From Eledone cirrhosa (lineage: Eukaryota): a stretch of DNA of 64,000 bases. Shown here in pieces: positions 1 to 64,000 of this stretch; the stretch's first letter is position 1; each line of letters starts with the position of its first letter. The stretch covers positions 97,588,001-97,652,000 of the forward strand of contig OZ024746.1 of assembly GCA_964016885.1 (NCBI GenBank), read 5' to 3'. The notes below the pieces were generated by a model. That model saw only the letters and a program-made list of their open reading frames with translations, had not been told where the DNA came from and searched no databases. Both the position numbers and the translations under genes were made by a program.

Positions 1-69
1 TAATGGCATCAGCTCTGCCATTTTACCAAGTAGAATGGGTGCATTTTCTTTGTGAAGAAATTCCCAATA

Positions 70-351
70 GCTTCATGCTCTATGGTGGTCCCCTCATACA
101 CAAAGAATTTGAATTCAAAGCACACCCCAACAAATTTTACATATCAATGTTAACATGGCGCAAGTAACTGGAATTGAAAAGTAATACATACAGGTATTAA
201 ATTCATAATTTCTAAACATCCTGAAACTAGAAAGCGCAGCTGAGGGCACAAATATATTTCTACGGCCATTGTTGGTGGGATTCCTCACACACACACACTG
301 TAGGGGGCTTGGGGCAATTGCTCCCTTTGTTCCCCATTAAACCTAGCCCTG
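70..351. mobile_element. hAT-like MITE copy (degenerate)
   Basis: Internal sequence shared with 3213-3509; ends in TIR-like TAAACCTAGCCCTG. Left end is uncertain. Confidence 0.6.
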
Positions 352-699
352 ACAATAGACCATGTAGAGGTTCCTTCTCTGTCATTGAAGATAGAAGTGG
401 AATGTAACAAAGTGCGCCCATTATATATATGAAAATGTAAAATTCCACAACAACAAGAGTAAACACTAGGATTAATTACTTGCTATATAATCAGGCCTTG
501 GTCTCCGGTCTCACTGGCTTTGCCAGCATTTCTTTCATTGGTAACCTCTTGCTGTGTGCTCATCTACAGGATTCTCCACAACACAACAGAACCCACTGTG
601 ATTGAGGAATGTGAGGCTGCCTGCAAGACTTGAAACCAGTTCGGAATCCACCCAGTAGATGTCCCTCCTCCTCTTCTACCTGTAGACATTAAATACCCA

Positions 700-1136
700 C
701 CCCACTTCCTCACAGTATATGGGATGCAATCCAGTGCGACATGGCCTCGGACAGGCTAGTATGCCAGCTCGAACAGCACCGCCTCTCATGTTTTCACTCA
801 GCCACGCAACCCCACAGCAGTGCCTGGCTCAATGCCTTATCCTACTTTTCAACTGGCACACAGCTGGATAAGGATAGCCTGGGAATCGGGGTTTCCCTGA
901 GGCTTGTCCTCCAGATCTGCAAGCCACATAAATGCCACTGCAGATCTACCGTAGACTCTTTCAGCCTCCATCTGCTGTCCTCTCGTGACAGTGCCGGTCC
1001 CCTTCCACACCATGCTGCTCTCAACGAGGTCATAAACACATGGCTTGGATGCTGTAGGCTACCCACCCCCCAGCTCAAGCCAGTGGGGCTGGACCAAAGA
1101 GACAGCAAAAGGCCAGATGGCATAACAATATTATAG
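700..1136 (+). pseudogene. C-terminal fragment of an RLE-type (CRE-like) non-LTR retrotransposon ORF
   Basis: ORF 741-1136 contains SSAWL.A, a degenerate zinc knuckle (C.PHKCHC...D...LHLLS), H.ALN.VI and the restriction-like endonuclease motif KRPDGIT. Confidence 0.65.
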
Positions 1137-1969
1137 ACATTTTAGACAAAGATAAACGATAAGAAAATTATGGAAATTATCAATAAAAGTACCACCACAA
1201 ACATTTATGTTTCAAATCCAGCAAACATAAACAGTAAACAAGGAAAGGGCAAGGGATCTAGTGTCACAGAAGAATGGGGAGGGGTGGGGGAGATTGGGCT
1301 ATGGGCCTAGGGTGCAGTAGTAATGGGGCTGTGCACTGTGGACTGGACCTGAAAAGCATTCTCGTGGGCAAATGGCTAGCGACACCCACTATATCCGCCC
1401 CCCCCCCCCACACACACACACACCTCTCATATGTATATAAGCATATATAAGTGTTTCTTTAAACATTACATTGTACTGTATAAACACTGAAAACTGGAAA
1501 CAATAGCTATATTGTTCATATCCTAATTGCATTAGAGAAGGTAAATTATTGACAGTGAAATCACTGGCTTGTTAAATTGAATACTTTTTTCAATAATCAG
1601 CTTACTTGTAAAAAGAAGGAAGTTAAAACAGTCTGACAACCAATCATTACACACAGTTTCAAGAACAACATTTATTTATTTAAAACAATGTTGTCTCTGA
1701 TCAAGACGAAGCGAGAGTGTATTTGAATACATATAAAAATCAAAAAACTCATTGCTAGAACAGCTGTTAAAACAGCTAAATGCTGTCAAATACAGTGATG
1801 GGCAAAAATGTCTCAAAGGATAGAAACCAGCGGCCTTATTTATTTCATAAAAAAAGATGTATTAAATTACACTGTCTATGATTTTAAAACAATATTTGAA
1901 AATAATCAAGAATTTACTCTAGCAGCAACCTGATAAAATCATCATTATACCTAGGCTCCATTGCCTGAA

Positions 1970-2615
1970 AGACTGATGATAGCAAGCTGATGAAACCATA
2001 GCAGTGAAAATAGTTGGTGCTTTGGGTCTCTGAATTATCTTTTTGATGAAACTATAACAGTGAAATTATCTAGTTCTTTGGATCCTTGTGCTGTTGGTCC
2101 CTGAATTATCATTCTGATGAGACCATAGAAGTGAAAATATTTAGTGCTTTGGGTCCCAGCACCATTTCCCCAATGAAACCATAGCAGTGATAATACCTGG
2201 TATTTTGGGTTTCTGAATTATCTCTCTGATGAAACCATAGCAGGGAAAATACCTGGTGCTTTGGGTCCCTGAATTGTCTCCCTGATGAAACCATAGCAGG
2301 GAAAATACCTGGTGCTTTGGGTCCCTAAATTGTCTCCCTGATGAAACCATAGCAGGGAAAATACCTGGTGCTTTGGGTCTCTCAATTGTCTCCCTGATGA
2401 AACCATAGCAGGGAAAATACCTGGTATTTTGGGTCCCTAAATTGTCTCCCTGATGAAACCATAGCAGGGAAAATACCTGGTGCTTTGGGTCCCTCAATTA
2501 TCTCTCTGATGAAACAGTAGCAGGGAAAATACCTGGTGCTTTGGGTCCCTCAATTATCTCTCTGATGAAACAGTAGCAGGGAAAATACCTGGTATTTTGG
2601 GTCCCTCAATTATCG
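1970..2615. repeat. 56-bp minisatellite, about 10 units, degenerate on the left
   Basis: Unit CTGATGAAACCATAGCAGGGAAAATACCTGGTGCTTTGGGTCCCTCAATTATCTCT; consecutive starts at 2226 and 2282. Confidence 0.95.
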
Positions 2616-2779
2616 CTCTACTTACTACCATTAGGATCTAGATTATTATCCACAAGAACGATATTAAGGTATTGTTCTCAAAATGAATAATGCCAAAATC
2701 TCATATATTTGATATTATGTGAGATAATTATGTGAGTAAAGCCTTTGCCATGAAAATACAATAGTAAATATAGAGTAAT

Positions 2780-3100
2780 GTGAATGCTAAAGTACTTACT
2801 ATTGTCTTCATCAAGTCTTAATGTTGTTCTATGTCTAGCATAGTGTGTGATGTAGAGCTTACTGTATTGTACAGCTATTCTGAATGTATGACATAGTACT
2901 TACTATCTTCAACATTTAGTCATAGTGTACAATGTAGAGTATTCTACAGTTAGTCTTAGTGTATGGTATAGTGTACTAAGTTCTACATCTAATCTTAGTG
3001 TATGATATTGAGATTTCTACGTTCTAAACCTAGTCATACTATAGTACTTACTATGTTCTAAATTTAGACATAGTGTATGATATAGTCCTTTCTCTATTTC
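2780..3100. repeat. Degenerate tandem repeat of roughly 40 bp
   Basis: Recurrent TAGTGTATGATATAGTACTTACTATGTTCTA-like units. Confidence 0.6.
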
Positions 3101-3212
3101 TTATACAAGTCTATACATACATCTATGTATTGAGTCCTTAACACCTAGACACAACCGATTTATTCCAGAGAAGAAGGAAACAGGGAGAGAAAAAGTAAAA
3201 CAGAAATACAGA

Positions 3213-3509
3213 CAGGGTTGGATTTAGACAAGGGTGGGGGGTGGGGGGGGCCGTGGCACTTCAACTTTGGAAGGCCCCTCATACACAGAAAACCTCCCCA
3301 ATTTTATATATTAAAGTTAGCTTGGCACAAGTAATTGGTATTGAAAAGTTATACATACAGGTATTAAATTAAAAAATTCTAACCATCCTAAAACTAAAAA
3401 GCCCAGCTGAGGGCACAAATAAATTACTATGGCCACCACTGGTAGGGCTCCCCACTGCAGGGGGCCTGAGGCAAATGGCCCGTTTGCTACCTCATTAAAT
3501 CCAGCTCTG
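3213..3509. mobile_element. hAT-like MITE
   Basis: TIRs CAGGGTTGGATTTA / TAAATCCAGCTCTG; 8-bp TSD AATACAGA / GATACAGA (7 of 8 match). Related copies at about 70-351, 13784-14089 and 18964-19260. Confidence 0.8.
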
Positions 3510-4517
3510 GATACAGAGGTGGAATCAAATCCAGTATTGAACTGATACTTTATTCATCTACATCAAAAGGATGAAAGGCAACGTTGAATACAGAAAGCAG
3601 AGAGTTGGAAAGAATACCACAAAGCATGGGTAGCGAATACATGTGCATAAGGCTCGGTGACATCACTTCCACCCAAGTGTGACGAACGCGAATACTTGAA
3701 CTGAACAGCTTAGTGGCTGCTAGTTTTTCAGCCTGCTAAGACCTGTCCAGTGCTATCACCATCAACAACTGAGGACATCACTAGCTGACACATTTCAAAT
3801 GCCACATCATGGCATTATTCTTTCATCCTTACAAGGTCGATAAAATAAAGTACCAGTAATACACTAGGATAATTGTTGGCCTTGTGCCAAAAGTAGAAAT
3901 AATTATTCTTATATACGAAGCAAGGACTTTTTACTTCGTCAACATGAGTAACTGAAAGCTAATATTTGCAACACTCATGGACTTGAACATTATTTCCCAC
4001 TGACCTGTTCACACATTTGTCACATATTCTGCATTAGTCATGCTTGTCACTTGACTTAATAAATTCCTGTGTTTGTTTTCAATCAAAACGCCTGATTTAT
4101 TATACACCTTTTTATTTCACTGCTGACCATCTTGCTATACATGCTATCAGATGTTCTAACAAATCTACCAACTCATTGCCTATAAAGTAAATGAACCTTA
4201 AATCTTCATAATTTAATATACAACTGAATGCTTGCCTTACTGAGGTGTCAGGTGATGCCCGTGAGGGTGCCTGGTTGTTTTAGCACCTTAGCCTCACCAT
4301 CACACATCGTAATGTTGTGAGCATGTTGGCTTGCCTCAAAGTGTTCTGTTGACCCTTATGATGTGCAGTCGGTTGTCGCACTTGGTGATGAATTGATGGT
4401 CATTTTGTTTAACCGTATATATCTAATTATTACATATATTATTCATGTCTGTTTTCATTCTGTAAGTATTATAAATAATTTGTATTGTTATTTATACAAT
4501 TGTGAATAAACCTTCAA

Positions 4518-4738
4518 CCCTTTAGCATTTGCAATACTCTATATTTACTATTATATTTTTGCAATAAAGGATTTACTTCACATAATTATGTCATATAATA
4601 TCGAATCTATGAGATTTTGATATTATTTATTCTGAAAACGATACCTTAATATCAATATGAGTGGTCAGTTACAGCCAGTTTGAATAGAAAGAGGTGAGAG
4701 AATTCTGGCCAGATATGGCTGGTTTAAATGCTAAAGGG
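4518..4738. mobile_element. piggyBac-type MITE (about 220 bp)
   Basis: TIRs CCCTTTAGCATTT / AAATGCTAAAGGG flanked by TCAA and TTAA; roughly 20 related copies or fragments in the window. Confidence 0.85.
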
Positions 4739-5294
4739 TTAAATTATGTTCCAAACACCAGCTTAATTAATAAAGAAGTTAGTTATATTATTAAATCCTT
4801 GCAAAATATTGAGTAATTTCCAAGTTATTTAAAAATCATTGGCAGTCTTTCATCAAAAACATGGTAATGAATGGGTTAAGTAAAATGAAATGAAACAAAA
4901 ACCAATAATGTAGGCTAGTAAAGCTTAGAAGTATATAAATGTACAGGAAGCTGTGTTTATTTATGTATATATGTATATGTTATTTATGTATATATGTATA
5001 TGTTATCCCTTGGCAAGTGTTTAAAGACATTGCTCAATCAGAAATAGTTAAGATTATTACCTGAAAGGATATTTAGTTTGTTGGCTTTTACTCTAACATC
5101 GCTGGAATATCAGCCAGCATGTGTGTTGATGCTTGAAGGTTGTTTTGACATGGTGTGGTATGGTCCCATAACTCCTGATAGAGTCGTAGGGGCACCATAT
5201 TGACATACAGTATTTCTTGGGCATTTTAAGCCTGGTGGAGCTCACCCCTCTCCAGGCCTGAGGACAGCAGATTTCTTCTAGAGAGAGGAAGAAT

Positions 5295-7621
5295 CAACCC
5301 AGTAGTAGACTGGTACTTTTTTATTGACCTCAGAAAGATGAAAGGCGAAGCTGACCGCAGTGGGATTTGAACTGAGAGAGCAGAGAGCCAGAGCGAATAC
5401 CATAAAGCATTCTATCTGATGTTCTAGTGACTCTACCATTCTATCTGACGTTCTAACGACTCTACCATTCTATCTGACGTTCTAACGACTCTACCATTCT
5501 ATCTGATGTTCTAGTGACTCTACCATTCTATCTGACGTTCTAGTGACTCTACCATTCTATCTGATGTTCTAGTGACTCTACCATTCTATCTGATGTTCTA
5601 GTGACTCTACCATTCTATCTGACGTTCTAGTGACTCTACCATTCTATCTGATGTTCTAGTGACTCTACCATTCTATCTGACGTTCTAGTGACTCTACCAT
5701 TCTATCTGATGTTCTAGTGACTCTACCATTCTATCTGACGTTCTAGTGACTCTACCATTCTATCTGATGTTCTAGTGACTCTACCATTCTATCTGATGTT
5801 CTAGTGACTCTACCATTCTATCTGACGTTCTAGTGACTCTACCATTCTATCTGATGTTCTAGTGACTCTACCATTCTATCTGACGTTCTAGTGACTCTAC
5901 CATTCTATCTGATGTTCTAGTGACTCTACCATTCTATCTGACGTTCTAACGACTTTACCATTCTATCTGATGTTCTAGTGACTCTACCATTCTATCTGAC
6001 GTTCTAACGACTCTACCATTCTATCTGACGTTCTAACGACTCTACCATTCTATCTGACGTTCTAACGACTCTACCATTCTATCTGACGTTCTAGTGACTC
6101 TACCATTCTATCTGATGTTCTAGTGACTCTACCATTCTATCTGATGTTCTAGTGACTCTACCATTCTATCTGACGTTCTAACGACTCTACCATTCTATCT
6201 GACGTTCTAACGACTCTACCATTCTATCTGACGTTCTAGTGACTCTACCATTCTATCTGATGTTCTAGTGACTCTACCATTCTATCTGATGTTCTAGTGA
6301 CTCTACCATTCTATCTGACGTTCTAGTGACTCTACCATTCTATCTGATGTTCTAGTGACTCTACCATTCTATCTGATGTTCTAGTGACTCTACCATTCTA
6401 TCTGATGTTCTAGTGACTCTACCATTCTATCTGATGTTCTAGTGACTCTACCATTCTATCTGATGTTCTAGTGACTCTACCATTCTATCTGACGTTCTAA
6501 CGACTCTACCATTCTATCTGACGTTCTAACGACTCTACCATTCTATCTGACGTTCTAGTGACTCTACCATTCTATCTGATGTTCTAGTGACTCTACCATT
6601 CTATCTGATGTTCTAGTGACTCTACCATTCTATCTGATGTTCTAGTGACTCTACCATTCTATCTGATGTTCTAGTGACTCTACCATTCTATCTGATGTTC
6701 TAGTGACTCTACCATTCTATCTGACGTTCTAGTGACTCTACCATTCTATCTGACGTTCTAGTGACTCTACCATTCTATCTGATGTTCTAGTGACTCTACC
6801 ATTCTATCTGACGTTCTAGTGACTCTACCATTCTATCTGATGTTCTAGTGACTCTACCATTCTATCTGATGTTCTAGTGACTCTACCATTCTATCTGACG
6901 TTCTAGTGACTCTACCATTCTATCTGATGTTCTAGTGACTCTACCATTCTATCTGACGTTCTAACGACTCTACCATTCTATCTGACGTTCTAACGACTCT
7001 ACCATTCTATCTGACGTTCTAGTGACTCTACCATTCTATCTGATGTTCTAGTGACTCTACCATTCTATCTGATGTTCTAGTGACTCTACCATTCTATCTG
7101 ACGTTCTAGTGACTCTACCATTCTATCTGATGTTCTAGTGACTCTACCATTCTATCTGACGTTCTAACGACTCTACCATTCTATCTGACGTTCTAACGAC
7201 TCTACCATTCTATCTGACGTTCTAGTGACTCTACCATTCTATCTGATGTTCTAGTGACTCTACCATTCTATCTGATGTTCTAGTGACTCTACCATTCTAT
7301 CTGATGTTCTAGTGACTCTACCATTCTATCTGATGTTCTAGTGACTCTACCATTCTATCTGATGTTCTAGTGACTCTACCATTCTATCTGATGTTCTAGT
7401 GACTCTACCATTCTATCTGATGTTCTAGTGACTCTACCATTCTATCTGATGTTCTAGTGACTCTACCATTCTATCTGATGTTCTAGTGACTCTACCATTC
7501 TATCTGATGTTCTAGTGACTCTACCATTCTATCTGATGTTCTAGTGACTCTACCATTCTATCTGATGTTCTAGTGACTCTACCATTCTATCTGATGTTCT
7601 AGTCACTGCCAATTCACTGCC
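5295..7621 (-). mobile_element. tRNA-derived SINE (family A, old copy) interrupted by a minisatellite
   Basis: Reverse-complemented core (GATGAAAGGC) and B box (GGATTTGAAC) lie left of the array; the A-box region CTGCCAATTCACTGCC lies right of it. Confidence 0.7.
5408..7602. repeat. 29-bp minisatellite, about 75 units
   Basis: Unit TCTATCTGA(T/C)GTTCTA(GT/AC)GACTCTACCAT with three main variants. Confidence 0.98.
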
Positions 7622-8048
7622 TATTGTTTTCATATACTGAATTGTAAAAGCTTAATAATACCCTATACCTAAAACGAGGGATCATCTTTGTAGGAGCCTG
7701 GCCTGCTAGAAATAAGAGCTAAACAATGTCTGAAATAAACCTTTTAGTTCCCTCTTACAGCATGTAGATATACAGAAACTCCTTCTCTATTCTATCTGCT
7801 AGGGCTGCAGTGTGGTGTGGCCAGTGTGTGGCCCCCATTTGCTTATAATAGTGAGAGATGGGGAGAGTGAGAGAGACAGAAGCAGTGACTATACCCCCAT
7901 AATTATAATTATATATATATATATAAGGAATCACAACAAATAGCACCCAGTCCACACTGTAAATGTGGTTGGTATTAGGAAGGGCATCCTGCTGTAGAAA
8001 TCTGGCCAGAAACAGTTGAATGTGAACGTTAGACGACGATGATAATGA

Positions 8049-8085
<37 letters not shown>

Positions 8086-8256
8086 TGGTGCGTGTGTTAC
8101 TTATATATATATATATTTACCTGGTGCGTGTGTTACTTTTACCTGGTGCGTGTGTTTCTTATTGGCAACATGACCCTCCCAAAGTATAACAATATATATA
8201 TATATATATATATCAATGATATTAATAAATGGAAACTAAATTTATAAAACCATATT

Positions 8257-8317
8257 TATTTTATTATATATATTTCAAGGGTACCAACATTTTGGTACGC
8301 CCTCATCAGATAAAATA
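8257..8317 (-). ncRNA. Minimal type I hammerhead ribozyme motif (mirror copy)
   Basis: Same core on the minus strand; stem I extends to 8 bp (TATTTTAT/ATAAAATA). Confidence 0.65.
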
Positions 8318-8446
8318 CAAAATTTGTTTTATAAATGGTGACATACCCCAGAAACCCGACCTTATCGGTTCAGGTTCAGTTTGGAACCTGAACCGATAAG
8401 GTCGGGTTTCTGGGGTATGTCACCATTTATAAAACAAATTTTGTAT

Positions 8447-8501
8447 TTTATCTGATGAGGGCGTACCAAAATGTTGGTACCCTTGAAATATATATAATAA
8501 A
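8447..8501 (+). ncRNA. Minimal type I hammerhead ribozyme motif
   Basis: TTTAT-CTGATGA-stem II (GTACCAA/TTGGTAC, weak base)-GAAA-T-ATAT-ATA-ATAAA. Stem I is TTTAT/ATAAA, loop 3 is palindromic, and predicted cleavage is after 8496. Confidence 0.65.
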
Positions 8502-8616
8502 TATAGTCTCCATTTATTAATATCATTGATATTATACTCCAGAAAACTTGTAGAGTGCTTCGAATCTGTTATGAATAAATTTGTTGAATAACCAACAAAT
8601 TAAATATCTCTTTGCT

Positions 8617-10478
8617 TCATCATCATCATCATCTTCGTTTAACGTCCATCTTCCACGCTAGCATGGGTTAGACAGGAGTTGTCCCACTTGAGGCAAGGTT
8701 GGTCGGGTGACCGTGTCTCGCTCATATAGGACTATCTGGCAGGTTTTCTACGGCTGGATGCCCTTCCTAACACCAACCAAATTTACAGTGTGGAACTGGG
8801 AACTTTTACCGTGTTACCTACACGGCCACATTACAGCGTGGACTGTGTGTTTTTTCTCGTGACACCTACACGATCTCGATCTCATTATCTCATTTATTTG
8901 GACTGGATGTTGTGGTACCAACTTTACAGAGAGAGGGTGGTGTTGGTGGGAGTGGGAGGATAGGGTAGGTGTAGTGGATTGGGGTGTATATTTGGTTAAG
9001 AGGTGCCTACTGACTGTAGGTTTTGCTTTGTACATAGGCAAGGCGGGTCATCTGTATTACTGTGTAGCGCCAAAGATCTCGGTCCAGTGACATTGTCTCA
9101 GAGAGGTGCAAGTGTGTAAGGTTGGAATTTATCAGATCATCCCAGGTTTTTCTGGTCTACCTACTTTTCTGGGTCTAACTACCATCAATTTTGATCGCCC
9201 TGCACTTTTATATACAGCTGTCGTCTTTCATGCGCATCACGCAGCCATACCAACATAGTCTTCTCTCGAGTAAAGAGCATCTGACCCCTCTTATTCCTAA
9301 TTTCTCACTTAGTTCATTTATGCTTTGCCGTTCACGTATATTACTATTACACATCCAAAGGAGCATGCATGCTTCATTCCTTTCCAGTCTACGCAGGTCC
9401 TCTGCACATAATGCCCATGTCTCACTGCCATGTAGCATTGCTGTTCGTATACAAGCATCATACAATCTGCCTTTCATTTTTAGAGAGAAACCTTTAGTGG
9501 CCAACAGCGATATAAGCTCTCTGAACTTTTTCCATCCCGTTCTGACTCTGGTTACTGTACTTTCAGAACACCCGCCACCACTGCTGATTTCATCACCCAG
9601 GTAACGGAAAGTTTCTACTATTTCTATAGAACCATCTGGGCAATAGAAGGGGCTAGTATCCTGTGGACACTTGCTACCTATTGCACCTGAGCATCGGCCA
9701 CATATAAAGTCTACGTTCTTAGATAGTTTACCTGTGATCCTACTACATCTTTTATGTACCCATACTTTGCATTTGGGACATAAAATTGAATTTCTGCCTA
9801 CTCCTTTCCTACACACTGAGCAAGGCCATTTCCCTGAGGGTACCTGTGCCTTATTTTCCTTTCTACAAACTAGGACTTTAGTCTTAGACAAGTTAGCTTT
9901 AAGGCCTTTTGATTCTAGGCCATGCTTCCATGTTTGGAATTTCTTTTCTAGTTCAGCCATTGATTCAGCTATGAGCGTTAGATCATCTGCGTACAGGAGT
10001 TCCCATGGGCAGCCGGTCTTGAACTTCTCTGTTATAGCCTGAAGGGCAATAATAAATAGGAGGGAGCTAAGGACAGAGCTTTGGTGAACACCAACTTTTA
10101 CACTAAATTCTTCACAATATTCATTGTTAATTCTAACCTTACTGACTGTTTCATTATACATAGCTTGTATAGCTCTCACAAGCCATTCATCTACACCTAG
10201 TTTTCTAAGAGCCCACCAGATAATGGAGCGGGGGACTCTGTCAAAGGCTTTTTCCAGGTCTACAAAAGCTAAGTAGAGGGGTTTACTTTTAGCTAGGCAC
10301 TTCTCTTGTAGTTGTCGTACAAGGAAAAGAGCGTCTGTGGTACTTTTACCTGACACAAACCCAAACTGCATTTCATCTAGATCAATTCGCTCTCTGATTA
10401 GTTGCGCTATAACTCTTTCTGTGACCTTCATGATCTGGTCAACTAACTTAATGCCTCTATAGTTTCCTCTATCTTGCT
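8617..10478 (-). mobile_element. 5'-truncated RTE-clade LINE (family RTE-1)
   Basis: Reverse transcriptase ORF followed by a 3' UTR and the tail CCCATGCTAGCGTGGAAGATGGACGTTAAACG(ATG)n; the 5' end abuts (TA)n. Confidence 0.92.
9030..10478 (-). pseudogene. RTE reverse transcriptase with Cys-rich (PHD-like) insert, premature stop at 9208-9210
   Basis: Motifs NYRGIKL, QFGF, AFVDLEKAFDRV, GVHQ.SVLS, LLYADD, CSVC...C.KC..WVHKRC...C.RC, FRYLG and MLHGSETW. Homology continues past the stop (TWDDLI...DRDLWRY). The ORF-track N-terminus MCVCMHIYIY is a microsatellite artefact. Confidence 0.9.
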
Positions 10479-11104
10479 TATATATATATATATATATATA
10501 TATATGCATACACACACACATTCCTATTCTAAACTGGAAACCCTCAAAGCTTCCTTTTTTTAAATATTGCTATTAAAAGTAGTTTGAAGATTCTGAAATT
10601 TATTTAGCTCTTAAAAATGATCTAAAGAGAGGTTTCTTATTTCAAATGTGTGTGTGTGTGTGTGTGTGTGCGCGCACACACACTCAACAGGCCTCTGTAC
10701 AGTGTCTATTTATCAATTTTCACTGACACAACACTCTTCAACCTGCGAATGTAGTAGAAGACACTTATGCAAGGTGCTACACTTTATAACTGAACGCAAA
10801 ACTACATAGTTGCCAAGTGAACTCCTTAAGCACACAGCCATACTTGCACTTATATTTATTTCATTCCCAAAACATCTTAATACTTGACTAATTAGTTATT
10901 ATAAGCAGATTAGTTCAATCAGGGGAAAAGTATTATCTCATAAGAGGCAAGCTGAAGTACAGTCATTTGTACTAATAATGAAGTCCTGCCCTGATCTTGA
11001 TAACAGACAATTGTAATTTCTAAATTGTCAAATACAATATGTGAATAATCTTTCTGCATATGAATAGATAAATGTTTAGAATTAAATATACTACACTCCA
11101 TGAA

Positions 11105-11370
11105 AGTGTGGGGCCTAGTGGTAAGGGTGTTGGACTTATGATCATAATATTGTGGGTTCGGTACCTGGGCTGGGTTGCATGTTTTGTTCTTGAGTAAAAC
11201 ACTTCCTTTCAGTTTGCTCCAGTATACTCAGCTGAAAATGAGTAGCAGCAATAGCTGGGGATTTAACCCTGCAATGGAATGGCGTCCTGTCCAGGGGGAA
11301 GTTTTGTACTGTCAGTCACTTCACACCACGGGATAAGCACCGGCCTAACGAGCCTTCTGGTTTGAGACAG
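11105..11370 (+). mobile_element. tRNA-derived SINE (older, related to family B)
   Basis: A box GGCCTAGTGGTAAG, B-box-like GGGTTCGGTACC and core TTCTTGAGTAAAACACTT...CTCAGCTGAAAATGAG. Confidence 0.65.
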
Positions 11371-11773
11371 ATTTTAGACATTTCATTTGTAATTAGTTTA
11401 CTACTCCACCCTAGGCATAGAGCCCATCACCTAATAGTCCTCGCTTTTTCCCTCCTTTTCCTCTCATTTATGGCTTTTATAGTCCTTTCCTCTACTTTCC
11501 CATATCTGCCCTTCTTTATCCCACCCCCATTTCATTACATAATTTTGTTTTTTTTTCCATTTTTTTTCATATTTCCATCATTGTATAACTTCTGTTTGTA
11601 AAACATATTTGACATAATGTTTATTTATAATTGTTTTTTAAAATTATATTATGCAATTATTTAGTTTCTTTTTGGTACTACCCCCTGTTAATATTAACCC
11701 TTTCATAGCCGTATTTCTAATGAAATGTTCTCTATTTTAATTAATTAATGAATCTTTATAAAAATTACATTAA

Positions 11774-11994
11774 CCCTTTAATATTTACATTACTCTATAT
11801 TTACTATTATATTTTCATGACAAAGGCTTTACTTCACATAATTATCTCACATAATATCGAATCTATAAGATTTTGATATTATTAATTTTGAGAACAATAC
11901 CTTAACATAAGTATGAGCGGCCAGTTACTGTTGGGTTGAACAGAAAGAGGTGAGAGAATTCTGGCCAGATACGGCTGGTTTAAATGCTAAAGGG
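11774..11994. mobile_element. piggyBac-type MITE
   Basis: TTAA|CCCTTTA...TAAAGGG|TTAA, 221 bp. Confidence 0.88.
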
Positions 11995-12566
11995 TTAAAA
12001 GTGCATGTCTGTTGAATGCTCAGTCACTTTTGCCTAAAGTTTCATAAACAGGCTTTTCCATTGATTGAACAAATTCATTAAAATACACAAGCAGTGTATT
12101 TCATCAGATATATAGTCATGAAATTATATGTTTAATAATTAATTATATCTTCCTTCAATATCCGATTTTGTGATTTTCAATTTCAGATTAGCTTTACATA
12201 TTTCTTAAATAGTTTTATATATTTGGGAAGTAATTATGCTGGAAAATGTTTGAGTTCAATCCATAGACTAGACAAATAGTTTAATTAGTTCTACATGCTT
12301 CAGTCATCATAGCAATAATTAGGTTCTATTCTTACTCTGTAGTTGAATGCTTTACATTAGAAATAGATTTACACAGAATTGTAAGAGTTGCTTTTACAGC
12401 AGTAGTTTATAGTGTTAGCTGTCTTCAGAAGATTGCTACAATTTAATCAGAACATTGAAACTAATCATAACTCCCAGAAGACACAAGATGTAAATGTTGT
12501 GATTGAAATGATGTCTAGTATATTATTATTCGTTTGAAAAGCTCAACTGATATATTTTATTATTTT

Positions 12567-12750
12567 GGTGGATTGGCAGTATTGGTAGAGAGTCGGACAC
12601 CATGCTTTGAAGCATAGAGTATGATCTGAGTTATGATCTGAGTTCAAATCCTGCCGAGGTTAACTTTGCCTTTCATCCTTACGGGGTCGATAAAATAAAG
12701 TACCAGTAATACACTGGGTAATTTCTGGCCTTGTGCCAAAAGTAGAAACA
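12567..12750 (+). mobile_element. tRNA-derived SINE family A (Deu/Nin-like core)
   Basis: A box TGGCAGTATTGGT, B box GTTCAAATCC, core GCCTTTCATCCTTACGGGGTCGATAAAATAAAGTACCAG, 3' end GTAGAAACA; TSD ATTATTTT. Confidence 0.85.
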
Positions 12751-13028
12751 ATTATTTTACTTGTTTAAGTTACAGCTCTATCGCTATCTTGGGGCCCTGG
12801 CTTCAAGGAATTTGGTTTAATCAATCATATCAACCCCAATACTTACTTTTTTCAAGCCTAGTATTTACTTTATGCATCACCTTTTGTCAAACCATTAAGT
12901 TACAGGACAAAACAGCAAATGTCAACATAGATATGAACAGACATATATATATATATATATATAACAAAGGAATTGTGGTAAGGAACCGTCGAAACGGCTT
13001 GAGCTCTGCCGTCGGGGTCATACTTGTT

Positions 13029-13064
<36 letters not shown>

Positions 13065-13065
<1 letters not shown>

Positions 13066-13468
13066 CATCATCATTTCATCATTTCATTTTACGTCCAATT
13101 TTACCTGCTTGCAAGGGTGGGACGGGAACTGATTCTGGCTTGATTTCTACAGCTGGATGCCCTTCCTAACACCAACCTCATTTACAGTGAGTGATGGGTG
13201 CTTTTTTGCCGTGGCACCTCCACCAACCTCATTTACAGTGAGTGCTGGGTGCTTTTTTTCCATGGCGCCTACACATCCACTTTACAGTGTGGGCTGGGAA
13301 TGATAGGGACCCCAGTCCTTATCATCTCATTTCTACAGCTGAGTAAACTGGAGCAATGTGAAATAAAGTGTCTTGCTCAAGGAAACAACACATCACCCGG
13401 TCTGAGAATTGAACTCACAACCTTTCGATTACAAAGCCAATGCTCTAACCACTAAGCCATGTGCACCC
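13065..13468 (-). mobile_element. tRNA-derived SINE family B with RTE-2 tail
   Basis: Head TGGCTTAGTGGTTAGAGCA...GAGTTCAATTC, core CCTTGAGCAAGACACTT, tail CCCACCCTTGCAAGCAGG...GGACGTAAAATG; flanked by (TA)n. Confidence 0.85.
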
Positions 13469-13783
13469 ATAAATAAATATATATATATCTACACCTAGGA
13501 AAAATTATGGAAGATTAGATTTCACAAAGAATCAAATTGTGGAAATGGAAATTCTTCTTTTTACAGAAAATTCTCAAATTGATTTTAAGTTAAAGAAATA
13601 AAGGTATTGACACACTTAAAAAAACTTGATTAATTTTTCACATTACAAAATATTTTCATAAAATATTTATTTTTAAATTTGAATATGAAACTTTTGCCAA
13701 TATTTGGTTTAGAATAGGGATATTGTATCATTGTGTGCTGTAAAAGCGAACTGAAACAATTGACACCAAGAAGGGCATCTGAC

Positions 13784-14089
13784 CAGAGCTTGATTTAATG
13801 GGGGGCAAAGGGGGCAATTGCCCCTGGCCCCTGCAGTGGAGGCCCCACCAGCAATGGCGGTAGCAATTTATTTGTACCCTCAGCTGGGCTTTTTAGTTTT
13901 AGGATGGTTAGAATTTTTGAATTTGATACCTGTATGTATAACTTTTCAATTCCAATAACTTACACCAAGTTGACTTTCAAATGTAAAATTGGAAGGTTTG
14001 CTGTGTATTCTAATTCTATGTGTATGAGAGGCCCCCTTCCCACTCCAAACCTGAAGTGTCTCGGGCCCCCCAAGGTCTAAATCTAACTG
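13784..14089. mobile_element. hAT-like MITE
   Basis: Reverse-orientation homologue of 3213-3509. Confidence 0.7.
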
Positions 14090-14567
14090 ACTATCACAGT
14101 TCTTATTTGGTATCAGCTTTGATGCTGTTTAACCAATACAACCTTTCTAGACTGTATTGATCCCTGTGCTATCTTTATGATCACAATAATTTAGAAATAC
14201 ATCTGGAAAGTTACCATCAGAAAACAGACAAATATTATACTGATAACTAAACTAAACTTTATTCAACCATTCTTTATCCCAATAATTTGATAGTAAATCA
14301 TTGCCTCCAATAGGAGTCCATGGTGAATATAAAGTCTGATATGAAGCCCACATATCTAATCTCTGGTTTAGCAGTGAAAATGGCCTCAAAATGCATGTTG
14401 TGGTAAAGTAATGCCCCTTGAGGTTTGAGGACATAGAACAATGTCATGTTACAATGTTCTGGCCTTTCCTCAGATCTTTAGCACAAATGACATGAAATGA
14501 TTCTAATCAAAGACCAAAACTGTATCACAGATTTGGTTCACAAAGAAGTTTCTGCCATACTACTTAA

Positions 14568-14849
14568 CCCTTTAGCATTTACATTACTCTATATATACTA
14601 CTATATATACTACTTTATCTCACATAATTATCTCACATAGCATTTACATTATTATATATATTTACATTATTATATATATTTACTATTATATTTTCACAGT
14701 AAATGCTTTATCTCACATAATATCGAAGCTATGAGATTTTGATGATTTTATTTATTTTGAGAATAATACCTTAACATTGGTATGGCCAGTTTAAACAGAA
14801 AGAGGTGGGAGGATTCTGGCCAGATATGGCTGGTTTAAATGCTAGTGGC
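14568..14849. mobile_element. piggyBac-type MITE with internal duplication
   Basis: TTAA-flanked; the left subterminal segment is repeated. Confidence 0.75.
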
Positions 14850-15374
14850 TTAAATATATAACAAGCAAATTCAACTTCAATGAACACAAAACACCAATAT
14901 TCCACAATTCACCAACCAGAAACAATTTAGATAAGTTATTTAAGAATTAATGTAGTGAACTTTGCAAAGAATACATAGAAATTGGAATTGATTACAAATT
15001 ATTAACTGACATTAATTATTCATCAAAGACTAATTTAATAAACTTATTAAATTTTGATGAATCAATACATTTGAAAAATCATTTTGATGCACCAAATATG
15101 TTCAGCTATATAATCAGCAGAAACCAACAAACAAAAAACTTGTCATTTCTTAATTGTATTTTCAAATTATAAATTATGATATTCTTTTACAAACATGATA
15201 TTTAAGATGACTTAATCATTACTTGAGTTTAGTCTTTGGTTCATGAGATTCTTGTGGTGGTTACTTTCAATCAATTTATCCTTGGTATATTATTAGTATT
15301 TATTGTCAAGATATCTGGAGGTTAAAATAAGAAAGCAGCCCCTAATACTTAAAAAATAGCAGCATGCAGTCATA

Positions 15375-15685
15375 GGCCTCCTTTGGTCATGAATGATCAT
15401 GGTTTTGCAGCTAGAAAGTACCCCCTCCAATGTGTGTTTGTGGAAGACCAGCAATCACTCATGCATACCAATCTCCCCTCTCCATGTCACCAATATTGTC
15501 CAAAGGAAAGGCAATGGCTGATATAGCTTGGCACCAGTGATGTCATAACTCATTTCTATAGCTGAGTCAACTGGATCAACATGAAATATAGTGTCTTGCT
15601 GAAGAACACAATGCATCACTCAGTCCGGTATTCAAACTTACAATGGGGAGCTCAATACTCTAACCACTGAGCCATGTACCTTCAC
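15375..15685 (-). mobile_element. tRNA-derived SINE with family B head and a different body
   Basis: Head TGGCTCAGTGGTTAGAG and core CAGCAAGACACT; the body is shared with about 20805-20950. Confidence 0.6.
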
Positions 15686-15828
15686 CAGCGTACAGTGATT
15701 ATGTCTTAATTGTTAGATTCCACCAGAGAAAATATAACTTATTATGTACAGATCCTTAACTTTTGATGGAATTGTAGGCAGGAAGTTGTTACTATCTACT
15801 CTCTAGGTGTGAACAAAACCAATTTCAA

Positions 15829-16136
15829 ATGGTGAAGGTGATGATGATGATGATGATGATGATGATGAGAGTGACGATGATGGTAATGGTGGTGATGATG
15901 ATGGTGGTGGTAATGGTGATGACAATAATGGTGATGACGATGATGGTGATGGTAATGATGATGATTATGGTGTCGATGGTGAAGATGATGATGATGGTGA
16001 TGGCGATTATGATGGTGGTGATGATGATTATGATGGTGGTGATGGTGGTGGTGGTGGTGGTGGTAATGATGGTGATGGTGGTGGCGGTGGTGGTAATGGT
16101 GGTGATGATGGTGATGATGATGGTGATGTTGATGAC

Positions 16137-16170
<34 letters not shown>
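15829..16170. repeat. (ATG/GTG)n trinucleotide microsatellite
   Basis: Read directly from the sequence. Confidence 0.95.
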
Positions 16171-16171
<1 letters not shown>

Positions 16172-16399
16172 AGAAGTAAAATGTTGCCAATATAAAGGTA
16201 ACATAATAGTATCTTTTATACAAAACATCCATTAATTCTATTTCTTGTTAAACACTTGAATATTTTACAATTTTATTGAAATTTGGTTTCAATAAATTTG
16301 AACATTTTACAAATTTCAGAATTTAGAAGTTCCATTAAAATTGACTTTTACATGTAATTTAATCGAAAGTAATTAGAGAAAGCTATTTAAACTGGAATA

Positions 16400-16945
16400 T
16401 CGTGTCCCTGTGCTACACAGAATAATACAACTGCACCCAAACAACGAATCAAGGAATCAAGATAATCTGTTAATCCAAGCTACTTTCTTTGACACTAAAC
16501 TCCACCAGTTGCAGACTACACATCAACATGATATTTTTCTCCACAAAGTTCGATCACCAGCAGCAGAGTTTAAAAAGCAAAAGATCAAGTCCAGTCCATA
16601 AGTTGACATTATCAAGCCATCGTTTTGGCTGCTGGCCTCTGCTTCTCTTACCAGCCAACCTTACTTCCAGGCATAACCTACTCACACCACGAGTTGATCT
16701 TTTTATATGACCGTATAGTTTGAGTACTCTTGACTTGACAATTGATTTAATTGGTCTAAGTCTGGTAATGTTGAGCAGCTCACTGATACAGATACGGTCG
16801 CTGAGCTGCTTGCCAGTCATAAGTCTCATTATGCGGTTCTGGAACGTAGAGAGCTTCTGAAGTGACCTTGTCGTCCAGTTAACACAATCAAGACCATATA
16901 ACACAACTGGTAGGATGTAAGTATCAAAAATCTTAGCCTTCAAAT
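16400..16945 (-). pseudogene. C-terminal fragment of another RTE-like LINE
   Basis: KIFDTYILPVVLYG.D, L..FQNR.MR, LKLYGHIKR and GKRSRG....RWLD match the RTE ORF C-terminus pattern. Confidence 0.75.
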
Positions 16946-17179
16946 GATAAGAAACTCATTTTGATGCTAGTAGTTCCTTGTTCTTGTTGAAAGCTGCCCA
17001 ACCTAGAGCAAGTTATCTTTAACTGAAACAAGTGTGTATGTTCACTTCTGTTCATTCATGTGTGACAACACTACAGTAGTATTAGTATGGAGGGCTTTAA
17101 TCCCTTGGAGACTTCCAACACAAAAGATTGGGGTATGGCTAGAAAAATCAACCATAAATTCAAAAGAGGATCACATTAA

Positions 17180-17410
17180 CACTTTAGCATTTAAACCGGC
17201 CATATCTGGCCAGAATTCTCTCACCTCTTTCTGTTCAAACCGGCTGTAACTGACCACTCATACTGATGTTAAGGTATTGTTCTCAAAATAAATATCAAAA
17301 TCTCATAGATTCGTCATTATCTGAGATAATTATTTGAGATAATTATGTGAGATAAGGCCTTTACCATGAAAATACAATAGTAAATGTAGAGTAAATTAAA
17401 TGCTAAAGGG
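17180..17410. mobile_element. piggyBac-type MITE
   Basis: TTAA-flanked with family TIRs. Confidence 0.85.
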
Positions 17411-17866
17411 TTAAATTTCTGAGGAAACTACTGATCTGATAGTGAAAAAAAAAAAAGTCCAAAATCTTCAGTTGTGTCAAAGAGATGAAAACCTCTGCAG
17501 TGTTAGCGCTATAATAAAATGCACACAGCATTTTCTGAAGTGTGGGGATGAATCTATGTCTGATGTGACCCATGACCCTTCTTGGAGTTCAGTAACTTCC
17601 ATCATGTACTGACATGGTCTGTGATGACCCATCCAACCCTCGTTAGCAGATAGGAAAATAATATTCTACAGAAGTTGCTCCATGTTCATCCAGTTTAGAA
17701 TAGGTGTACCATATCTTGTATGTCCTAAGAGGGGACTAAAATGGTTAGAAACAGAAAAGGCATCAAGCTGTAAAACATTGCCTAAAAAAGAACCGCATGA
17801 TGATATTGAAGTCTGTCTTGAGGTCTGCAAAGCTAGCCCTTGCTTTAACAGAGAAAATAGCCTTAA

Positions 17867-18087
17867 CCCTTTAGCCTTTACATTACTCTATATTTACTTA
17901 TGTATTTTCATGGTAAATGCTTTATCTCACATAGTTATCTCACATAATATCGCATCTACGAGATTTTAATATTATTTATATTGAGAACAATATCTTCACA
18001 TCAGTATGAGTGGCCAGTTATGGCTGGTTTGAATAGAAAAAGCTGAGAGAATTCTGGCCGGATATGGCTGGTTTAAATTCTAAAGGG
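17867..18087. mobile_element. piggyBac-type MITE
   Basis: TTAA|CCCTTTAG...TAAAGGG. Confidence 0.85.
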
Positions 18088-18180
18088 CTAAAACATTCTA
18101 TCTAACCCATACCAACATAAAAAAGTAATATTGAGGACGGTGATGTATCTCTGAAACTATCATAAAACTGCTAGAGTTAA

Positions 18181-18387
18181 ACCTTTACCATTTTCATTAC
18201 TCTATATTTACTGTTGTATTTTTGTGTAAAGGCTTTATCTCACATAATATCAAATTCATAAGATTTTGATATCATTTATTTTGAGAACAATACTTTAGTG
18301 TCAGTATGAGCAGCCAGTTACAGTCAGTTTGAACAGAAAGAGCTGAGAAAATTCCAACCAGATATGGCCAGTTTAAATGCTAAAGGA
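18181..18387. mobile_element. piggyBac-type MITE
   Basis: TTAA-flanked, degenerate TIRs, same internal sequence as other copies. Confidence 0.8.
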
Positions 18388-18635
18388 TTAAGGCAGTGCC
18401 CCAGCTTGGCCAGAATCTGATTAAAACCAGTAAAAGAATAAAAGAATATGTCTGTTATATGTATGACATTCACAAGATAATAAAAAAAATCTCTTTCATT
18501 ACACACATTTCAATCTAATTACAGAAGTCATCTAAACATCATTGAAGACAACATAGCACATTGTTTGATGAGAGAATGGATGATAGGGAAAAGAGGAAAT
18601 TGAGATTCGCAAGATAATCAACACTATGACAGTGT

Positions 18636-18645
18636 AGTGATGATG

Positions 18646-18677
<32 letters not shown>

Positions 18678-18741
18678 GAAGATGATGATGAAGATGATGA
18701 TGATGATGATGATGAAGATGATGATGAAGATGATGATGATA

Positions 18742-18773
<32 letters not shown>

Positions 18774-18818
18774 GATGAAGATGATGATGAAGATGATGAT
18801 GATGTTGATGATGATGAT
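18636..18818. repeat. (GAT)n microsatellite
   Basis: Read directly from the sequence. Confidence 0.95.
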
Positions 18819-18963
18819 AAAGAATAAAGAATGTAATACACAACATCTCATCTACTATTGTTCAATATAAGTACTGGCCAATTGTGTGAAATGGAAGCAG
18901 TCAATAATAGATGGGGACATGTGTATACAGAGGGACAATCAGTTATGAGCGTGTGTGTGTGTG

Positions 18964-19260
18964 CAGGGCCAGATTTAATAAGGGAGAAAGGAAGCAACTG
19001 CCCCATGGCTCCTACAGTGAGGGCCCTCACGAGCAACAGCCGTAGCAATTTATGTGTGCCCTCAGCTGGGCTTTTTAGTTTTAGGATGGTTAGAATTTTT
19101 GAATTTAATACCTGTATGTATAACTTTTCAATACCAATTACTTGCACCAAGCTAACTTTGATATGTAAAATTGAGGGGTTTGATGTGTGTTCTAAATTGT
19201 GTGTATGAGCACCCACCCCCCACCACCCAAACCTGCCCCCAACGTCTAAATCCAACTCTG
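18964..19260. mobile_element. hAT-like MITE
   Basis: TIRs CAGGGCCAGATTTA / TAAATCCAACTCTG; internal homology to 3213-3509. Confidence 0.75.
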
Positions 19261-19341
19261 CCTTCACACCTATATGTCAACATATAATAGAGTACTTATA
19301 AGTAAGATTCTCTTTACTGATGTTTATTATAGACTTCTAAA

Positions 19342-19724
19342 TCATCATCATTTTACGTCCGGTTTTCCCTGCTTGCAAGGATGGGACGGGAACTGATTCT
19401 GGCTTGATTTCTACAGCTGGATGCCCTTCCTAACACCAACCTCATTTACAGTGAGTGCTGGGTGCTTTTTTTTTCCGTGGTGCCTACACGTCCACTTTAC
19501 AGTGTAGGCTGGGTGCTTTTTTGCCGTGGCACCTCCACGACCGCTTTGCTGTGGAATGGTAGGGACCACAGTCCCTATCATCTCATTTCTACAGCTGAGT
19601 AAACTGGAGCAATGTGAAATAAAGTGTCTTGCTCAAGGAAACAACACATCGCCCGGTCTGAGAATTGAACTCACAACCTTTCGATTGTAATGCCAATGCT
19701 CTAACCACTAAGCCATGTGCCTCC
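19342..19724 (-). mobile_element. SINE family B, full length, RTE-2 tail
   Basis: Closely similar to 13065-13468. Confidence 0.88.
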
Positions 19725-20700
19725 ATACACTTTAATATTCCTATCAATGTATGCTTAAGCATTTAGTATTTCATCATATCATCATACTGTGGCCTCAACC
19801 GAAATAGACTCAACAATTGATCTGCACGTGGGTCTGTTGCCAAGTCCTGGATTTCAATACCAGAATCTATAGAGATGACAGCGGGATAGGAGAGCTTGTG
19901 CCCCCTCTTATTAGTGACTGCTTGAGGTTTCCAAAGCACTAATGAGGACACAGCTTCATAGGTGGCATGATGGCATTTTTTATGGGTAAAACCAACTGAT
20001 AGGAGATCCAGGTGTAGACCAGAGCAAGATGGTTGGATAACATCCATGAGCTTGGGGATCCCACCAGATCAGTTGGAGATGGTTGCTTCTGGCAGGACCT
20101 GCTGGAAGGAGTGTTTCAGAACTCTGCTCCGATGACCCTCTCAGGAATATGTGGGCTAAGAAGAAGAAATTGGAGCAAGAGGATTTATAGGCAAATGTGC
20201 ACAGCTTCTCCTGAAATAATCTGTTTTTGTGAAGAAGAGGAGCAAAACCCTAAAGACAATGGCAGCGGTAACCAAAAAGGGATCCAGCTGGAAATGATTA
20301 AGGAACAGGTCCGATCTTCCTAAGGCTTAAGTACACATAATAAGTCTCAAATAGCAGAAGAGCTCACACACGTCATGGCTGGGGTACAGCCTGGCACCTC
20401 TTAAAGTGTAAAGTGTTAAGGGCTGAAACACTGCATGATTGGTTCTTCTTTAGAATCTTCTCCTCTCTAGCTCCCAACAGAGTTTCTTGCTACTAAACTA
20501 ATTATAAACATCCTGTATTGATTTAGGAAAAAATATCTAAAAATAAGTTTGTGAATTTGTGAGCCATACGAGATGGAACGGCTCTTCCAACACATCTCCC
20601 TCACCATCCTTTGGGGAAACACCTTCTCTAATCCGTTTGCTCAGACCACAGGGTGGCCAACACGTGTGCCCTCATTTTCTTACAATAGTGAGAGATGGGG

Positions 20701-20784
<84 letters not shown>

Positions 20785-21324
20785 AACAGATATAATACTC
20801 GACGACCCCCTTCAGTCATGAAAGACCATGTGATTTACACATAGAAAATGTCTCTCCGAGGCACAAGTCCGGGCAAGGTTGTTTGAGGAAGACCAGTAGT
20901 CACCCATGAATACCAGTCTCCCCTCTCCACACTACCGATGATGTCCAAGGGACATGCCTTATTCTTTTGTAGTAGACATTTTTTTATTCTAATAAGTCTA
21001 AAGAATATAATACTAATTCAAAGAAAATTTACAAAAATGTAAAGAATGTGAAAGTCTTCATTGTGTATTGTTTATGAGTAAGGAGTGAGAAGCTGGATAA
21101 GAGCAATATAAAAGAGTTATAAAACATTAAAACAATGGATATATATATATACTGGACCTCCTGGGGGAATTTTTCATGGCAGTACAAGACCCCTTATGGG
21201 CCTGAAGCAGGCAAAGATTTTTCTGAAAATGGATGTTGCATTGTTGCTGTGGGGTCTTCTTAGCTCTTGGGCCCTGAATATATTAGAAATTAATTTTAAA
21301 TTGTACAAAAATGAAGATCCTTAC

Positions 21325-21537
21325 CTCCACATGCTTCAGCGTATAAAACTTTAATTCTTTTCTGTTTTATACAACTGGACCTTTTCAAGTTGCATTCACT
21401 GGTGTAAGAGACCAGATCACTACCACATACAGGAGAAAAGATGTCATTGCATTTCTCAATACATTTGCAATAGGGTGTAGTGTTGTTTTTAAGAAAGCAT
21501 TCAGCACCAAATGCACAAAATTGTGTATCACAGGGAT
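21325..21537 (-). CDS. AGRN: Internal coding exon: follistatin-N plus Kazal domain, agrin-like (symbol tentative; a tomoregulin/follistatin-type gene is not excluded)
   Basis: Translation DPCDTQFCAFGAECFLKNNTTPYCKCIEKCNDIFSPVCGSDLVSYTSECNLKRSSCIKQKRIKVLYAEACG has the 10-Cys follistatin pattern with PVCGSD..SY.SEC.L...C. On the minus strand it has a polypyrimidine tract plus TAG acceptor (AG at 21539-21538) and an AG|GTAAG donor (GT at 21324-21323). Length 213 bp, symmetric phase 1-1. Confidence 0.85.
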
Positions 21538-21769
21538 CTAACAAAAAAAAGGAGAAAATTGCAAAAAATTAGATACTTGAAATACATCATCATCATCATC
21601 ATCAATATCATCATCATCAATGTCATCAACACCACCCAATCAACCATCATATCATCATATCATCATCATCAACATCACGACCCCTTCATCATTATCACTA
21701 TCACCATCATCATCATCATTATCACTCCATCATCAACACCACCGCCATCACCACCATCATCATCATCAT

Positions 21770-21975
21770 CATATGAAGAAATGCCAGGAAATGCCAGTGG
21801 TAGGAAGTCACAGTAGAGGTAGACCGAAGAAAGACCAGGTCAGAGTTGGTGAGAGCTGACTTCAAATCACTGACACTCACAGAGGAGATGACACAGAAAT
21901 GCAGTGAATGGAGAGATGCTGTGCTGAGAAGGACCCATCCAACCCATGCAAGTGAGGAAAAACAGACATAAAAAC

Positions 21976-22038
<63 letters not shown>
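21770..22038 (+). mobile_element. 3' end of an RTE-2 LINE with long (GAT)n tail
   Basis: KKCQEMPV.G..SRGRP.K and tail CCAACCCATGCAAGTGAGGAAA; lies about 230 bp upstream of the exon acceptor. Confidence 0.7.
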
Positions 22039-22039
<1 letters not shown>

Positions 22040-22177
22040 AAACAGACAAATATAATTAAAAATATATCAAAGTAACAACATGTGAAAAAATGAGAAAAAA
22101 TATTTTACAGTTTTCTTTTGTTAAAATATCAAATTGCCATTAAAATCTCATTGGAATTACTATAAATGTTTAGTGAA

Positions 22178-23541
22178 GGGTATTGATAGAGAGGTCTGGG
22201 TGTTGGATAGAGAGGTCTGGGTGTTAGATAGAGAGGTCTGGGTGTTAGATAGAGAGGTCTGGGTGTTAGATAGAGAGGTCTGGGTGTTAGATAGAGAGGT
22301 CTGGGTGTTAGATAGAGAGGTCTGGGTGTTGGATAGAGAGGTCTGGGTGTTAGATAGAGAGGTCTGGGTGTTGGATAGAGAGGTCTGGGTGTTGGATAGA
22401 GAGGTCTGGGTGTTGGATAGAGAGGTCTGGGTGTTGGATAGAGAGGTCTGGGTGTTGGATAGAGAGGTATGGGTGTTGGATAGAGAGGTCTGGGTGTTGG
22501 ATAGAGAGGTCTGGGTGTTGGATAGAGAGGTCTGGGTGTTGGATAGAGAGGTCTGGGTGTTGGATAGAGAGGTCTGGGTGTTGGATAGAGAGGTCTGGGT
22601 GTTGGATAGAGAGGTCTGGGTGTTAGATAGAGAGGTCTGGGTATTGATAGAGAGGTCTGGGTGTTGGATAGAGAGGTCTGGGTGTTAGATAGAGAGGTCT
22701 GGGTGTTGGATAGAGAGGTCTGGGTGTTGGATAGAGAGGTCTGGGTGTTGGATAGAGAGGTCTGGGTGTTAGATAGAGAGGTCTGGGTGTTGGATAGAGA
22801 GGTCTGGGTGTTGGATAGAGAGGTCTGGGTGTTAGATAGAGAGGTCTGGGTGTTGGATAGAGAGGTCTGGGTGTTAGATAGAGAGGTCTGGGTATTGATA
22901 GAGAGGTCTGGGTGTTGGATAGAGAGGTCTGGGTGTTAGATAGAGAGGTCTGGGTGTTAGATAGAGAGGTCTGGGTGTTAGATAGAGAGGTCTGGGTGTT
23001 GGATAGAGAGGTCTGGGTGTTAGATAGAGAGGTCTGGGTGTTGGATAGAGAGGTCTGGGTGTTAGATAGAGAGGTCTGGGTGTTGGATAGAGAGGTCTGG
23101 GTGTTAGATAGAGAGGTCTGGGTGTTGGATAGAGAGGTCTGGGTGTTAGATAGAGAGGTCTGGGTATTGATAGAGAGGTCTGGGTGTTGGATAGAGAGGT
23201 CTGGGTGTTAGATAGAGAGGTCTGGGTGTTAGATAGAGAGGTCTGGGTGTTGGATAGAGAGGTCTGGGTGTTAGATAGAGAGGTCTGGGTGTTAGATAGA
23301 GAGGTCTGGGTGTTAGATAGAGAGGTCTGGGTGTTGGATAGAGAGGTCTGGGTGTTGGATAGAGAGGTCTGGGTATAGATAGAGAGGTCTGGGTGTTGGA
23401 TAGAGAGGTCTGGGTGTTAGATAGAGAGGTCTGGGTGTTAGATAGAGAGGTCTGGGTGTTAAATAGAGAGGTCTGGGTGTTAGATAGAGAGGTCTGGGTG
23501 TTGGATAGAGAGGTCTGGGTGTTGGATAGAGAGGTCTGGGT
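22178..23541. repeat. 21-bp minisatellite, about 65 units
   Basis: Unit GATAGAGAGGTCTGGGTGTT(G/A) with occasional 20-bp variants. Confidence 0.98.
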
Positions 23542-23829
23542 TGTTCAATTAGAAGAGTAAATTGGCAAAAATATTAGAGCAGTGCCTTGGTACTTGTTCT
23601 GCTTTTCTGTGTAGTGAATTCAAATCCTGCCAAGATCAACTTTGCCTTTCTTTCTTTTGGCATCAAGAAATAAAGTACCCTGGTTCTAGTGCAGCGTTCA
23701 CCAACCTGTGGTCTGTGGAGAAAATTTTGGTGGCCGCAGAAAAATTTGGACATTATTTACTTTAAAGATTTTGTTATGATTACATAGGCATTTATAATTT
23801 TGTTATAATTAAATGGAAGTTCTCTGATC

Positions 23830-24010
23830 ATTATCAGTATCGGTAGAGAATTGGACGTCATGCTTTGACGCATAGAGTCACACGGCCCTTTCCATTCTGA
23901 GTTCAAATCCCGCCGAGGTCAACTTTGCCTTTCATCCTTACGGGGTCGATAAAATGAAGTACCAGTAATACACTGGATAATTGCTGGCCTTGTGCCAAAA
24001 GTAGGAACAA
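23830..24010 (+). mobile_element. SINE family A
   Basis: B box, core and 3' end as in 12567-12750. Confidence 0.8.
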
Positions 24011-24631
24011 TTATTTTACAAATGTATTTATATATTTTTTTTTTAATTTATATTAGGGGTCCTCGGGATTGAACAATTATGAATTTAGTGGTCCATGGCA
24101 ACCACTGCTCTAGCACACAGGACATAATATATTTTAATCTATCCTTATCCATTATACAATAGAAATAGTTATTAGAATTTTAGTGTGGAGCCCTAAGCTC
24201 GCTGCCTCTTTTGTTGTTTAGTCTGTGTATGTATAATTGAAAGCACTTGTAGTGGCTGAATAATCAAAATAGCCTTAGCTAACCTAATAGTATCAATTTC
24301 TTCCAATACATTAGAGCTAGTTGACAATTAAACAGAGATTCACTTGACTTAGTGAGACTATTTTATATTGTACTAAGGTTAATCTTGCCATTATTGCATT
24401 CTAAAATTAGATAATAAATATAATTTCAATAGATGTAGGTAATTTAACTATTGTATAGTTTGTATTTGTGGCAATGCCAAGAGAAAACAATCATCTATTC
24501 TTGAAAATTTGGAGGACACTGAGGAGGCCTCCTTCCCACCTCAGGGCCACGTAATACCCTCAAGCACCCCCACCCCTATTTCCAGAGAGACTTGCCAACA
24601 CGAAAATTGTAATTAATATATAATAAATAAT

Positions 24632-24820
24632 TGTTTCTACTTTTGGTACAAGGCCAGCAATAAACCAGTGCATTACTGGTACTTTATTTTATCGACCCCC
24701 CGTAAGGATGAAAGGCAAAGTTAACCTCGGCGGGATTTGAACTCAGAATGGCAAGGACCGTAACTCTATGCATCAAAGCATGACGTCCGACCCTCTGCCG
24801 ATACTGCCAATCCATCGCCC
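24632..24820 (-). mobile_element. SINE family A, full length
   Basis: Reverse complement of the family consensus from GGGCG to GTAGAAACA. Confidence 0.85.
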
Positions 24821-25264
24821 TGTTATATAATATATAATATATAGTAATATATAATAAATAATATCATTAATTTATATATAATAAATAATATATACTATGT
24901 ATAAATAAATATATATTTTTTATTTTTACTATTTTTATATATAATATGTATCATTTGATATTTAATATACTATTATATCATCTCTATTGCCCCCTTAGGC
25001 CCCAGAGCTCCCTGGACCTTCTCAATGCCCATGGGGTGGGGGGAGTGCCCACATTGAGAACCTCTGATCTAATACATGAAAGCATACAAAGTAATCATTA
25101 AGATAACTAATTTCCACAATAATAAGATAATTTTTGTCTCATTTCATGCATTAGTCTTCATGAAAATATGTCCTTCTGTGTTAAGCTGTTTCAAACTATG
25201 TTAAGCTATGTCAGCTGTGTTTGAAATAAGTCGCATCATATGTTATGATTAACTAATCCTTAAT

Positions 25265-25910
25265 CTGATACTATGGCCATGTGGTTAGAATGTCTCAGGA
25301 AAGAATTACTGGACATATTTTACAGGCAAATCCAACTGGCAGGAGACAAAGGGGTAGACTGCAAGCAAGATGGCTGGATAACATCCATGAGCTTGGCTGG
25401 TCTCCCCTGGAAATTTAGCCAGATAAGATGGCTGGATAACATCCATGAGTTTGGCTGGTCTCCCCTGGAAATTTAGCCAGATAAGATGGCTGGATAACAT
25501 CCATGAGCTTGGCTGGTCTCCCCTGGAGATTCAGCCAGATAAGATGGCTGGATAACTTCCATGAGTTTGGCTGGTCTCCCCTGGAGATACAGCCAGATAA
25601 GATGGCTGGATAACATCCATGAGTTTGGCTGGTCTCCACTGGAAATTTAGCCAGATAAGATGGCTGGATAACATCCATGAGCTTGGCTGGTCTCCCCTGG
25701 AGATTCAGCCAGATAAGATGGCTGGATAACTTCCATGAGTTTGGCTGGTCTCCCTTGAGGATTCAGCCAGATTAGTTGGAGATGGTTGCTTTTGACAGGA
25801 CTTGCTAGAAGGAGCTTTTGAGAACCCTGCCCCAACGACCCTCCAAGGATTAAGTGGGCGGCGGAGGAGAAGGCTGGGAGGAGGGACGACTACTACTACT
25901 ACTACTACTA
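25265..25910 (+). mobile_element. 3' end of an RTE-like LINE (family RTE-3) containing a 58-bp minisatellite
   Basis: Encodes YGHVVRMSQERIT...RWLDNIHELGWS...LEMVA.DRTC; seven 58-bp units at 25369-25770. Homologous fragments at about 19980-20170, 34540-34930, 44920-45025, 54940-55250 and 56290-56405. Confidence 0.75.
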
Positions 25911-26149
25911 ATCCTTGACACGAGTAACTAATGCTAGTTACATATGTTAACTAAAATTAATGAAATAAAGCTCAAATTTTGAAAAATAAAAGAGGAATGA
26001 AGATGAAGAATAATTTCCTGCTTGAGTGAATCACTGAAATCTCATTTTAATATTTAACTTGCAGCAAGACAAATTAGAGAGTTGAAAGTCTTTTTTTTCT
26101 TCTTTCACACTTATTCCTGAGAGATGTGGCATCAGAGTCCCCAGGCATG

Positions 26150-26370
26150 TCTTTCAAAGGGTTCTATATAAAACCCTTACTCTCTCTTGACACAGCTAGA
26201 TGCACATGCTGGCTGAAAAGGGTGGAAGAATTGGATTTCACTCACTCTAATAGGAAAGCATGGAATCTCCTTAAGCAACTTGATGTAACATCTTCCATTC
26301 AGCACCAGCTAACTAAATTAACTGCTAATGCAGTTGCATCATGCCTATTTTCAACTATTTTCATCTCCAA
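26150..26370 (+). pseudogene. LINE ORF fragment, possibly Ingi/Vingi-like, region between endonuclease and RT
   Basis: Motif W.K.VEELDFTHS.RKAW.LLK.L...TANAVAS; clade recalled from memory and not searched. Confidence 0.45.
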
Positions 26371-26469
26371 GGTACCTTCAACCAAGGCATGTCAAGTAGT
26401 CAGCCGTGATGCATGGTGTCTGACACTTTACCGATTCTGGCAATTCACTGCCCCTAAAGTAGAAATAAT

Positions 26470-26650
26470 TGTTTCTACTTTTGGCACAAGGCCAGCAATT
26501 ACCCAGTGCATTACTGGTACTTTATTTTATCTACCCCGTAAGGATGAAAGGCAAAGTTAACCATGGCAGGATTTGAACTCAGACCGTAAAGAGACGTAAC
26601 TATGCTGGAAAGCATGGCGTCCGACCTTCTACTGATACTGCCAAGCCTCC
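26470..26650 (-). mobile_element. SINE family A
   Basis: Family consensus with TSD GTAGAAATAAT at 26459 and 26651. Confidence 0.85.
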
Positions 26651-26807
26651 GTAGAAATAATAACAAGCGTTCTTCCTTGCTAAATTAAGGGTGAACCTTG
26701 TGAGCTCCCATGGCAAGCTTCATAACCACCATGGGGTCATTTCTGATGCAATGATTTACAACCAATGATTTACAACCTCCTGGTACTTACATTTTTAACT
26801 CTTATTA

Positions 26808-27240
26808 GCCCACACTGTAAAGTAGTCATGTAGGTGTCATGACAAAAAGCACCCAGCCCACACAGTAAAGTAGTTATGTAGGTGTCATGACAAAAAGCAC
26901 CCAGACCACACTGTAAAGTAGTCATGTAGGTGTCATGACAAAAAGCACCCAGACCACACTCACTGTAAAGTAGTCATGTAGGTGTCATGACAAAAAGCAC
27001 CCAGACCACACTGTAAAGTAGTCATGTAGGTGTCATGACAAAAAGCACCCAGACCACACTGTAAAGTAGTCATGTAGGTGTCATGACAAAAAGCACCCAG
27101 ACCACACTGTAAAGTAGTCATGTAGGTGTTATGACAAAAAGCACCCAGCCCACACTGTAAAGTAGTCATGTAGGTGTCATGACAAAAAGCACCCAGACCA
27201 CACTGTAAAGTGGTCATGACCAAAAGCACCCAGCCCACAC
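26808..27240. repeat. 48-bp minisatellite, about 9 units, inside a SINE-B/RTE 3' module
   Basis: Unit CACACTGTAAAGTAGTCATGTAGGTGTCATGACAAAAAGCACCCAGAC; followed by GAAAGGGCATCCAGC and the RTE-1 tail CCCATGCTAGCGTGGAAA. Confidence 0.9.
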
Positions 27241-27864
27241 ATACTGTAAATGTGGTTGGCATTAGAAAGGGCATCCAGCAATAGAAACTACGCCTGAAGC
27301 AGTTCTGTATGAGAAAGACATGGTCACCTGACCTGATTTGCCTCAAACGGGACAACCCATCTAACCCATGCTAGCGTGGAAAATACAGGGATATGGTGTA
27401 CCTATTCTAAACTGGATACACATAGCCACAAAGCCTAATCTTTAAAATATTTCCATAAACATATGCACAATTGCTCAATTATTTAAAAATCTAACAGCTT
27501 TCATTTCATCTATTGAACTTCATTACCTAAATTATTTTGTTTCAAATTAATTACTACAACAGCAAGAATTTGAATTTCAGGAAAAGAAAAATTAAATCTC
27601 TAATTAATACACTTAAAACCACTGTAATAAAAAATATAATTTTGTAATTTTAAATATTAATTTAGATATTTTCTTGTAACAAGAATTACCATCTTAAAAA
27701 CTGATAAAATGAATTTAATTTATTAACTAAATTTTGTCATCATTTTTATTAATTTATTGTGAATGTTGTTAATGAGTTATTATAGCTTAATCATATTGAT
27801 TGGTTATGGATAACAATTCTTCATTATATATCATTTAATATTAAGCAATACTAAATAGAACTAA

Positions 27865-28049
27865 CCCTTTAGCATTTAAACCGGCTGTATCCAGCTACAA
27901 TTCTCTCACCTCTTTCCATTCAAACTGACTGTAACTGGCCACTCATACTGATGTTATGGTATTGTTCTTAAAATAGATAATATCAAAATCTCATAGATTC
28001 GATATTATGTGAGATAAAGCCTTTACTGTAAAAATATAATGCTGAAGGG
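27865..28049. mobile_element. piggyBac-type MITE (internally deleted)
   Basis: Family TIR and internal sequence. Confidence 0.75.
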
Positions 28050-28924
28050 TTATGGTGTTTGCTCTAATATATCTGTATACATATAAGTATGTGTATGCTT
28101 ACAAATAAACATTTGAAAGCCTTTAGCTATGAATTTTAAGAGCTGGTGGTAGGGCACCACCTAGCAGGCTCCAGCAAAAGCAAGGTGGAAATTACTAATG
28201 GTTACTAGCCAGGTAATGCTCCCTTTTCCCCCCTCTTTCTGCTGGAACTCAATACAAGCAAAAACAAATTAATTTAAATCTAATTTCAAAGTGAATAGAC
28301 CAGAACTTTTTTTTTTCTCAGAATTCCTTATACTCTGACAAAGGGAATTTTAAGTCCTGAAATATTAGAACAAAAGAAACAACAAAAAAAACAACAAAGA
28401 TTACCAGTTAACTAACATTTTCGTTACCTTCATCTTACTGTTCATTTCGCATTGTTAAGCTTTTTTACAGAAATCACTTTCCACATTATATTATATACAA
28501 GGCTCTTTAAGCAAACTACATTTTATTAAACTGTATATGATTTTCAATTTGTTGTTTTTTTTCAGTTATCAGGAATTTGGTGGTGATTTAGTAATATAAC
28601 TTTCTAATTAAGCTGGTGTTTGGAACATAACTACATAACTACTAACAAAGGCTGTTTCATAAAATTATGATAGAAGATTTTTAGATACCATATTTCCCAG
28701 TGTTGAAGACGCTACTTTTTTCTTAAAATAAGTCTTAAAAGTCTACCATGTGTAAATCTACCATTTAATTTTTATATAAATAGAGTCTGCAGTGCTGAGA
28801 CCAAGGAGACCACTAATCATGTGAGTACTCAATACATGGGTAGATGTAGAGACGGTGCAAAACTGAAACTGCTTGGCTCTGCGGTTAAGAGTTTACATGT
28901 ATCTATCTATCTATCTATATCTAT

Positions 28925-29322
28925 ATCATCATCATCATCATCATCGTTTTACGTCCGTTCTTCCCCGCTAGCATGGGTTAGACGGGTTGTCCTGTTGTGG
29001 GCAGTGTCCGGTCGGCTGACCTTTTCTTGCTCATACAAGAACTGATTCTGGCTTGATTTCTACAGCTGGATGCCCTTCCTAACACCAACCTCATTTACAG
29101 TGAGTGGTGGGTGCTTTTTTGCCGTGGCGCCTCCACGACCTCTTTGCAGTGGAATGATAGGGACCCTAGTCCCTATCATCTCATTTCTACAGCTGAGTAA
29201 ACTGGAGCAATGTGAAATAAAGTGTCTTGCTCAAGGAAACAACACATCACCCAGTTCGAGAATTGAACTCACAACCTTTCGATTGCAAGCCCAATGCTCT
29301 AACCACTAAGCCATGCACCTTC
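28925..29322 (-). mobile_element. SINE family B with RTE-1-type tail
   Basis: Same head and body as 19342-19724, but the tail is GTCTAACCCATGCTAGCGGGGAAGAACGGACGTAAAACG(ATG)n. Confidence 0.85.
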
Positions 29323-29341
29323 ATATATATATATATATATA

Positions 29342-29504
29342 CCGTATTTCCCAGCGTCAAAGACTTTTTTCCTAAAATAAGTCTAAAAAATCTAGCATGT
29401 GTCATGGAGGCCGAAGGTTGTTTATTATTTTTTTTCAAATTTTTGGTTGTCAAATTTAGAGGGCGTCCTCGAAGATGAAGTATCTTCGGTGTTGGGAAAT
29501 ATGG
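29342..29504. mobile_element. Tc1/mariner-pogo-type MITE (about 170 bp)
   Basis: TA|CCGTATTTCCC...GGGAAATATGG|TA. Confidence 0.82.
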
Positions 29505-30296
29505 TATATATAAACCCTTTAAAACAGTTGTATCTCATAAAACCAGGGTCAGTTTTAAGTGGCTTTGAATCAAAATGATTGATCTACAACTAACTTCTTT
29601 GTTGCCTTCATCTTAGCGTCCATTTTGCATTCCTACATATATCAGTATCCATATTATAAATGTTAGTAATAAGATATTCAGTATTAACATTAAATTTGTG
29701 GTTAAAAATTTGATTTGTTGTTGGTTACGAAGATACAAAGAGATTTTGTGAAGCAATTTTAGAATTTAAAAGTGTAATTATTTAACTCTTATTACCATAT
29801 ATCTAATGATATACACTGTCTATGTGTTTCATCGATTTTTTTTAATAACCAAACATTTAGAGTAATTGAAAAAATAACTTTTCCATTAGTAAGCAGATTT
29901 TTTGAACTTTACTTAAAATTCTGTCTCTCATATGAAATTATGATGCAATATTTTAATACAAGTATAAATATTTTGAAATGGATAGTTTTCTATGAAATTC
30001 AGATTAATTTCATATGCCTTTGATATCAAAAGAGTTAAAGCATAGTGATGTGGAAATTTGATGTCACATATTTGTAGTTATGAATTATGAATAATAGAAA
30101 ATATTCATAAATAAAAATAAATGATAAAAATTATTTATTTATCACATTACATTAGAAATGCAGGTTAAAATTAACAAATATAAACAAAATCTTTGAGTAC
30201 ATGGAAGCAACGAAAAGATTCAACAGAAACTTCTAGATGTTTTATAGCTTCCCTTGTTTCCTCTTTTCCTTTTCTTTTTCATTTTCTTATGACATA

Positions 30297-30465
30297 CCGT
30301 ATTTCCTGGCGTTGAAGATGCTACCTTTTTCCTAAAATAAGTCTAAAAAATTTACCATGTGACCTGGAGGCCGAAGGTTATTTATTATTTTTTTTTCAAA
30401 TTTTTGGTTGTCAAAATTAGGGTGTGTCCTCGAGGATAAAGCGTCTTCAGCGCCAGGAAATATGG
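30297..30465. mobile_element. Tc1/mariner-pogo-type MITE
   Basis: TA|CCGTATTTCCTGGCGTTGAAGATGCT ... AGCGTCTTCAGCGCCAGGAAATATGG|TA. Confidence 0.85.
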
Positions 30466-30668
30466 TAAACTGCCTCCCATTGGCCTTCAATATTTGAAAT
30501 TTTATTTGTTTTTAAATTATTATTATTTTATCACTTGTCTCACTAGCTCTTTTTGGTTACCAACTGTAAGGAGTACTCAATACTTCCCCAAGTCTGTTAT
30601 GGCTTACTAGCTCTATATGGATGTTTAAATTGATTATATAAATAAATAAAAAAATTATATATACAAGT

Positions 30669-30808
30669 GGAGGCACATGGCTTAATTGTTAGAGCATTGG
30701 GCTTGCAATCAAAATGTTGTGAGTTCAATTCTCAGACCGGGTGATGTGTTGTTTCCTTGAACAAGACACTTTATTTCACATTGCTTCAGTTTACTCAGCT
30801 GTAGAAAT
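30669..30808 (+). mobile_element. SINE family B, head and core only
   Basis: Runs from GGAGGCACATGGCTT to CTCAGCTGTAGAAAT. Confidence 0.8.
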
Positions 30809-31214
30809 TATTTTATAGTCATTTGTTCATGTAGTTACTCTTTTATTAAATAGTGTATATATCTAAAAAAATTCATTTTTTACAGGGCAGTCAAACTTAC
30901 AGACTTTGTGTTTAGATAAAATGACACTTCAAGGTCGCATCCCCATCAATGCCTCCCCAGTGATGGCGACATGATAAAAATGCACCCACCCTTCTTCTTT
31001 GCCCATTTATTCCTGAGAGGGTTGTGGGGGAAAGTCCTCAATCACTCCCTCCAGCTGGTCTTGTCAGAAGCAACACAATTTTCTCCCCTCCAGTCTATCT
31101 TTCGGGTCTCGGGATATGCAACCTTTGTGCTTCTATCCCATGCCTCCCAGGACAGGTCACAGGCCCATTGCCAGTTTTTGTGGCATAAAATGGAGGCTGC
31201 AATATAGTTTTCGA

Positions 31215-31449
31215 ACATGCGCATGGAGGATGACCGCTGGGTAAAGAAGTGCCAAGAAATCCCAGTGGAAGGAAGACACAGTAGAGGAAGACCACGAAAA
31301 ACATGGGCAGAGGTAGTGTGAGCTGACCTCTGATCTCAGATCGTTGAAGCTCATGGAGGAGATGACAAAGGACTGTGACGAATGGAGAGATGCTGTACTG
31401 AATAGGACACATCCCACCCTTGCAAGCAGGGAAAGTGGACGTAAAATGT

Positions 31450-31494
<45 letters not shown>

Positions 31495-31522
31495 CGACGA
31501 TGGTGATGATGACGATGATGAT
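31215..31522 (+). mobile_element. 3' end of an RTE-2 LINE
   Basis: MRMEDDRWVKKCQEIPVEG; tail CCCACCCTTGCAAGCAGGGAAAGTGGACGTAAAATG(ATG)n. Confidence 0.8.
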
Positions 31523-31814
31523 TTAACTTGGTTTTAAATTACAAAAAGGCTACTTTACCGGTATAATAGACAAATGTGCTTTTTGTATGCTATATGTGTA
31601 TATTTATTTATCAGCACTGTAAGGTATTTATTTAGCAGCACTGTAAGGTATTAGTGATGTAGTCATGATAAAAATGTTGCCAGGACATGCTGTAAAGTGG
31701 TTGTTACGAAAGGTATCCAGCTTTAGAAACCAACTCCAAAATGTGATGTATGAGCTAGACATGGTCACCTGACTAGTTAAGCTTAAGAAAACAACAGGGG
31801 CGTGTAAAATAGTC

Positions 31815-32836
31815 GTGTGGTGGGGGTGGTAGTGTTGGTGGTGGTGTTGCTACTGGTTGAGGTGGTGGTAGTGATAGTGGTGGTGGTGTTGGTGGTGGTG
31901 TTGGTGGTGGTGGTGTTGGTAGTGATAGTGGTGGTGGTGGTGTTAGTGGTGGTGGTAGGATAGTGGTGGTGGTGGTGGTGGTGGTGTTGCTACTGGTGGT
32001 TGTGGTGGTGATGGAGGTGGTGGTGTTGCTGCTACTGGTGGTTGTGGTGGTGGTTGTGGTGGTGGTTGTGGTGGTGGTGTTGGTGGTGTTGCTGCTACTG
32101 GTGGTTGTGGTGGTGGTGGTGTTGCTGCTACTGGTGGTTGTGGTGGTGGTGGTTGTGGTGGTGGTGGTGTTGCTGCTACTGGTGGTTGTGGTGGTGGTTG
32201 TGGTGGAGGTGGTGGTGGTGGTGGTTGTGGTGGTGGTGGTTGTGGTGGTGGTGGTGTTGCTGCTACTGGTGGTTGTGGTGGTGGTTGTGGTGGAGGTGGT
32301 GGTGGTGGTGGTTGTGGTGGTGGTTGTGGTGGTGGTGTTGGTGGTGTTGCTGCTACTGGTGGTTGTGGTGGTGGTGGTGTTGCTGCTACTGGTGGTTGTG
32401 GTGGTGGTGGTTGTGGTGGTTGTGGTGGTGGTGGTGTTGCTGCTACTGGTGGTTGTGGTGGTGGTTGTGGTGGAGGTGGTGGTGGTGGTGGTTGTGGTGG
32501 TGGTGGTTGTGGTGGTGGTGGTGTTGCTGCTACTGGTGGTTGTGGTGGTGGTTGTGGTGGTGTTGCTGCTACTGGTGGTTGTGGTGGTGGTGGTTGTGGT
32601 GGTGGTGGTTGTGGTGGTGGAGGTGGTGGTGGTGGTGGTGGTGGTGTTGCTGCTACTGGTGGTTGTGGTGGTTGTGGTGGTGGAGGTGGTGGTGGTGTTG
32701 CTGCTGCTTGTGGAAGTGTTGCTGGTGGTGATGGTGGCAGTGGCAGTGGTGATGGTGGTAGCAGTGGTGGTGGTGGTGGTGGTGGTGGTAGTGGTAGTGG
32801 TTGTCATGGTGCTGCTGCTAGTGGTGGTGGTGGTGA
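31815..32836. repeat. Compound (GTG)n microsatellite with higher-order units
   Basis: Recurrent GTGTTGCTGCTACTG blocks within GTG/GTT runs. Confidence 0.95.
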
Positions 32837-33360
32837 CACCAATGATTATGTTAACCAAGATCACTGTGCTGGCACCGTGAATGAAAGATGTAAAGATGAA
32901 ATGTAGAAAGGAAATGCTACCAGCAATAATATATATGGTAGCATCTAGATTAAAAGAAGTTTAACCTGATCATCAAGGAAGAGTCTTCTCTCTGTTATGA
33001 TTTGATAACTGCAGGATACATGCCAATATGTCATAATGAAGCCTGGAGGCTAAACCTCCATGGCAAATTGTTCATATACACAGTATTAACTCTTTAACAT
33101 TTAAACTGGCCATATCTGACCAGAAATCTCTGAGAGAGACGGGGGTAGTGACAGTGTGAGGTTGGTTCTTTTGTGATCAGACTTTGTGTATTTGTATATG
33201 TTTAACATCCAAATAATTGATACTTAGCTGATAGTTGGAACATAACTTAGCAGAGTTAAGTTAAATAGTTCTTGCATAAATTTATAAGTTTTTACATAAA
33301 TATAAACATTTTGAAATAAACAGCCACGTATGATAGACCTAGGGTTGGTTTCAGGATTAA

Positions 33361-33775
33361 CCCTTTAGCATTTAAACTGCCCTTATCCAGCCAGAATTCT
33401 CTCACCGCCTTCTGTTCAAACCATCTGTAACCAGTCACTCATACTGACGTCAAGGTATTGTTCTCAAAATAAATAATATCAAAATCTCATAGATTTGATA
33501 TTATGTGAGACAAAGGCTTTACCGTAAAAATACAGTAGTATATATTGAGTAATGTAAATGCTTAAGTGTTAAACTGGCCATATCTGGCCAGAATTCTCTC
33601 ACTTCTTTCTGTTCTAACCGGCCATAACCAGCTGCTTGTACTTATATTAAGGTATTCTCAAAATAAATAATATTAAAATATCATAGATTTGATATTATGT
33701 GAGATAATTATGTGAGATGAGGCCTTTACCATGAAAATATAATAGTAAATATAGAATAATGTAAATGCTAAAGGG
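33361..33775. mobile_element. Two tandem piggyBac-type MITE copies (second lacks its left TIR)
   Basis: TTAA|CCCTTTAGCA at 33361, junction TTAA at 33569-33572, AAAGGG|TTAA at 33775. Confidence 0.8.
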
Positions 33776-33899
33776 TTAAACTATAAAGATTAAATATATT
33801 CATTATACATAAACATATTATATATGGTTCTATTTACATATGTGTCTATTCTGAATCATTCATATTAGTAGTCTTGCCAGTTACTGTTAACAATTAAGC

Positions 33900-34105
33900 T
33901 TTCACTCTGAGCATTTAAACTGACTGTATCTGACTAGAATTCTCTCATCTCTTTGTTGAAACTAGCCATAACTAACCACTTATACTTATGTTTAAGTATT
34001 GTTCTCAAAATATATAATATTAAAATCTCATAGATTTGAGATAATCATGTGAGGTAAAGCCTTTACCGTGAAAATACAATGGAGAGGAATGTGAATGCTA
34101 AAGGT
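33900..34105. mobile_element. piggyBac-type MITE (degenerate)
   Basis: Family internal sequence and right TIR. Confidence 0.7.
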
Positions 34106-36356
34106 TAAAGAATTAATCCTTTTGTTACCAAATATTCTGAAACTGCCTTTGATTCTATGATACACAACAGGTTATTTCAAATTGTTTTAAAAGTTCCATA
34201 AAATTCCAAAGCTTAATAATGAGAAAATTAATTATATCACTAAATCCACCAGATTCTTTATGATTTTTAAAATGATTTGAAAAACATAGAAAGTCTGTTT
34301 CATTAGAATTATGGTAATAAAAGTGACGAATCTCATTTTTTTAAAAAACAATATGTGATTCAGAAAAATTGAAGGATGCACCACCACATTAGGCTTTTGA
34401 AAGTGGTGTTGTATATTTGTGTATTATTTGTTCTGATATGCTAACATCAGCATTCAGTAATCAGAAGGGAGGTAGGCAGAAAAGCCAAACTTGCTATCTT
34501 CAGTTCGGTATTTGTGCCAACCCTTACCTATGGTCATGTATGTTGAGTAATGACTGAAAGAAAACGATCGTGAATACAAGTGGTTAAAGTGGAGTTCCTC
34601 CGAAGAGTTTTTGGAGTAATGTTACTCAGTGTGTAGCTCAAAGATCAGAGAATCACTCCAAGTAGAGCCACTACTTTGCTGAATTGAGAGATCACAGCTC
34701 CGATACAATGGGCTTGTGGTTAGAATGTCTCAGGAAATAACGGCGGATAGATTTTATGGGCAAAACCAACTGGCAGGAGACCCAGGGATGGATCCCAAGC
34801 AATATGGTTGGATAACATCCATGAGCTTGGCTGGTCTTGGTTGGGGATCCAGCCAGATCAGTTGGAGACGGTTGCTTCTGACAGGACCTGCTGGGAGGAG
34901 TGTTTGACTCTCAAGAAGAAGAAGAAGACGACGACATTAAGATTGTGAGCCCCAAACTCTCTCCACAAGCATTCATCAATATCTTTTCTTCTTTATCCAA
35001 CACCAGGTAAGCCTATGATCCAATAGTCCAGAAGGTCCTCCAGAACAAGGCCTTTTGTTTGTTTTGTTAGCAGGTTTATTATCCATCACTAGCTAGGCCT
35101 GTCATATTTAACTCCACACCACCCATGTAATCCAAGGAAAAGATAAAGGATAATACAGCTTGGCATCAGTAACAATGCAACTTATTTCTACAGCTGAGTG
35201 AACTGGAGTAACGTGAAATAAAGTGTCTTGCTCAAGGACTCAATAACACATCCGCCAACCTCTAAAAACCCAAATGGGAAGTACCATGAAAAAAGTGCCC
35301 CAAAATGGGGAGATCTCCCAGGTTTGCAATACACCATCTGGTCTAGAAATGAGCTCACAACCCCACACATATGAATCCAACTCTGTAACCCCTAAGTCAC
35401 ACGCCTTCATGATCATCATCATCGTTGTCATCGTTTTTACATCTGCTTTTCTATGCTTGCATGGGTTGGACAGGTCCTTCTCAGCACAGCACCTCTCCAC
35501 TTGTCACCTTCCTTTGTCATCTCCTCAGCCAGTCTTAGTAATTTGAGGTTTGCTCTTACAACTTCTGCTCAGGTCTTTCTTGGTCATCCTCTAATACAGC
35601 TTCCTTCCACTGGGATTTCCTAGCATATCAACACAGCTAAAAAGTAGAGACCATATGCATGTGTGCACAGCTAGCTGTAGACACAGCGGCAGTCACTTCC
35701 ACTGGACAGGAGAGGCTCTACAATTGCAGCATTATCCTTCATTAGGCAACGCGTCCAGGCCACCCTACCTCCCAGCATCATATCAATATATTCTCATAAA
35801 AGCAGTAGATTATCAAAATCTTCAGTTTCATATAAAACCTTGTAGTATTTAGATATCACCTGTTACATACTGAGTTCAAATCTTGCTAAAATTAACTTTT
35901 CCTTTAATCCATCCAGGTGTGATAAAGTGAAGTGACATCAGGTATTCAGATTGATTTAATTGGGATTATTCTTCGTCAAAGCATGTAGCTTTGTGAAAAT
36001 CAATATATAATGAAAATATTCTGCCAGTAATGATCTCTAACATGAATAAATGAAGAGAAATTGTGTTAATGTATGCAAGGTAGCAATAAAGGTAACGGAA
36101 TAGAGTAAAATAAAGATGAAAGGCTGAGAAGTGAAAGAAAATGACATCAAACATATAAAGGTGATGTTCCTTATAGCAATCATCATCATTGTTATCAACA
36201 TTATCATCAAACATAATATTTTATGTTGCACACTGTTGATATAATTCAGATATTTTCAACACCACATTGACTTTCAAATATAATTTGTAGGGAAACATCA
36301 TATAATTAACATCCTCCTCCTTTACATCTGTGATTGTATGGATATATATATATATA

Positions 36357-37140
36357 TCATCATCATCACCATCATCATTTTACGTCCACTTTTCCCTGCT
36401 TGCAATGGTGGGATAGGTCTTATTCAGCACAGCATCTCTCCACTCGTCACGGTCCTTCGTCATCTCCACCGTGAGCTTCAGCGATCTGAGGTCTGTTCTC
36501 ACCACCTCCGCCCATGTTTTTCGTGGTCTTCCTCTACTGCGTCATCCTTCAACTGGCATTTCCTGGCACTTCTTCACCCATCGGTTATCCTCCATGCGCA
36601 TCACATGTCCACACCATCGCAATTTCCTCTCCCGCACACAACATTCTATCCCTCTCAGACACAGTTTCTCTCTCAACACATCCATGTTGGGTCGTTCACG
36701 CACATTGACATTGCACATCCAACAGAGCATACTTGCCTCATTTCTCTCCAGCCGTCACATATCCTCTGCAGTTGCTGCCCATGTCTCACTACCATGCAGC
36801 ATCGTGCATCTCACGCAGGCATCATATAACCAGCCTTTCGTATGCAGGAAGAAACCCTTCTTCATCAGCAGAGGAAGCAGCTCCCTAAACTTCTTCCAAC
36901 CCGTCCTTATTCTAGATACTATGGCCTCCGAACACCCCCCTCCCATGCTAATCTGATCTCCTAGGTACCGGAAGCTATCCACTACTTCTATAGCACCCGC
37001 CTGCATTTGAAAAATGTCTATCAATGCGACTTCTACTGTCTAATTTCCCTGTACATCTCCTGCATACGTATTTCTCCCTAGCTGTTAGTTTGCCTGCTAT
37101 CCCACTACATCTCTTGTGTTCCCAGGATCTGCATTGTGTG
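36357..37140 (-). mobile_element. 5'-truncated RTE-clade LINE (family RTE-2), disrupted ORF
   Basis: ORF pieces CTQCRSWEHKRCSG, FRYLGD...GWKKFRELLPLL...MLHGSETW and LRWCGHVMRMED; (ATG)n tail; (TA)n on both flanks. Confidence 0.9.
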
Positions 37141-37511
37141 CATATTATATATATATATATACAGAGAGAGAGAGAGCGAGAGAGAGAGGTGAAATTGGAA
37201 ATAGCACAGAAAATATATTTAAGGGTTTGTTTTTCTCTTTTTTCCATTCTTTGATTCATCAAAGTGACATTATTGAAAAAGTGAAAGGGGCAATTCTTTT
37301 AAAAAAGAGTTTTATAATGTATATAAAGTATAAACGGTTTTGATGGATTAGTAAAATTCATCTTATCAAATGTTGAGTATTACAATTAAAAAGAATTAAT
37401 AAAAATTAAAAACTAAAAATTAAAGATTTAAAATTAAGTGTTGAGGTAAGTTTTTTTCATCTTCCTTGTTGAGCAGGAGACTCTTCTTCTCAATAAGGAA
37501 TATGAAAAAAA

Positions 37512-37551
<40 letters not shown>

Positions 37552-37602
37552 ACATACACATACTTACATATAATCATCATCATCATCATCATCACTGTTT
37601 AA

Positions 37603-38007
37603 CACTTTAATGTTCAAACCGGTCAAAACCGGCCAGAATTCTCTACCTTTTTCTGTAACTCAAACTGATGTTAAGGTGTTGTTCTCAAAATAAATACTTT
37701 CAAAATCTCATAGATTCGATATTATGTGAGAAAATGTTTGCAAGGTAAAGCCATTACCATGAAAATATAATAGTATATATAGAGTAATGTGAATGTTAAA
37801 GGGTTAACCCTTTAGCATTTAAACTGGCCATATCCAGCTAGAATTCTCTCATCTCTTTCAGTTCAAATCGGCTGTAACTAGCCACTTATACTTATGTTAA
37901 AGTATTGTTCTCAAAATGAGTAATATCAAATCTCAGATATTATGTAAGATAAAGCCTTTACTGTGAAAATACAATAGTATATATAGTGTGATGTAAATGA
38001 TAAAGGA
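37603..38007. mobile_element. Two adjacent piggyBac-type MITEs sharing one TTAA
   Basis: Junction AAAGGG-TTAA-CCCTTTAG at 37798-37814. Confidence 0.8.
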
Positions 38008-38354
38008 TTAACGTCTATTTTTCTAAGTTTGCATGGGTTAAATGAGTCACCTACATTATGATACAAGTCTGGCTGCAACATACCTTGATGAAACAGATGC
38101 CCATACTAACACCATCCAAGTTTACAGTGAGGAACTGGGTGGTCCCATTATGAGAGAAGTCTGGTCAGTTGGTTGTGACATACCTTGCTCATACTGGAGC
38201 TGTGTTTGAGCTGGGTTTTTACAGCTGCTGGATGCCCCTCCTACCGCCAACCACGTTTACAGTATGGATATATTTATATATATATATAGAGAGAGAGATA
38301 TACACATGCATATGTGTGAGTGTGCATGTGGTGCACCATAATTTTTGCCAGCAG

Positions 38355-38386
<32 letters not shown>

Positions 38387-39708
38387 TTCAAATCCAGAGG
38401 CATCTCACTCCTGTTGGAAGAACCCCTCCCTGGATAACCTCCATCAATTCATAACTCTGGCCATACTGGGCCATGTGGGGTGGGAGGAATCGGATCTGAT
38501 CGTCATGCAAGAGATACAATCACACAAAGTCTAATTAGTTTCATGCTTGAGGGAAAAGGAATGATTTTTCAATATATTGGATGTTAGTCCTTCATCAAGA
38601 AAGAGTAAAATTTGGAGAAAAAAGAGGTTGGAAGGCTGAGGGTGAGGGGGGGGGGGTATTATCATGAGTTGGAATGTTGTCACAGTCTGAGACAAGACAG
38701 TTTGGAGAGAACTCATTTTGCTCATTCATTCAATATTTAGCATGATTTCTATGGCTGGATGTCCTTCCTAATATGATTAAATAGCAATCTAAATCTAAAA
38801 TTCTGGGCTAAATTACTGTTTTAACTCTTTAACATTTAAGCCGGCCATATCTGGCCAGAATTCTTTCACCAGCTCTGTTCAAACCAGCTGTAACTAAATC
38901 ATTTAAAAGAAAATTAAAGGAAATTTACAGCTTACATATATGTAGGGTTTAGCTGGCCTCATGTGAGGTTGCATTACATGGTCCAGAAATTGAATCCTTG
39001 ACCTTATGATTGTGAGTCCAACACCCTAACCACAAGGCCACTGCAATATATGATTAAAAGTTTCATTCATCATCATCATCACTTTACATCTGACATAAAC
39101 TGAACAACAATTCACGGCCTGTCACTAGTTGGATCTGAGTAACCTCATATTGCTCATATCTCATTAGATGCCTTTCTTAATGCCACATTACAGGTCACAT
39201 CATCAGATATGGAAACATTTATAGTGATACAGTTATATTTGCGGAAGGTCATGTTGTCCTAATATTGCCAAAAAGTAGTAAAACACACTGTTTGGTTTGG
39301 TTTACACTTCAATATGTTTTAATATTTCTATAAATAATTTAGCTGCCAATCAATATTTATCACTGATTGACGAACAGTTAAAAAAATGAATATAATTTAT
39401 CAAAGCTCTTTCACCACACATTTCTGTCACATACTTGCAAAACAAATACATTGCCATTATACTGATACACTTATTCAATAATTCTACCTTAGAATTATTG
39501 TGAATTAGAGTTCACACACAGAATGTTCTGAAGTCCTTCACCCCAGCATGGGACCTGGTAATAGGACTGTTACAAATTATACTGGGTGGGTTTATTCATG
39601 TCATTGGCACTACCAATTTACAGAGTACACAGGGTGTACTGTTTCTGTGGTAACAGCACTACTACTTTATAGTGCCTTTTTGTCATGGCACCAGCAATAC
39701 CACTTTAA

Positions 39709-39913
39709 CCATTTACCATTTACATTACTCTATATTTACTATTATATTTTCACACTAAAGGCTTTACCTCACATAATATCAAAGCTACGAAATGTTGATG
39801 TTATTTATTTTGAGAACAATACCTTAACATCATGAGTGGCCAGTTAGTGCTGGTTTGAACAGAAAGAGGTGAGAGAATTCTGGATGGATATGGCCAGTTT
39901 AAATGCTACAGGA
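39709..39913. mobile_element. piggyBac-type MITE
   Basis: TTAA-flanked family sequence. Confidence 0.75.
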
Positions 39914-40184
39914 TTAAAGAGGAACTGGATGGGTTATATTGTGGCACTAACACTACACAAGAGAGGTTCTTGGATGCTCCTACAGGCTAAAGAGCCCACT
40001 CAAACTCAATATTGTCTGCAGTTTCTCATCATGATTGTAACCTCTGGTGTCTCATCACATTTACTTTTATTACAAATAATAAAACAGTAGAGTGACAGAG
40101 TCGGTAGAGTGTTGGACATGCTTTGTAGCATAGAATTACGACCCTTTATGGTTCAATAAATAAAGTACCAGTAATGCATATTAA

Positions 40185-40550
40185 CCCTTTACCTTTAAAA
40201 TATTACTCTATATTTACTAAGGTATTTTTGTGGTAAAGTCTTTGTTTCACATAATTATCTCACATTACATCAAATCTATGAGATTTTGATATTATTTTGG
40301 TGAATTGGCAGTATCGGTAGAGGGTTGGACGCCATGCTTTGATGCATAGAGTTATGGCCCTTGCTATTCTGAGTTCAAATCCCGCCGAGGTTAACTTTGC
40401 TTTTCATCCTTACGGGGTCGATAAAATAAAGTACCAGTAATGCACTGGGTAATTGCTGGCCTTGTGCCAAAAGTAGAAACAATTATTTATTTTGAGAACA
40501 ATACCTTAACATCAGTATAAGCAGCCAGTTATAATTGGTTTGAGCAAAAT
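40185..40550. mobile_element. piggyBac-type MITE interrupted by SINE A (40299-40481), itself within an older SINE A remnant
   Basis: MITE sequence resumes after the SINE with ATTATTT duplicated; older SINE pieces lie at about 40090-40180 and 40550-40580. Confidence 0.75.
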
Positions 40551-41856
40551 TGCTGACCTTGTGCCTAAGACAGAAACCATTATAAATTATAATTCTGAGA
40601 GAACCCAAAAGAAAATACTTGATCCATCTAAAACATTATTTGTAAAAAATTCTTGAGTAGTAATTGTCAAAAATTTTCAAAAGCTTCTGATATTTGATTT
40701 TCTGTGAAACTGAAGTACGATCAGGTCAAGAGTTTTGATAGAAAATAAGAAAAATAATAATTTATTCATTTTAATATTAATAGAAGTATGTACATTCTGA
40801 TTACATATTTTGTATGACTTCTGTTGACTCAGTCAGAGGAAATGAAAGACAGAGGAATTGAAAGAGACAGAGAGGGAGAGTGGGGTTGTCAGAGAGATGG
40901 GCTCAGAGAGAGGAGGTTGTCAGAGAGAGAGAGAGGGGGATGAGAGAGGGCAAAGAGAGGGCAGAGAGAGAGAGAAATATGTGTATAGATGTATCTGTAC
41001 ATAGGAAATTTCTTTATACTGCATTGGATAGATTTCCTCACAAGTTAAAATGAAGAAGGAAATTAAATACTTTAGATTATAATGAGGGCAAGTATGAGTT
41101 TCCTGTACAGCATCTTTTAAAGAAATAATTTCTTTTCTTGTTTTTTGGCTTTCATGATTTGTAAATATTTGTTTTGTTGGTATAAAATAACAATTTGTTT
41201 TAAATAAATGCTATTTCTGATGTGATATAAAAAAGATAAATTTTAATATTAATTCACTTTTGTGAAGTGGTAGACTTAATCCCTGTCTAACTTCACCTAC
41301 TTGCCATTGGGTGCCTTTTGCAGAACTCTTCCTGCTGCAAATATTCAGGCCAAGCCTCCAATGTTGTGCTCCCTTTCTCTCCTTCCTCTCCTATCACAGA
41401 AGCCATGGAAAGGCCCTTCATTCTTCTCTAAATAAAACTGTAAAACAATATATAAAAAAAAGCAGAGAGTACAAATAAATTGCTATGGTCATCACTGGAG
41501 TGACCCCCCCCCCCCCACTGCATTTGGCCCCGGGGCAAATGCCTCTTTTGCTCCCCATTAAATCTAGCCCAGATCACCACCATCAGTTATTGTCTGGTTT
41601 CCCTACTAGCAAGTCTTCAAACTGAGTCAGTACTCAAGCAGGGATACTGACTTCTCAGGTGTGCTGGAGGTCTGCATCTCACTCATACAATCCCATGCTC
41701 TATTGATTGAATTTGATTGTGACACTAGAACTAAGGAGGGTGCTACGCACTTCCTATCTCCAAGCACTTTACAATGTGTACTGAGTGTGTTTATCATGTA
41801 TATCACAAACACTAGGGAGGTTGTCATAATTTTCACTCAAATAACTTTGTATTGTA

Positions 41857-42022
41857 ATAGGGACCCCAGTCCCTATCCTCTCATTTCTACAGGTGAGTAA
41901 ACTGGAACAATGTGAAATAAACTGTCTTGCTCAAGGAAACAACACATCACCCGGTTTGAGAATTGAACTCACAACCTTTCGGTTGCAAGGTCAATGCTCT
42001 AACCACTAAGCCATGTGCCTCC
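41857..42022 (-). mobile_element. SINE family B, head and core
   Basis: Matches the head of 19342-19724. Confidence 0.8.
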
Positions 42023-42045
42023 ATGTAAATATTTAAAGTTATATA

Positions 42046-42418
42046 CCATATTTTGTGGCATCGAAGATGCTACTTTATTCCTAAAATAAGTCTGAAAAAT
42101 CTACCATGCATCCCGAAGGGCGAAAGCTGATTATTATTTTTTTTCAAATAGGGCGGTGAATTGGGAGTATCGGTAGAGGGTCGGACGCCATGCTTTGACG
42201 CATAGAGTTACAGCCCTTACCATTCTGGGTTCAAATCCCGCCAAGGTTAACTTTGCCTTTCATCCTTATGGGGTCGATAAAATAATGTACCAGTAATATA
42301 CTGGGTATTTGCTGGCCTTGTGCCAAAAGTAGAAACAATTATTTTTTTTCAAATTTTTGGTTGTCAAAATTAGGGTGCGTTTTTGAGGACGAAGTGTCTT
42401 GTGCTCCGGGAAATACAG
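42046..42418. mobile_element. Tc1/mariner-pogo MITE with nested SINE A (42151-42337)
   Basis: TA-flanked MITE; the SINE has TSD ATTATTTTTTTTCAAAT. Confidence 0.85.
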
Positions 42419-42821
42419 TATATCTTTTTAGAGTTTTATTTAGAGAAGAGTGAAGGGCAGTATCCATTAGTCTTTCCCTAGCTTCTGTGATAGATAGGAT
42501 AGATAGGAGAGATAGTAGAGGTTAAGTAATCACAATCAAATTCAATCAATAGAGTATGGGATTGTATGAGTGAGATGCAAACCTCCAGCACACCTGAGAA
42601 GTCGGTATCCCTGCTTGAGTACTAAACTAAGAGTAATAAACTAAAAGCAAACAAATCGAAACGAGATCAATGCTATCCATGAACTAAAGTAGATATACAC
42701 TCAATCTTACCCACCAGATACATACCATGCTAGACATAAAGGAAAACCAATCACATCCTTTCGAATGATACCCAAAACACTCCCAGCATAACAACAACAA
42801 AACTGGCAATAAAACCATTAA

Positions 42822-43025
42822 CTCTTTAGCATTTAAACCAGCCATATCCGGCCAGAATTCCCTTATCTCTTTCTGTTCAAATGAGCTATAACTGGCTATA
42901 ACTCATCACACCTACAGATGTTAAGGTATTGTTCTCAAAATAAATAATATCAAAATCTCATAGATTTGATATAATGTGAAATACCACAAAAATACAATAG
43001 TAAATATAGAGTAATGTAAATAGTT
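42822..43025. mobile_element. piggyBac-type MITE
   Basis: Family TIR and internal sequence. Confidence 0.75.
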
Positions 43026-43313
43026 AATGTTTCAAATGCCATATTGATAATGGTTTCTGATTTAGGCACAAGGCCAGCAGTTTGAAGGGAAGAGAAAAAT
43101 CTACTAAATTGACCCCAGTTCATTACTGGTACTTTATTTTATCGACCCTGTAAGGATGAAAGGCAAAGTTAACCTCGGTAGGATAAAAAAAACAGAAAGT
43201 AAAGGGCCGTAACTCTATGCTACTCAGCGTGTTGTCTGGCGCCCTACTGATACTAATAATGACAAAGTTATTCTACTTAATTTCTCTATATTGTTCATTA
43301 TTTAATAAAAACG

Positions 43314-43500
43314 TGCGGTGAATTGGCAGTATCGGTAGAGGGTCGGATGCCATGCTTTGTAACATTGAGTTACGGTCCTTTCCATTCTGAGTTCAAATCC
43401 TGCCGAGGTTAACTTTGCCTTTCGTCCTTACGAGGTCGATAAAATAAAGTACCAGTAATGCACTGGGTAATTGCTGGCCTTGTGAAAAAAAGTAGAAACA
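43314..43500 (+). mobile_element. SINE family A
   Basis: Full consensus; TSD ATTATTTAATAAAAA. Confidence 0.85.
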
Positions 43501-44296
43501 ATTATTTAATAAAAATAATTGAAAATCATGAGCAATGTTTTTCATTATAAATATAGTCATGAAGGGTTTAATCTGTTAGACACGCAGCGACTAACAACAG
43601 AATGTTTTAAGTCTGTGTGTCTGACATATATGCGTAGCTTGTGAATAAAAAAATTCAAGGGATGTCGCTGGCCGTGGTGATCGTCAAACATGTTTTGTAA
43701 TGTATTGTCTTATTGGCTAATCAACCAATGAGAGTAATTGTTGCTCAAAAGCATACTCCGTTTTGTTTGCAAGTTTATTTATCTTTTCACTTTCGGATCT
43801 TCCTTCTGTATTTCGTTGTTTATCATCAAAATATTTTTCTCGTTTTGGTAAGTTATATTGTTAATTTATACATGATTTTTTAAATTATATTAACTATTTT
43901 TTTTTTCAGTTCGTTATAACATACTTATAATATTGGTTGTATCATATTTACTTGTATATTTGTCAATATTATTGTTCGTATTATGTTAGATTATTTTATT
44001 ATTATTATGTTAGATTATTTTTTTATTATTATGTTAGACTATTTGTATGTAATATTTAATTTTTATTAATTGAACTATAACAAATATTATGTAAAATATA
44101 TTTATTTAATATTGTTTTTTTGTAGTTGTTTATATTAAAAGTCTGAAAATATTTTTATACATCTTATAATAATATTTATAAGATCATTTATAAAATAACA
44201 ATTATATAATCTAATTACATTATAACGATGATTTATTATTAATATATATCATGTTTAACTAGAGTTATTACAAGCGTTACTTTAAAAAAATATTAA

Positions 44297-44892
44297 ACTA
44301 GACCTGAAAAATACGCAAGCTCAAAAGAGCCGCAGAATGTTATAATAAACCTTCAAAAGTGTGGGACTAGAGTTGTTGCTCAAAAATATTGTAATCATTA
44401 TCTATCGTACATACATAAAGGGCGGTGGATTGGCAGTATCAGTAGAGGGTCGGACGCCATGCTTTCCAGCATAGTTACGTCCCTTTACGATCTGAGTTCA
44501 AATCCCACCGAGATTGACTTTGCCTTTCATCCTTACGGGGTCGATAAAATAAAGTACCAGTAATGCACTGGGTATTTGCTGGCCTTGTGCCTAAAGTAGA
44601 AACAATTATCTATCGTACATACTGTGGCATCATTTATAAAAATATCACAATAAATACATCTAGAGTGTACGATAGATAATTGTTTCTACTTTAGGCACAA
44701 GGTCAGCAAATACCCAGTACATTACTGGTACTTTATTTTATCGACCCCATAAGGATGAAAGGCAAAGTTAACCTCGGCGTACAATAGATAATGATTACAA
44801 TATTTTTGAGCAACAACACTAGTCCCACACTTTTGAAGGATTATTATAACATTCTGTGGCTCTTTTGAGCTTGAGCATTTTTCAGGTCTAGT
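44297..44892. mobile_element. Foldback/MITE-like element with 114-bp inverted arms and two nested SINE A insertions
   Basis: Arms 44297-44410 / 44779-44892; SINE A at 44420-44604 (+, full length) and 44681-44778 (-, 5'-truncated). Confidence 0.8.
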
Positions 44893-45187
44893 GATAAATA
44901 GTTAACATGTCTTCTTCTCCTCCTTCTTCATCTTCTTCTTCGTGCACTTATTCCTGAGAGGGTGGTGGGGCAGTGTCATCAAACACTCCTTCCAGCAGGT
45001 CCTGTCAGAAGCAACCATCTCCAAATATATTTGATTAAAGTAATTCTACATATTCCACCTGTAACACTTAATGGAGGTGTAGTGTTACTCCAGTGACATG
45101 CTGTTTCTTGGGCCATTAAAACCTGGTGGAAGCCATCCCTTCTCCATGTCAGAACATAGCTGGGTTTTTCCAGAGAGGTGAGAAAGG

Positions 45188-45312
45188 GATAGATAGAGAG
45201 GAAGTAAGAGATAGAGAGGAAGTAAGAGATAGAGAGGAAGTAAGAGATAGAGAGGAAGTAAGAGATAGAGAGGAAGTAAGAGATAGAGAGGAAGTAAGAG
45301 ATAGAGAGGAAG
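45188..45312. repeat. 18-bp tandem repeat
   Basis: GATAGAGAGGAAGTAAGA, about 7 units. Confidence 0.95.
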
Positions 45313-45414
45313 AGACAACCCCAGTAGTGACATAGCATTTCTAGAGTATTTTTGAAACTTGACAGAGCCCATCTCCTCTCCAGGCCTGAGTGCAGCAGAT
45401 TTCTTGAAGAGAAG

Positions 45415-45990
45415 GATAGAGAGAGTGAGAGAAAGGAAGTGATAGAGAGACTGAGAGAAAGGAAGTGATAGAGAGAGTGAGAGAAAGGAAGTGATAGAGA
45501 GACTGAGAGAAAGGAAGTGATAGAGAGACTAAGAGAAAGGAAGTGATAGAGAGAGTGAGAGAAAGGAAGTGATAGAGAGTGAGAGAAAGGAAGTGATAGA
45601 GAGACTGAGAGAAAGGAAGTGATAGAGAGACTAAGAGAAAGGAAGTGATAGAGAGAGTGAGAGAAAGGAAGTGATAGAGAGACTGAGAGAAAGGAAGTGA
45701 TAGAGAGACTAAGAGAAAGGAAGTGATAGAGAGAGTGAGAGAAAGGAAGTGATAGAGAGACTGAGAGAAAGGAAGTGATAGAGAGACTGAGAGAAAGGAA
45801 GTGATAGAGAGACTGAGAGAAAGGAAGTGATAGATAGACTGAGAGAAAGGAAGTGATAGAGAGACTAAGAGAAAGGAAGTGAGAGAGAGACTGAGAGAAA
45901 GGAAGTGATAGAGAGACTGAGAGAAAGGAAGTGATAGAGAGACTGAGAGAAAAAGTGATAGAGAGACTAAGAGAAAAGAAGTGAGAGATA
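45415..45990. repeat. 26-bp purine-rich minisatellite
   Basis: GAGAGAAAGGAAGTGATAGAGAGACT, about 22 units. Confidence 0.95.
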
Positions 45991-47496
45991 TAGAGGGAGA
46001 ATCCACCCCAGTACTTGACTGGTAATTTTTTTTATCAACCATGAATGGATGAAAGGCAAAGTTGACCTCAGTGGGATTAAAATTCAGAGCACAGAGAACC
46101 AGAACAAATACTACAAAACATTCTATCCAACATTTTAACGAGTCTGCCAATTTTCTATTTTTCAAAACTCTGTAAATTAATCTGCTGTTTTTTTTTTAAG
46201 AAGCCCTATCATACACAAGATATCAATGGCAGAAGTTATGATGAAATACAAATATTTTTTAATTAAACTTTTTGACATGCTTTGAATTGTATAGAAAACC
46301 AAGTTGCAGTAAAAATAAAAGAATGATATCTTTCTATTTTAATCTTTTCATTACCATATTTCCATAAAGATACAGCCAATGGTTTTCAAATGATTTTAGA
46401 AATAAATGAAACATTTGGAGTGATTAAGTAATATAGCTTTCTCATTATTAAGCTGGTGTTTGAAGTATAAGTTAAAGATCCATCATCATCATTTAATGTC
46501 CATTATCTATGCTAGCATGGGAGGACATACTGTCTCACTGTGAGAAATCTAGGTTGGGGTATCATGTTTTGTTCATACAGAACTGATTTGGGCTTGGTTT
46601 ATATAAATGGATGCTCTTCCTATCGCCAACCACATTTACAATGTGTACTGGATGTGTTTTGTCATGAAACCTGCATGATCACTTTACAGTGTGGGCTGGG
46701 CACATTTTATCGTGACTCCTGCACAACCGCTTTACAGTGTGGGCTGGTTGCTTTTTGTTGTGACACCTACACGACCAGTTTACAGTTTGGGCTGAGCACT
46801 TTTTGTTGTGACACCTACACAACTACTTTACAGTGTGGATTGGGCACTTTTTGTCGTGGTTTCAGGATGACCATTTTAAGGTGAGGATTGGGGACTTGGG
46901 TGGGAGAGATGCATGAGGAATTGGGGATGTAGATATAGGGATGGGGGTCATTACAGCGAGGGAGGTGTATGGGAAAGGTGATGAGAGGGAAGATGGTGCA
47001 TACTAGAATTCTTTCATAAAATTATGGTGGAAAGTTTTTAAACACTTTAAAACATATAAGTATGAGTATTTTGTATATCTAGCGATATACGGTATGTTTA
47101 CAAATAAACATTTGAAAGCCTTTAACTATGAGTTTGGAAACTGATGATGTAGCACCATCTAGCAGATTCCAGCAGAAGCAAGGGTGGGTAACTGTCAACA
47201 ACAAAAATAGTTTCTAACTTTGGTCATTATCAAAACAATGCTCCCTTATCCTGCTCTCTGCTGGAACTCAATATAGGCGGAAATATATAGTTTTTACACC
47301 TTTTTTCATAGAACCTGTGGCAGCCTCAGGTGGTTTGGCATCAAAGGTTTTATAGATTTATATCTAGCAAATCAGTGTATCAACTGAAGAATACAATACA
47401 TAGATATGTTATTTTAATACATTTTAAAATCTATTTATATATATGTATCCAGTTTAGAATAGTACCCTCTATCCCTGCAAGAATAGTACACTCTAA

Positions 47497-47707
47497 CTCT
47501 TTAGTATTTAAACCGGCCAGAAATTTCTCACCACTTTCTGTTCAAACTGGCCATAACCGGCCACTCACACAGAAATTAAGGTATCTTTCTCGAAATAAAT
47601 AATATCAAAATCTCATAGATTCGATATTATGAGAGATAATTATGTAAGGTAAAGCCTTTACTGTAAAAATACAATAGTAAATATAGAGTAATTCAAATTC
47701 TAAAGGG
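47497..47707. mobile_element. piggyBac-type MITE
   Basis: Family sequence ending TAAAGGG|TTAA. Confidence 0.8.
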
Positions 47708-47911
47708 TTAAGATGCAACAAAAAGTATGGCACTAGGAAAGACATTTAGCTGTAAAACATTGGCTGAAAAAGTCCTGTCTAGCCCATAGCTGCATGTAAA
47801 AGCTGAGGTAAAAATGATGATGATGATGATGATATAGTAGCTTTCAAGCTACAGCAGAAAGAAAGAAAAACAAAGAGCAAAGATTAAACTGAATGTTGAA
47901 ATTATGAATTA

Positions 47912-48770
47912 ACTAGCTCACGTACCCAGCTTCACCTGGGTAAACAGATGATAAGAGAAGACAGGTAAAAGAGAAAATGACTGTATTGGATGTTTGTCTG
48001 GTTACAGTATGAGGCGAGTCCGTGGTGTCTGTGTGATACAAAAAACAGTAAAAAAAATCTTCCAGATATACCAGATTCTTCGTTGTACCGTTTGTGCATA
48101 GTGTATAAACAATTCTAGGTGTTCCCACCTAGAATAGTGACCTCTAGGAGATGGTTCATCTTCTGCCTGACTGTAAAACGTGTATCATTGCATAGACGTG
48201 GTTGTTCCACGTTTCTCAAAAGGATGATGGAAGTTCCAATCTTTTATATTATATGTAGATATAGATATAGATAATTAATATAAAAGATGATGCTCAGCCA
48301 GTTCGTCTTCAACCATCGCAGCACGCCGTCGCTGCTTGGCTCCAGTGTTTCGTTGGCGTTGTTCAGCCAGCTCCTCTTCATTCATGGTGGCACGTCTTCG
48401 CCTCTGAAGTTCAGCATTCCGATGGTGCTGCTCGGCCCGTTTTTCTTCATTGCTAGCTGCACGCCGTCGCCACTGTAGTTCACTGTTTAATAAAGTCGAA
48501 TTGCTTTTACTTTCTGTGGAACGCTGCACGCACGCACACACACATAAACATACCCGCACATACATACACACGCACACATGGTAATAGTTACAGCATTCAC
48601 TTTGCCTCTCTGTTTCTTACTCTCCCGTCTCACTCCCTCATTGGCATTATGCATATTAATTTAAGTTTGGCGTTGTTGAGGTGGCCAGAGTCGTTTGAAA
48701 CCTATGAACCAATGATAATCGAGAATTATGACACACGGAATACTGACATTGTTGAAATTAATATATAGAT
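47912..48770. mobile_element. Helitron/Helentron-like non-autonomous remnant
   Basis: One end is ACTAGCTCACGTACCCAGCTTCACCTGGG (subterminal hairpin CCCAG/CTGGG) and the other AATATATAGAT. Internal minus-strand ORF 48275-48577 has ~23-aa Arg/Glu repeats resembling RepHel N-terminal (STPR-like) repeats. Confidence 0.55.
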
Positions 48771-50435
48771 GTGTAAAAGGTTATGTATTGAATGGGACAC
48801 ATCATCATCATCCCATTTTACATCCATTCTTCCACACTAGCATGGGCTAGACGTGTTTTCCTGTTGTGGGCAGTGCCTGGTCAGCTGACCTTGTCTTGCT
48901 TATATGGGAACTGATTGTGGCATGATTTCTACAGTTGGATGCCTTCCTAACACCAACCTCATTTACAGTGAGTGCTGGGTGCTTTTTTTTCCGTGGCGCC
49001 TACACAACCACTTTACAGTGTGGGCTGGGTGCTTTTTTGCCGTGGGAGGGGGTGAGGGAATATTGCCTATATGCTTCAGCTTCGGCTTGTACCCGTGGGA
49101 AGTCAGGCCGTATCCTTAATTCATTTCCTAAGCTGAATCAGTAAAACAATAAATGACACAAGTCTTGGGCTCACCCAAAACTATGGTAAAGACATTTGCT
49201 CAAGCTGTCATGCAATGAGATCAAACCAGGAATCTCATAATTGTGAAATGAAATACATTACCACTCAGCCATGCCTGTGTCCACAATTTTCACTCTTTGG
49301 GGATTAGCATGATATCATAAATATTTCATTTCCTTTTCCTTATCCTTTCTCTATTGCCTTATTCTAACCATATATATACAAAATTATAAAGCAACATTGA
49401 GGGAAATGTATTGAGATATAAATGATTAAAAAAAATGTATTCTCATTGTTTGTCACAATGTTAAAGCAATATCCAATTTACATGTGGTTTCAGATATTTT
49501 ACAAATTTAGAATCATGCAACAAAATGGCAGTAGAAAAATAGCAACACAATATTAGATTGAGAGAGATTATTTAGATAACTAAAACTACATTGTTTACAA
49601 CACTGAATCAAAATTGACCTCATTGATCTTGAGCATGGAAAGATGAATCAATGATCTGAACTTAGTACATTAACAAAATAAACTTTAGATTTAGCCATTT
49701 TGATAAAGAACCCACATGAAACTGCCACTGGTTCTATGATATAATACTGTTTATTTTAAAGTATATATATTTATCTAAGAAAAATTCCATTATGATTTTA
49801 TGTAAGAACTTTTGTTAAATTATGTTCCAAACATGATATTATTGAATCCCTCCAATTTGTTGATTATTCTCAAAATAATTTGTAAATCATATGCATTATT
49901 CCACTTTAGAAATGTGCTAATGAAAGGGTTAACACAATTCATTTCTAAAATATACTTTTTCCTTTTTAGTGAATGAAAATTCATAATAATATTGAACTGA
50001 GAAGAAACCAATAAAAATAGATGCTGCAAACAAAAACACAAACACACAAAAAAAACACAATCATATTTTTCTCTTTCAAAACAATTGAATTTTGCCTTAT
50101 TATATTTTCTGCAATTCAAGTGGAAATCAATGCAAACTTTAATATGTTTTATTCCAAGACAATTGTGAAAAGAATGAATACAAATAGTGGCATATTTGGA
50201 GAACCAAGTTTCTTGAATAAGGATTGAACAGGTTTGTGTAATATTCAAAAGTTTAAATGAGAAGCAAATTATGTTTGAATTGTTTTCATAATTAACCAAC
50301 AAAAGTGGCCACAGTTTGCTTCATACACATTCACAATTAAATAAGAACAGCAAATATTCAAAGTTTAATCAATTCTTGGAAGTAATATTTGGCAGGACTA
50401 TTAAAAGAATGAGTGGTGGCATGGCTGTATGATTA

Positions 50436-50644
50436 ATTCTTTAGCATTAAACCAGCCATATCTTGCCAGAATTCTCTCAACTCTTTCTGTTCAAACTGGC
50501 CATAACCTGCCACTTATACTGATGTTACGGTATTGTTCTCAAAATAAATAATATCAAAATCTCATAGATTCAATATCATGTGAAATAATTATGTAAGATA
50601 AAGCCTTCACTCTGAAAATACAATAGTAAATATAGAGTAAAGGG
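50436..50644. mobile_element. piggyBac-type MITE inserted in a SINE head
   Basis: TTAA-flanked; TGGCATGGCTGTATGA|TTAA precedes it and AGTGTCTGCTTC follows. Confidence 0.75.
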
Positions 50645-50763
50645 TTAAAGTGTCTGCTTCAAAATAATGGGATTTCAATTTCAGCCTCACTGCATGATAC
50701 TTTGGGTATATATCTTTTACTATAGCCTCAGTCAACCAACATTTTTGCAATTATATTTCTAAT

Positions 50764-51141
50764 GCATTGGCCTTGTAATCGAAAGGTTGTGAGTTCAATT
50801 CTCAGACCAGGTGATGTGTTGTTTCCTTGAGCAAGACACTTTATTTCACATTGTTCCAGTTTACTCAACTGTAAAAATGAGATGATAGGACTGGGTTCCA
50901 TATCATTCCACTGCAAAGTGGTCGTGGAGGTGCCACGGCAAAAAAGCACCCAGCCCACACTGTAAAGTAGATGAGTAGGTGCCACGGCAAAAAGAGCACC
51001 CAGCACTCACTGTAAATGAGATTGGTGTAAGAAAGGGCATCCAGCTGTAGAAATCAAGCCAGAATCAAGCCAGTTCCCATCCCACCCTTGCAAGCAGGAA
51101 AAAGCGGATGTAAAATGATGATGACGATGATGATGATGATG
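50764..51141 (+). mobile_element. SINE family B (5'-clipped) with RTE-2 tail
   Basis: B box, core, body and (ATG)n tail. Confidence 0.85.
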
Positions 51142-52161
51142 AATGAAACATATTATCTGTGATCTTCAATTCTTAAAATAATCAAATTTTTATATCTTTG
51201 GGAGCGAGGAATGGTAACATAACTCACGTTTTCATTAACAAGTTGGTGAGTATGACTTAACTTAATAGCTTCTTATCATCATCATCATCATCATCATCAT
51301 TTTATGCTCGCTTTTCCCTGATTGCAAGGGTGGTACGAGCCCTATTCAGCACAGCATCTCTCCATTCATCACGGTCCTACATCATCTCTGAGAGCTTCAG
51401 CAATCTGTGGTCAGCTCTCACCAACTCCACCCATGATTTTCGTGGTCTTCCTCTACTGCATCTTCCTTCCACTGTGATTTCTTGGCACTTCTTTACCCAA
51501 ATGGGTTTTGATCATAGAACTAAGACCAGTTTCAAGAAGATATGTTAAATCAATCATTCCTAAACTTTAGCTTGATCATCATCATCGTTTGACATGCATT
51601 TTCCATGCTAGCATGGGTCAGATGGGTTGTCTCATTTGTGGTATGTTGCATAAGGTGACTGTGTTTTACTCAATAAGTTACAGTTTCATTTACAACAAAA
51701 TCTATTGAAATAAATTATCAAAGAAACTTCTTAATATCAGTCCTATATATTTTCTCATTTGGAGATTTATGGCATTTTGGTAAATATGGCAATCAAGAGA
51801 ATAATGTTATTAAGTAGCTATATCCACTCTGCAAACTGTTAGGAAGGAATCCTATTGTAGAACATATGCTTCTTCTTTCTTCTTTTCGTATCTTCGAAAC
51901 ATGTGGTTATATGACAGTTTCCCATTTCTTTACACAGTCCTTTGCATTATTATTAAATTCTGCGAGATCTAATAAAACTAATAAAAAGGATTCTTCAGTT
52001 GGATTAAGAGGTTCCTACTGAGTGTATGTTTGAGTCCATGCACAAGGGGTGGCGGGTATTCTATATTACTGCATAGCACCAAAGATCTCAATCCTGTGCA
52101 ATTGTCTTTGAGAGATGCAAGTGTGCAAGTCACCATTTATTGCCTGGCCCCAGTGTATGTG

Positions 52162-52195
<34 letters not shown>

Positions 52196-52244
52196 TGTGC
52201 ATACATACATACATATATGTATATATATACACAAATATATATAC

Positions 52245-52294
<50 letters not shown>

Positions 52295-52441
52295 TATTTT
52301 CCGTTGTGTTGTAATATAAATATTACACACAGTAGATTGACAGCTCACGTAGAGTTTGCTCGACGGTTCCAGTTGTAGTTCCAAAAGTAATCCGGAGAAA
52401 AATAGAAAGATTTGAATGGATACAGTTTAGTTGAAAGGAAT

Positions 52442-52562
52442 TTATTGACACGTGTTTCTATAACAGTTACATAACCTGAAAACAGCTGCTATCTACAAAG
52501 TATTAGTTATGCAGATATTCAATATTTCAATGTTATTATTTACTGTCATTTCATCAGAATAA
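52442..52562 (-). ncRNA. Type I hammerhead ribozyme motif (mirror copy)
   Basis: Reverse-complement arm of 52651-52771. Confidence 0.72.
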
Positions 52563-52650
52563 TATTACTGAGGACCTGTTTGGTTTTTATAGAGAATATT
52601 AGGAGGGAGGGGTGAAGTTGTTAGAAGAATAGTTGAGGTCCTCAGTAATA

Positions 52651-52771
52651 TTATTCTGATGAAATGACAGTAAATAATAACATTGAAATATTGAATGTCT
52701 GCATAACTAATACTTTGTAGATAGCAGCTGTTTTCAGGTTATGTAACTGTTATAGAAACACGTGTCAATAA
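52651..52771 (+). ncRNA. Type I hammerhead ribozyme motif with long stem II insert
   Basis: TTATT-CTGATGA (52656-52662)-stem II ATGACAGT/ACTGTTAT-GAAAC-ACGT-GTC-AATAA. Stem I is TTATT/AATAA, loop 3 is the palindrome ACACGTGT, and predicted cleavage is after 52766. Confidence 0.75.
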
Positions 52772-52806
52772 ATTCCTTTCAACTAAACTGTATCCATTCA
52801 AATCTT

Positions 52807-52874
<68 letters not shown>

Positions 52875-52952
52875 TATATATATATAGGTGTTTGTGATGT
52901 TTGTCAAGCAAAATTGATAAATGCTTCTAATATAGACATGTGTATATATATA

Positions 52953-53457
52953 TCATCATCATCATCATCATCGTCGTTTAACGTCCATGTTCCACGCTTG
53001 CATGGGTTTGGAAGGGAGTTTTCCCACTTGAAGCAAGAGTGGTTGTCTTGCTCGCATAGGACTGTCTGGCGGGTTTTCTACAGCTGGATGCCCTTCCTAA
53101 CACCAACCACATTTACAGTGTGGGACTGGGAGGTTTTTTCCGTGTTGCCTACACGGCCACATTACAGCGTGGACTGTGTGTTTTTTTTGTCGTGACACCT
53201 ACACGACCTCATTTATTTCGGGCTGGATGTTGTGGTACCAACATAACTTTACATTGAAAGAGGTGGTGTGGTTGGGGTGTGGGTAGTGGGACGGGGTGTA
53301 TTTTATTAGAGGTGCCTACTGACTGTAGTAGGTTTCACTTTGTACTTAGGTAAGGCGGGTCTTTTCTATTACTGTGTAGTGCCAAAGCTCTCGGTCCAGT
53401 GACATTGTCTTGGAGAGGTGTAAGTGTGTGAGGTCGGAATTTATCAAGTCGTCCCAC
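52953..53457 (-). mobile_element. Short 5'-truncated RTE-1 LINE
   Basis: WDDLINSDLTHLHLSKTMSLDRELWHY plus a 3' UTR homologous to 8617-9140. Confidence 0.88.
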
Positions 53458-53987
53458 ACACACACATATATATATATATCTGTGTGTGTGTGTATGTGTG
53501 TGTGTGTGTATGTGTGTGTATGTGTGTGTGTGTGTGTGCATACATATATATATAGGTGTGTGTGATGTTTTTCAAGCAAAATTGATAAATGCTTCTAATA
53601 CAGACATGTGTATCCCTGCATAGAACCACAAAGTTACTAAGACAAAACATATATATTTGCTAGCATAGGTATGCATCTGTATACATATGTCGGTAGATAT
53701 ATTAATTCTTTATAATTATCTCCAAATTATTTGTTGAGCAAAATTTGCCGAAATTACTACTGTGGCTGATAGTAGTGGCTAGGCTCTGTCTTAATAGCAC
53801 CCCCACTCCTAGCTGATTAACCTCAGTGTCACGTGATTGATTCTTTTGAATTTGCCACTTGACCAAGTAGGCAGTGAATTTTTCAATGTCTTGGAATCTA
53901 GCCCCGCTCGCTTTTTTCCATCCACTGAATTATTTTTATATAAGTTCCCAGTGTCCCCGCATTGCCTGGAAGCTTAGCTGAGAATAG

Positions 53988-54068
53988 AGTCCCTGATGAT
54001 GTAAGGCTTCTCTATAGTTATATTACGTAACTATATTTATCCCCTTACAGAAACGAATTAGTTGGAGT
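53988..54068 (+). ncRNA. Type I hammerhead ribozyme-like motif in a probable Penelope-like remnant
   Basis: AGTCC-CTGATGA-stem II TGTAAGG/CCTTACA (with inner hairpin TATAGTTA/TAACTATA)-GAAAC-GAATTA-GTT-GGAGT; stem I has one mismatch. Confidence 0.6.
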
Positions 54069-54115
54069 GAAATTTCAGTAAGTCAATTTTCATAACTTTC
54101 TTATTTACGTCTTTC

Positions 54116-54170
<55 letters not shown>

Positions 54171-55614
54171 CGCGCATATATATATATAGGTGTGTGTGAT
54201 GTTTTTCAAGCAAATTTGATAAATGCTTCTAATACAGACATGTAACTGGAACTGATTACAAATTTGTGTTGGTGTTGTGATAATCAGATATTTCTGAAGG
54301 TGTTCTAGCAGGGAAAGCGAGTATTAAATGATGATAATCACGATGAAATAAAGGAAGACGAAATGGTTCCAGCTGAGAATTAACTGAAGTAACTTACACT
54401 GATGAAGTATATGTCTGAAAAATCATATCATACACTTGGGGATTTGTAAAATGAGAATTATTAGAAATACACTGAAATTACACTGGCTTTAACATCCATC
54501 ATCCTGAGTAGTTTTAAGATGAAATAATTCTCAATATATAAACATATTTTTTCAGTTTAAGTCAACTGTTACACCATATTTAGATTAGAGTAGTATTATC
54601 TGGGGGCCTCCTTTACAATCTGGATCAATAATTAGTTGTGAAGGTATCAATATTTTTTTATACATATCCCTAACCATCAACTATTGATTATTTTTCCTTT
54701 GATTAGATAGAAAGCTGTTGGAAGTTAAAATCTAGCATTATTGTTTGAGTTTCATTGTCTGAAAATTGATGTTTATCAAGACATAATCTATATTGATAAG
54801 CAGTCATAATTCAAATTGTATCTGATAAACATCAAAGATATATTTAAAATGGTGAAGTATTTTATTAAGATTAAAGTAAAATTCAAGTTTATGTAAATTA
54901 TCATCAACGTTTTCATCTTTTTCTTCCCTTTCCTCTTCCTCAACTTTGCCCACTTATTCCTGAGAGGGTGCAGAGTCCTCAAGCACTCCTTCTGGTGAGT
55001 CCTGTCAAAAGCAACCATCTCCAACTGATTCAGCTGGATCCCCCAAGGATGTTATCTAACCATTTTGGATGTTATCTAACCATTTTGGATGTTATCTAAC
55101 CATTTTGGATGTTATCTAACTATTTTGCTTATGGTCTACCCCCGGGTCTCATGCTGGTTGGTTTTACCTGTAAAATCTGTCCAGTGATTCTTTCCTGAGA
55201 CATTCTAACCACATGGCCATAGTATTGGAGCTGTGATCTCTCAATTCAGAGAATACCAAGCCACAGAATGCCAAAATGATTTGTTAACTACGATGTATTG
55301 TCGACTTCATTATAACTGAAGTAAAGAGACTAACATTAAAATTACTTAAAAACAATGTTTATTAATGTGTCTAAAACAAAGACAGATCACCATGATAAAG
55401 TACATTGATCAACTAATAAATTGTAGCAACTTTCAGTTTTTAGTTCATAGCCTGTATATTGTTTGTTTGATAAAGTGTAGAGATAACCCATAAACTGTAA
55501 AGAAGTCATATTTTTGATAAATTACTTGAATATGTTTGGATTTGATTAATATATCATTTCTTGACACCAACGAAAAATAAAAATTGGGTGATACTGGAAA
55601 GAATAAGAGTAAAC

Positions 55615-55646
<32 letters not shown>

Positions 55647-56091
55647 CATGTGCATATATATATGTATATATATATATATATATACTGATATCCACCTGTA
55701 AAAAAAAGAACTGATTAAGAACCAATTTTCGCCTTTTGTGTTATGTTAATTGTTCAAAATACACACGCATGTGTATATATGTATATGAGTGTATGTGTAT
55801 ATATATATATATGTATATACATATGTGTGTGTGTCTATATATATACACACACAAACATTATATGTGTATATATATAGAGAGAGAGATGTAGGTCATAAAA
55901 GAAAAATAGCTATCGTCATTTAATATTGATGATTATTTTGAATGCTAAATTATGTATCTTATATCTGGTAAAAGAAAATAGTGTATCGAAAGTCATTAAT
56001 AGAATAGTGGGGTCTCTGCCAATACTTAAAATGATTGATTAGGAACATAGGTTGTTCTATAAGGAACTTATTTATATATATATATATATAT

Positions 56092-56285
56092 ATCATCATC
56101 ATCATTTTATGTCCGCTTTTCCCTGCTTGCAAGGGTTGGATGGGTCCTATTCAGCACGGCATCTCTCCACTTGTCACGGTCCTTCGTCATCTCCTCGGTG
56201 AGTTTCAGCAATCTAACGTCTGCTCTCACCACCTCCGCCCATGTTTTACGTGGTCTACCTCTACTGCATCTTCCTTCTACATGGG
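56092..56285 (-). mobile_element. 3' end of RTE-2 fused to an RTE-3 fragment (to about 56405)
   Basis: VEGRCSRGRPRKTWAEVVRAD...DKWRDAVL; the tail is next to (TA)n. Confidence 0.75.
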
Positions 56286-56572
56286 TCTCATGCAGTTTGG
56301 TTTTGCCTATAAAATCTGTCCAGTGATTCATTCCTAACCACATGCCCATAGTATTGGAGCTGTGATCTAACAATTCAGAGAAGTAGCGGCTCTACCTGGA
56401 GTGATATGTTTTCTTTTTTTTTCCAGATTTGTATATGTAAGAAGTGATTGCAATGCTATAGTCATATCATCCAAAGTTAATATGCCTGTTTCAATCTACA
56501 CGGAGTAGCAGAATATTGTTTTTAATAAGTCTAGAATTTGTTTTTATGCTCTAACATAGCAGATACATAAAT

Positions 56573-56894
56573 GTATTCATGAGTTTTATATCGAATAATA
56601 ATTATTTAAAGCCAGTCATAAAATCGCTTGGTATGCAAATTAGGCTAATCAGACGATGTATACTTTAGAGAATACTATATATTCTCAAGAGTTCTAATGA
56701 GTGACAGAAGAGAGATACACAATCTTGAGAAAGGGCAATAACCCAGAAACAATATTGTCGATTGTTTCTCTGTGTCACCGCTAGAACAAAAGGATGGCGA
56801 TGGTCATCTAAAACACATAGCATAATGAGGCTGTTTACTTGCAAATAAATTGAATAGTATTATTATATATTCGATATAAAACTCACGAAGATAC
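56573..56894. mobile_element. Unclassified MITE-like element with short terminal inverted repeats
   Basis: TTCATGAGTTTTATATCGAATA at 56576 is inverted as TATTCGATATAAAACTCACGAA ending at 56889. Confidence 0.5.
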
Positions 56895-57061
56895 TCTAAT
56901 GATTTAAGTAGAATATATATAGAAGCTAGTTTGTTAATTCAAATGTTTATAGTATCTTTTATAGACAATAGATCATTATGACAATTTGCAGTAAACTAAA
57001 TTAAAGGCTAGCTTTAATTTCTAATGTCATGCAGCCAGAGTTCTGTTTTAATTCTTTGTTA

Positions 57062-57500
57062 ATAGTTTCTACTTTTGGCACAAGGCCAGTAATTACTCCA
57101 ATACATTACTGGTACTTTATTTTATCGACCCCATAAAGATGAAAGGACTCCAGTACATTACTGGTACTCTATTTTATCGACCCCATAAAGATGAAAGGCA
57201 AAGTTAACCTTGACAGGATCTGAACTCAGACCGTAAAGGGCCGTAACTATATGCTGCAAAACATGGCGTCAGACCCTCCACTGATACTGCCAATCTATGC
57301 GTCCTTTGCTAATAATTTTCTACTTTTGGCACAAGGCCAGCAATTACCCAGTGCATTACTGGTACTTTATTTTATCAAAACTGAAAGGATGAAAGGCAAA
57401 CTTAACCTTGGCAGGATTTGAACTCAGAATGGCAAGGGTCGTAACTCTATGCTGCAAAGTATGGTGTCCGACCCTCTACTGATACTGCCAATCCATCATG
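57062..57500 (-). mobile_element. Two tandem SINE A copies
   Basis: Both are near full length; the target CTTTG(T/C)TAATA occurs three times (57054, 57304, 57501). The first copy has an internal ~52-bp duplication. Confidence 0.85.
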
Positions 57501-57847
57501 CTTTGCTAATAATGCAGCTTCATTTGGTACAAAATGTTAAGAGTTAATTGAAAATATAGCAACAATGTATTCATTAGAAATATGATCACAAAATGGTTAA
57601 TGAGAACGATGATAGAATTGAAAGGTTATGATGTCAAAGAAAGTGTTTCCTTTCATAAGTTATTGTCAAGTCAATTCAAGGATTATAAAATAATAATAAA
57701 TCAACTGAGGTAATCAACTCTTTTAACATCAAACTGTCTGAAACAGCCCATGTTTATGATTCACAGCTGTTTATTTATCTAAAATACTTCCACCCACAAT
57801 CTCGTGCAAGAACCTTTTGTTAAGTTATATTCAAATCACCAACTTAA

Positions 57848-58162
57848 CCCTTTACCATTTACATTACTCTATATTTACTATTGTATTTTTGTGGTAAAGT
57901 CTTTATTTCACATAATTATCTCACATTATGTCAACTTTGCCTTTCATCCTTACGGGGTCGATAAAATAAAGTACCAGTAATGTACTGGGTAATTGCTGGC
58001 CTTGTGCCTAAAGTAGAAACAATTATGTCAAATCTATGAGATTTTGATATTTATTTTGAGAACAATACCTTAACATCTGTAGGTGTGATGAGTTATAGCC
58101 AGTTTGAACAGAAAAAAGTGAGAGAATTCTGGCCAGATATGGCCAGTTTAAATGCTAAAGGG
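57848..58162. mobile_element. piggyBac-type MITE with nested 5'-truncated SINE A (about 57930-58021)
   Basis: TSD ATTATGTCAA around the SINE. Confidence 0.82.
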
Positions 58163-59014
58163 TTGATAATAGGAAAGTTATTTTACTGAATACCTCCAAA
58201 TTTGACATATGGAATTCAAAATGGTGCTCAAGGTTGTTGTCTACTAGGAAAGATGTTATAAATATTTGAATTAGCAAATATGTTTTTAGATATATTCTGC
58301 TAAATCATCACAGTATGTTATGGGTTAACCTTTTAGCATTAACATTACTGTATACTTACTATTGTATTTTTGTGGTAAAGGCTTTATCTCACCTAATGTT
58401 TGGAATATATCTTAGGAAAGACTCTTACATAAATTTATGATAGAACATTTTTTAGATAAATATAAACAATTTAGAGGAGTTAGATGATTAAAATTATAAA
58501 ACTATTATGTTTATGTAGCTAAATTGTTTAACCCTTTAACATTATTCTCATCCTCATCATCATCATCGTTTAACGTCTTCCACACATGGATTAGACTGGA
58601 ATTGTCCCACTTGAGGCAAAATTGATCAGGTGACCATGTCTCGCTCGTATAGGACTGTATCTAGCAGGTTTTCTATGGCTGGATACCCTTCCTAACCACA
58701 TTTATAGTGTGGAATGGGAGTCTTCTTACTCACATAATTATCTCACATAATATCGAATCTATGAGATTTTAATATTGTTCATTTCGAAAGCAATACCTTA
58801 ACATCAGAATGAGCAGCCGGTTATGGCCGGTTTCAACAGAAAGAGGAGATAGTATTCTGGCTGGATATGGCTTGCTTAAATACTAAAGGGTTAAGTGGCA
58901 AATGCGGAAAAATATATTTTCATAACATCATAGATTGTCTATTTGTAATTGTTCATTATGATATTTGAATTCATATAGAAAACTAATCATAGTTATCATA
59001 TATCAGAAATATAC

Positions 59015-59407
59015 TGGAGGAGAAAAATGAAGCAAGCATGCTTCGAGGGATGTACATTGACATTGTGTGTGACCAGGCATAGACGAGTTGAGAGAGAAAC
59101 TGTGCATAAGAGGAATAAACTGTAGTGTGCAGGAGAGAAGACTACATTGGTATGGCCATGTGATGCACATGGATGATGACCACTGGGTAAAGAAGTGCCA
59201 GGTGGTCTCAGTGGAAGGAGGACACGGTACAGGAAGCCCACGAAAAAACACGGGCAGAGGTGATGAGCTGACTCAGATTGCTGACTCTCGCTGGGGAGAT
59301 GATTAACGACTGTGATAAATGGAGAAATGCTGTGCTGAAGAGGACCTGTCCCACCCTTGCAAGCAGGGAAAAACGGACATAATATGATGATGATGATGAT
59401 GATGATG
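59015..59407 (+). mobile_element. 3' end of an RTE-2 LINE
   Basis: LREKLCIRGINCSVQERRLHWYGHVMHMDDDHWVKKCQ plus (ATG)n tail. Confidence 0.82.
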
Positions 59408-61079
59408 TTTTCAGACATCACCTCTGTCTTTCTTCCTAATATAGAAACATGAAATGGCTATCATTATCTTTGTATTTCTGTTTTTTTTTTTTTAAATACA
59501 ATAAAAAATTTGTAGAAAAAATATTTTTTTGATAACTACTTTAAACATCTGCTGAGAATCAATGTTTCCAAAACATTCCTTTTAACATGGGAATATATTG
59601 TCTGCAATACACAAATGCTATTTTAAGCTTACAATGCATACATGAAGATTAAGCTTACAACATAATATATATGTATATAAAGAATTAAAATGCATATTAT
59701 TGAAAAAGTAACAAAAAGAACTAATTTCACCTACATGTTAACAAGGGAGTAAACAAACACCTTATTTATATATCAATGTATATTACCTGTATTTCTCAAA
59801 AGATTTCCATATAGTTTGCTGAAAAATTGATGATGAAATTTGTATTTCAAACATCTTTCATTTATAGCAACATGTTTTATAATGGGGTCTTTTGTCTGGC
59901 ATCTAATTGTTATGGTATTAGAAATCTTATTGTCAAAAGATTTACAGAGAAAAAGTAAACTATTTATTACGCGAAAAAAAAAAAAAAATTCTGTTATCAC
60001 ATTTCTCATGAAAGACTCATTATTAAGCTTGCGTTTTGTGCATAATTTAACAAAGTTTCTTACAGAGAATTATGATGGAAAAAATAAATATATACTCTTT
60101 AAAATAAATAACTTAGTATTATATAACAAAGGGGTTTGATATAAAACGGTTAACATCATATTCCCAATAAAAGGCACTGCCTTTAATTTTCAAATTCATT
60201 TTGAAAATACCCAAGAATTTGGGATTTAGTAATATAACTAAAACTAACATTCTTATTACTTATTTGATGTTCAGAATATATCTTAGCAAGGACTCTTACA
60301 TAAAATTATGATGGAAAGATTTTTAGATAAATATAAACAGTTTAGAGAAGGAGCTAGATTATAGGGATTATAAAACTAAATTGTTTAAGTGTAACCATTC
60401 ATTATTGGGATTCATTATAAATAAAGTACCAGTAATACACTGGGATAATTGCTAGCCTTGTGCCAAAAGTAGAAACAATTATAATATAACCTGAAACAAA
60501 ATTAATCAGATAGCTCCTTGTTAGGAGCATAACTAGGGACAATAGCACCTATGACAAGCAGTGAAATTGCACCCCTGTCCAGCACTGTATTTTTATCTGG
60601 GGGCCTAATAATTTATGTAAATGGTTTAATGATCCAGCCACCATAGTGTTCTCACCCATGATAATCAGAGACATCATACATCTGAAGGAGTTTCTGTTTT
60701 CACACTCCGATGAGGCTTGACTTTAACAGAATGTGCTCCTAGTCCAAGTAGAGCCCATGGCACGTGCCATGCTTGCTATACACTAGTTATGTCTCTACTC
60801 CTTGTTTGTGCAATAATTCAAAGGAGTAAAAGGATACTCCAATATCTTTCAGTAAATTTGTTTATTCACTCTATTATAAAACTGAAAGTTGCATAAAACT
60901 ACAGTTATCACTGACAATTGGGTATAACTTAGTAGTATTTACCATGTTTTGTTGAGTGTTTCAGGTACCTATGCAGTTGCAAGCAAACACAGATATTCTC
61001 GTGACCCTTGCTCCTTTGATTTAGCAGAACATCCCCTGCACATAATCATAGATTGGAATCAAGGTACAAATTGTTGTCC

Positions 61080-62127
61080 TTGAATGCACGTAGTCTATGC
61101 AATAAGATTCATCTTTTTTGACTCCTATGTCAAAAGTATCAACCCTGACTTCATTACAGTCACGGAAACTTGGGCACATCCCTTACTCTGTGATGGGGTT
61201 TTCAGCATGACTGGCTACAACCTGTTTCATAAAGACCGCATTAATCGTCGTGGTGGTGGTGGTGTAATGGTCTACGTTCGGTCAAATCTGTCGGCAATTC
61301 CTTGTGCTGATTTGAACCAATCACAGCAGGAAGTTTTTTTCTGCGCTATTCGTATGACCATGTCAACACTGCTACTTGGAGTCGTTTACCGTCCCCCAAA
61401 TTACCATCAGGACACTCAACTTTTTGATATCCGCAGAGCTGCTACCAGGAAGATAGCCAATTATGTTTTCCTTGCAGGAGACTCCTGATACAGTCATTAG
61501 TGTTACTGCTGAGGAACCTTTAGGTGACTCTGATCATGCTATGATCATTGCCAATCTATCCCTCATGGGCAGTAACAAGAACCACAACCATCTCCAAACT
61601 GCTCACTTTGACTGGAATAAAGCAGACTGGAACTGTTACTGCACCGAGTTGCAACGGCCAAACTGGCTTGAGTTCTATGACTCTGGAGATGTCAACACTG
61701 TACTCCAGAACATCCTGAGCTCAATATGGACAGCATGTGCAGCATTGGTGCCACGTAAGTGGAAAAAACATCCCAAAAGTGCAATTTGGGAGAATGCAGC
61801 AGTCCGTCTTGCCAGAAAAGAACGGCGCAATGCTGAACGTGAGTACAAACTTCACAAATCAGACATTAATAGGAAGAGGCGAAATAGATCGTCCAACCAC
61901 CTCAAACAGGTGACAAAAAAGGCAGTGCTTCAATTTGAGCAGCGCATCGCAACCAGCCCTGACAGTAAGTTGTTCTGGAAGTATGTTCACTCAAAGCAGA
62001 GGCCTCACTCTCCAGTTGGTCCTCTTCGCAATCCCCACACAAGCCAGGTTACTGACGACCCCAAGGAATGCGCAGAGCTCATTGCTGAATGCTATGCAGG
62101 CATTTTCACTATTGAAGACCAGAGTGA
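61080..62127 (+). pseudogene. CR1/L2-like LINE ORF2 fragment: AP endonuclease plus linker, internally deleted and frameshifted
   Basis: Motifs PDFITVTETW, GYNLF.KDR...GGGV..YV, VVYRPP, LAGD, PLGDSDH, F.W.KADW and K.FWKYV.SK; no RT domain. Confidence 0.85.
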
Positions 62128-62590
62128 AGAAATATGCAAAGCAATCCTAACCAAGGTTATTTAGCACTAAACTAACTTCTACCAGTAAGACTTCCCTAAA
62201 ATTCATTCTAAATAACTATATAAAACTTTGATGAGATACTATGAGAGATAAAGCCTTTTCTGTGAAAATAAAATAGTAAATATAGAATAAAGTAAATGCT
62301 AAAGGATTCATATAATTCTCAGAGAAATTCATTGTGACACAATATGTCATAATATTTGTTTTTTAATTACAGGTATAGTTCTTCCAACAAACTTCCAAAC
62401 AGTTCCATTCCCCCAAGTTCACTCACAAGTTTGTGCTGAAGTGAAGTTATATTAAATAAAATTTGTCTAAAATATCACACAGTTGTATTAAACCCAGGAC
62501 CTTATCTGTGTGAAGGAATCCTCTTAACCATTTGAATATGAAATACAAATATAACTAGGAAATAAGTTTAGTTAATGTGTATGAGATATA

Positions 62591-62760
62591 CCGTATTTCC
62601 CAGTGTCGAAGATGCTACTTTTTTTCTAAAATAAATCTCAAAAATCTACCATGCATTCTGGAGGCCGAAGGTTGTCTGTTATTTTTTTTTTCAAATTTTT
62701 GGTTGTCAAAATTAGGGTGCATCCTCGAGGATGAAGCGTTTTCAGCGCCGGGAAATACGG
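62591..62760. mobile_element. Tc1/mariner-pogo-type MITE
   Basis: TA|CCGTATTTCCC...GGGAAATACGG|TA. Confidence 0.85.
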
Positions 62761-63154
62761 TAAGTGCCAAGGTGATAAGAGTTTGAGAAAATAGGACAAA
62801 AGAGTGAGAAAGATAGAAAGCTATCTTAGCAATTTTAATGATACCAAATATTTTGGGATTTACCATCCATTATATAGGGGAGTCAGTGTGGAGAGAGTGA
62901 GAGAGTAACCTGAGAAATTTGAAGAACGGTTGCCATTAGGAAGGGCATCCAGCTGTAGGGACCAAGCCAAAATCAGTTTTATATGAGCAAGACATGCTAA
63001 CCTCACCTAGCATTTCCCAAAATAGGACAACTCATCTAACCCATGCTAGTGTGGGTAAGATGGATATAAAACAGTGATGACGACGATGTGTCCATTTTGA
63101 AAATATTTATCACAAGTGAATGTAGGAAGAATATTTTCTGTTCTTTTATATATT

Positions 63155-63339
63155 ATTTCTACTTTTGGCACAAGGCCAGCAATTATCCCAGTGTATTACT
63201 GGTACTTTATTTTATCAACCCTGTAAAGATGAAAGGCAAAGTTAACCTCGACGGGATTTGAACTCAGATCATAAAGGGCCGTAACTCTATGTGGTAAAGC
63301 ACGGTGTCCGACCCTCTACTGATATTGCCAATCCACCAC
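63155..63339 (-). mobile_element. SINE family A
   Basis: Full consensus; long TSD TTTCTGTTCTTTTATATATT. Confidence 0.85.
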
Positions 63340-63799
63340 TCTTTCTGTTCTTTTATATATTGTCTTCTATCTCCTACCAGGTGTTGCAACCAGAAGACAG
63401 TATCAGCAATAGAAAGACAGATGGAAATATGATTGGTTTTCTTGCTATAATCTCATGATTAACTCCTTTCCGTTCTTTTCATTTTTTCTATATTAAATAT
63501 GAGATCAATACATCTGTATTGATTTAACTGGTTTAATAGTTATATTACCAAGAAAAGAATAACAAAAAAGCTCTTTTCAGAAATGAGAGTGTGTGAGAGT
63601 AAATTCTTTAACCTTGCACTCTATCTTGACAACTAACAATTTACTACCCCATCATTCCCTCTTCATTGGATAGACAAACAGTATATGTGATATGATGAGG
63701 GAAGGGAGGGTGATAGGGGAGACCTACTACCAACATATCACTGCCTCTCAATATCTTTCTTTACTCCCCTCTCTATTATGTTCTTACCCCTATCACTCC

Positions 63800-64000
63800 T
63801 TTTCTTTGCAGCATAGAGTTACGGCCCTTTATGATCTGAGTTCAAATCCCGCCGAGGTTAACTTTGCCTTTCATCCTTACGGGGTCGATAAAATGAAGTA
63901 CCAATAATGTACTGGGTATTTTGCTGGCCTTGTGCCAAAAGTAGAAACAATTATATTGCAGATAGGGCGGTGGATTGGCAGTATCAGTAGAGGGTCGGAC
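63800..64000 (+). mobile_element. SINE A (5'-truncated) followed by the start of a second copy at 63965
   Basis: Consensus match; the second copy runs off the window. Confidence 0.8.

Follow-up and report, generated by a model that had tools for sequence, protein, structure and literature searches.

Insertions of EN+ Penelope-like elements (PLEs) have been described in which an inverted, 5'-truncated copy lies next to a forward copy and a tail is present at one end (PMC8557442, in the parts cited here). Among the C-terminal EN+ PLEs, the Hydra clade, to which Hydra-1_Obim of Octopus bimaculoides belongs, is recognized by CxCX5C, CxxC/CxH, RWK and DKT motifs and by insertion at (TA)n, its elements being generally shorter than 3 kb (PMC8557442). 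CxCX5C, CxxC/CxH, RWK and DKT-type motifs are all visible in the supplementary alignment of that paper, octopus family included, as far as the cited part of the alignment extends. File S2 of the same paper gives Hydra-clade hammerheads of the form 'ctgatgat ... tgaa', with an extra base on each side of helix II, and cnidarian motifs in which helix III has 3-4 bp and helix II is short (PMC8557442, in the entries cited here). PLE promoters lie in the upstream pseudo-LTR, or pLTR, according to the part of PMC6765202 cited here.

The minimal hammerheads of PLEs provide a second point of comparison: within the sections of PMC4209133 cited here, Cervera and de la Pena list the G10.1-C11.1 pair as highly conserved, and these hammerheads are reported to cleave poorly in vitro. 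Type I hammerheads also occur in metazoan non-LTR retrozymes, which are short, non-coding, PLE-derived sequences (bioRxiv 10.64898/2026.07.22.740005, in the part cited here).

Here, we analyzed a palindromic unit of 405 bases (8213-8617) in the genome of Eledone cirrhosa, positions being those of the window, the whole 64,000-nt stretch of DNA that was studied. The unit is very probably an immobile insertion product of an EN+ PLE with Hydra-clade motifs, made of two 5'-truncated 3' ends set head to head, likely in one integration at (TA)n. Taken alone, this is an ordinary transposon scar; what it offers is a clean and very abundant example (at least 19,000 arms) of PLE integration products, which are poorly understood.

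Architecture of the locus

The segments 8260-8377 and 8384-8501 are exact reverse complements over 118 of 118 positions around the spacer AGTTTG, with no outward extension of the exact pairing, in agreement with the preliminary description, which had reported perfect 118-bp arms around a 6-nt loop and outer segments diverging by an indel. That indel is a deletion of 19-20 nt in the right arm (8384-8529), visible against both the left arm and the family. In a repeat search allowing mismatches, the arms pair over 8240-8377 / 8384-8521 (93%) and over 8210-8245 / 8497-8532 (94%), which sets their mismatch-tolerant extents at ~8213-8377 and ~8384-8529. By the family frame, AGTTTG is the continuation of the left arm, whose 5' end, at the palindrome centre, reaches the usual family start (..TCCAAACT); this arm corresponds to positions ~651-831 of a 918-nt reference cut from locus L077, and the right arm begins ~10 nt further into the element. 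A single 93-nt read contig, from a public run of unstated kind, spans the palindrome centre (8319-8411). The features of the locus are listed in Table 1.

Table 1. Features of the palindromic unit and its immediate surroundings (window coordinates)
Feature	Position	Strand	Evidence or remark
(AT)n microsatellite	8192..8212	.	borders the inverted copy at its outer (3') end, on the left; sequence
Left arm: inverted 5'-truncated copy, last ~165 nt of the parent PLE, without tail	8213..8377	-	
Intact hammerhead-type motif	8226..8345	-	fold, descriptor, covariance model, covariation
Junction AGTTTG between the two copies	8378..8383	.	
Right arm: forward 5'-truncated copy, same 3' end, 19-20-nt internal deletion	8384..8529	+	
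Damaged hammerhead-type motif	8438..8509	+	deletion leaves 5 bp of helix I
One-sided tail (~80-85 nt, unpaired)	8530..8617	+	family alignment
Neighbour, outside the element: 3' end of a young LINE-type retrotransposon	8618..10569	-	

Immediately to the left of the unit, window positions 8066-8160 are occupied by a minisatellite in which TTTACCTGGTGCGTGTGTTACT units alternate with (TA)n, and part of it (8143-8207) was found again beside other copies (L006, L024 and L025). Farther along the window, a second palindrome at 52404-52809 has 174-nt arms, 99% complementary, with 58 nt between them and (TA)n on the right only. Both of its arms contain CTGATGA-N22-GAAA, and a hammerhead in this palindrome was accepted neither by the relaxed descriptor nor by the covariance model R1, both presented below. 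The core spacing, once described as identical in the two palindromes, differs, with N26 at the present locus against N22 in the 52-kb element. Three more inverted-repeat pairs, of 71-114 nt, lie inside 1.8 kb at 43114-44892 and may be further fold-back insertions, while a tRNA-like match on the minus strand at 29252-29315 (30.8 bits, for a gathering score of 29) may be the head of a tRNA-derived SINE.

Abundance, boundaries and flanks of the repeat family

The full unit is repetitive, with 3,700 first-look candidates in the genome, 40 of which were scored and showed 77-93% identity. A 25-nt pattern spanning the 5' half of the hammerhead (GTATTTTATCTGATGAGNGCGTACC), searched with at most two mismatches, gave 9,609 forward and 9,611 reverse matches in the 3.0-Gb genome, so that the arms number at least 19,220; the reversed pattern, used as a control, gave 0 matches. 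An alignment of 27 copies displays sharp ends, the left one reading TCAATGATATTAAT... and the right one ...AAATATCTCTTTGCTT, with a TA run at the left flank in 21 copies, at the right flank in 22 and at both in 16. Counted over sampled units, a TA-rich 3' flank was present in 27 of 38 single units.

Among the 27 aligned copies, counting the one in the window, 18 lose family homology at 8617, as do at least 25 of 29 fetched loci, so the tail was not cut by the neighbouring insertion. The tail had previously been described as running up to an RTE insertion; its end at 8617 is instead a family boundary that the neighbouring LINE did not set. This LINE, recognized by RVT_1 (E 4.9e-29) plus a PHD finger, has its 3' end, (GAT)n-like, at 8618, where other copies of the family carry the right (TA)n, and it recurs at 39 other places with 96-97% identity, starting within query bases 1-8. 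An inverted piece of 60-90 nt from the same LINE repeat family lies at 7931-8017, and the PLE stump thus sits between two inverted fragments.

Parent element and clade

The arm forms the last ~170 nt of an element of ~3.6 kb whose ORF carries reverse-transcriptase (RT) and GIY-YIG motifs. This parent was traced through widely spaced inverted arm pairs, seven regions of this kind being fetched. Long inverted arms were found in two of them, L077 and L078, and in L077 they measure 849 bp, are 95% alike and enclose 2.27 kb. The five others showed nothing beyond isolated arms or fragments, in L079, L082 and L083, and segmental duplications, in L080/L081. The internal part of L077 is itself repeated (4,597 first-look candidates, 40 of them scored) and runs colinearly into the arm in the fetched copies, which end either at ..CATTGATA or after the tail. 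A BLAST comparison of the arm with 30 PF01541 loci and 16 long-ORF PLE loci yielded no parent, its only hits being the chance neighbours L071 and L063.

ORFs in the copies span 350-474 aa. Loci L102 and L099 encode the RT motifs FIQMDIANYYSSI (FxxxDIxxYYSSI pattern) and LYRDD, a CNCRDESNC linker (CxCX5C), the GIY-YIG nuclease motif VYKCTV...YIGATSTKFKGRWYNH and the arrangement CHLC..E..N..CRH, namely CxxC and CxH around a conserved E and N, CCHH being absent. The ORF protein P0002 reads CNCRDESNC, CHLC..E.. and ..N..CRH. A Pfam search of the ORFs named no family, and the RT and EN assignment therefore rests on motifs, homologues and an Atlas lead: the nearest Atlas clusters (score 0.97, a lead only) are RT / HTH_animal / GIY-YIG proteins of cnidarians, molluscs and arthropods. 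Sequence searching recovered 36 homologues, mostly of 550-720 aa and 28-40% identical, whose alignment keeps RWK, DKT, CxCX5C and CxxC/CxH and reads MRWKA and ADKTTNFY; the decayed L102 copy has RLRWRA and SDKVNN, hence RWR and DKV where the homologues have RWK and DKT. The distance from the ATG region to the arm end is ~3.6 kb in L102 and L097, above the '<3 kb' of the Hydra clade. These sequence data support a parent that would be an EN+ PLE carrying Hydra-clade motifs, the clade being assigned by these motifs. The preliminary description spoke of an independent PLE family. Its PLE part stands, the same sequence ending elements with RT and GIY-YIG, and the notion of a separate palindromic element falls, the palindrome being two 5'-truncated copies of the parent's 3' end.

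The tail, which contains a 9-bp hairpin (AAUUUGUUG/CAACAAAUU), directly precedes a TATAAATA box and the ORF ATG in full-length copies. In L097, L086 and L106, the arm end and tail are followed by ATAAATAG and, ~45 nt on, by the ORF ATG, after which the first residues include an RWK-type motif. Lying just before a TATA box and ATG, the tail is therefore the pseudo-LTR segment ahead of the next unit's promoter; its position fits the location published for PLE promoters in the upstream pLTR (PMC6765202, in the part cited above).

Tandem arrays of ~3.53-kb units were also observed at C1:91474419-91487154 and C1:437200456-437213157 (L118-L125, L132-L142). In each unit an ORF of 784 aa is open and shows homology to PLE proteins of the Hydra type, and a protein search gave 96,857 first-look candidates. 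No CTGANGA..GAAA was found downstream of the 784-aa ORFs on the same strand.

Insertion shapes and probable origin of the head-to-head pairs

Inverted pairs were sought at other copies, as had been suggested initially, in 60 units chosen from the first perfect pattern matches listed on contig 1, loci already examined being excluded. They recur: 22 of the 60 units are head to head, 20 of them with one tail, one with two and one with none. Short single arms account for another 22 units (15 without tail, 7 with) and long arms, which start upstream of reference position 600, for the remaining 16 (13 without tail, 3 with). On the 5' side of eight of the 15 single arms that lack a tail lies an inverted fragment of the tail end, ~7-60 nt long; it adjoins a TA repeat in five of the eight, so they are extreme pairs. 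A single arm beside ~520 nt of unrelated GC-rich sequence, with (TA)n around the whole (L071:5440-6147), may represent a pair whose halves derive from distinct RNAs.

The centre of the pairs varies among copies, either arm being shorter by up to ~25 nt and the longest arms reaching ..(CT)ATCCAAAC. Mean arm identity is 95.7% within a copy, compared with 92.9% between copies. Together with the one-tail pattern, these two features argue that the pair is made at integration and not copied from a palindromic master. In the scheme we propose, the GIY-YIG nuclease would cut at (TA)n and both cut DNA ends would prime reverse transcription on element RNA, one of them at the AU-rich site that follows ..CAUUGAUA and the other where the tail ends (..GCUU/AUA), after which the cDNAs would be joined to each other at their 5'-truncated ends. 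The insertion shape is the already described, usual dead-on-arrival product of PLEs.

A long inverted repeat flanked by TA could also be read as a fold-back MITE or TIR DNA transposon, or a Helitron-like element, targeting TA. The TA-rich flanks, which leave TSDs undecidable, would suit such an element, as would a first dinucleotide TC and a hairpin 16 nt before the 3' end. The termini TCAATGATA.. and ..CTCTTTGCTT, however, are not mutual inverted repeats in most copies, the centre differs from copy to copy and the arm makes up the 3' terminus of an RT/GIY-YIG element. Helitron-type 3' ends follow the rule CTRR, whereas the 3' end here is ..GCTT. We therefore regard a DNA transposon as hardly credible, on the grounds that the termini differ and the centre varies; a TIR DNA transposon with TSDs, named in the preliminary description as a case that would refute its reading, is not borne out by termini that differ in the common one-tail form.

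The starts of the arms are less easily accounted for. Among 82 arms, 35 start at reference positions 640-670, a hot spot that simple random 5' truncation does not explain. Fall-off of the reverse transcriptase at the hairpin GAACCUGAACCGAUAAGGUCGGGUUUC may produce it, as an alternative to a defined RNA end. The latter would be expected if the short unit were a non-autonomous retroelement in its own right, SINE-like or related to retrozymes, with an RNA of ~155-235 nt starting from ..ATCCAAAC and borrowing PLE enzymes. Besides the clustered starts, short single arms with a full 5' end do exist (L071, L153, L190), and a candidate octamer-like ATTTGCAT lies ~55 nt upstream of the start in the parent. 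The 19,220 arm matches also outnumber the 4,597 first-look candidates for the internal part, although these two counts come from different search modes and are not directly comparable. Against such an element, every intermediate length is found, with 16 of the 60 sampled units starting upstream of position 600; the short arms contain no sequence beyond the parent's 3' end; and neither the palindromic nor the single insert has an evident upstream promoter. We consider a separate short element improbable, but the lack of an explanation for the start hot spot keeps it alive.

Metazoan retrozymes as such are said to have been described by Cervera and de la Pena in 2020. The present copies are not tandem but head to head, a partial tandem being seen in one of the 60 sampled units (L170), and a retrozyme was ruled out on this basis.

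We thus retain the joining of two 5'-truncated 3' ends of a PLE as the preferred reading. The near-absolute one-tail rule, the variable junctions and the preferred 5' end seen in the sample constrain models of how RT and GIY-YIG activities generate inverted insertions.

A hammerhead-type motif with a non-canonical helix II junction

Both arms contain the two conserved boxes of a hammerhead, CTGATGA at 8452-8458 (+) and 8309-8303 (-) and GAAA at 8485-8488 (+) and 8276-8273 (-), and the copy is intact in the left arm (minus strand) only. The core positions C3-A9 (CUGANGA), G12 A13 A14, A15.1-U16.1 and H17 are present, and they are invariant in an 8-sequence alignment; CTGATGA is intact in 83 of 94 arms. 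In the minus-strand motif, helix I comprises 8 AU pairs and an 11-bp distal helix, and helix II has 11 layers, the basal one being G.U and the fourth a C.C mismatch. GAAA is followed by an A-U pair closing the palindromic UAUAUA and then by A17, the predicted cleavage site lying between 8265 and 8264. The plus-strand motif keeps the core, with A17 at 8496, but the deletion has removed most of helix I on its 3' strand, so that the site after 8496, put forward for a cleavage assay in the preliminary description, would be a poorer choice than the minus-strand motif.

Energy minimization of the 120-nt RNA gave these same two helices, I and II, and, apart from the core, the same three-way junction. 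Two copies folded as a dimer reach -50.6 kcal/mol against 2 x -22.2 for the monomers, hence 6.2 better, via an intermolecular AUAUAUAU helix, a gain that would be expected from the dimer model of PLE hammerheads (PMC4209133, in the part cited here). Cleavage would require a dimer held together by the palindromic helix III, in transcripts of full-length or tandem elements. A transcript through the whole palindrome is predicted to fold into a hairpin of -247 kcal/mol, and this ~150-bp hairpin would bury both motifs.

A relaxed descriptor, which was written after the motif had been seen and permits one mismatch, matched these two sites only in the 64-kb window, and 2 of 200 first-order Markov shuffles also matched; a strict descriptor requiring 5 consecutive helix II pairs missed the motif. 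Rfam reported no hammerhead in the window at gathering scores, and for 8100-8700 at E up to 10 it gave generic hairpin miRNA models and, again, no hammerhead; control PLE loci with canonical-looking hammerheads were equally blank. Window positions 1973-2584 hold about ten tandem copies of a 56-nt unit, each with CTGATGAAACCATAGCAGGGAAA, which account for most of the excess of CTGANGA..GAAA in the window (19 for 5.2 expected). No convincing helix II was found by eye in these units.

Related motifs occur in other, unrelated PLE-associated sequences (L134, L135, L138 and L064). A covariance model, R1, built from 8 sequences, found further motifs (L075, L139, L050 and L066) and scored the minus-strand motif, which belongs to its training set, at 98.3 bits and the plus-strand motif at 73.8 bits. 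In a 15-sequence alignment fitted to the model, eight rows of which also trained it, helices I and II show compensatory changes at 14 of 20 pairs, in 51 cells and across several sequence types. None of 500 shuffles reached the 14/20 result, and slid controls gave 6-8 cells. Within the family, no covariation was detected beyond that of shuffles, although the pairs hold in 92.9% of cells; the covariation check called for in the preliminary description thus came out positive across 15 sequences of several types and negative within the family alone. Helix III keeps its palindrome in three different sequence forms (UAUAUA, UAUGUA and UGAUCA).

The junction of helix II with the core departs from the canonical form. 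The G10.1-C11.1 pair is absent from the window copy, which has a G.U there; over 94 arms, this layer is G.U in 85, A-U in 5 and G-C in 1, and the one after it pairs as A-U in 52 arms and as G.U in 22 and stays unpaired in 18. Taking the first layer for an additional N.U makes the following pair G-C in L064, L134 and L138. The C of the C.C mismatch is invariant in the 8-sequence alignment. The hammerhead-type motifs L064:1730-1807, L050:3132-3228, L066:5539-5624, L134:119-199 and L138:1-79, otherwise unrelated in sequence, have in common an extra U before GAAA and an invariant C.C in the fourth layer of helix II. This shared feature was not seen in the literature consulted, in the parts cited here.

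The claim of a hammerhead-type motif is thus upheld, with a full core and with helices that covary across sequence types. The sequence evidence supports a type I hammerhead that is non-canonical beside helix II, for which RNA cleavage is predicted. The cross-family covariation backs a hammerhead variant off the canonical helix II junction, with its C.C, and provides a concrete candidate for cleavage assays.

The motif could nevertheless be structurally conserved and not self-cleaving in vivo, serving for instance as an RT recognition or dimerization element. The extra N.U layer beside the core, the invariant C.C mismatch and the poor in vitro cleavage of PLE minimal hammerheads (PMC4209133, in the part cited here) are all in line with such a role. 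The 3' ends of the DNA copies, furthermore, lie downstream of the predicted cut, which means that the copied RNAs were uncut there. This alternative is rather unlikely in our view, considering that all catalytic core nucleotides are kept across sequence types and that helix III keeps its palindrome in three different sequence forms, as a dimeric ribozyme needs.

More speculatively, and with a low probability, the hammerheads at PLE 3' ends could form a distinct sub-class, marked by the extra N.U layer beside the core, the invariant C.C in a long helix II and a palindromic helix III that changes in sequence, and they may serve chiefly to bring two template RNAs together as a dimer with two-fold symmetry. 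If this were true, each cut (TA)n end would copy one RNA, which would explain the frequent head-to-head pairs.

Comparison with known systems

The parent resembles the Hydra clade in its CxCX5C linker, in having CxxC and CxH around E and N without CCHH, in the RWK-type and DKT-type motifs of its homologues, in its (TA)n preference and in the one extra base on either side of hammerhead helix II. It differs in length, at ~3.6 kb with a ~1.4-kb 3' UTR against less than 3 kb, in a minimal palindromic helix III where the cnidarian families have 3-4 bp, and in a helix II of 10-11 layers instead of 3-6.

With L1, the likeness would be that both target ends prime reverse transcription. Twin priming of L1, reportedly described by Ostertag and Kazazian in 2001, is said to have both ends of the cut target prime and to give an inverted structure. 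The inverted piece of L1 comes from a more 5' part of the RNA, whereas here both arms are the same 3' end. Retrozymes share with the present unit a short, non-coding, PLE-derived sequence with a type I hammerhead, but they are head-to-tail tandem repeats and the copies here are head to head.

The closest match in shape is with the published insertions of EN+ PLEs (PMC8557442, in the parts cited here), which likewise place an inverted 5'-truncated copy against a forward copy, extend one end with a tail, occupy (TA)n sites that leave TSDs unreadable and carry a hammerhead in the pseudo-LTR near the 3' end. The tail is nevertheless longer here (~85 nt vs 30-40 bp), both copies are cut down to ~150-165 nt and the arm starts cluster strongly at one position. 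As for the motif itself, it has in common with the minimal PLE hammerheads (PMC4209133, in the parts cited here) the type I topology, a helix II that is long and a helix I that is weak and made of AU pairs only, a base after A9 that is unpaired or extra, and a palindromic helix III/loop 3, while its 10.1-11.1 pair is G.U in the window copy and A-U in most of the family instead of G-C, an extra U precedes G12 and helix II holds an invariant C.C mismatch.

What the first reader, a model, noticed from the sequence alone, without database searches (positions are those of the whole stretch)
52292..52810. Near-perfect 174-bp foldback carrying two outward-facing hammerhead ribozymes
Seen: arms 52404-52577 / 52636-52809 with one mismatch, embedded in (TA)n. 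Each arm reads stem I (TTATT/AATAA), CUGAUGA, an unusually long stem II of about 90 nt, GAAAC-ACGT-GUC. Established: minimal type I hammerheads with a short stem III and palindromic loop 3 occur in Penelope-like element (PLE) pseudo-LTRs and cleave as dimers; PLE insertions often leave inverted pLTR copies. Inference: this is a young, ORF-less PLE or retrozyme-like insertion from a possibly uncatalogued family with an expanded stem II. The base of stem II is an A-A mismatch, so activity is uncertain.
Basis: partly seen in the sequence, partly recalled or inferred. Interest (0 to 1): 0.8.

Follow-up and report, generated by a model that had tools for sequence, protein, structure and literature searches.

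The report
Young Penelope retrotransposon stump, long-stemmed hammerhead
The mirror-image repeat is a short dead copy of a young, abundant Penelope-like jumping gene: two copies of its end joined head to head, one carrying an extra 110-base tail, each with a hammerhead-ribozyme motif whose middle stem is predicted to be over three times longer than in catalogued relatives and whose cutting is untested.

Summary
The foldback is real: 174-bp arms, one mismatch. It is not a retrozyme. It is a 519-bp, doubly 5'-truncated insertion of an autonomous Penelope-like element with Hydra-clade motifs. The genome holds 2,897 exact matches to a 34-nt core, and 55 of the 59 best ORF hits have no stop. Head-to-head arms are this family's usual insertion form. 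In 45 of 45 outward-facing end pairs on one contig, one arm carries a 110-nt tail and the other does not. This fits two coupled reverse-transcription starts. The hammerhead core is complete. Its stem II region is 88-92 nt, against 12-26 nt in 26 published Hydra entries. The A·A mismatch is fixed in the youngest copies; an older subfamily (525 matches) has A-U. Against activity: no compensatory changes, no Rfam hit here, and no clear excess of copies starting at the predicted cut. The two motifs lie on opposite strands, so they cannot pair up within one RNA. This scan noted similar fold-back Penelope stumps in other genomes. Verdict: new variant of a known kind.

The parts
52201..52291 (.). (TA)n-rich target microsatellite, left flank
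   Evidence: TRF array
52292..52403 (-). PLE 'tail' of 110-112 nt; the longer of the element's two fixed 3' ends is at 52292
   Evidence: 1,115 exact tail-end/(TA)n joins in the genome
52404..52577 (-). Tailed arm: pseudo-LTR with hammerhead motif on the minus strand (stem I starts 52562, core 52557-52551, predicted cut between 52447 and 52446)
   Evidence: positions mirrored from the + arm
52578..52635 (-). Spacer: upstream part of the same pseudo-LTR, with a TATAAAAA motif at 52591-52584, 29 nt before stem I
   Evidence: promoter function not tested
52636..52638 (.). Head-to-head junction with 3-nt overlap (AGG) shared by both arms
52636..52809 (+). Tail-less arm: 5'-truncated pseudo-LTR ending at the shorter fixed 3' end
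   Evidence: 30 of 42 scored matches 100% identical over all 174 nt; 1,457 exact short-end/(TA)n joins
52651..52771 (+). Type I hammerhead motif: 5-bp A-U stem I, CUGAUGA, GAAA, palindromic ACACGUGU stem III, C17 at 52766
   Evidence: natural short-stem copy L087 hits RF00163 below threshold
52663..52754 (+). 92-nt stem II rod with A·A at its base
52810..52886 (.). One extra CT unit, then (TA)n-rich right flank

Best explanation
The 519-bp insert is a dead, doubly 5'-truncated copy of an autonomous Penelope-like retrotransposon with Hydra-clade motifs, likely made when the element's protein nicked both strands of a (TA)n tract and started reverse transcription twice on element RNA, once at each of two fixed sites 110 nt apart. 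Shown: family membership, two fixed 3' ends on (TA)n, one tailed and one tail-less arm, a 3-nt overlap at the junction, intact 773-aa ORFs elsewhere. Inferred: both cDNAs stopped early (after about 347 and 174 nt) and were joined head to head through the overlap; the two starts are coupled, probably in a protein dimer. The hammerhead is a passenger of the pseudo-LTR. It would cut only as a dimer through its self-complementary stem III, probably weakly and with protein help, in tandem full-length transcripts. At this locus a read-through RNA of either strand would bury it in 174 bp of duplex.
For: 2,897 exact matches of a 34-nt core, control 0. The full unit is about 3.55 kb: pLTR, ORF, long 3' UTR, pLTR. 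55 of 59 scored ORF hits have no stop (best hits only, of 93,459 candidates). 19 of 20 fetched encode 773 aa with RWK, DKT, YRDD, CxCX5C, YYVG, CxxC and CxH, 99.5% mean pairwise identity; these are the Hydra features of PMC8557442 section 11. The model (pLDDT 89.5) matches telomerase RTs in 9 of the top 10 Foldseek rows. 45 of 45 outward-facing end pairs are one tailed plus one tail-less, p 2e-14. 35 of 44 junctions overlap by 1-10 nt. In 9 of 27 junctions with both ends placed, the tail-less arm reaches further 5' than the tailed arm (counted by eye), so it is not a copy of it. An anole PLE protein nicks and extends both strands and starts at two sites that bound the tail (PMC11167929).
Against: No read bridges this locus's own junction in the 4 runs laid. 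The two-start mechanism rests on genomic end patterns and another clade's in vitro data; there the two strands showed no difference in start site. No tree with published Hydra proteins was built. The unit is longer than the 'generally under 3 kb' given for Hydra. Pfam gave no family for the protein and PDB sequence searches gave nothing meaningful. 87 of the 183 listed ends had no partner within 10 kb in the exact-match lists.
Confidence: 0.82

Rival explanations
1. Same element and insertion route, but the hammerhead no longer cuts in the young subfamilies; the long rod is kept as a protein-binding or RT-pausing structure, or is simply carried along.
For: No G10.1-C11.1 pair; the base pair went from A-U to A·A and another basal pair was lost in the younger copies. 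Stem I is five A-U pairs; the monomer fold is -18.8 against -23.4 kcal/mol for the minimum. 0 of 40 pairs show compensatory change. Copies starting at the predicted cut (25 of 89) do not clearly exceed a nearby microhomology control (14-16 of 81), p 0.11-0.21 (by eye; 114). In the anole element ribozyme mutants did not affect insertion in vitro.
Against: The core letters, stem I and the palindromic stem III persist across subfamilies about 9% apart, though my patterns selected for part of them. U·U sits at the same place in 14 of 26 Hydra rows. Shared changes in the basal helix keep pairing (A-U to G-U in 5 of 40, C-G to U-G in 7 of 40), and the youngest variants gain 4 apical pairs.
Confidence: 0.35
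2. One priming event, then the first cDNA snapped back on itself and was copied to give the mirror arm.
For: The arms here are near identical and the tail-less arm is nested in the tailed arm; short overlaps mark the junctions. Self-priming was proposed for PLE inversions (PMC3846280 passages).
Against: In 9 of 27 junctions the tail-less arm extends further 5' than the tailed arm, and in 2 (L061, L106) the arms do not overlap at all. A tail-less arm cannot template a tail.
Confidence: 0.1
3. A non-autonomous retrozyme-like unit that moves as this small foldback.
For: Animal retrozymes derive from PLE pLTRs (abstract and first part of 10.64898/2026.07.22.740005). 5 of the first 100 core matches' neighbour pairs are foldbacks with cores within 500 bp.
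Against: Retrozymes are head-to-tail tandem repeats. Here junction positions differ from insertion to insertion and sizes run from 162 to 6,190 bp; none of the other 43 junctions matches this one.
Confidence: 0.03
4. The inversion is an assembly or library fold-back artefact.
For: No read support for this junction, and the T at 52516 was not seen in runs X1, X7 or X19.
Against: An artefact would not give one tailed and one tail-less end in 45 of 45 pairs. Contigs of two other public runs hold head-to-head joints of the same kind, one contig each at depth 2-22. The flanks on the two sides differ.
Confidence: 0.02

Closest known systems
Hydra clade of C-terminal EN+ Penelope-like elements (Craig et al. 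2021, PMC8557442), including Hydra-1_Obim of Octopus bimaculoides
   Same: Single ORF with RT then GIY-YIG-type nuclease; RWK, DKT, CxCX5C, CxxC and CxH motifs; (TA)n target; hammerhead near the 3' end with a palindromic stem III (acac/gtgt also in Hydra-1_cRog and Penelope-17_HM).
   Different: Unit about 3.55 kb with a 0.9-1.1-kb stretch from stop codon to hammerhead; stem II region 88-92 nt against 12-26 nt. Not Hydra-1_Obim: 16 of the first 39 residues match by eye and the hammerhead differs. Best database relatives are 42-43% identical.
Canonical PLE insertion unit: pLTR, adjacent inverted 5'-truncated copy, tail at one end (PMC8557442 Fig. 2 legend; PMC3846280)
   Same: Head-to-head arms, microhomology junction, tail on one end only, partial tandems.
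   Different: Tail is 110-112 nt against the 30-40 bp in those papers; here the one-tail rule is counted (45 of 45).
Poseidon element of Anolis carolinensis, PAc (Frangieh et al. 2024, PMC11167929)
   Same: Two internal reverse-transcription start sites bounding the tail, AT-rich target, hammerhead in the pLTR.
   Different: Different clade. In PAc the hammerhead overlaps the ORF start; here it ends 209 nt before it. PAc showed no strand preference of start site in vitro.
Minimal type I hammerheads of metazoan PLEs (Cervera and De la Pena 2014, PMC4209133; Rfam RF00163)
   Same: Complete core, short stem I, palindromic stem III suited to dimers.
   Different: No G10.1-C11.1 pair; helix II there is 7-8 bp in the Schistosoma families, here a rod of about 30 predicted pairs that Rfam misses.
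Non-LTR retrozymes
   Same: Type I hammerhead of PLE pLTR origin.
   Different: Not a tandem array and not a fixed non-autonomous unit.

Membership tests
EN+ Penelope-like element | Single ORF with telomerase-like RT | tested here: met
   773-aa ORF with YRDD; 9 of top 10 Foldseek rows are telomerase RTs
EN+ Penelope-like element | C-terminal GIY-YIG endonuclease | tested here: inconclusive
   IIY...YYVG...R...E...N pattern conserved with relatives by eye; no Pfam hit; domain not fold-searched alone
EN+ Penelope-like element | pLTRs in partial tandems, inverted 5'-truncated copy, tail at one end | tested here: met
Hydra clade | RWK motif and DKG changed to DKT | tested here: met
   RVRWK at 35, ADKT at 120 in 20 of 20
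Hydra clade | CxCX5C linker; CxxC and CxH beside the conserved E and N | tested here: met
   linker in 19 of 20, CxxC and CxH in 20 of 20
Hydra clade | CCHH motif absent from the nuclease | tested here: met
   by eye: no CxxC before the YVG motif; motif layout recalled
Hydra clade | Insertion into (TA)n | tested here: met
   84 of 104 tail ends in held loci sit on (TA)n, 12 read on into the ORF leader
Hydra clade | Generally short (under 3 kb) | tested here: not met
   unit about 3.55 kb; a tendency in the paper, not a diagnostic
Hydra clade | RT groups with Hydra in a tree | not tested
   published Hydra proteins were seen only as text in a supplement
Type I hammerhead ribozyme | Core C3-A9, G12-A14, A15.1-U16.1, H17 | tested here: met
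Type I hammerhead ribozyme | Stems I, II and III can form | tested here: inconclusive
   stem II z -3.3 to -3.8; stem III self-duplex -10.3 kcal/mol; monomer fold 4.6 kcal/mol above the minimum; no covariation
Type I hammerhead ribozyme | G10.1-C11.1 pair (typical, not universal) | tested here: not met
   A·A here, A-U in the older subfamily
Type I hammerhead ribozyme | Rfam RF00163 gathering score | tested here: not met
   no hit in the window arm; natural 26-nt-insert copy L087 scores 21.9 bits, E 0.0028, threshold 34
Type I hammerhead ribozyme | Self-cleavage after C17 | not testable with these tools
   genomic footprint test gave no clear signal
Non-LTR retrozyme | Head-to-tail tandem units, each with a hammerhead, no ORF in the family | tested here: not met
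   head-to-head arms; autonomous ORFs

The most novel reading that the evidence does not exclude
This family integrates by an obligately paired reaction in which one protein-RNA unit primes at the tail site and its partner at the short site, with the palindromic hammerhead stem III pairing the two RNA copies; the 90-nt stem II with an A·A base is an active long-arm hammerhead whose 5' edge is the transcript start. Such long-arm motifs would escape standard descriptors, so PLE ribozymes would be undercounted.
Probability: 0.2. Interest if true: 0.75.

Novelty: new variant of a known kind. Interest (0 to 1): 0.48.

Why it matters
How Penelope-like elements make their inverted ends and one-sided tail is still open, and only one full-length protein has been studied in vitro (PMC11167929). 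This family gives a strict genomic rule (one tail per inverted insertion), over a thousand insertions, dozens of unbroken ORFs at 99.5% identity and a simple (TA)n target, so it is a good substrate for testing the mechanism. Its natural hammerhead variants (A-U/92, A·A/92, A·A/91, A·A/88 nt, and a 26-nt deletion) let one ask directly whether the ribozyme still cuts in a successful family. The locus itself is one ordinary dead copy.

Tried and rejected
Rfam on 48000-58000 and on the arm alone: no hammerhead hit. My scripted hammerhead scan of the window returned nothing, not even the known motif, so it was faulty and is not used. Short ancestral stem II: the pattern with an 8-38-nt insert gave 4 matches; L087 is a one-off deletion whose inverted partner has 92 nt, so no short-stem ancestor was found. 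Covariation: none above shuffles, 468 of 500 as high. Pile-up of 5' ends at the predicted cut: not clearly above control; 3 of 140 unselected arms start within 5 nt of it. Expression: no RNA holder listed, which is no evidence either way. Lunse et al. 2017 is not held; I saw it only as a reference in PMC6765202. An alternative short fold using GAAA at 52686 was rejected by eye: only 2 bp of stem I. No complex prediction was run. Earlier-findings search by sequence: nothing.

Full report
OBSERVATION. The inverted repeat is as described: arms 52404-52577 and 52636-52809, 174 nt, one mismatch at 52516/52697, far beyond chance. The + arm reads TTATT, CTGATGA (52656), a 92-nt insert, GAAACACGTGTC (52755-52766), AATAA. 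The insert folds as one rod (z -3.3) with A opposite A at its base. The (TA)n flanks the whole 519-bp insert. The spacer and the 112 bp left of the left arm are element sequence.

THE FAMILY. A search of the own genome (3.0 Gb) with the arm gave 42 matches at 99-100% from 40 scored of 772 candidates. A 34-nt pattern over the 3' core has 2,897 exact matches, control 0. Copies about 3.55 kb apart flank an ORF. Of the 59 best ORF hits, 55 have no stop (best-scoring only). Of 20 fetched, 19 encode 773 aa with RWK, DKT, YRDD, CxCX5C, YYVG, CxxC and CxH at 99.5% mean pairwise identity; the 20th has an 8-residue deletion. These are the features given for the Hydra clade (PMC8557442 section 11). The predicted structure (pLDDT 89.5) matches telomerase RTs best. 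Pfam and PDB sequence searches gave nothing useful. The nearest database proteins are 42-43% identical and mostly unnamed. The supplement lists Hydra-1_Obim from an octopus, but it is a different family by eye. No tool named the host; that it is a cephalopod is my recalled impression of the repeat landscape, not shown.

INSERTION ANATOMY. The element has two fixed 3' ends 110 nt apart, both joined to (TA)n: 1,457 short ends (control 4) and 1,115 tailed ends (control 0). Among the 183 ends listed for contig C1 up to 182 Mb, 48 neighbouring pairs lie within 10 kb. 45 face outward, and all 45 are one tailed plus one tail-less (p 2e-14); the other 3 pairs have other orientations and 87 ends had no listed partner. 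Of 44 inversion junctions in held loci, 35 overlap by 1-10 nt, 2 are blunt and 7 have extra bases (BLAST estimates). The window copy is a tailed arm on the minus strand (52292-52638) and a tail-less arm on the plus strand (52636-52809) sharing 3 nt. In 9 of the 27 junctions where both ends could be placed, the tail-less arm reaches further 5' (by eye), which simple snap-back copying cannot give. Either arm can exceed one unit (L067 tailed, L081 tail-less), so templates are multimeric or circular (inference). Published descriptions have the same layout with a 30-40-bp tail (PMC8557442, PMC3846280). The anole protein nicks and extends both strands and starts at two sites bounding the tail (PMC11167929). 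I infer two coupled priming events. Coupling is the step beyond the papers I read, since the in vitro work saw no strand difference.

ARTEFACT CHECK. Contigs of runs X2 and X7 hold three head-to-head joints at other positions, and 107 raw reads of X19 run from 52402 into (TA)n. No read bridged this locus's own junction.

THE HAMMERHEAD. All core positions are present. Stem III is the palindrome ACACGUGU (self-duplex -10.3 kcal/mol); the monomer fold is 4.6 kcal/mol above the minimum. Rfam misses the window copy but gives a natural copy with a deleted insert 21.9 bits for RF00163, under the threshold of 34. In the 26 Hydra rows of the supplement the stem II region is 12-26 nt and 14 rows have U·U at its base; two non-Hydra rows reach about 50 nt (counted by eye). 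Those rows came from descriptor searches that could miss long stems. A sister subfamily with 525 matches has no A at that position (U in 99 of the first 100 listed). It is older: median pairwise difference 5.9% (n 22) against 0.65% (n 52) for A·A 92-nt copies (the latter is biased low because 30 loci were picked for identity to this arm). ORF-bearing loci carry A·A with inserts of 88 nt mostly, and these variants gain four apical pairs. Among 40 distinct sequences no pair shows a compensatory change and covariation does not beat shuffles; shared basal changes are one-sided and keep pairing, but two basal pairs are lost in 19 of 40. The 88-nt subfamily was largely left out of that alignment by my filter. 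So the rod is thermodynamically credible, not proven by covariation.

DOES IT CUT? If cut RNA were the template, arms should start at 52767. Of 89 matches that break from the element in 52764-52779, 25 start at 52767-52768; in the adjoining control span 14-16 of 81 start at a TATA that also matches the target, and 18 more at 52750 are ambiguous (by eye; p 0.11-0.21). In 140 arms chosen only by their 3' end (80 and 60 of the first 100 listed of each kind), 75 ran beyond the fetched stretch and 65 ended in it; 3 start near the cut. Following a lead from earlier scan notes, I looked at the motif's 5' edge: 10 arms (8 independent) start in an 18-nt span there against 1.6 expected; P 3e-4 for a fixed place, 0.054 when scan-corrected. 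The three joints in other runs also fall there, and one further joint lies elsewhere. A TATAAAAA lies 29 nt upstream, so this may be a transcript start; but a second cluster of 6 sits on the same TAATATT word, so microhomology is a live rival. At this locus a read-through RNA of either strand makes the antisense arm first and would bury the one sense motif. Only a transcript starting inside the tailed arm would escape that.

LITERATURE SEEN. PMC4209133 parts 1-2 of 4; PMC11167929 parts 1-2 of 4 and passages; PMC8557442 passages, section 11, supplement part 2 of 59 and search hits (file cut when stored); 10.64898/2026.07.22.740005 part 1 of 5; passages of PMC6765202 and PMC3846280. Searches listed no paper on this family, on a 90-nt stem II in a PLE or on a 110-nt tail; I read only the papers named. 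Unseen supplements of PMC4209133 and PMC11167929, Lunse et al. 2017, Repbase and Dfam could hold such cases.

VERDICT. Real, and explained as one of over a thousand insertions of a young PLE with Hydra-clade motifs. The layout is known. The long stem II, the fixed A·A, the long tail and the counted one-tail rule make it a new variant. Ribozyme activity is open; I put it near even odds or a little better for dimer- or protein-assisted cutting.

Noticed in passing
L123, L129, L132; L126, L133, L134; L121: Other hammerhead-like motifs with the same stem III and 40-66-nt inserts, in at least two unrelated repeat groups; L129 lies beside a remnant 36% like the nuclease end of this protein (E 4e-11). 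Long stem II may recur in other PLE families of this genome.
   Followed up: partly
window 52292-52403 (-): The tail's minimum-energy fold closes its two ends in a 7-bp helix, which would bring the two start sites together; weak (z -1.95, 7 of 200) and absent from the centroid in a wider context. Its last hairpin varies in the loop between subfamilies.
   Followed up: partly
window 52810; L001, L091, L187: 6 of 181 ends examined carry 1 to more than 20 extra CT units between the short end and the (TA)n, which may be stuttering at the priming site.
   Followed up: partly
window 2017-2614: 56-nt tandem array whose unit holds CTGATGA and GAAA; no Rfam hammerhead hit and no convincing stem III by eye.
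   Followed up: partly
window 52821-52941, 53489-53609, 54123-54243: Three copies of a 121-nt repeat spaced 668 and 634 bp; the insertion abuts the (TA)n head of the first.
   Followed up: no
window 9208-10569 (-), 61084-62164 (+), 693-1136 (+): Open frames that look like fragments of non-LTR retrotransposons: an RTE-like RT, an AP-endonuclease region and a restriction-like endonuclease end (labels recalled, not searched).
   Followed up: no
L031 4742-5570: The element's own 3' UTR holds a (TA)n/(TG)n-rich tract, the same kind of sequence it targets; its length varies between copies.
   Followed up: no
runs X1, X2/X4-X6, X3, X7: Runs under four organism labels, in three studies, hold 58-73% of the element's sampled words; those laid differ by a few percent, so the family may span related species.
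   Followed up: partly
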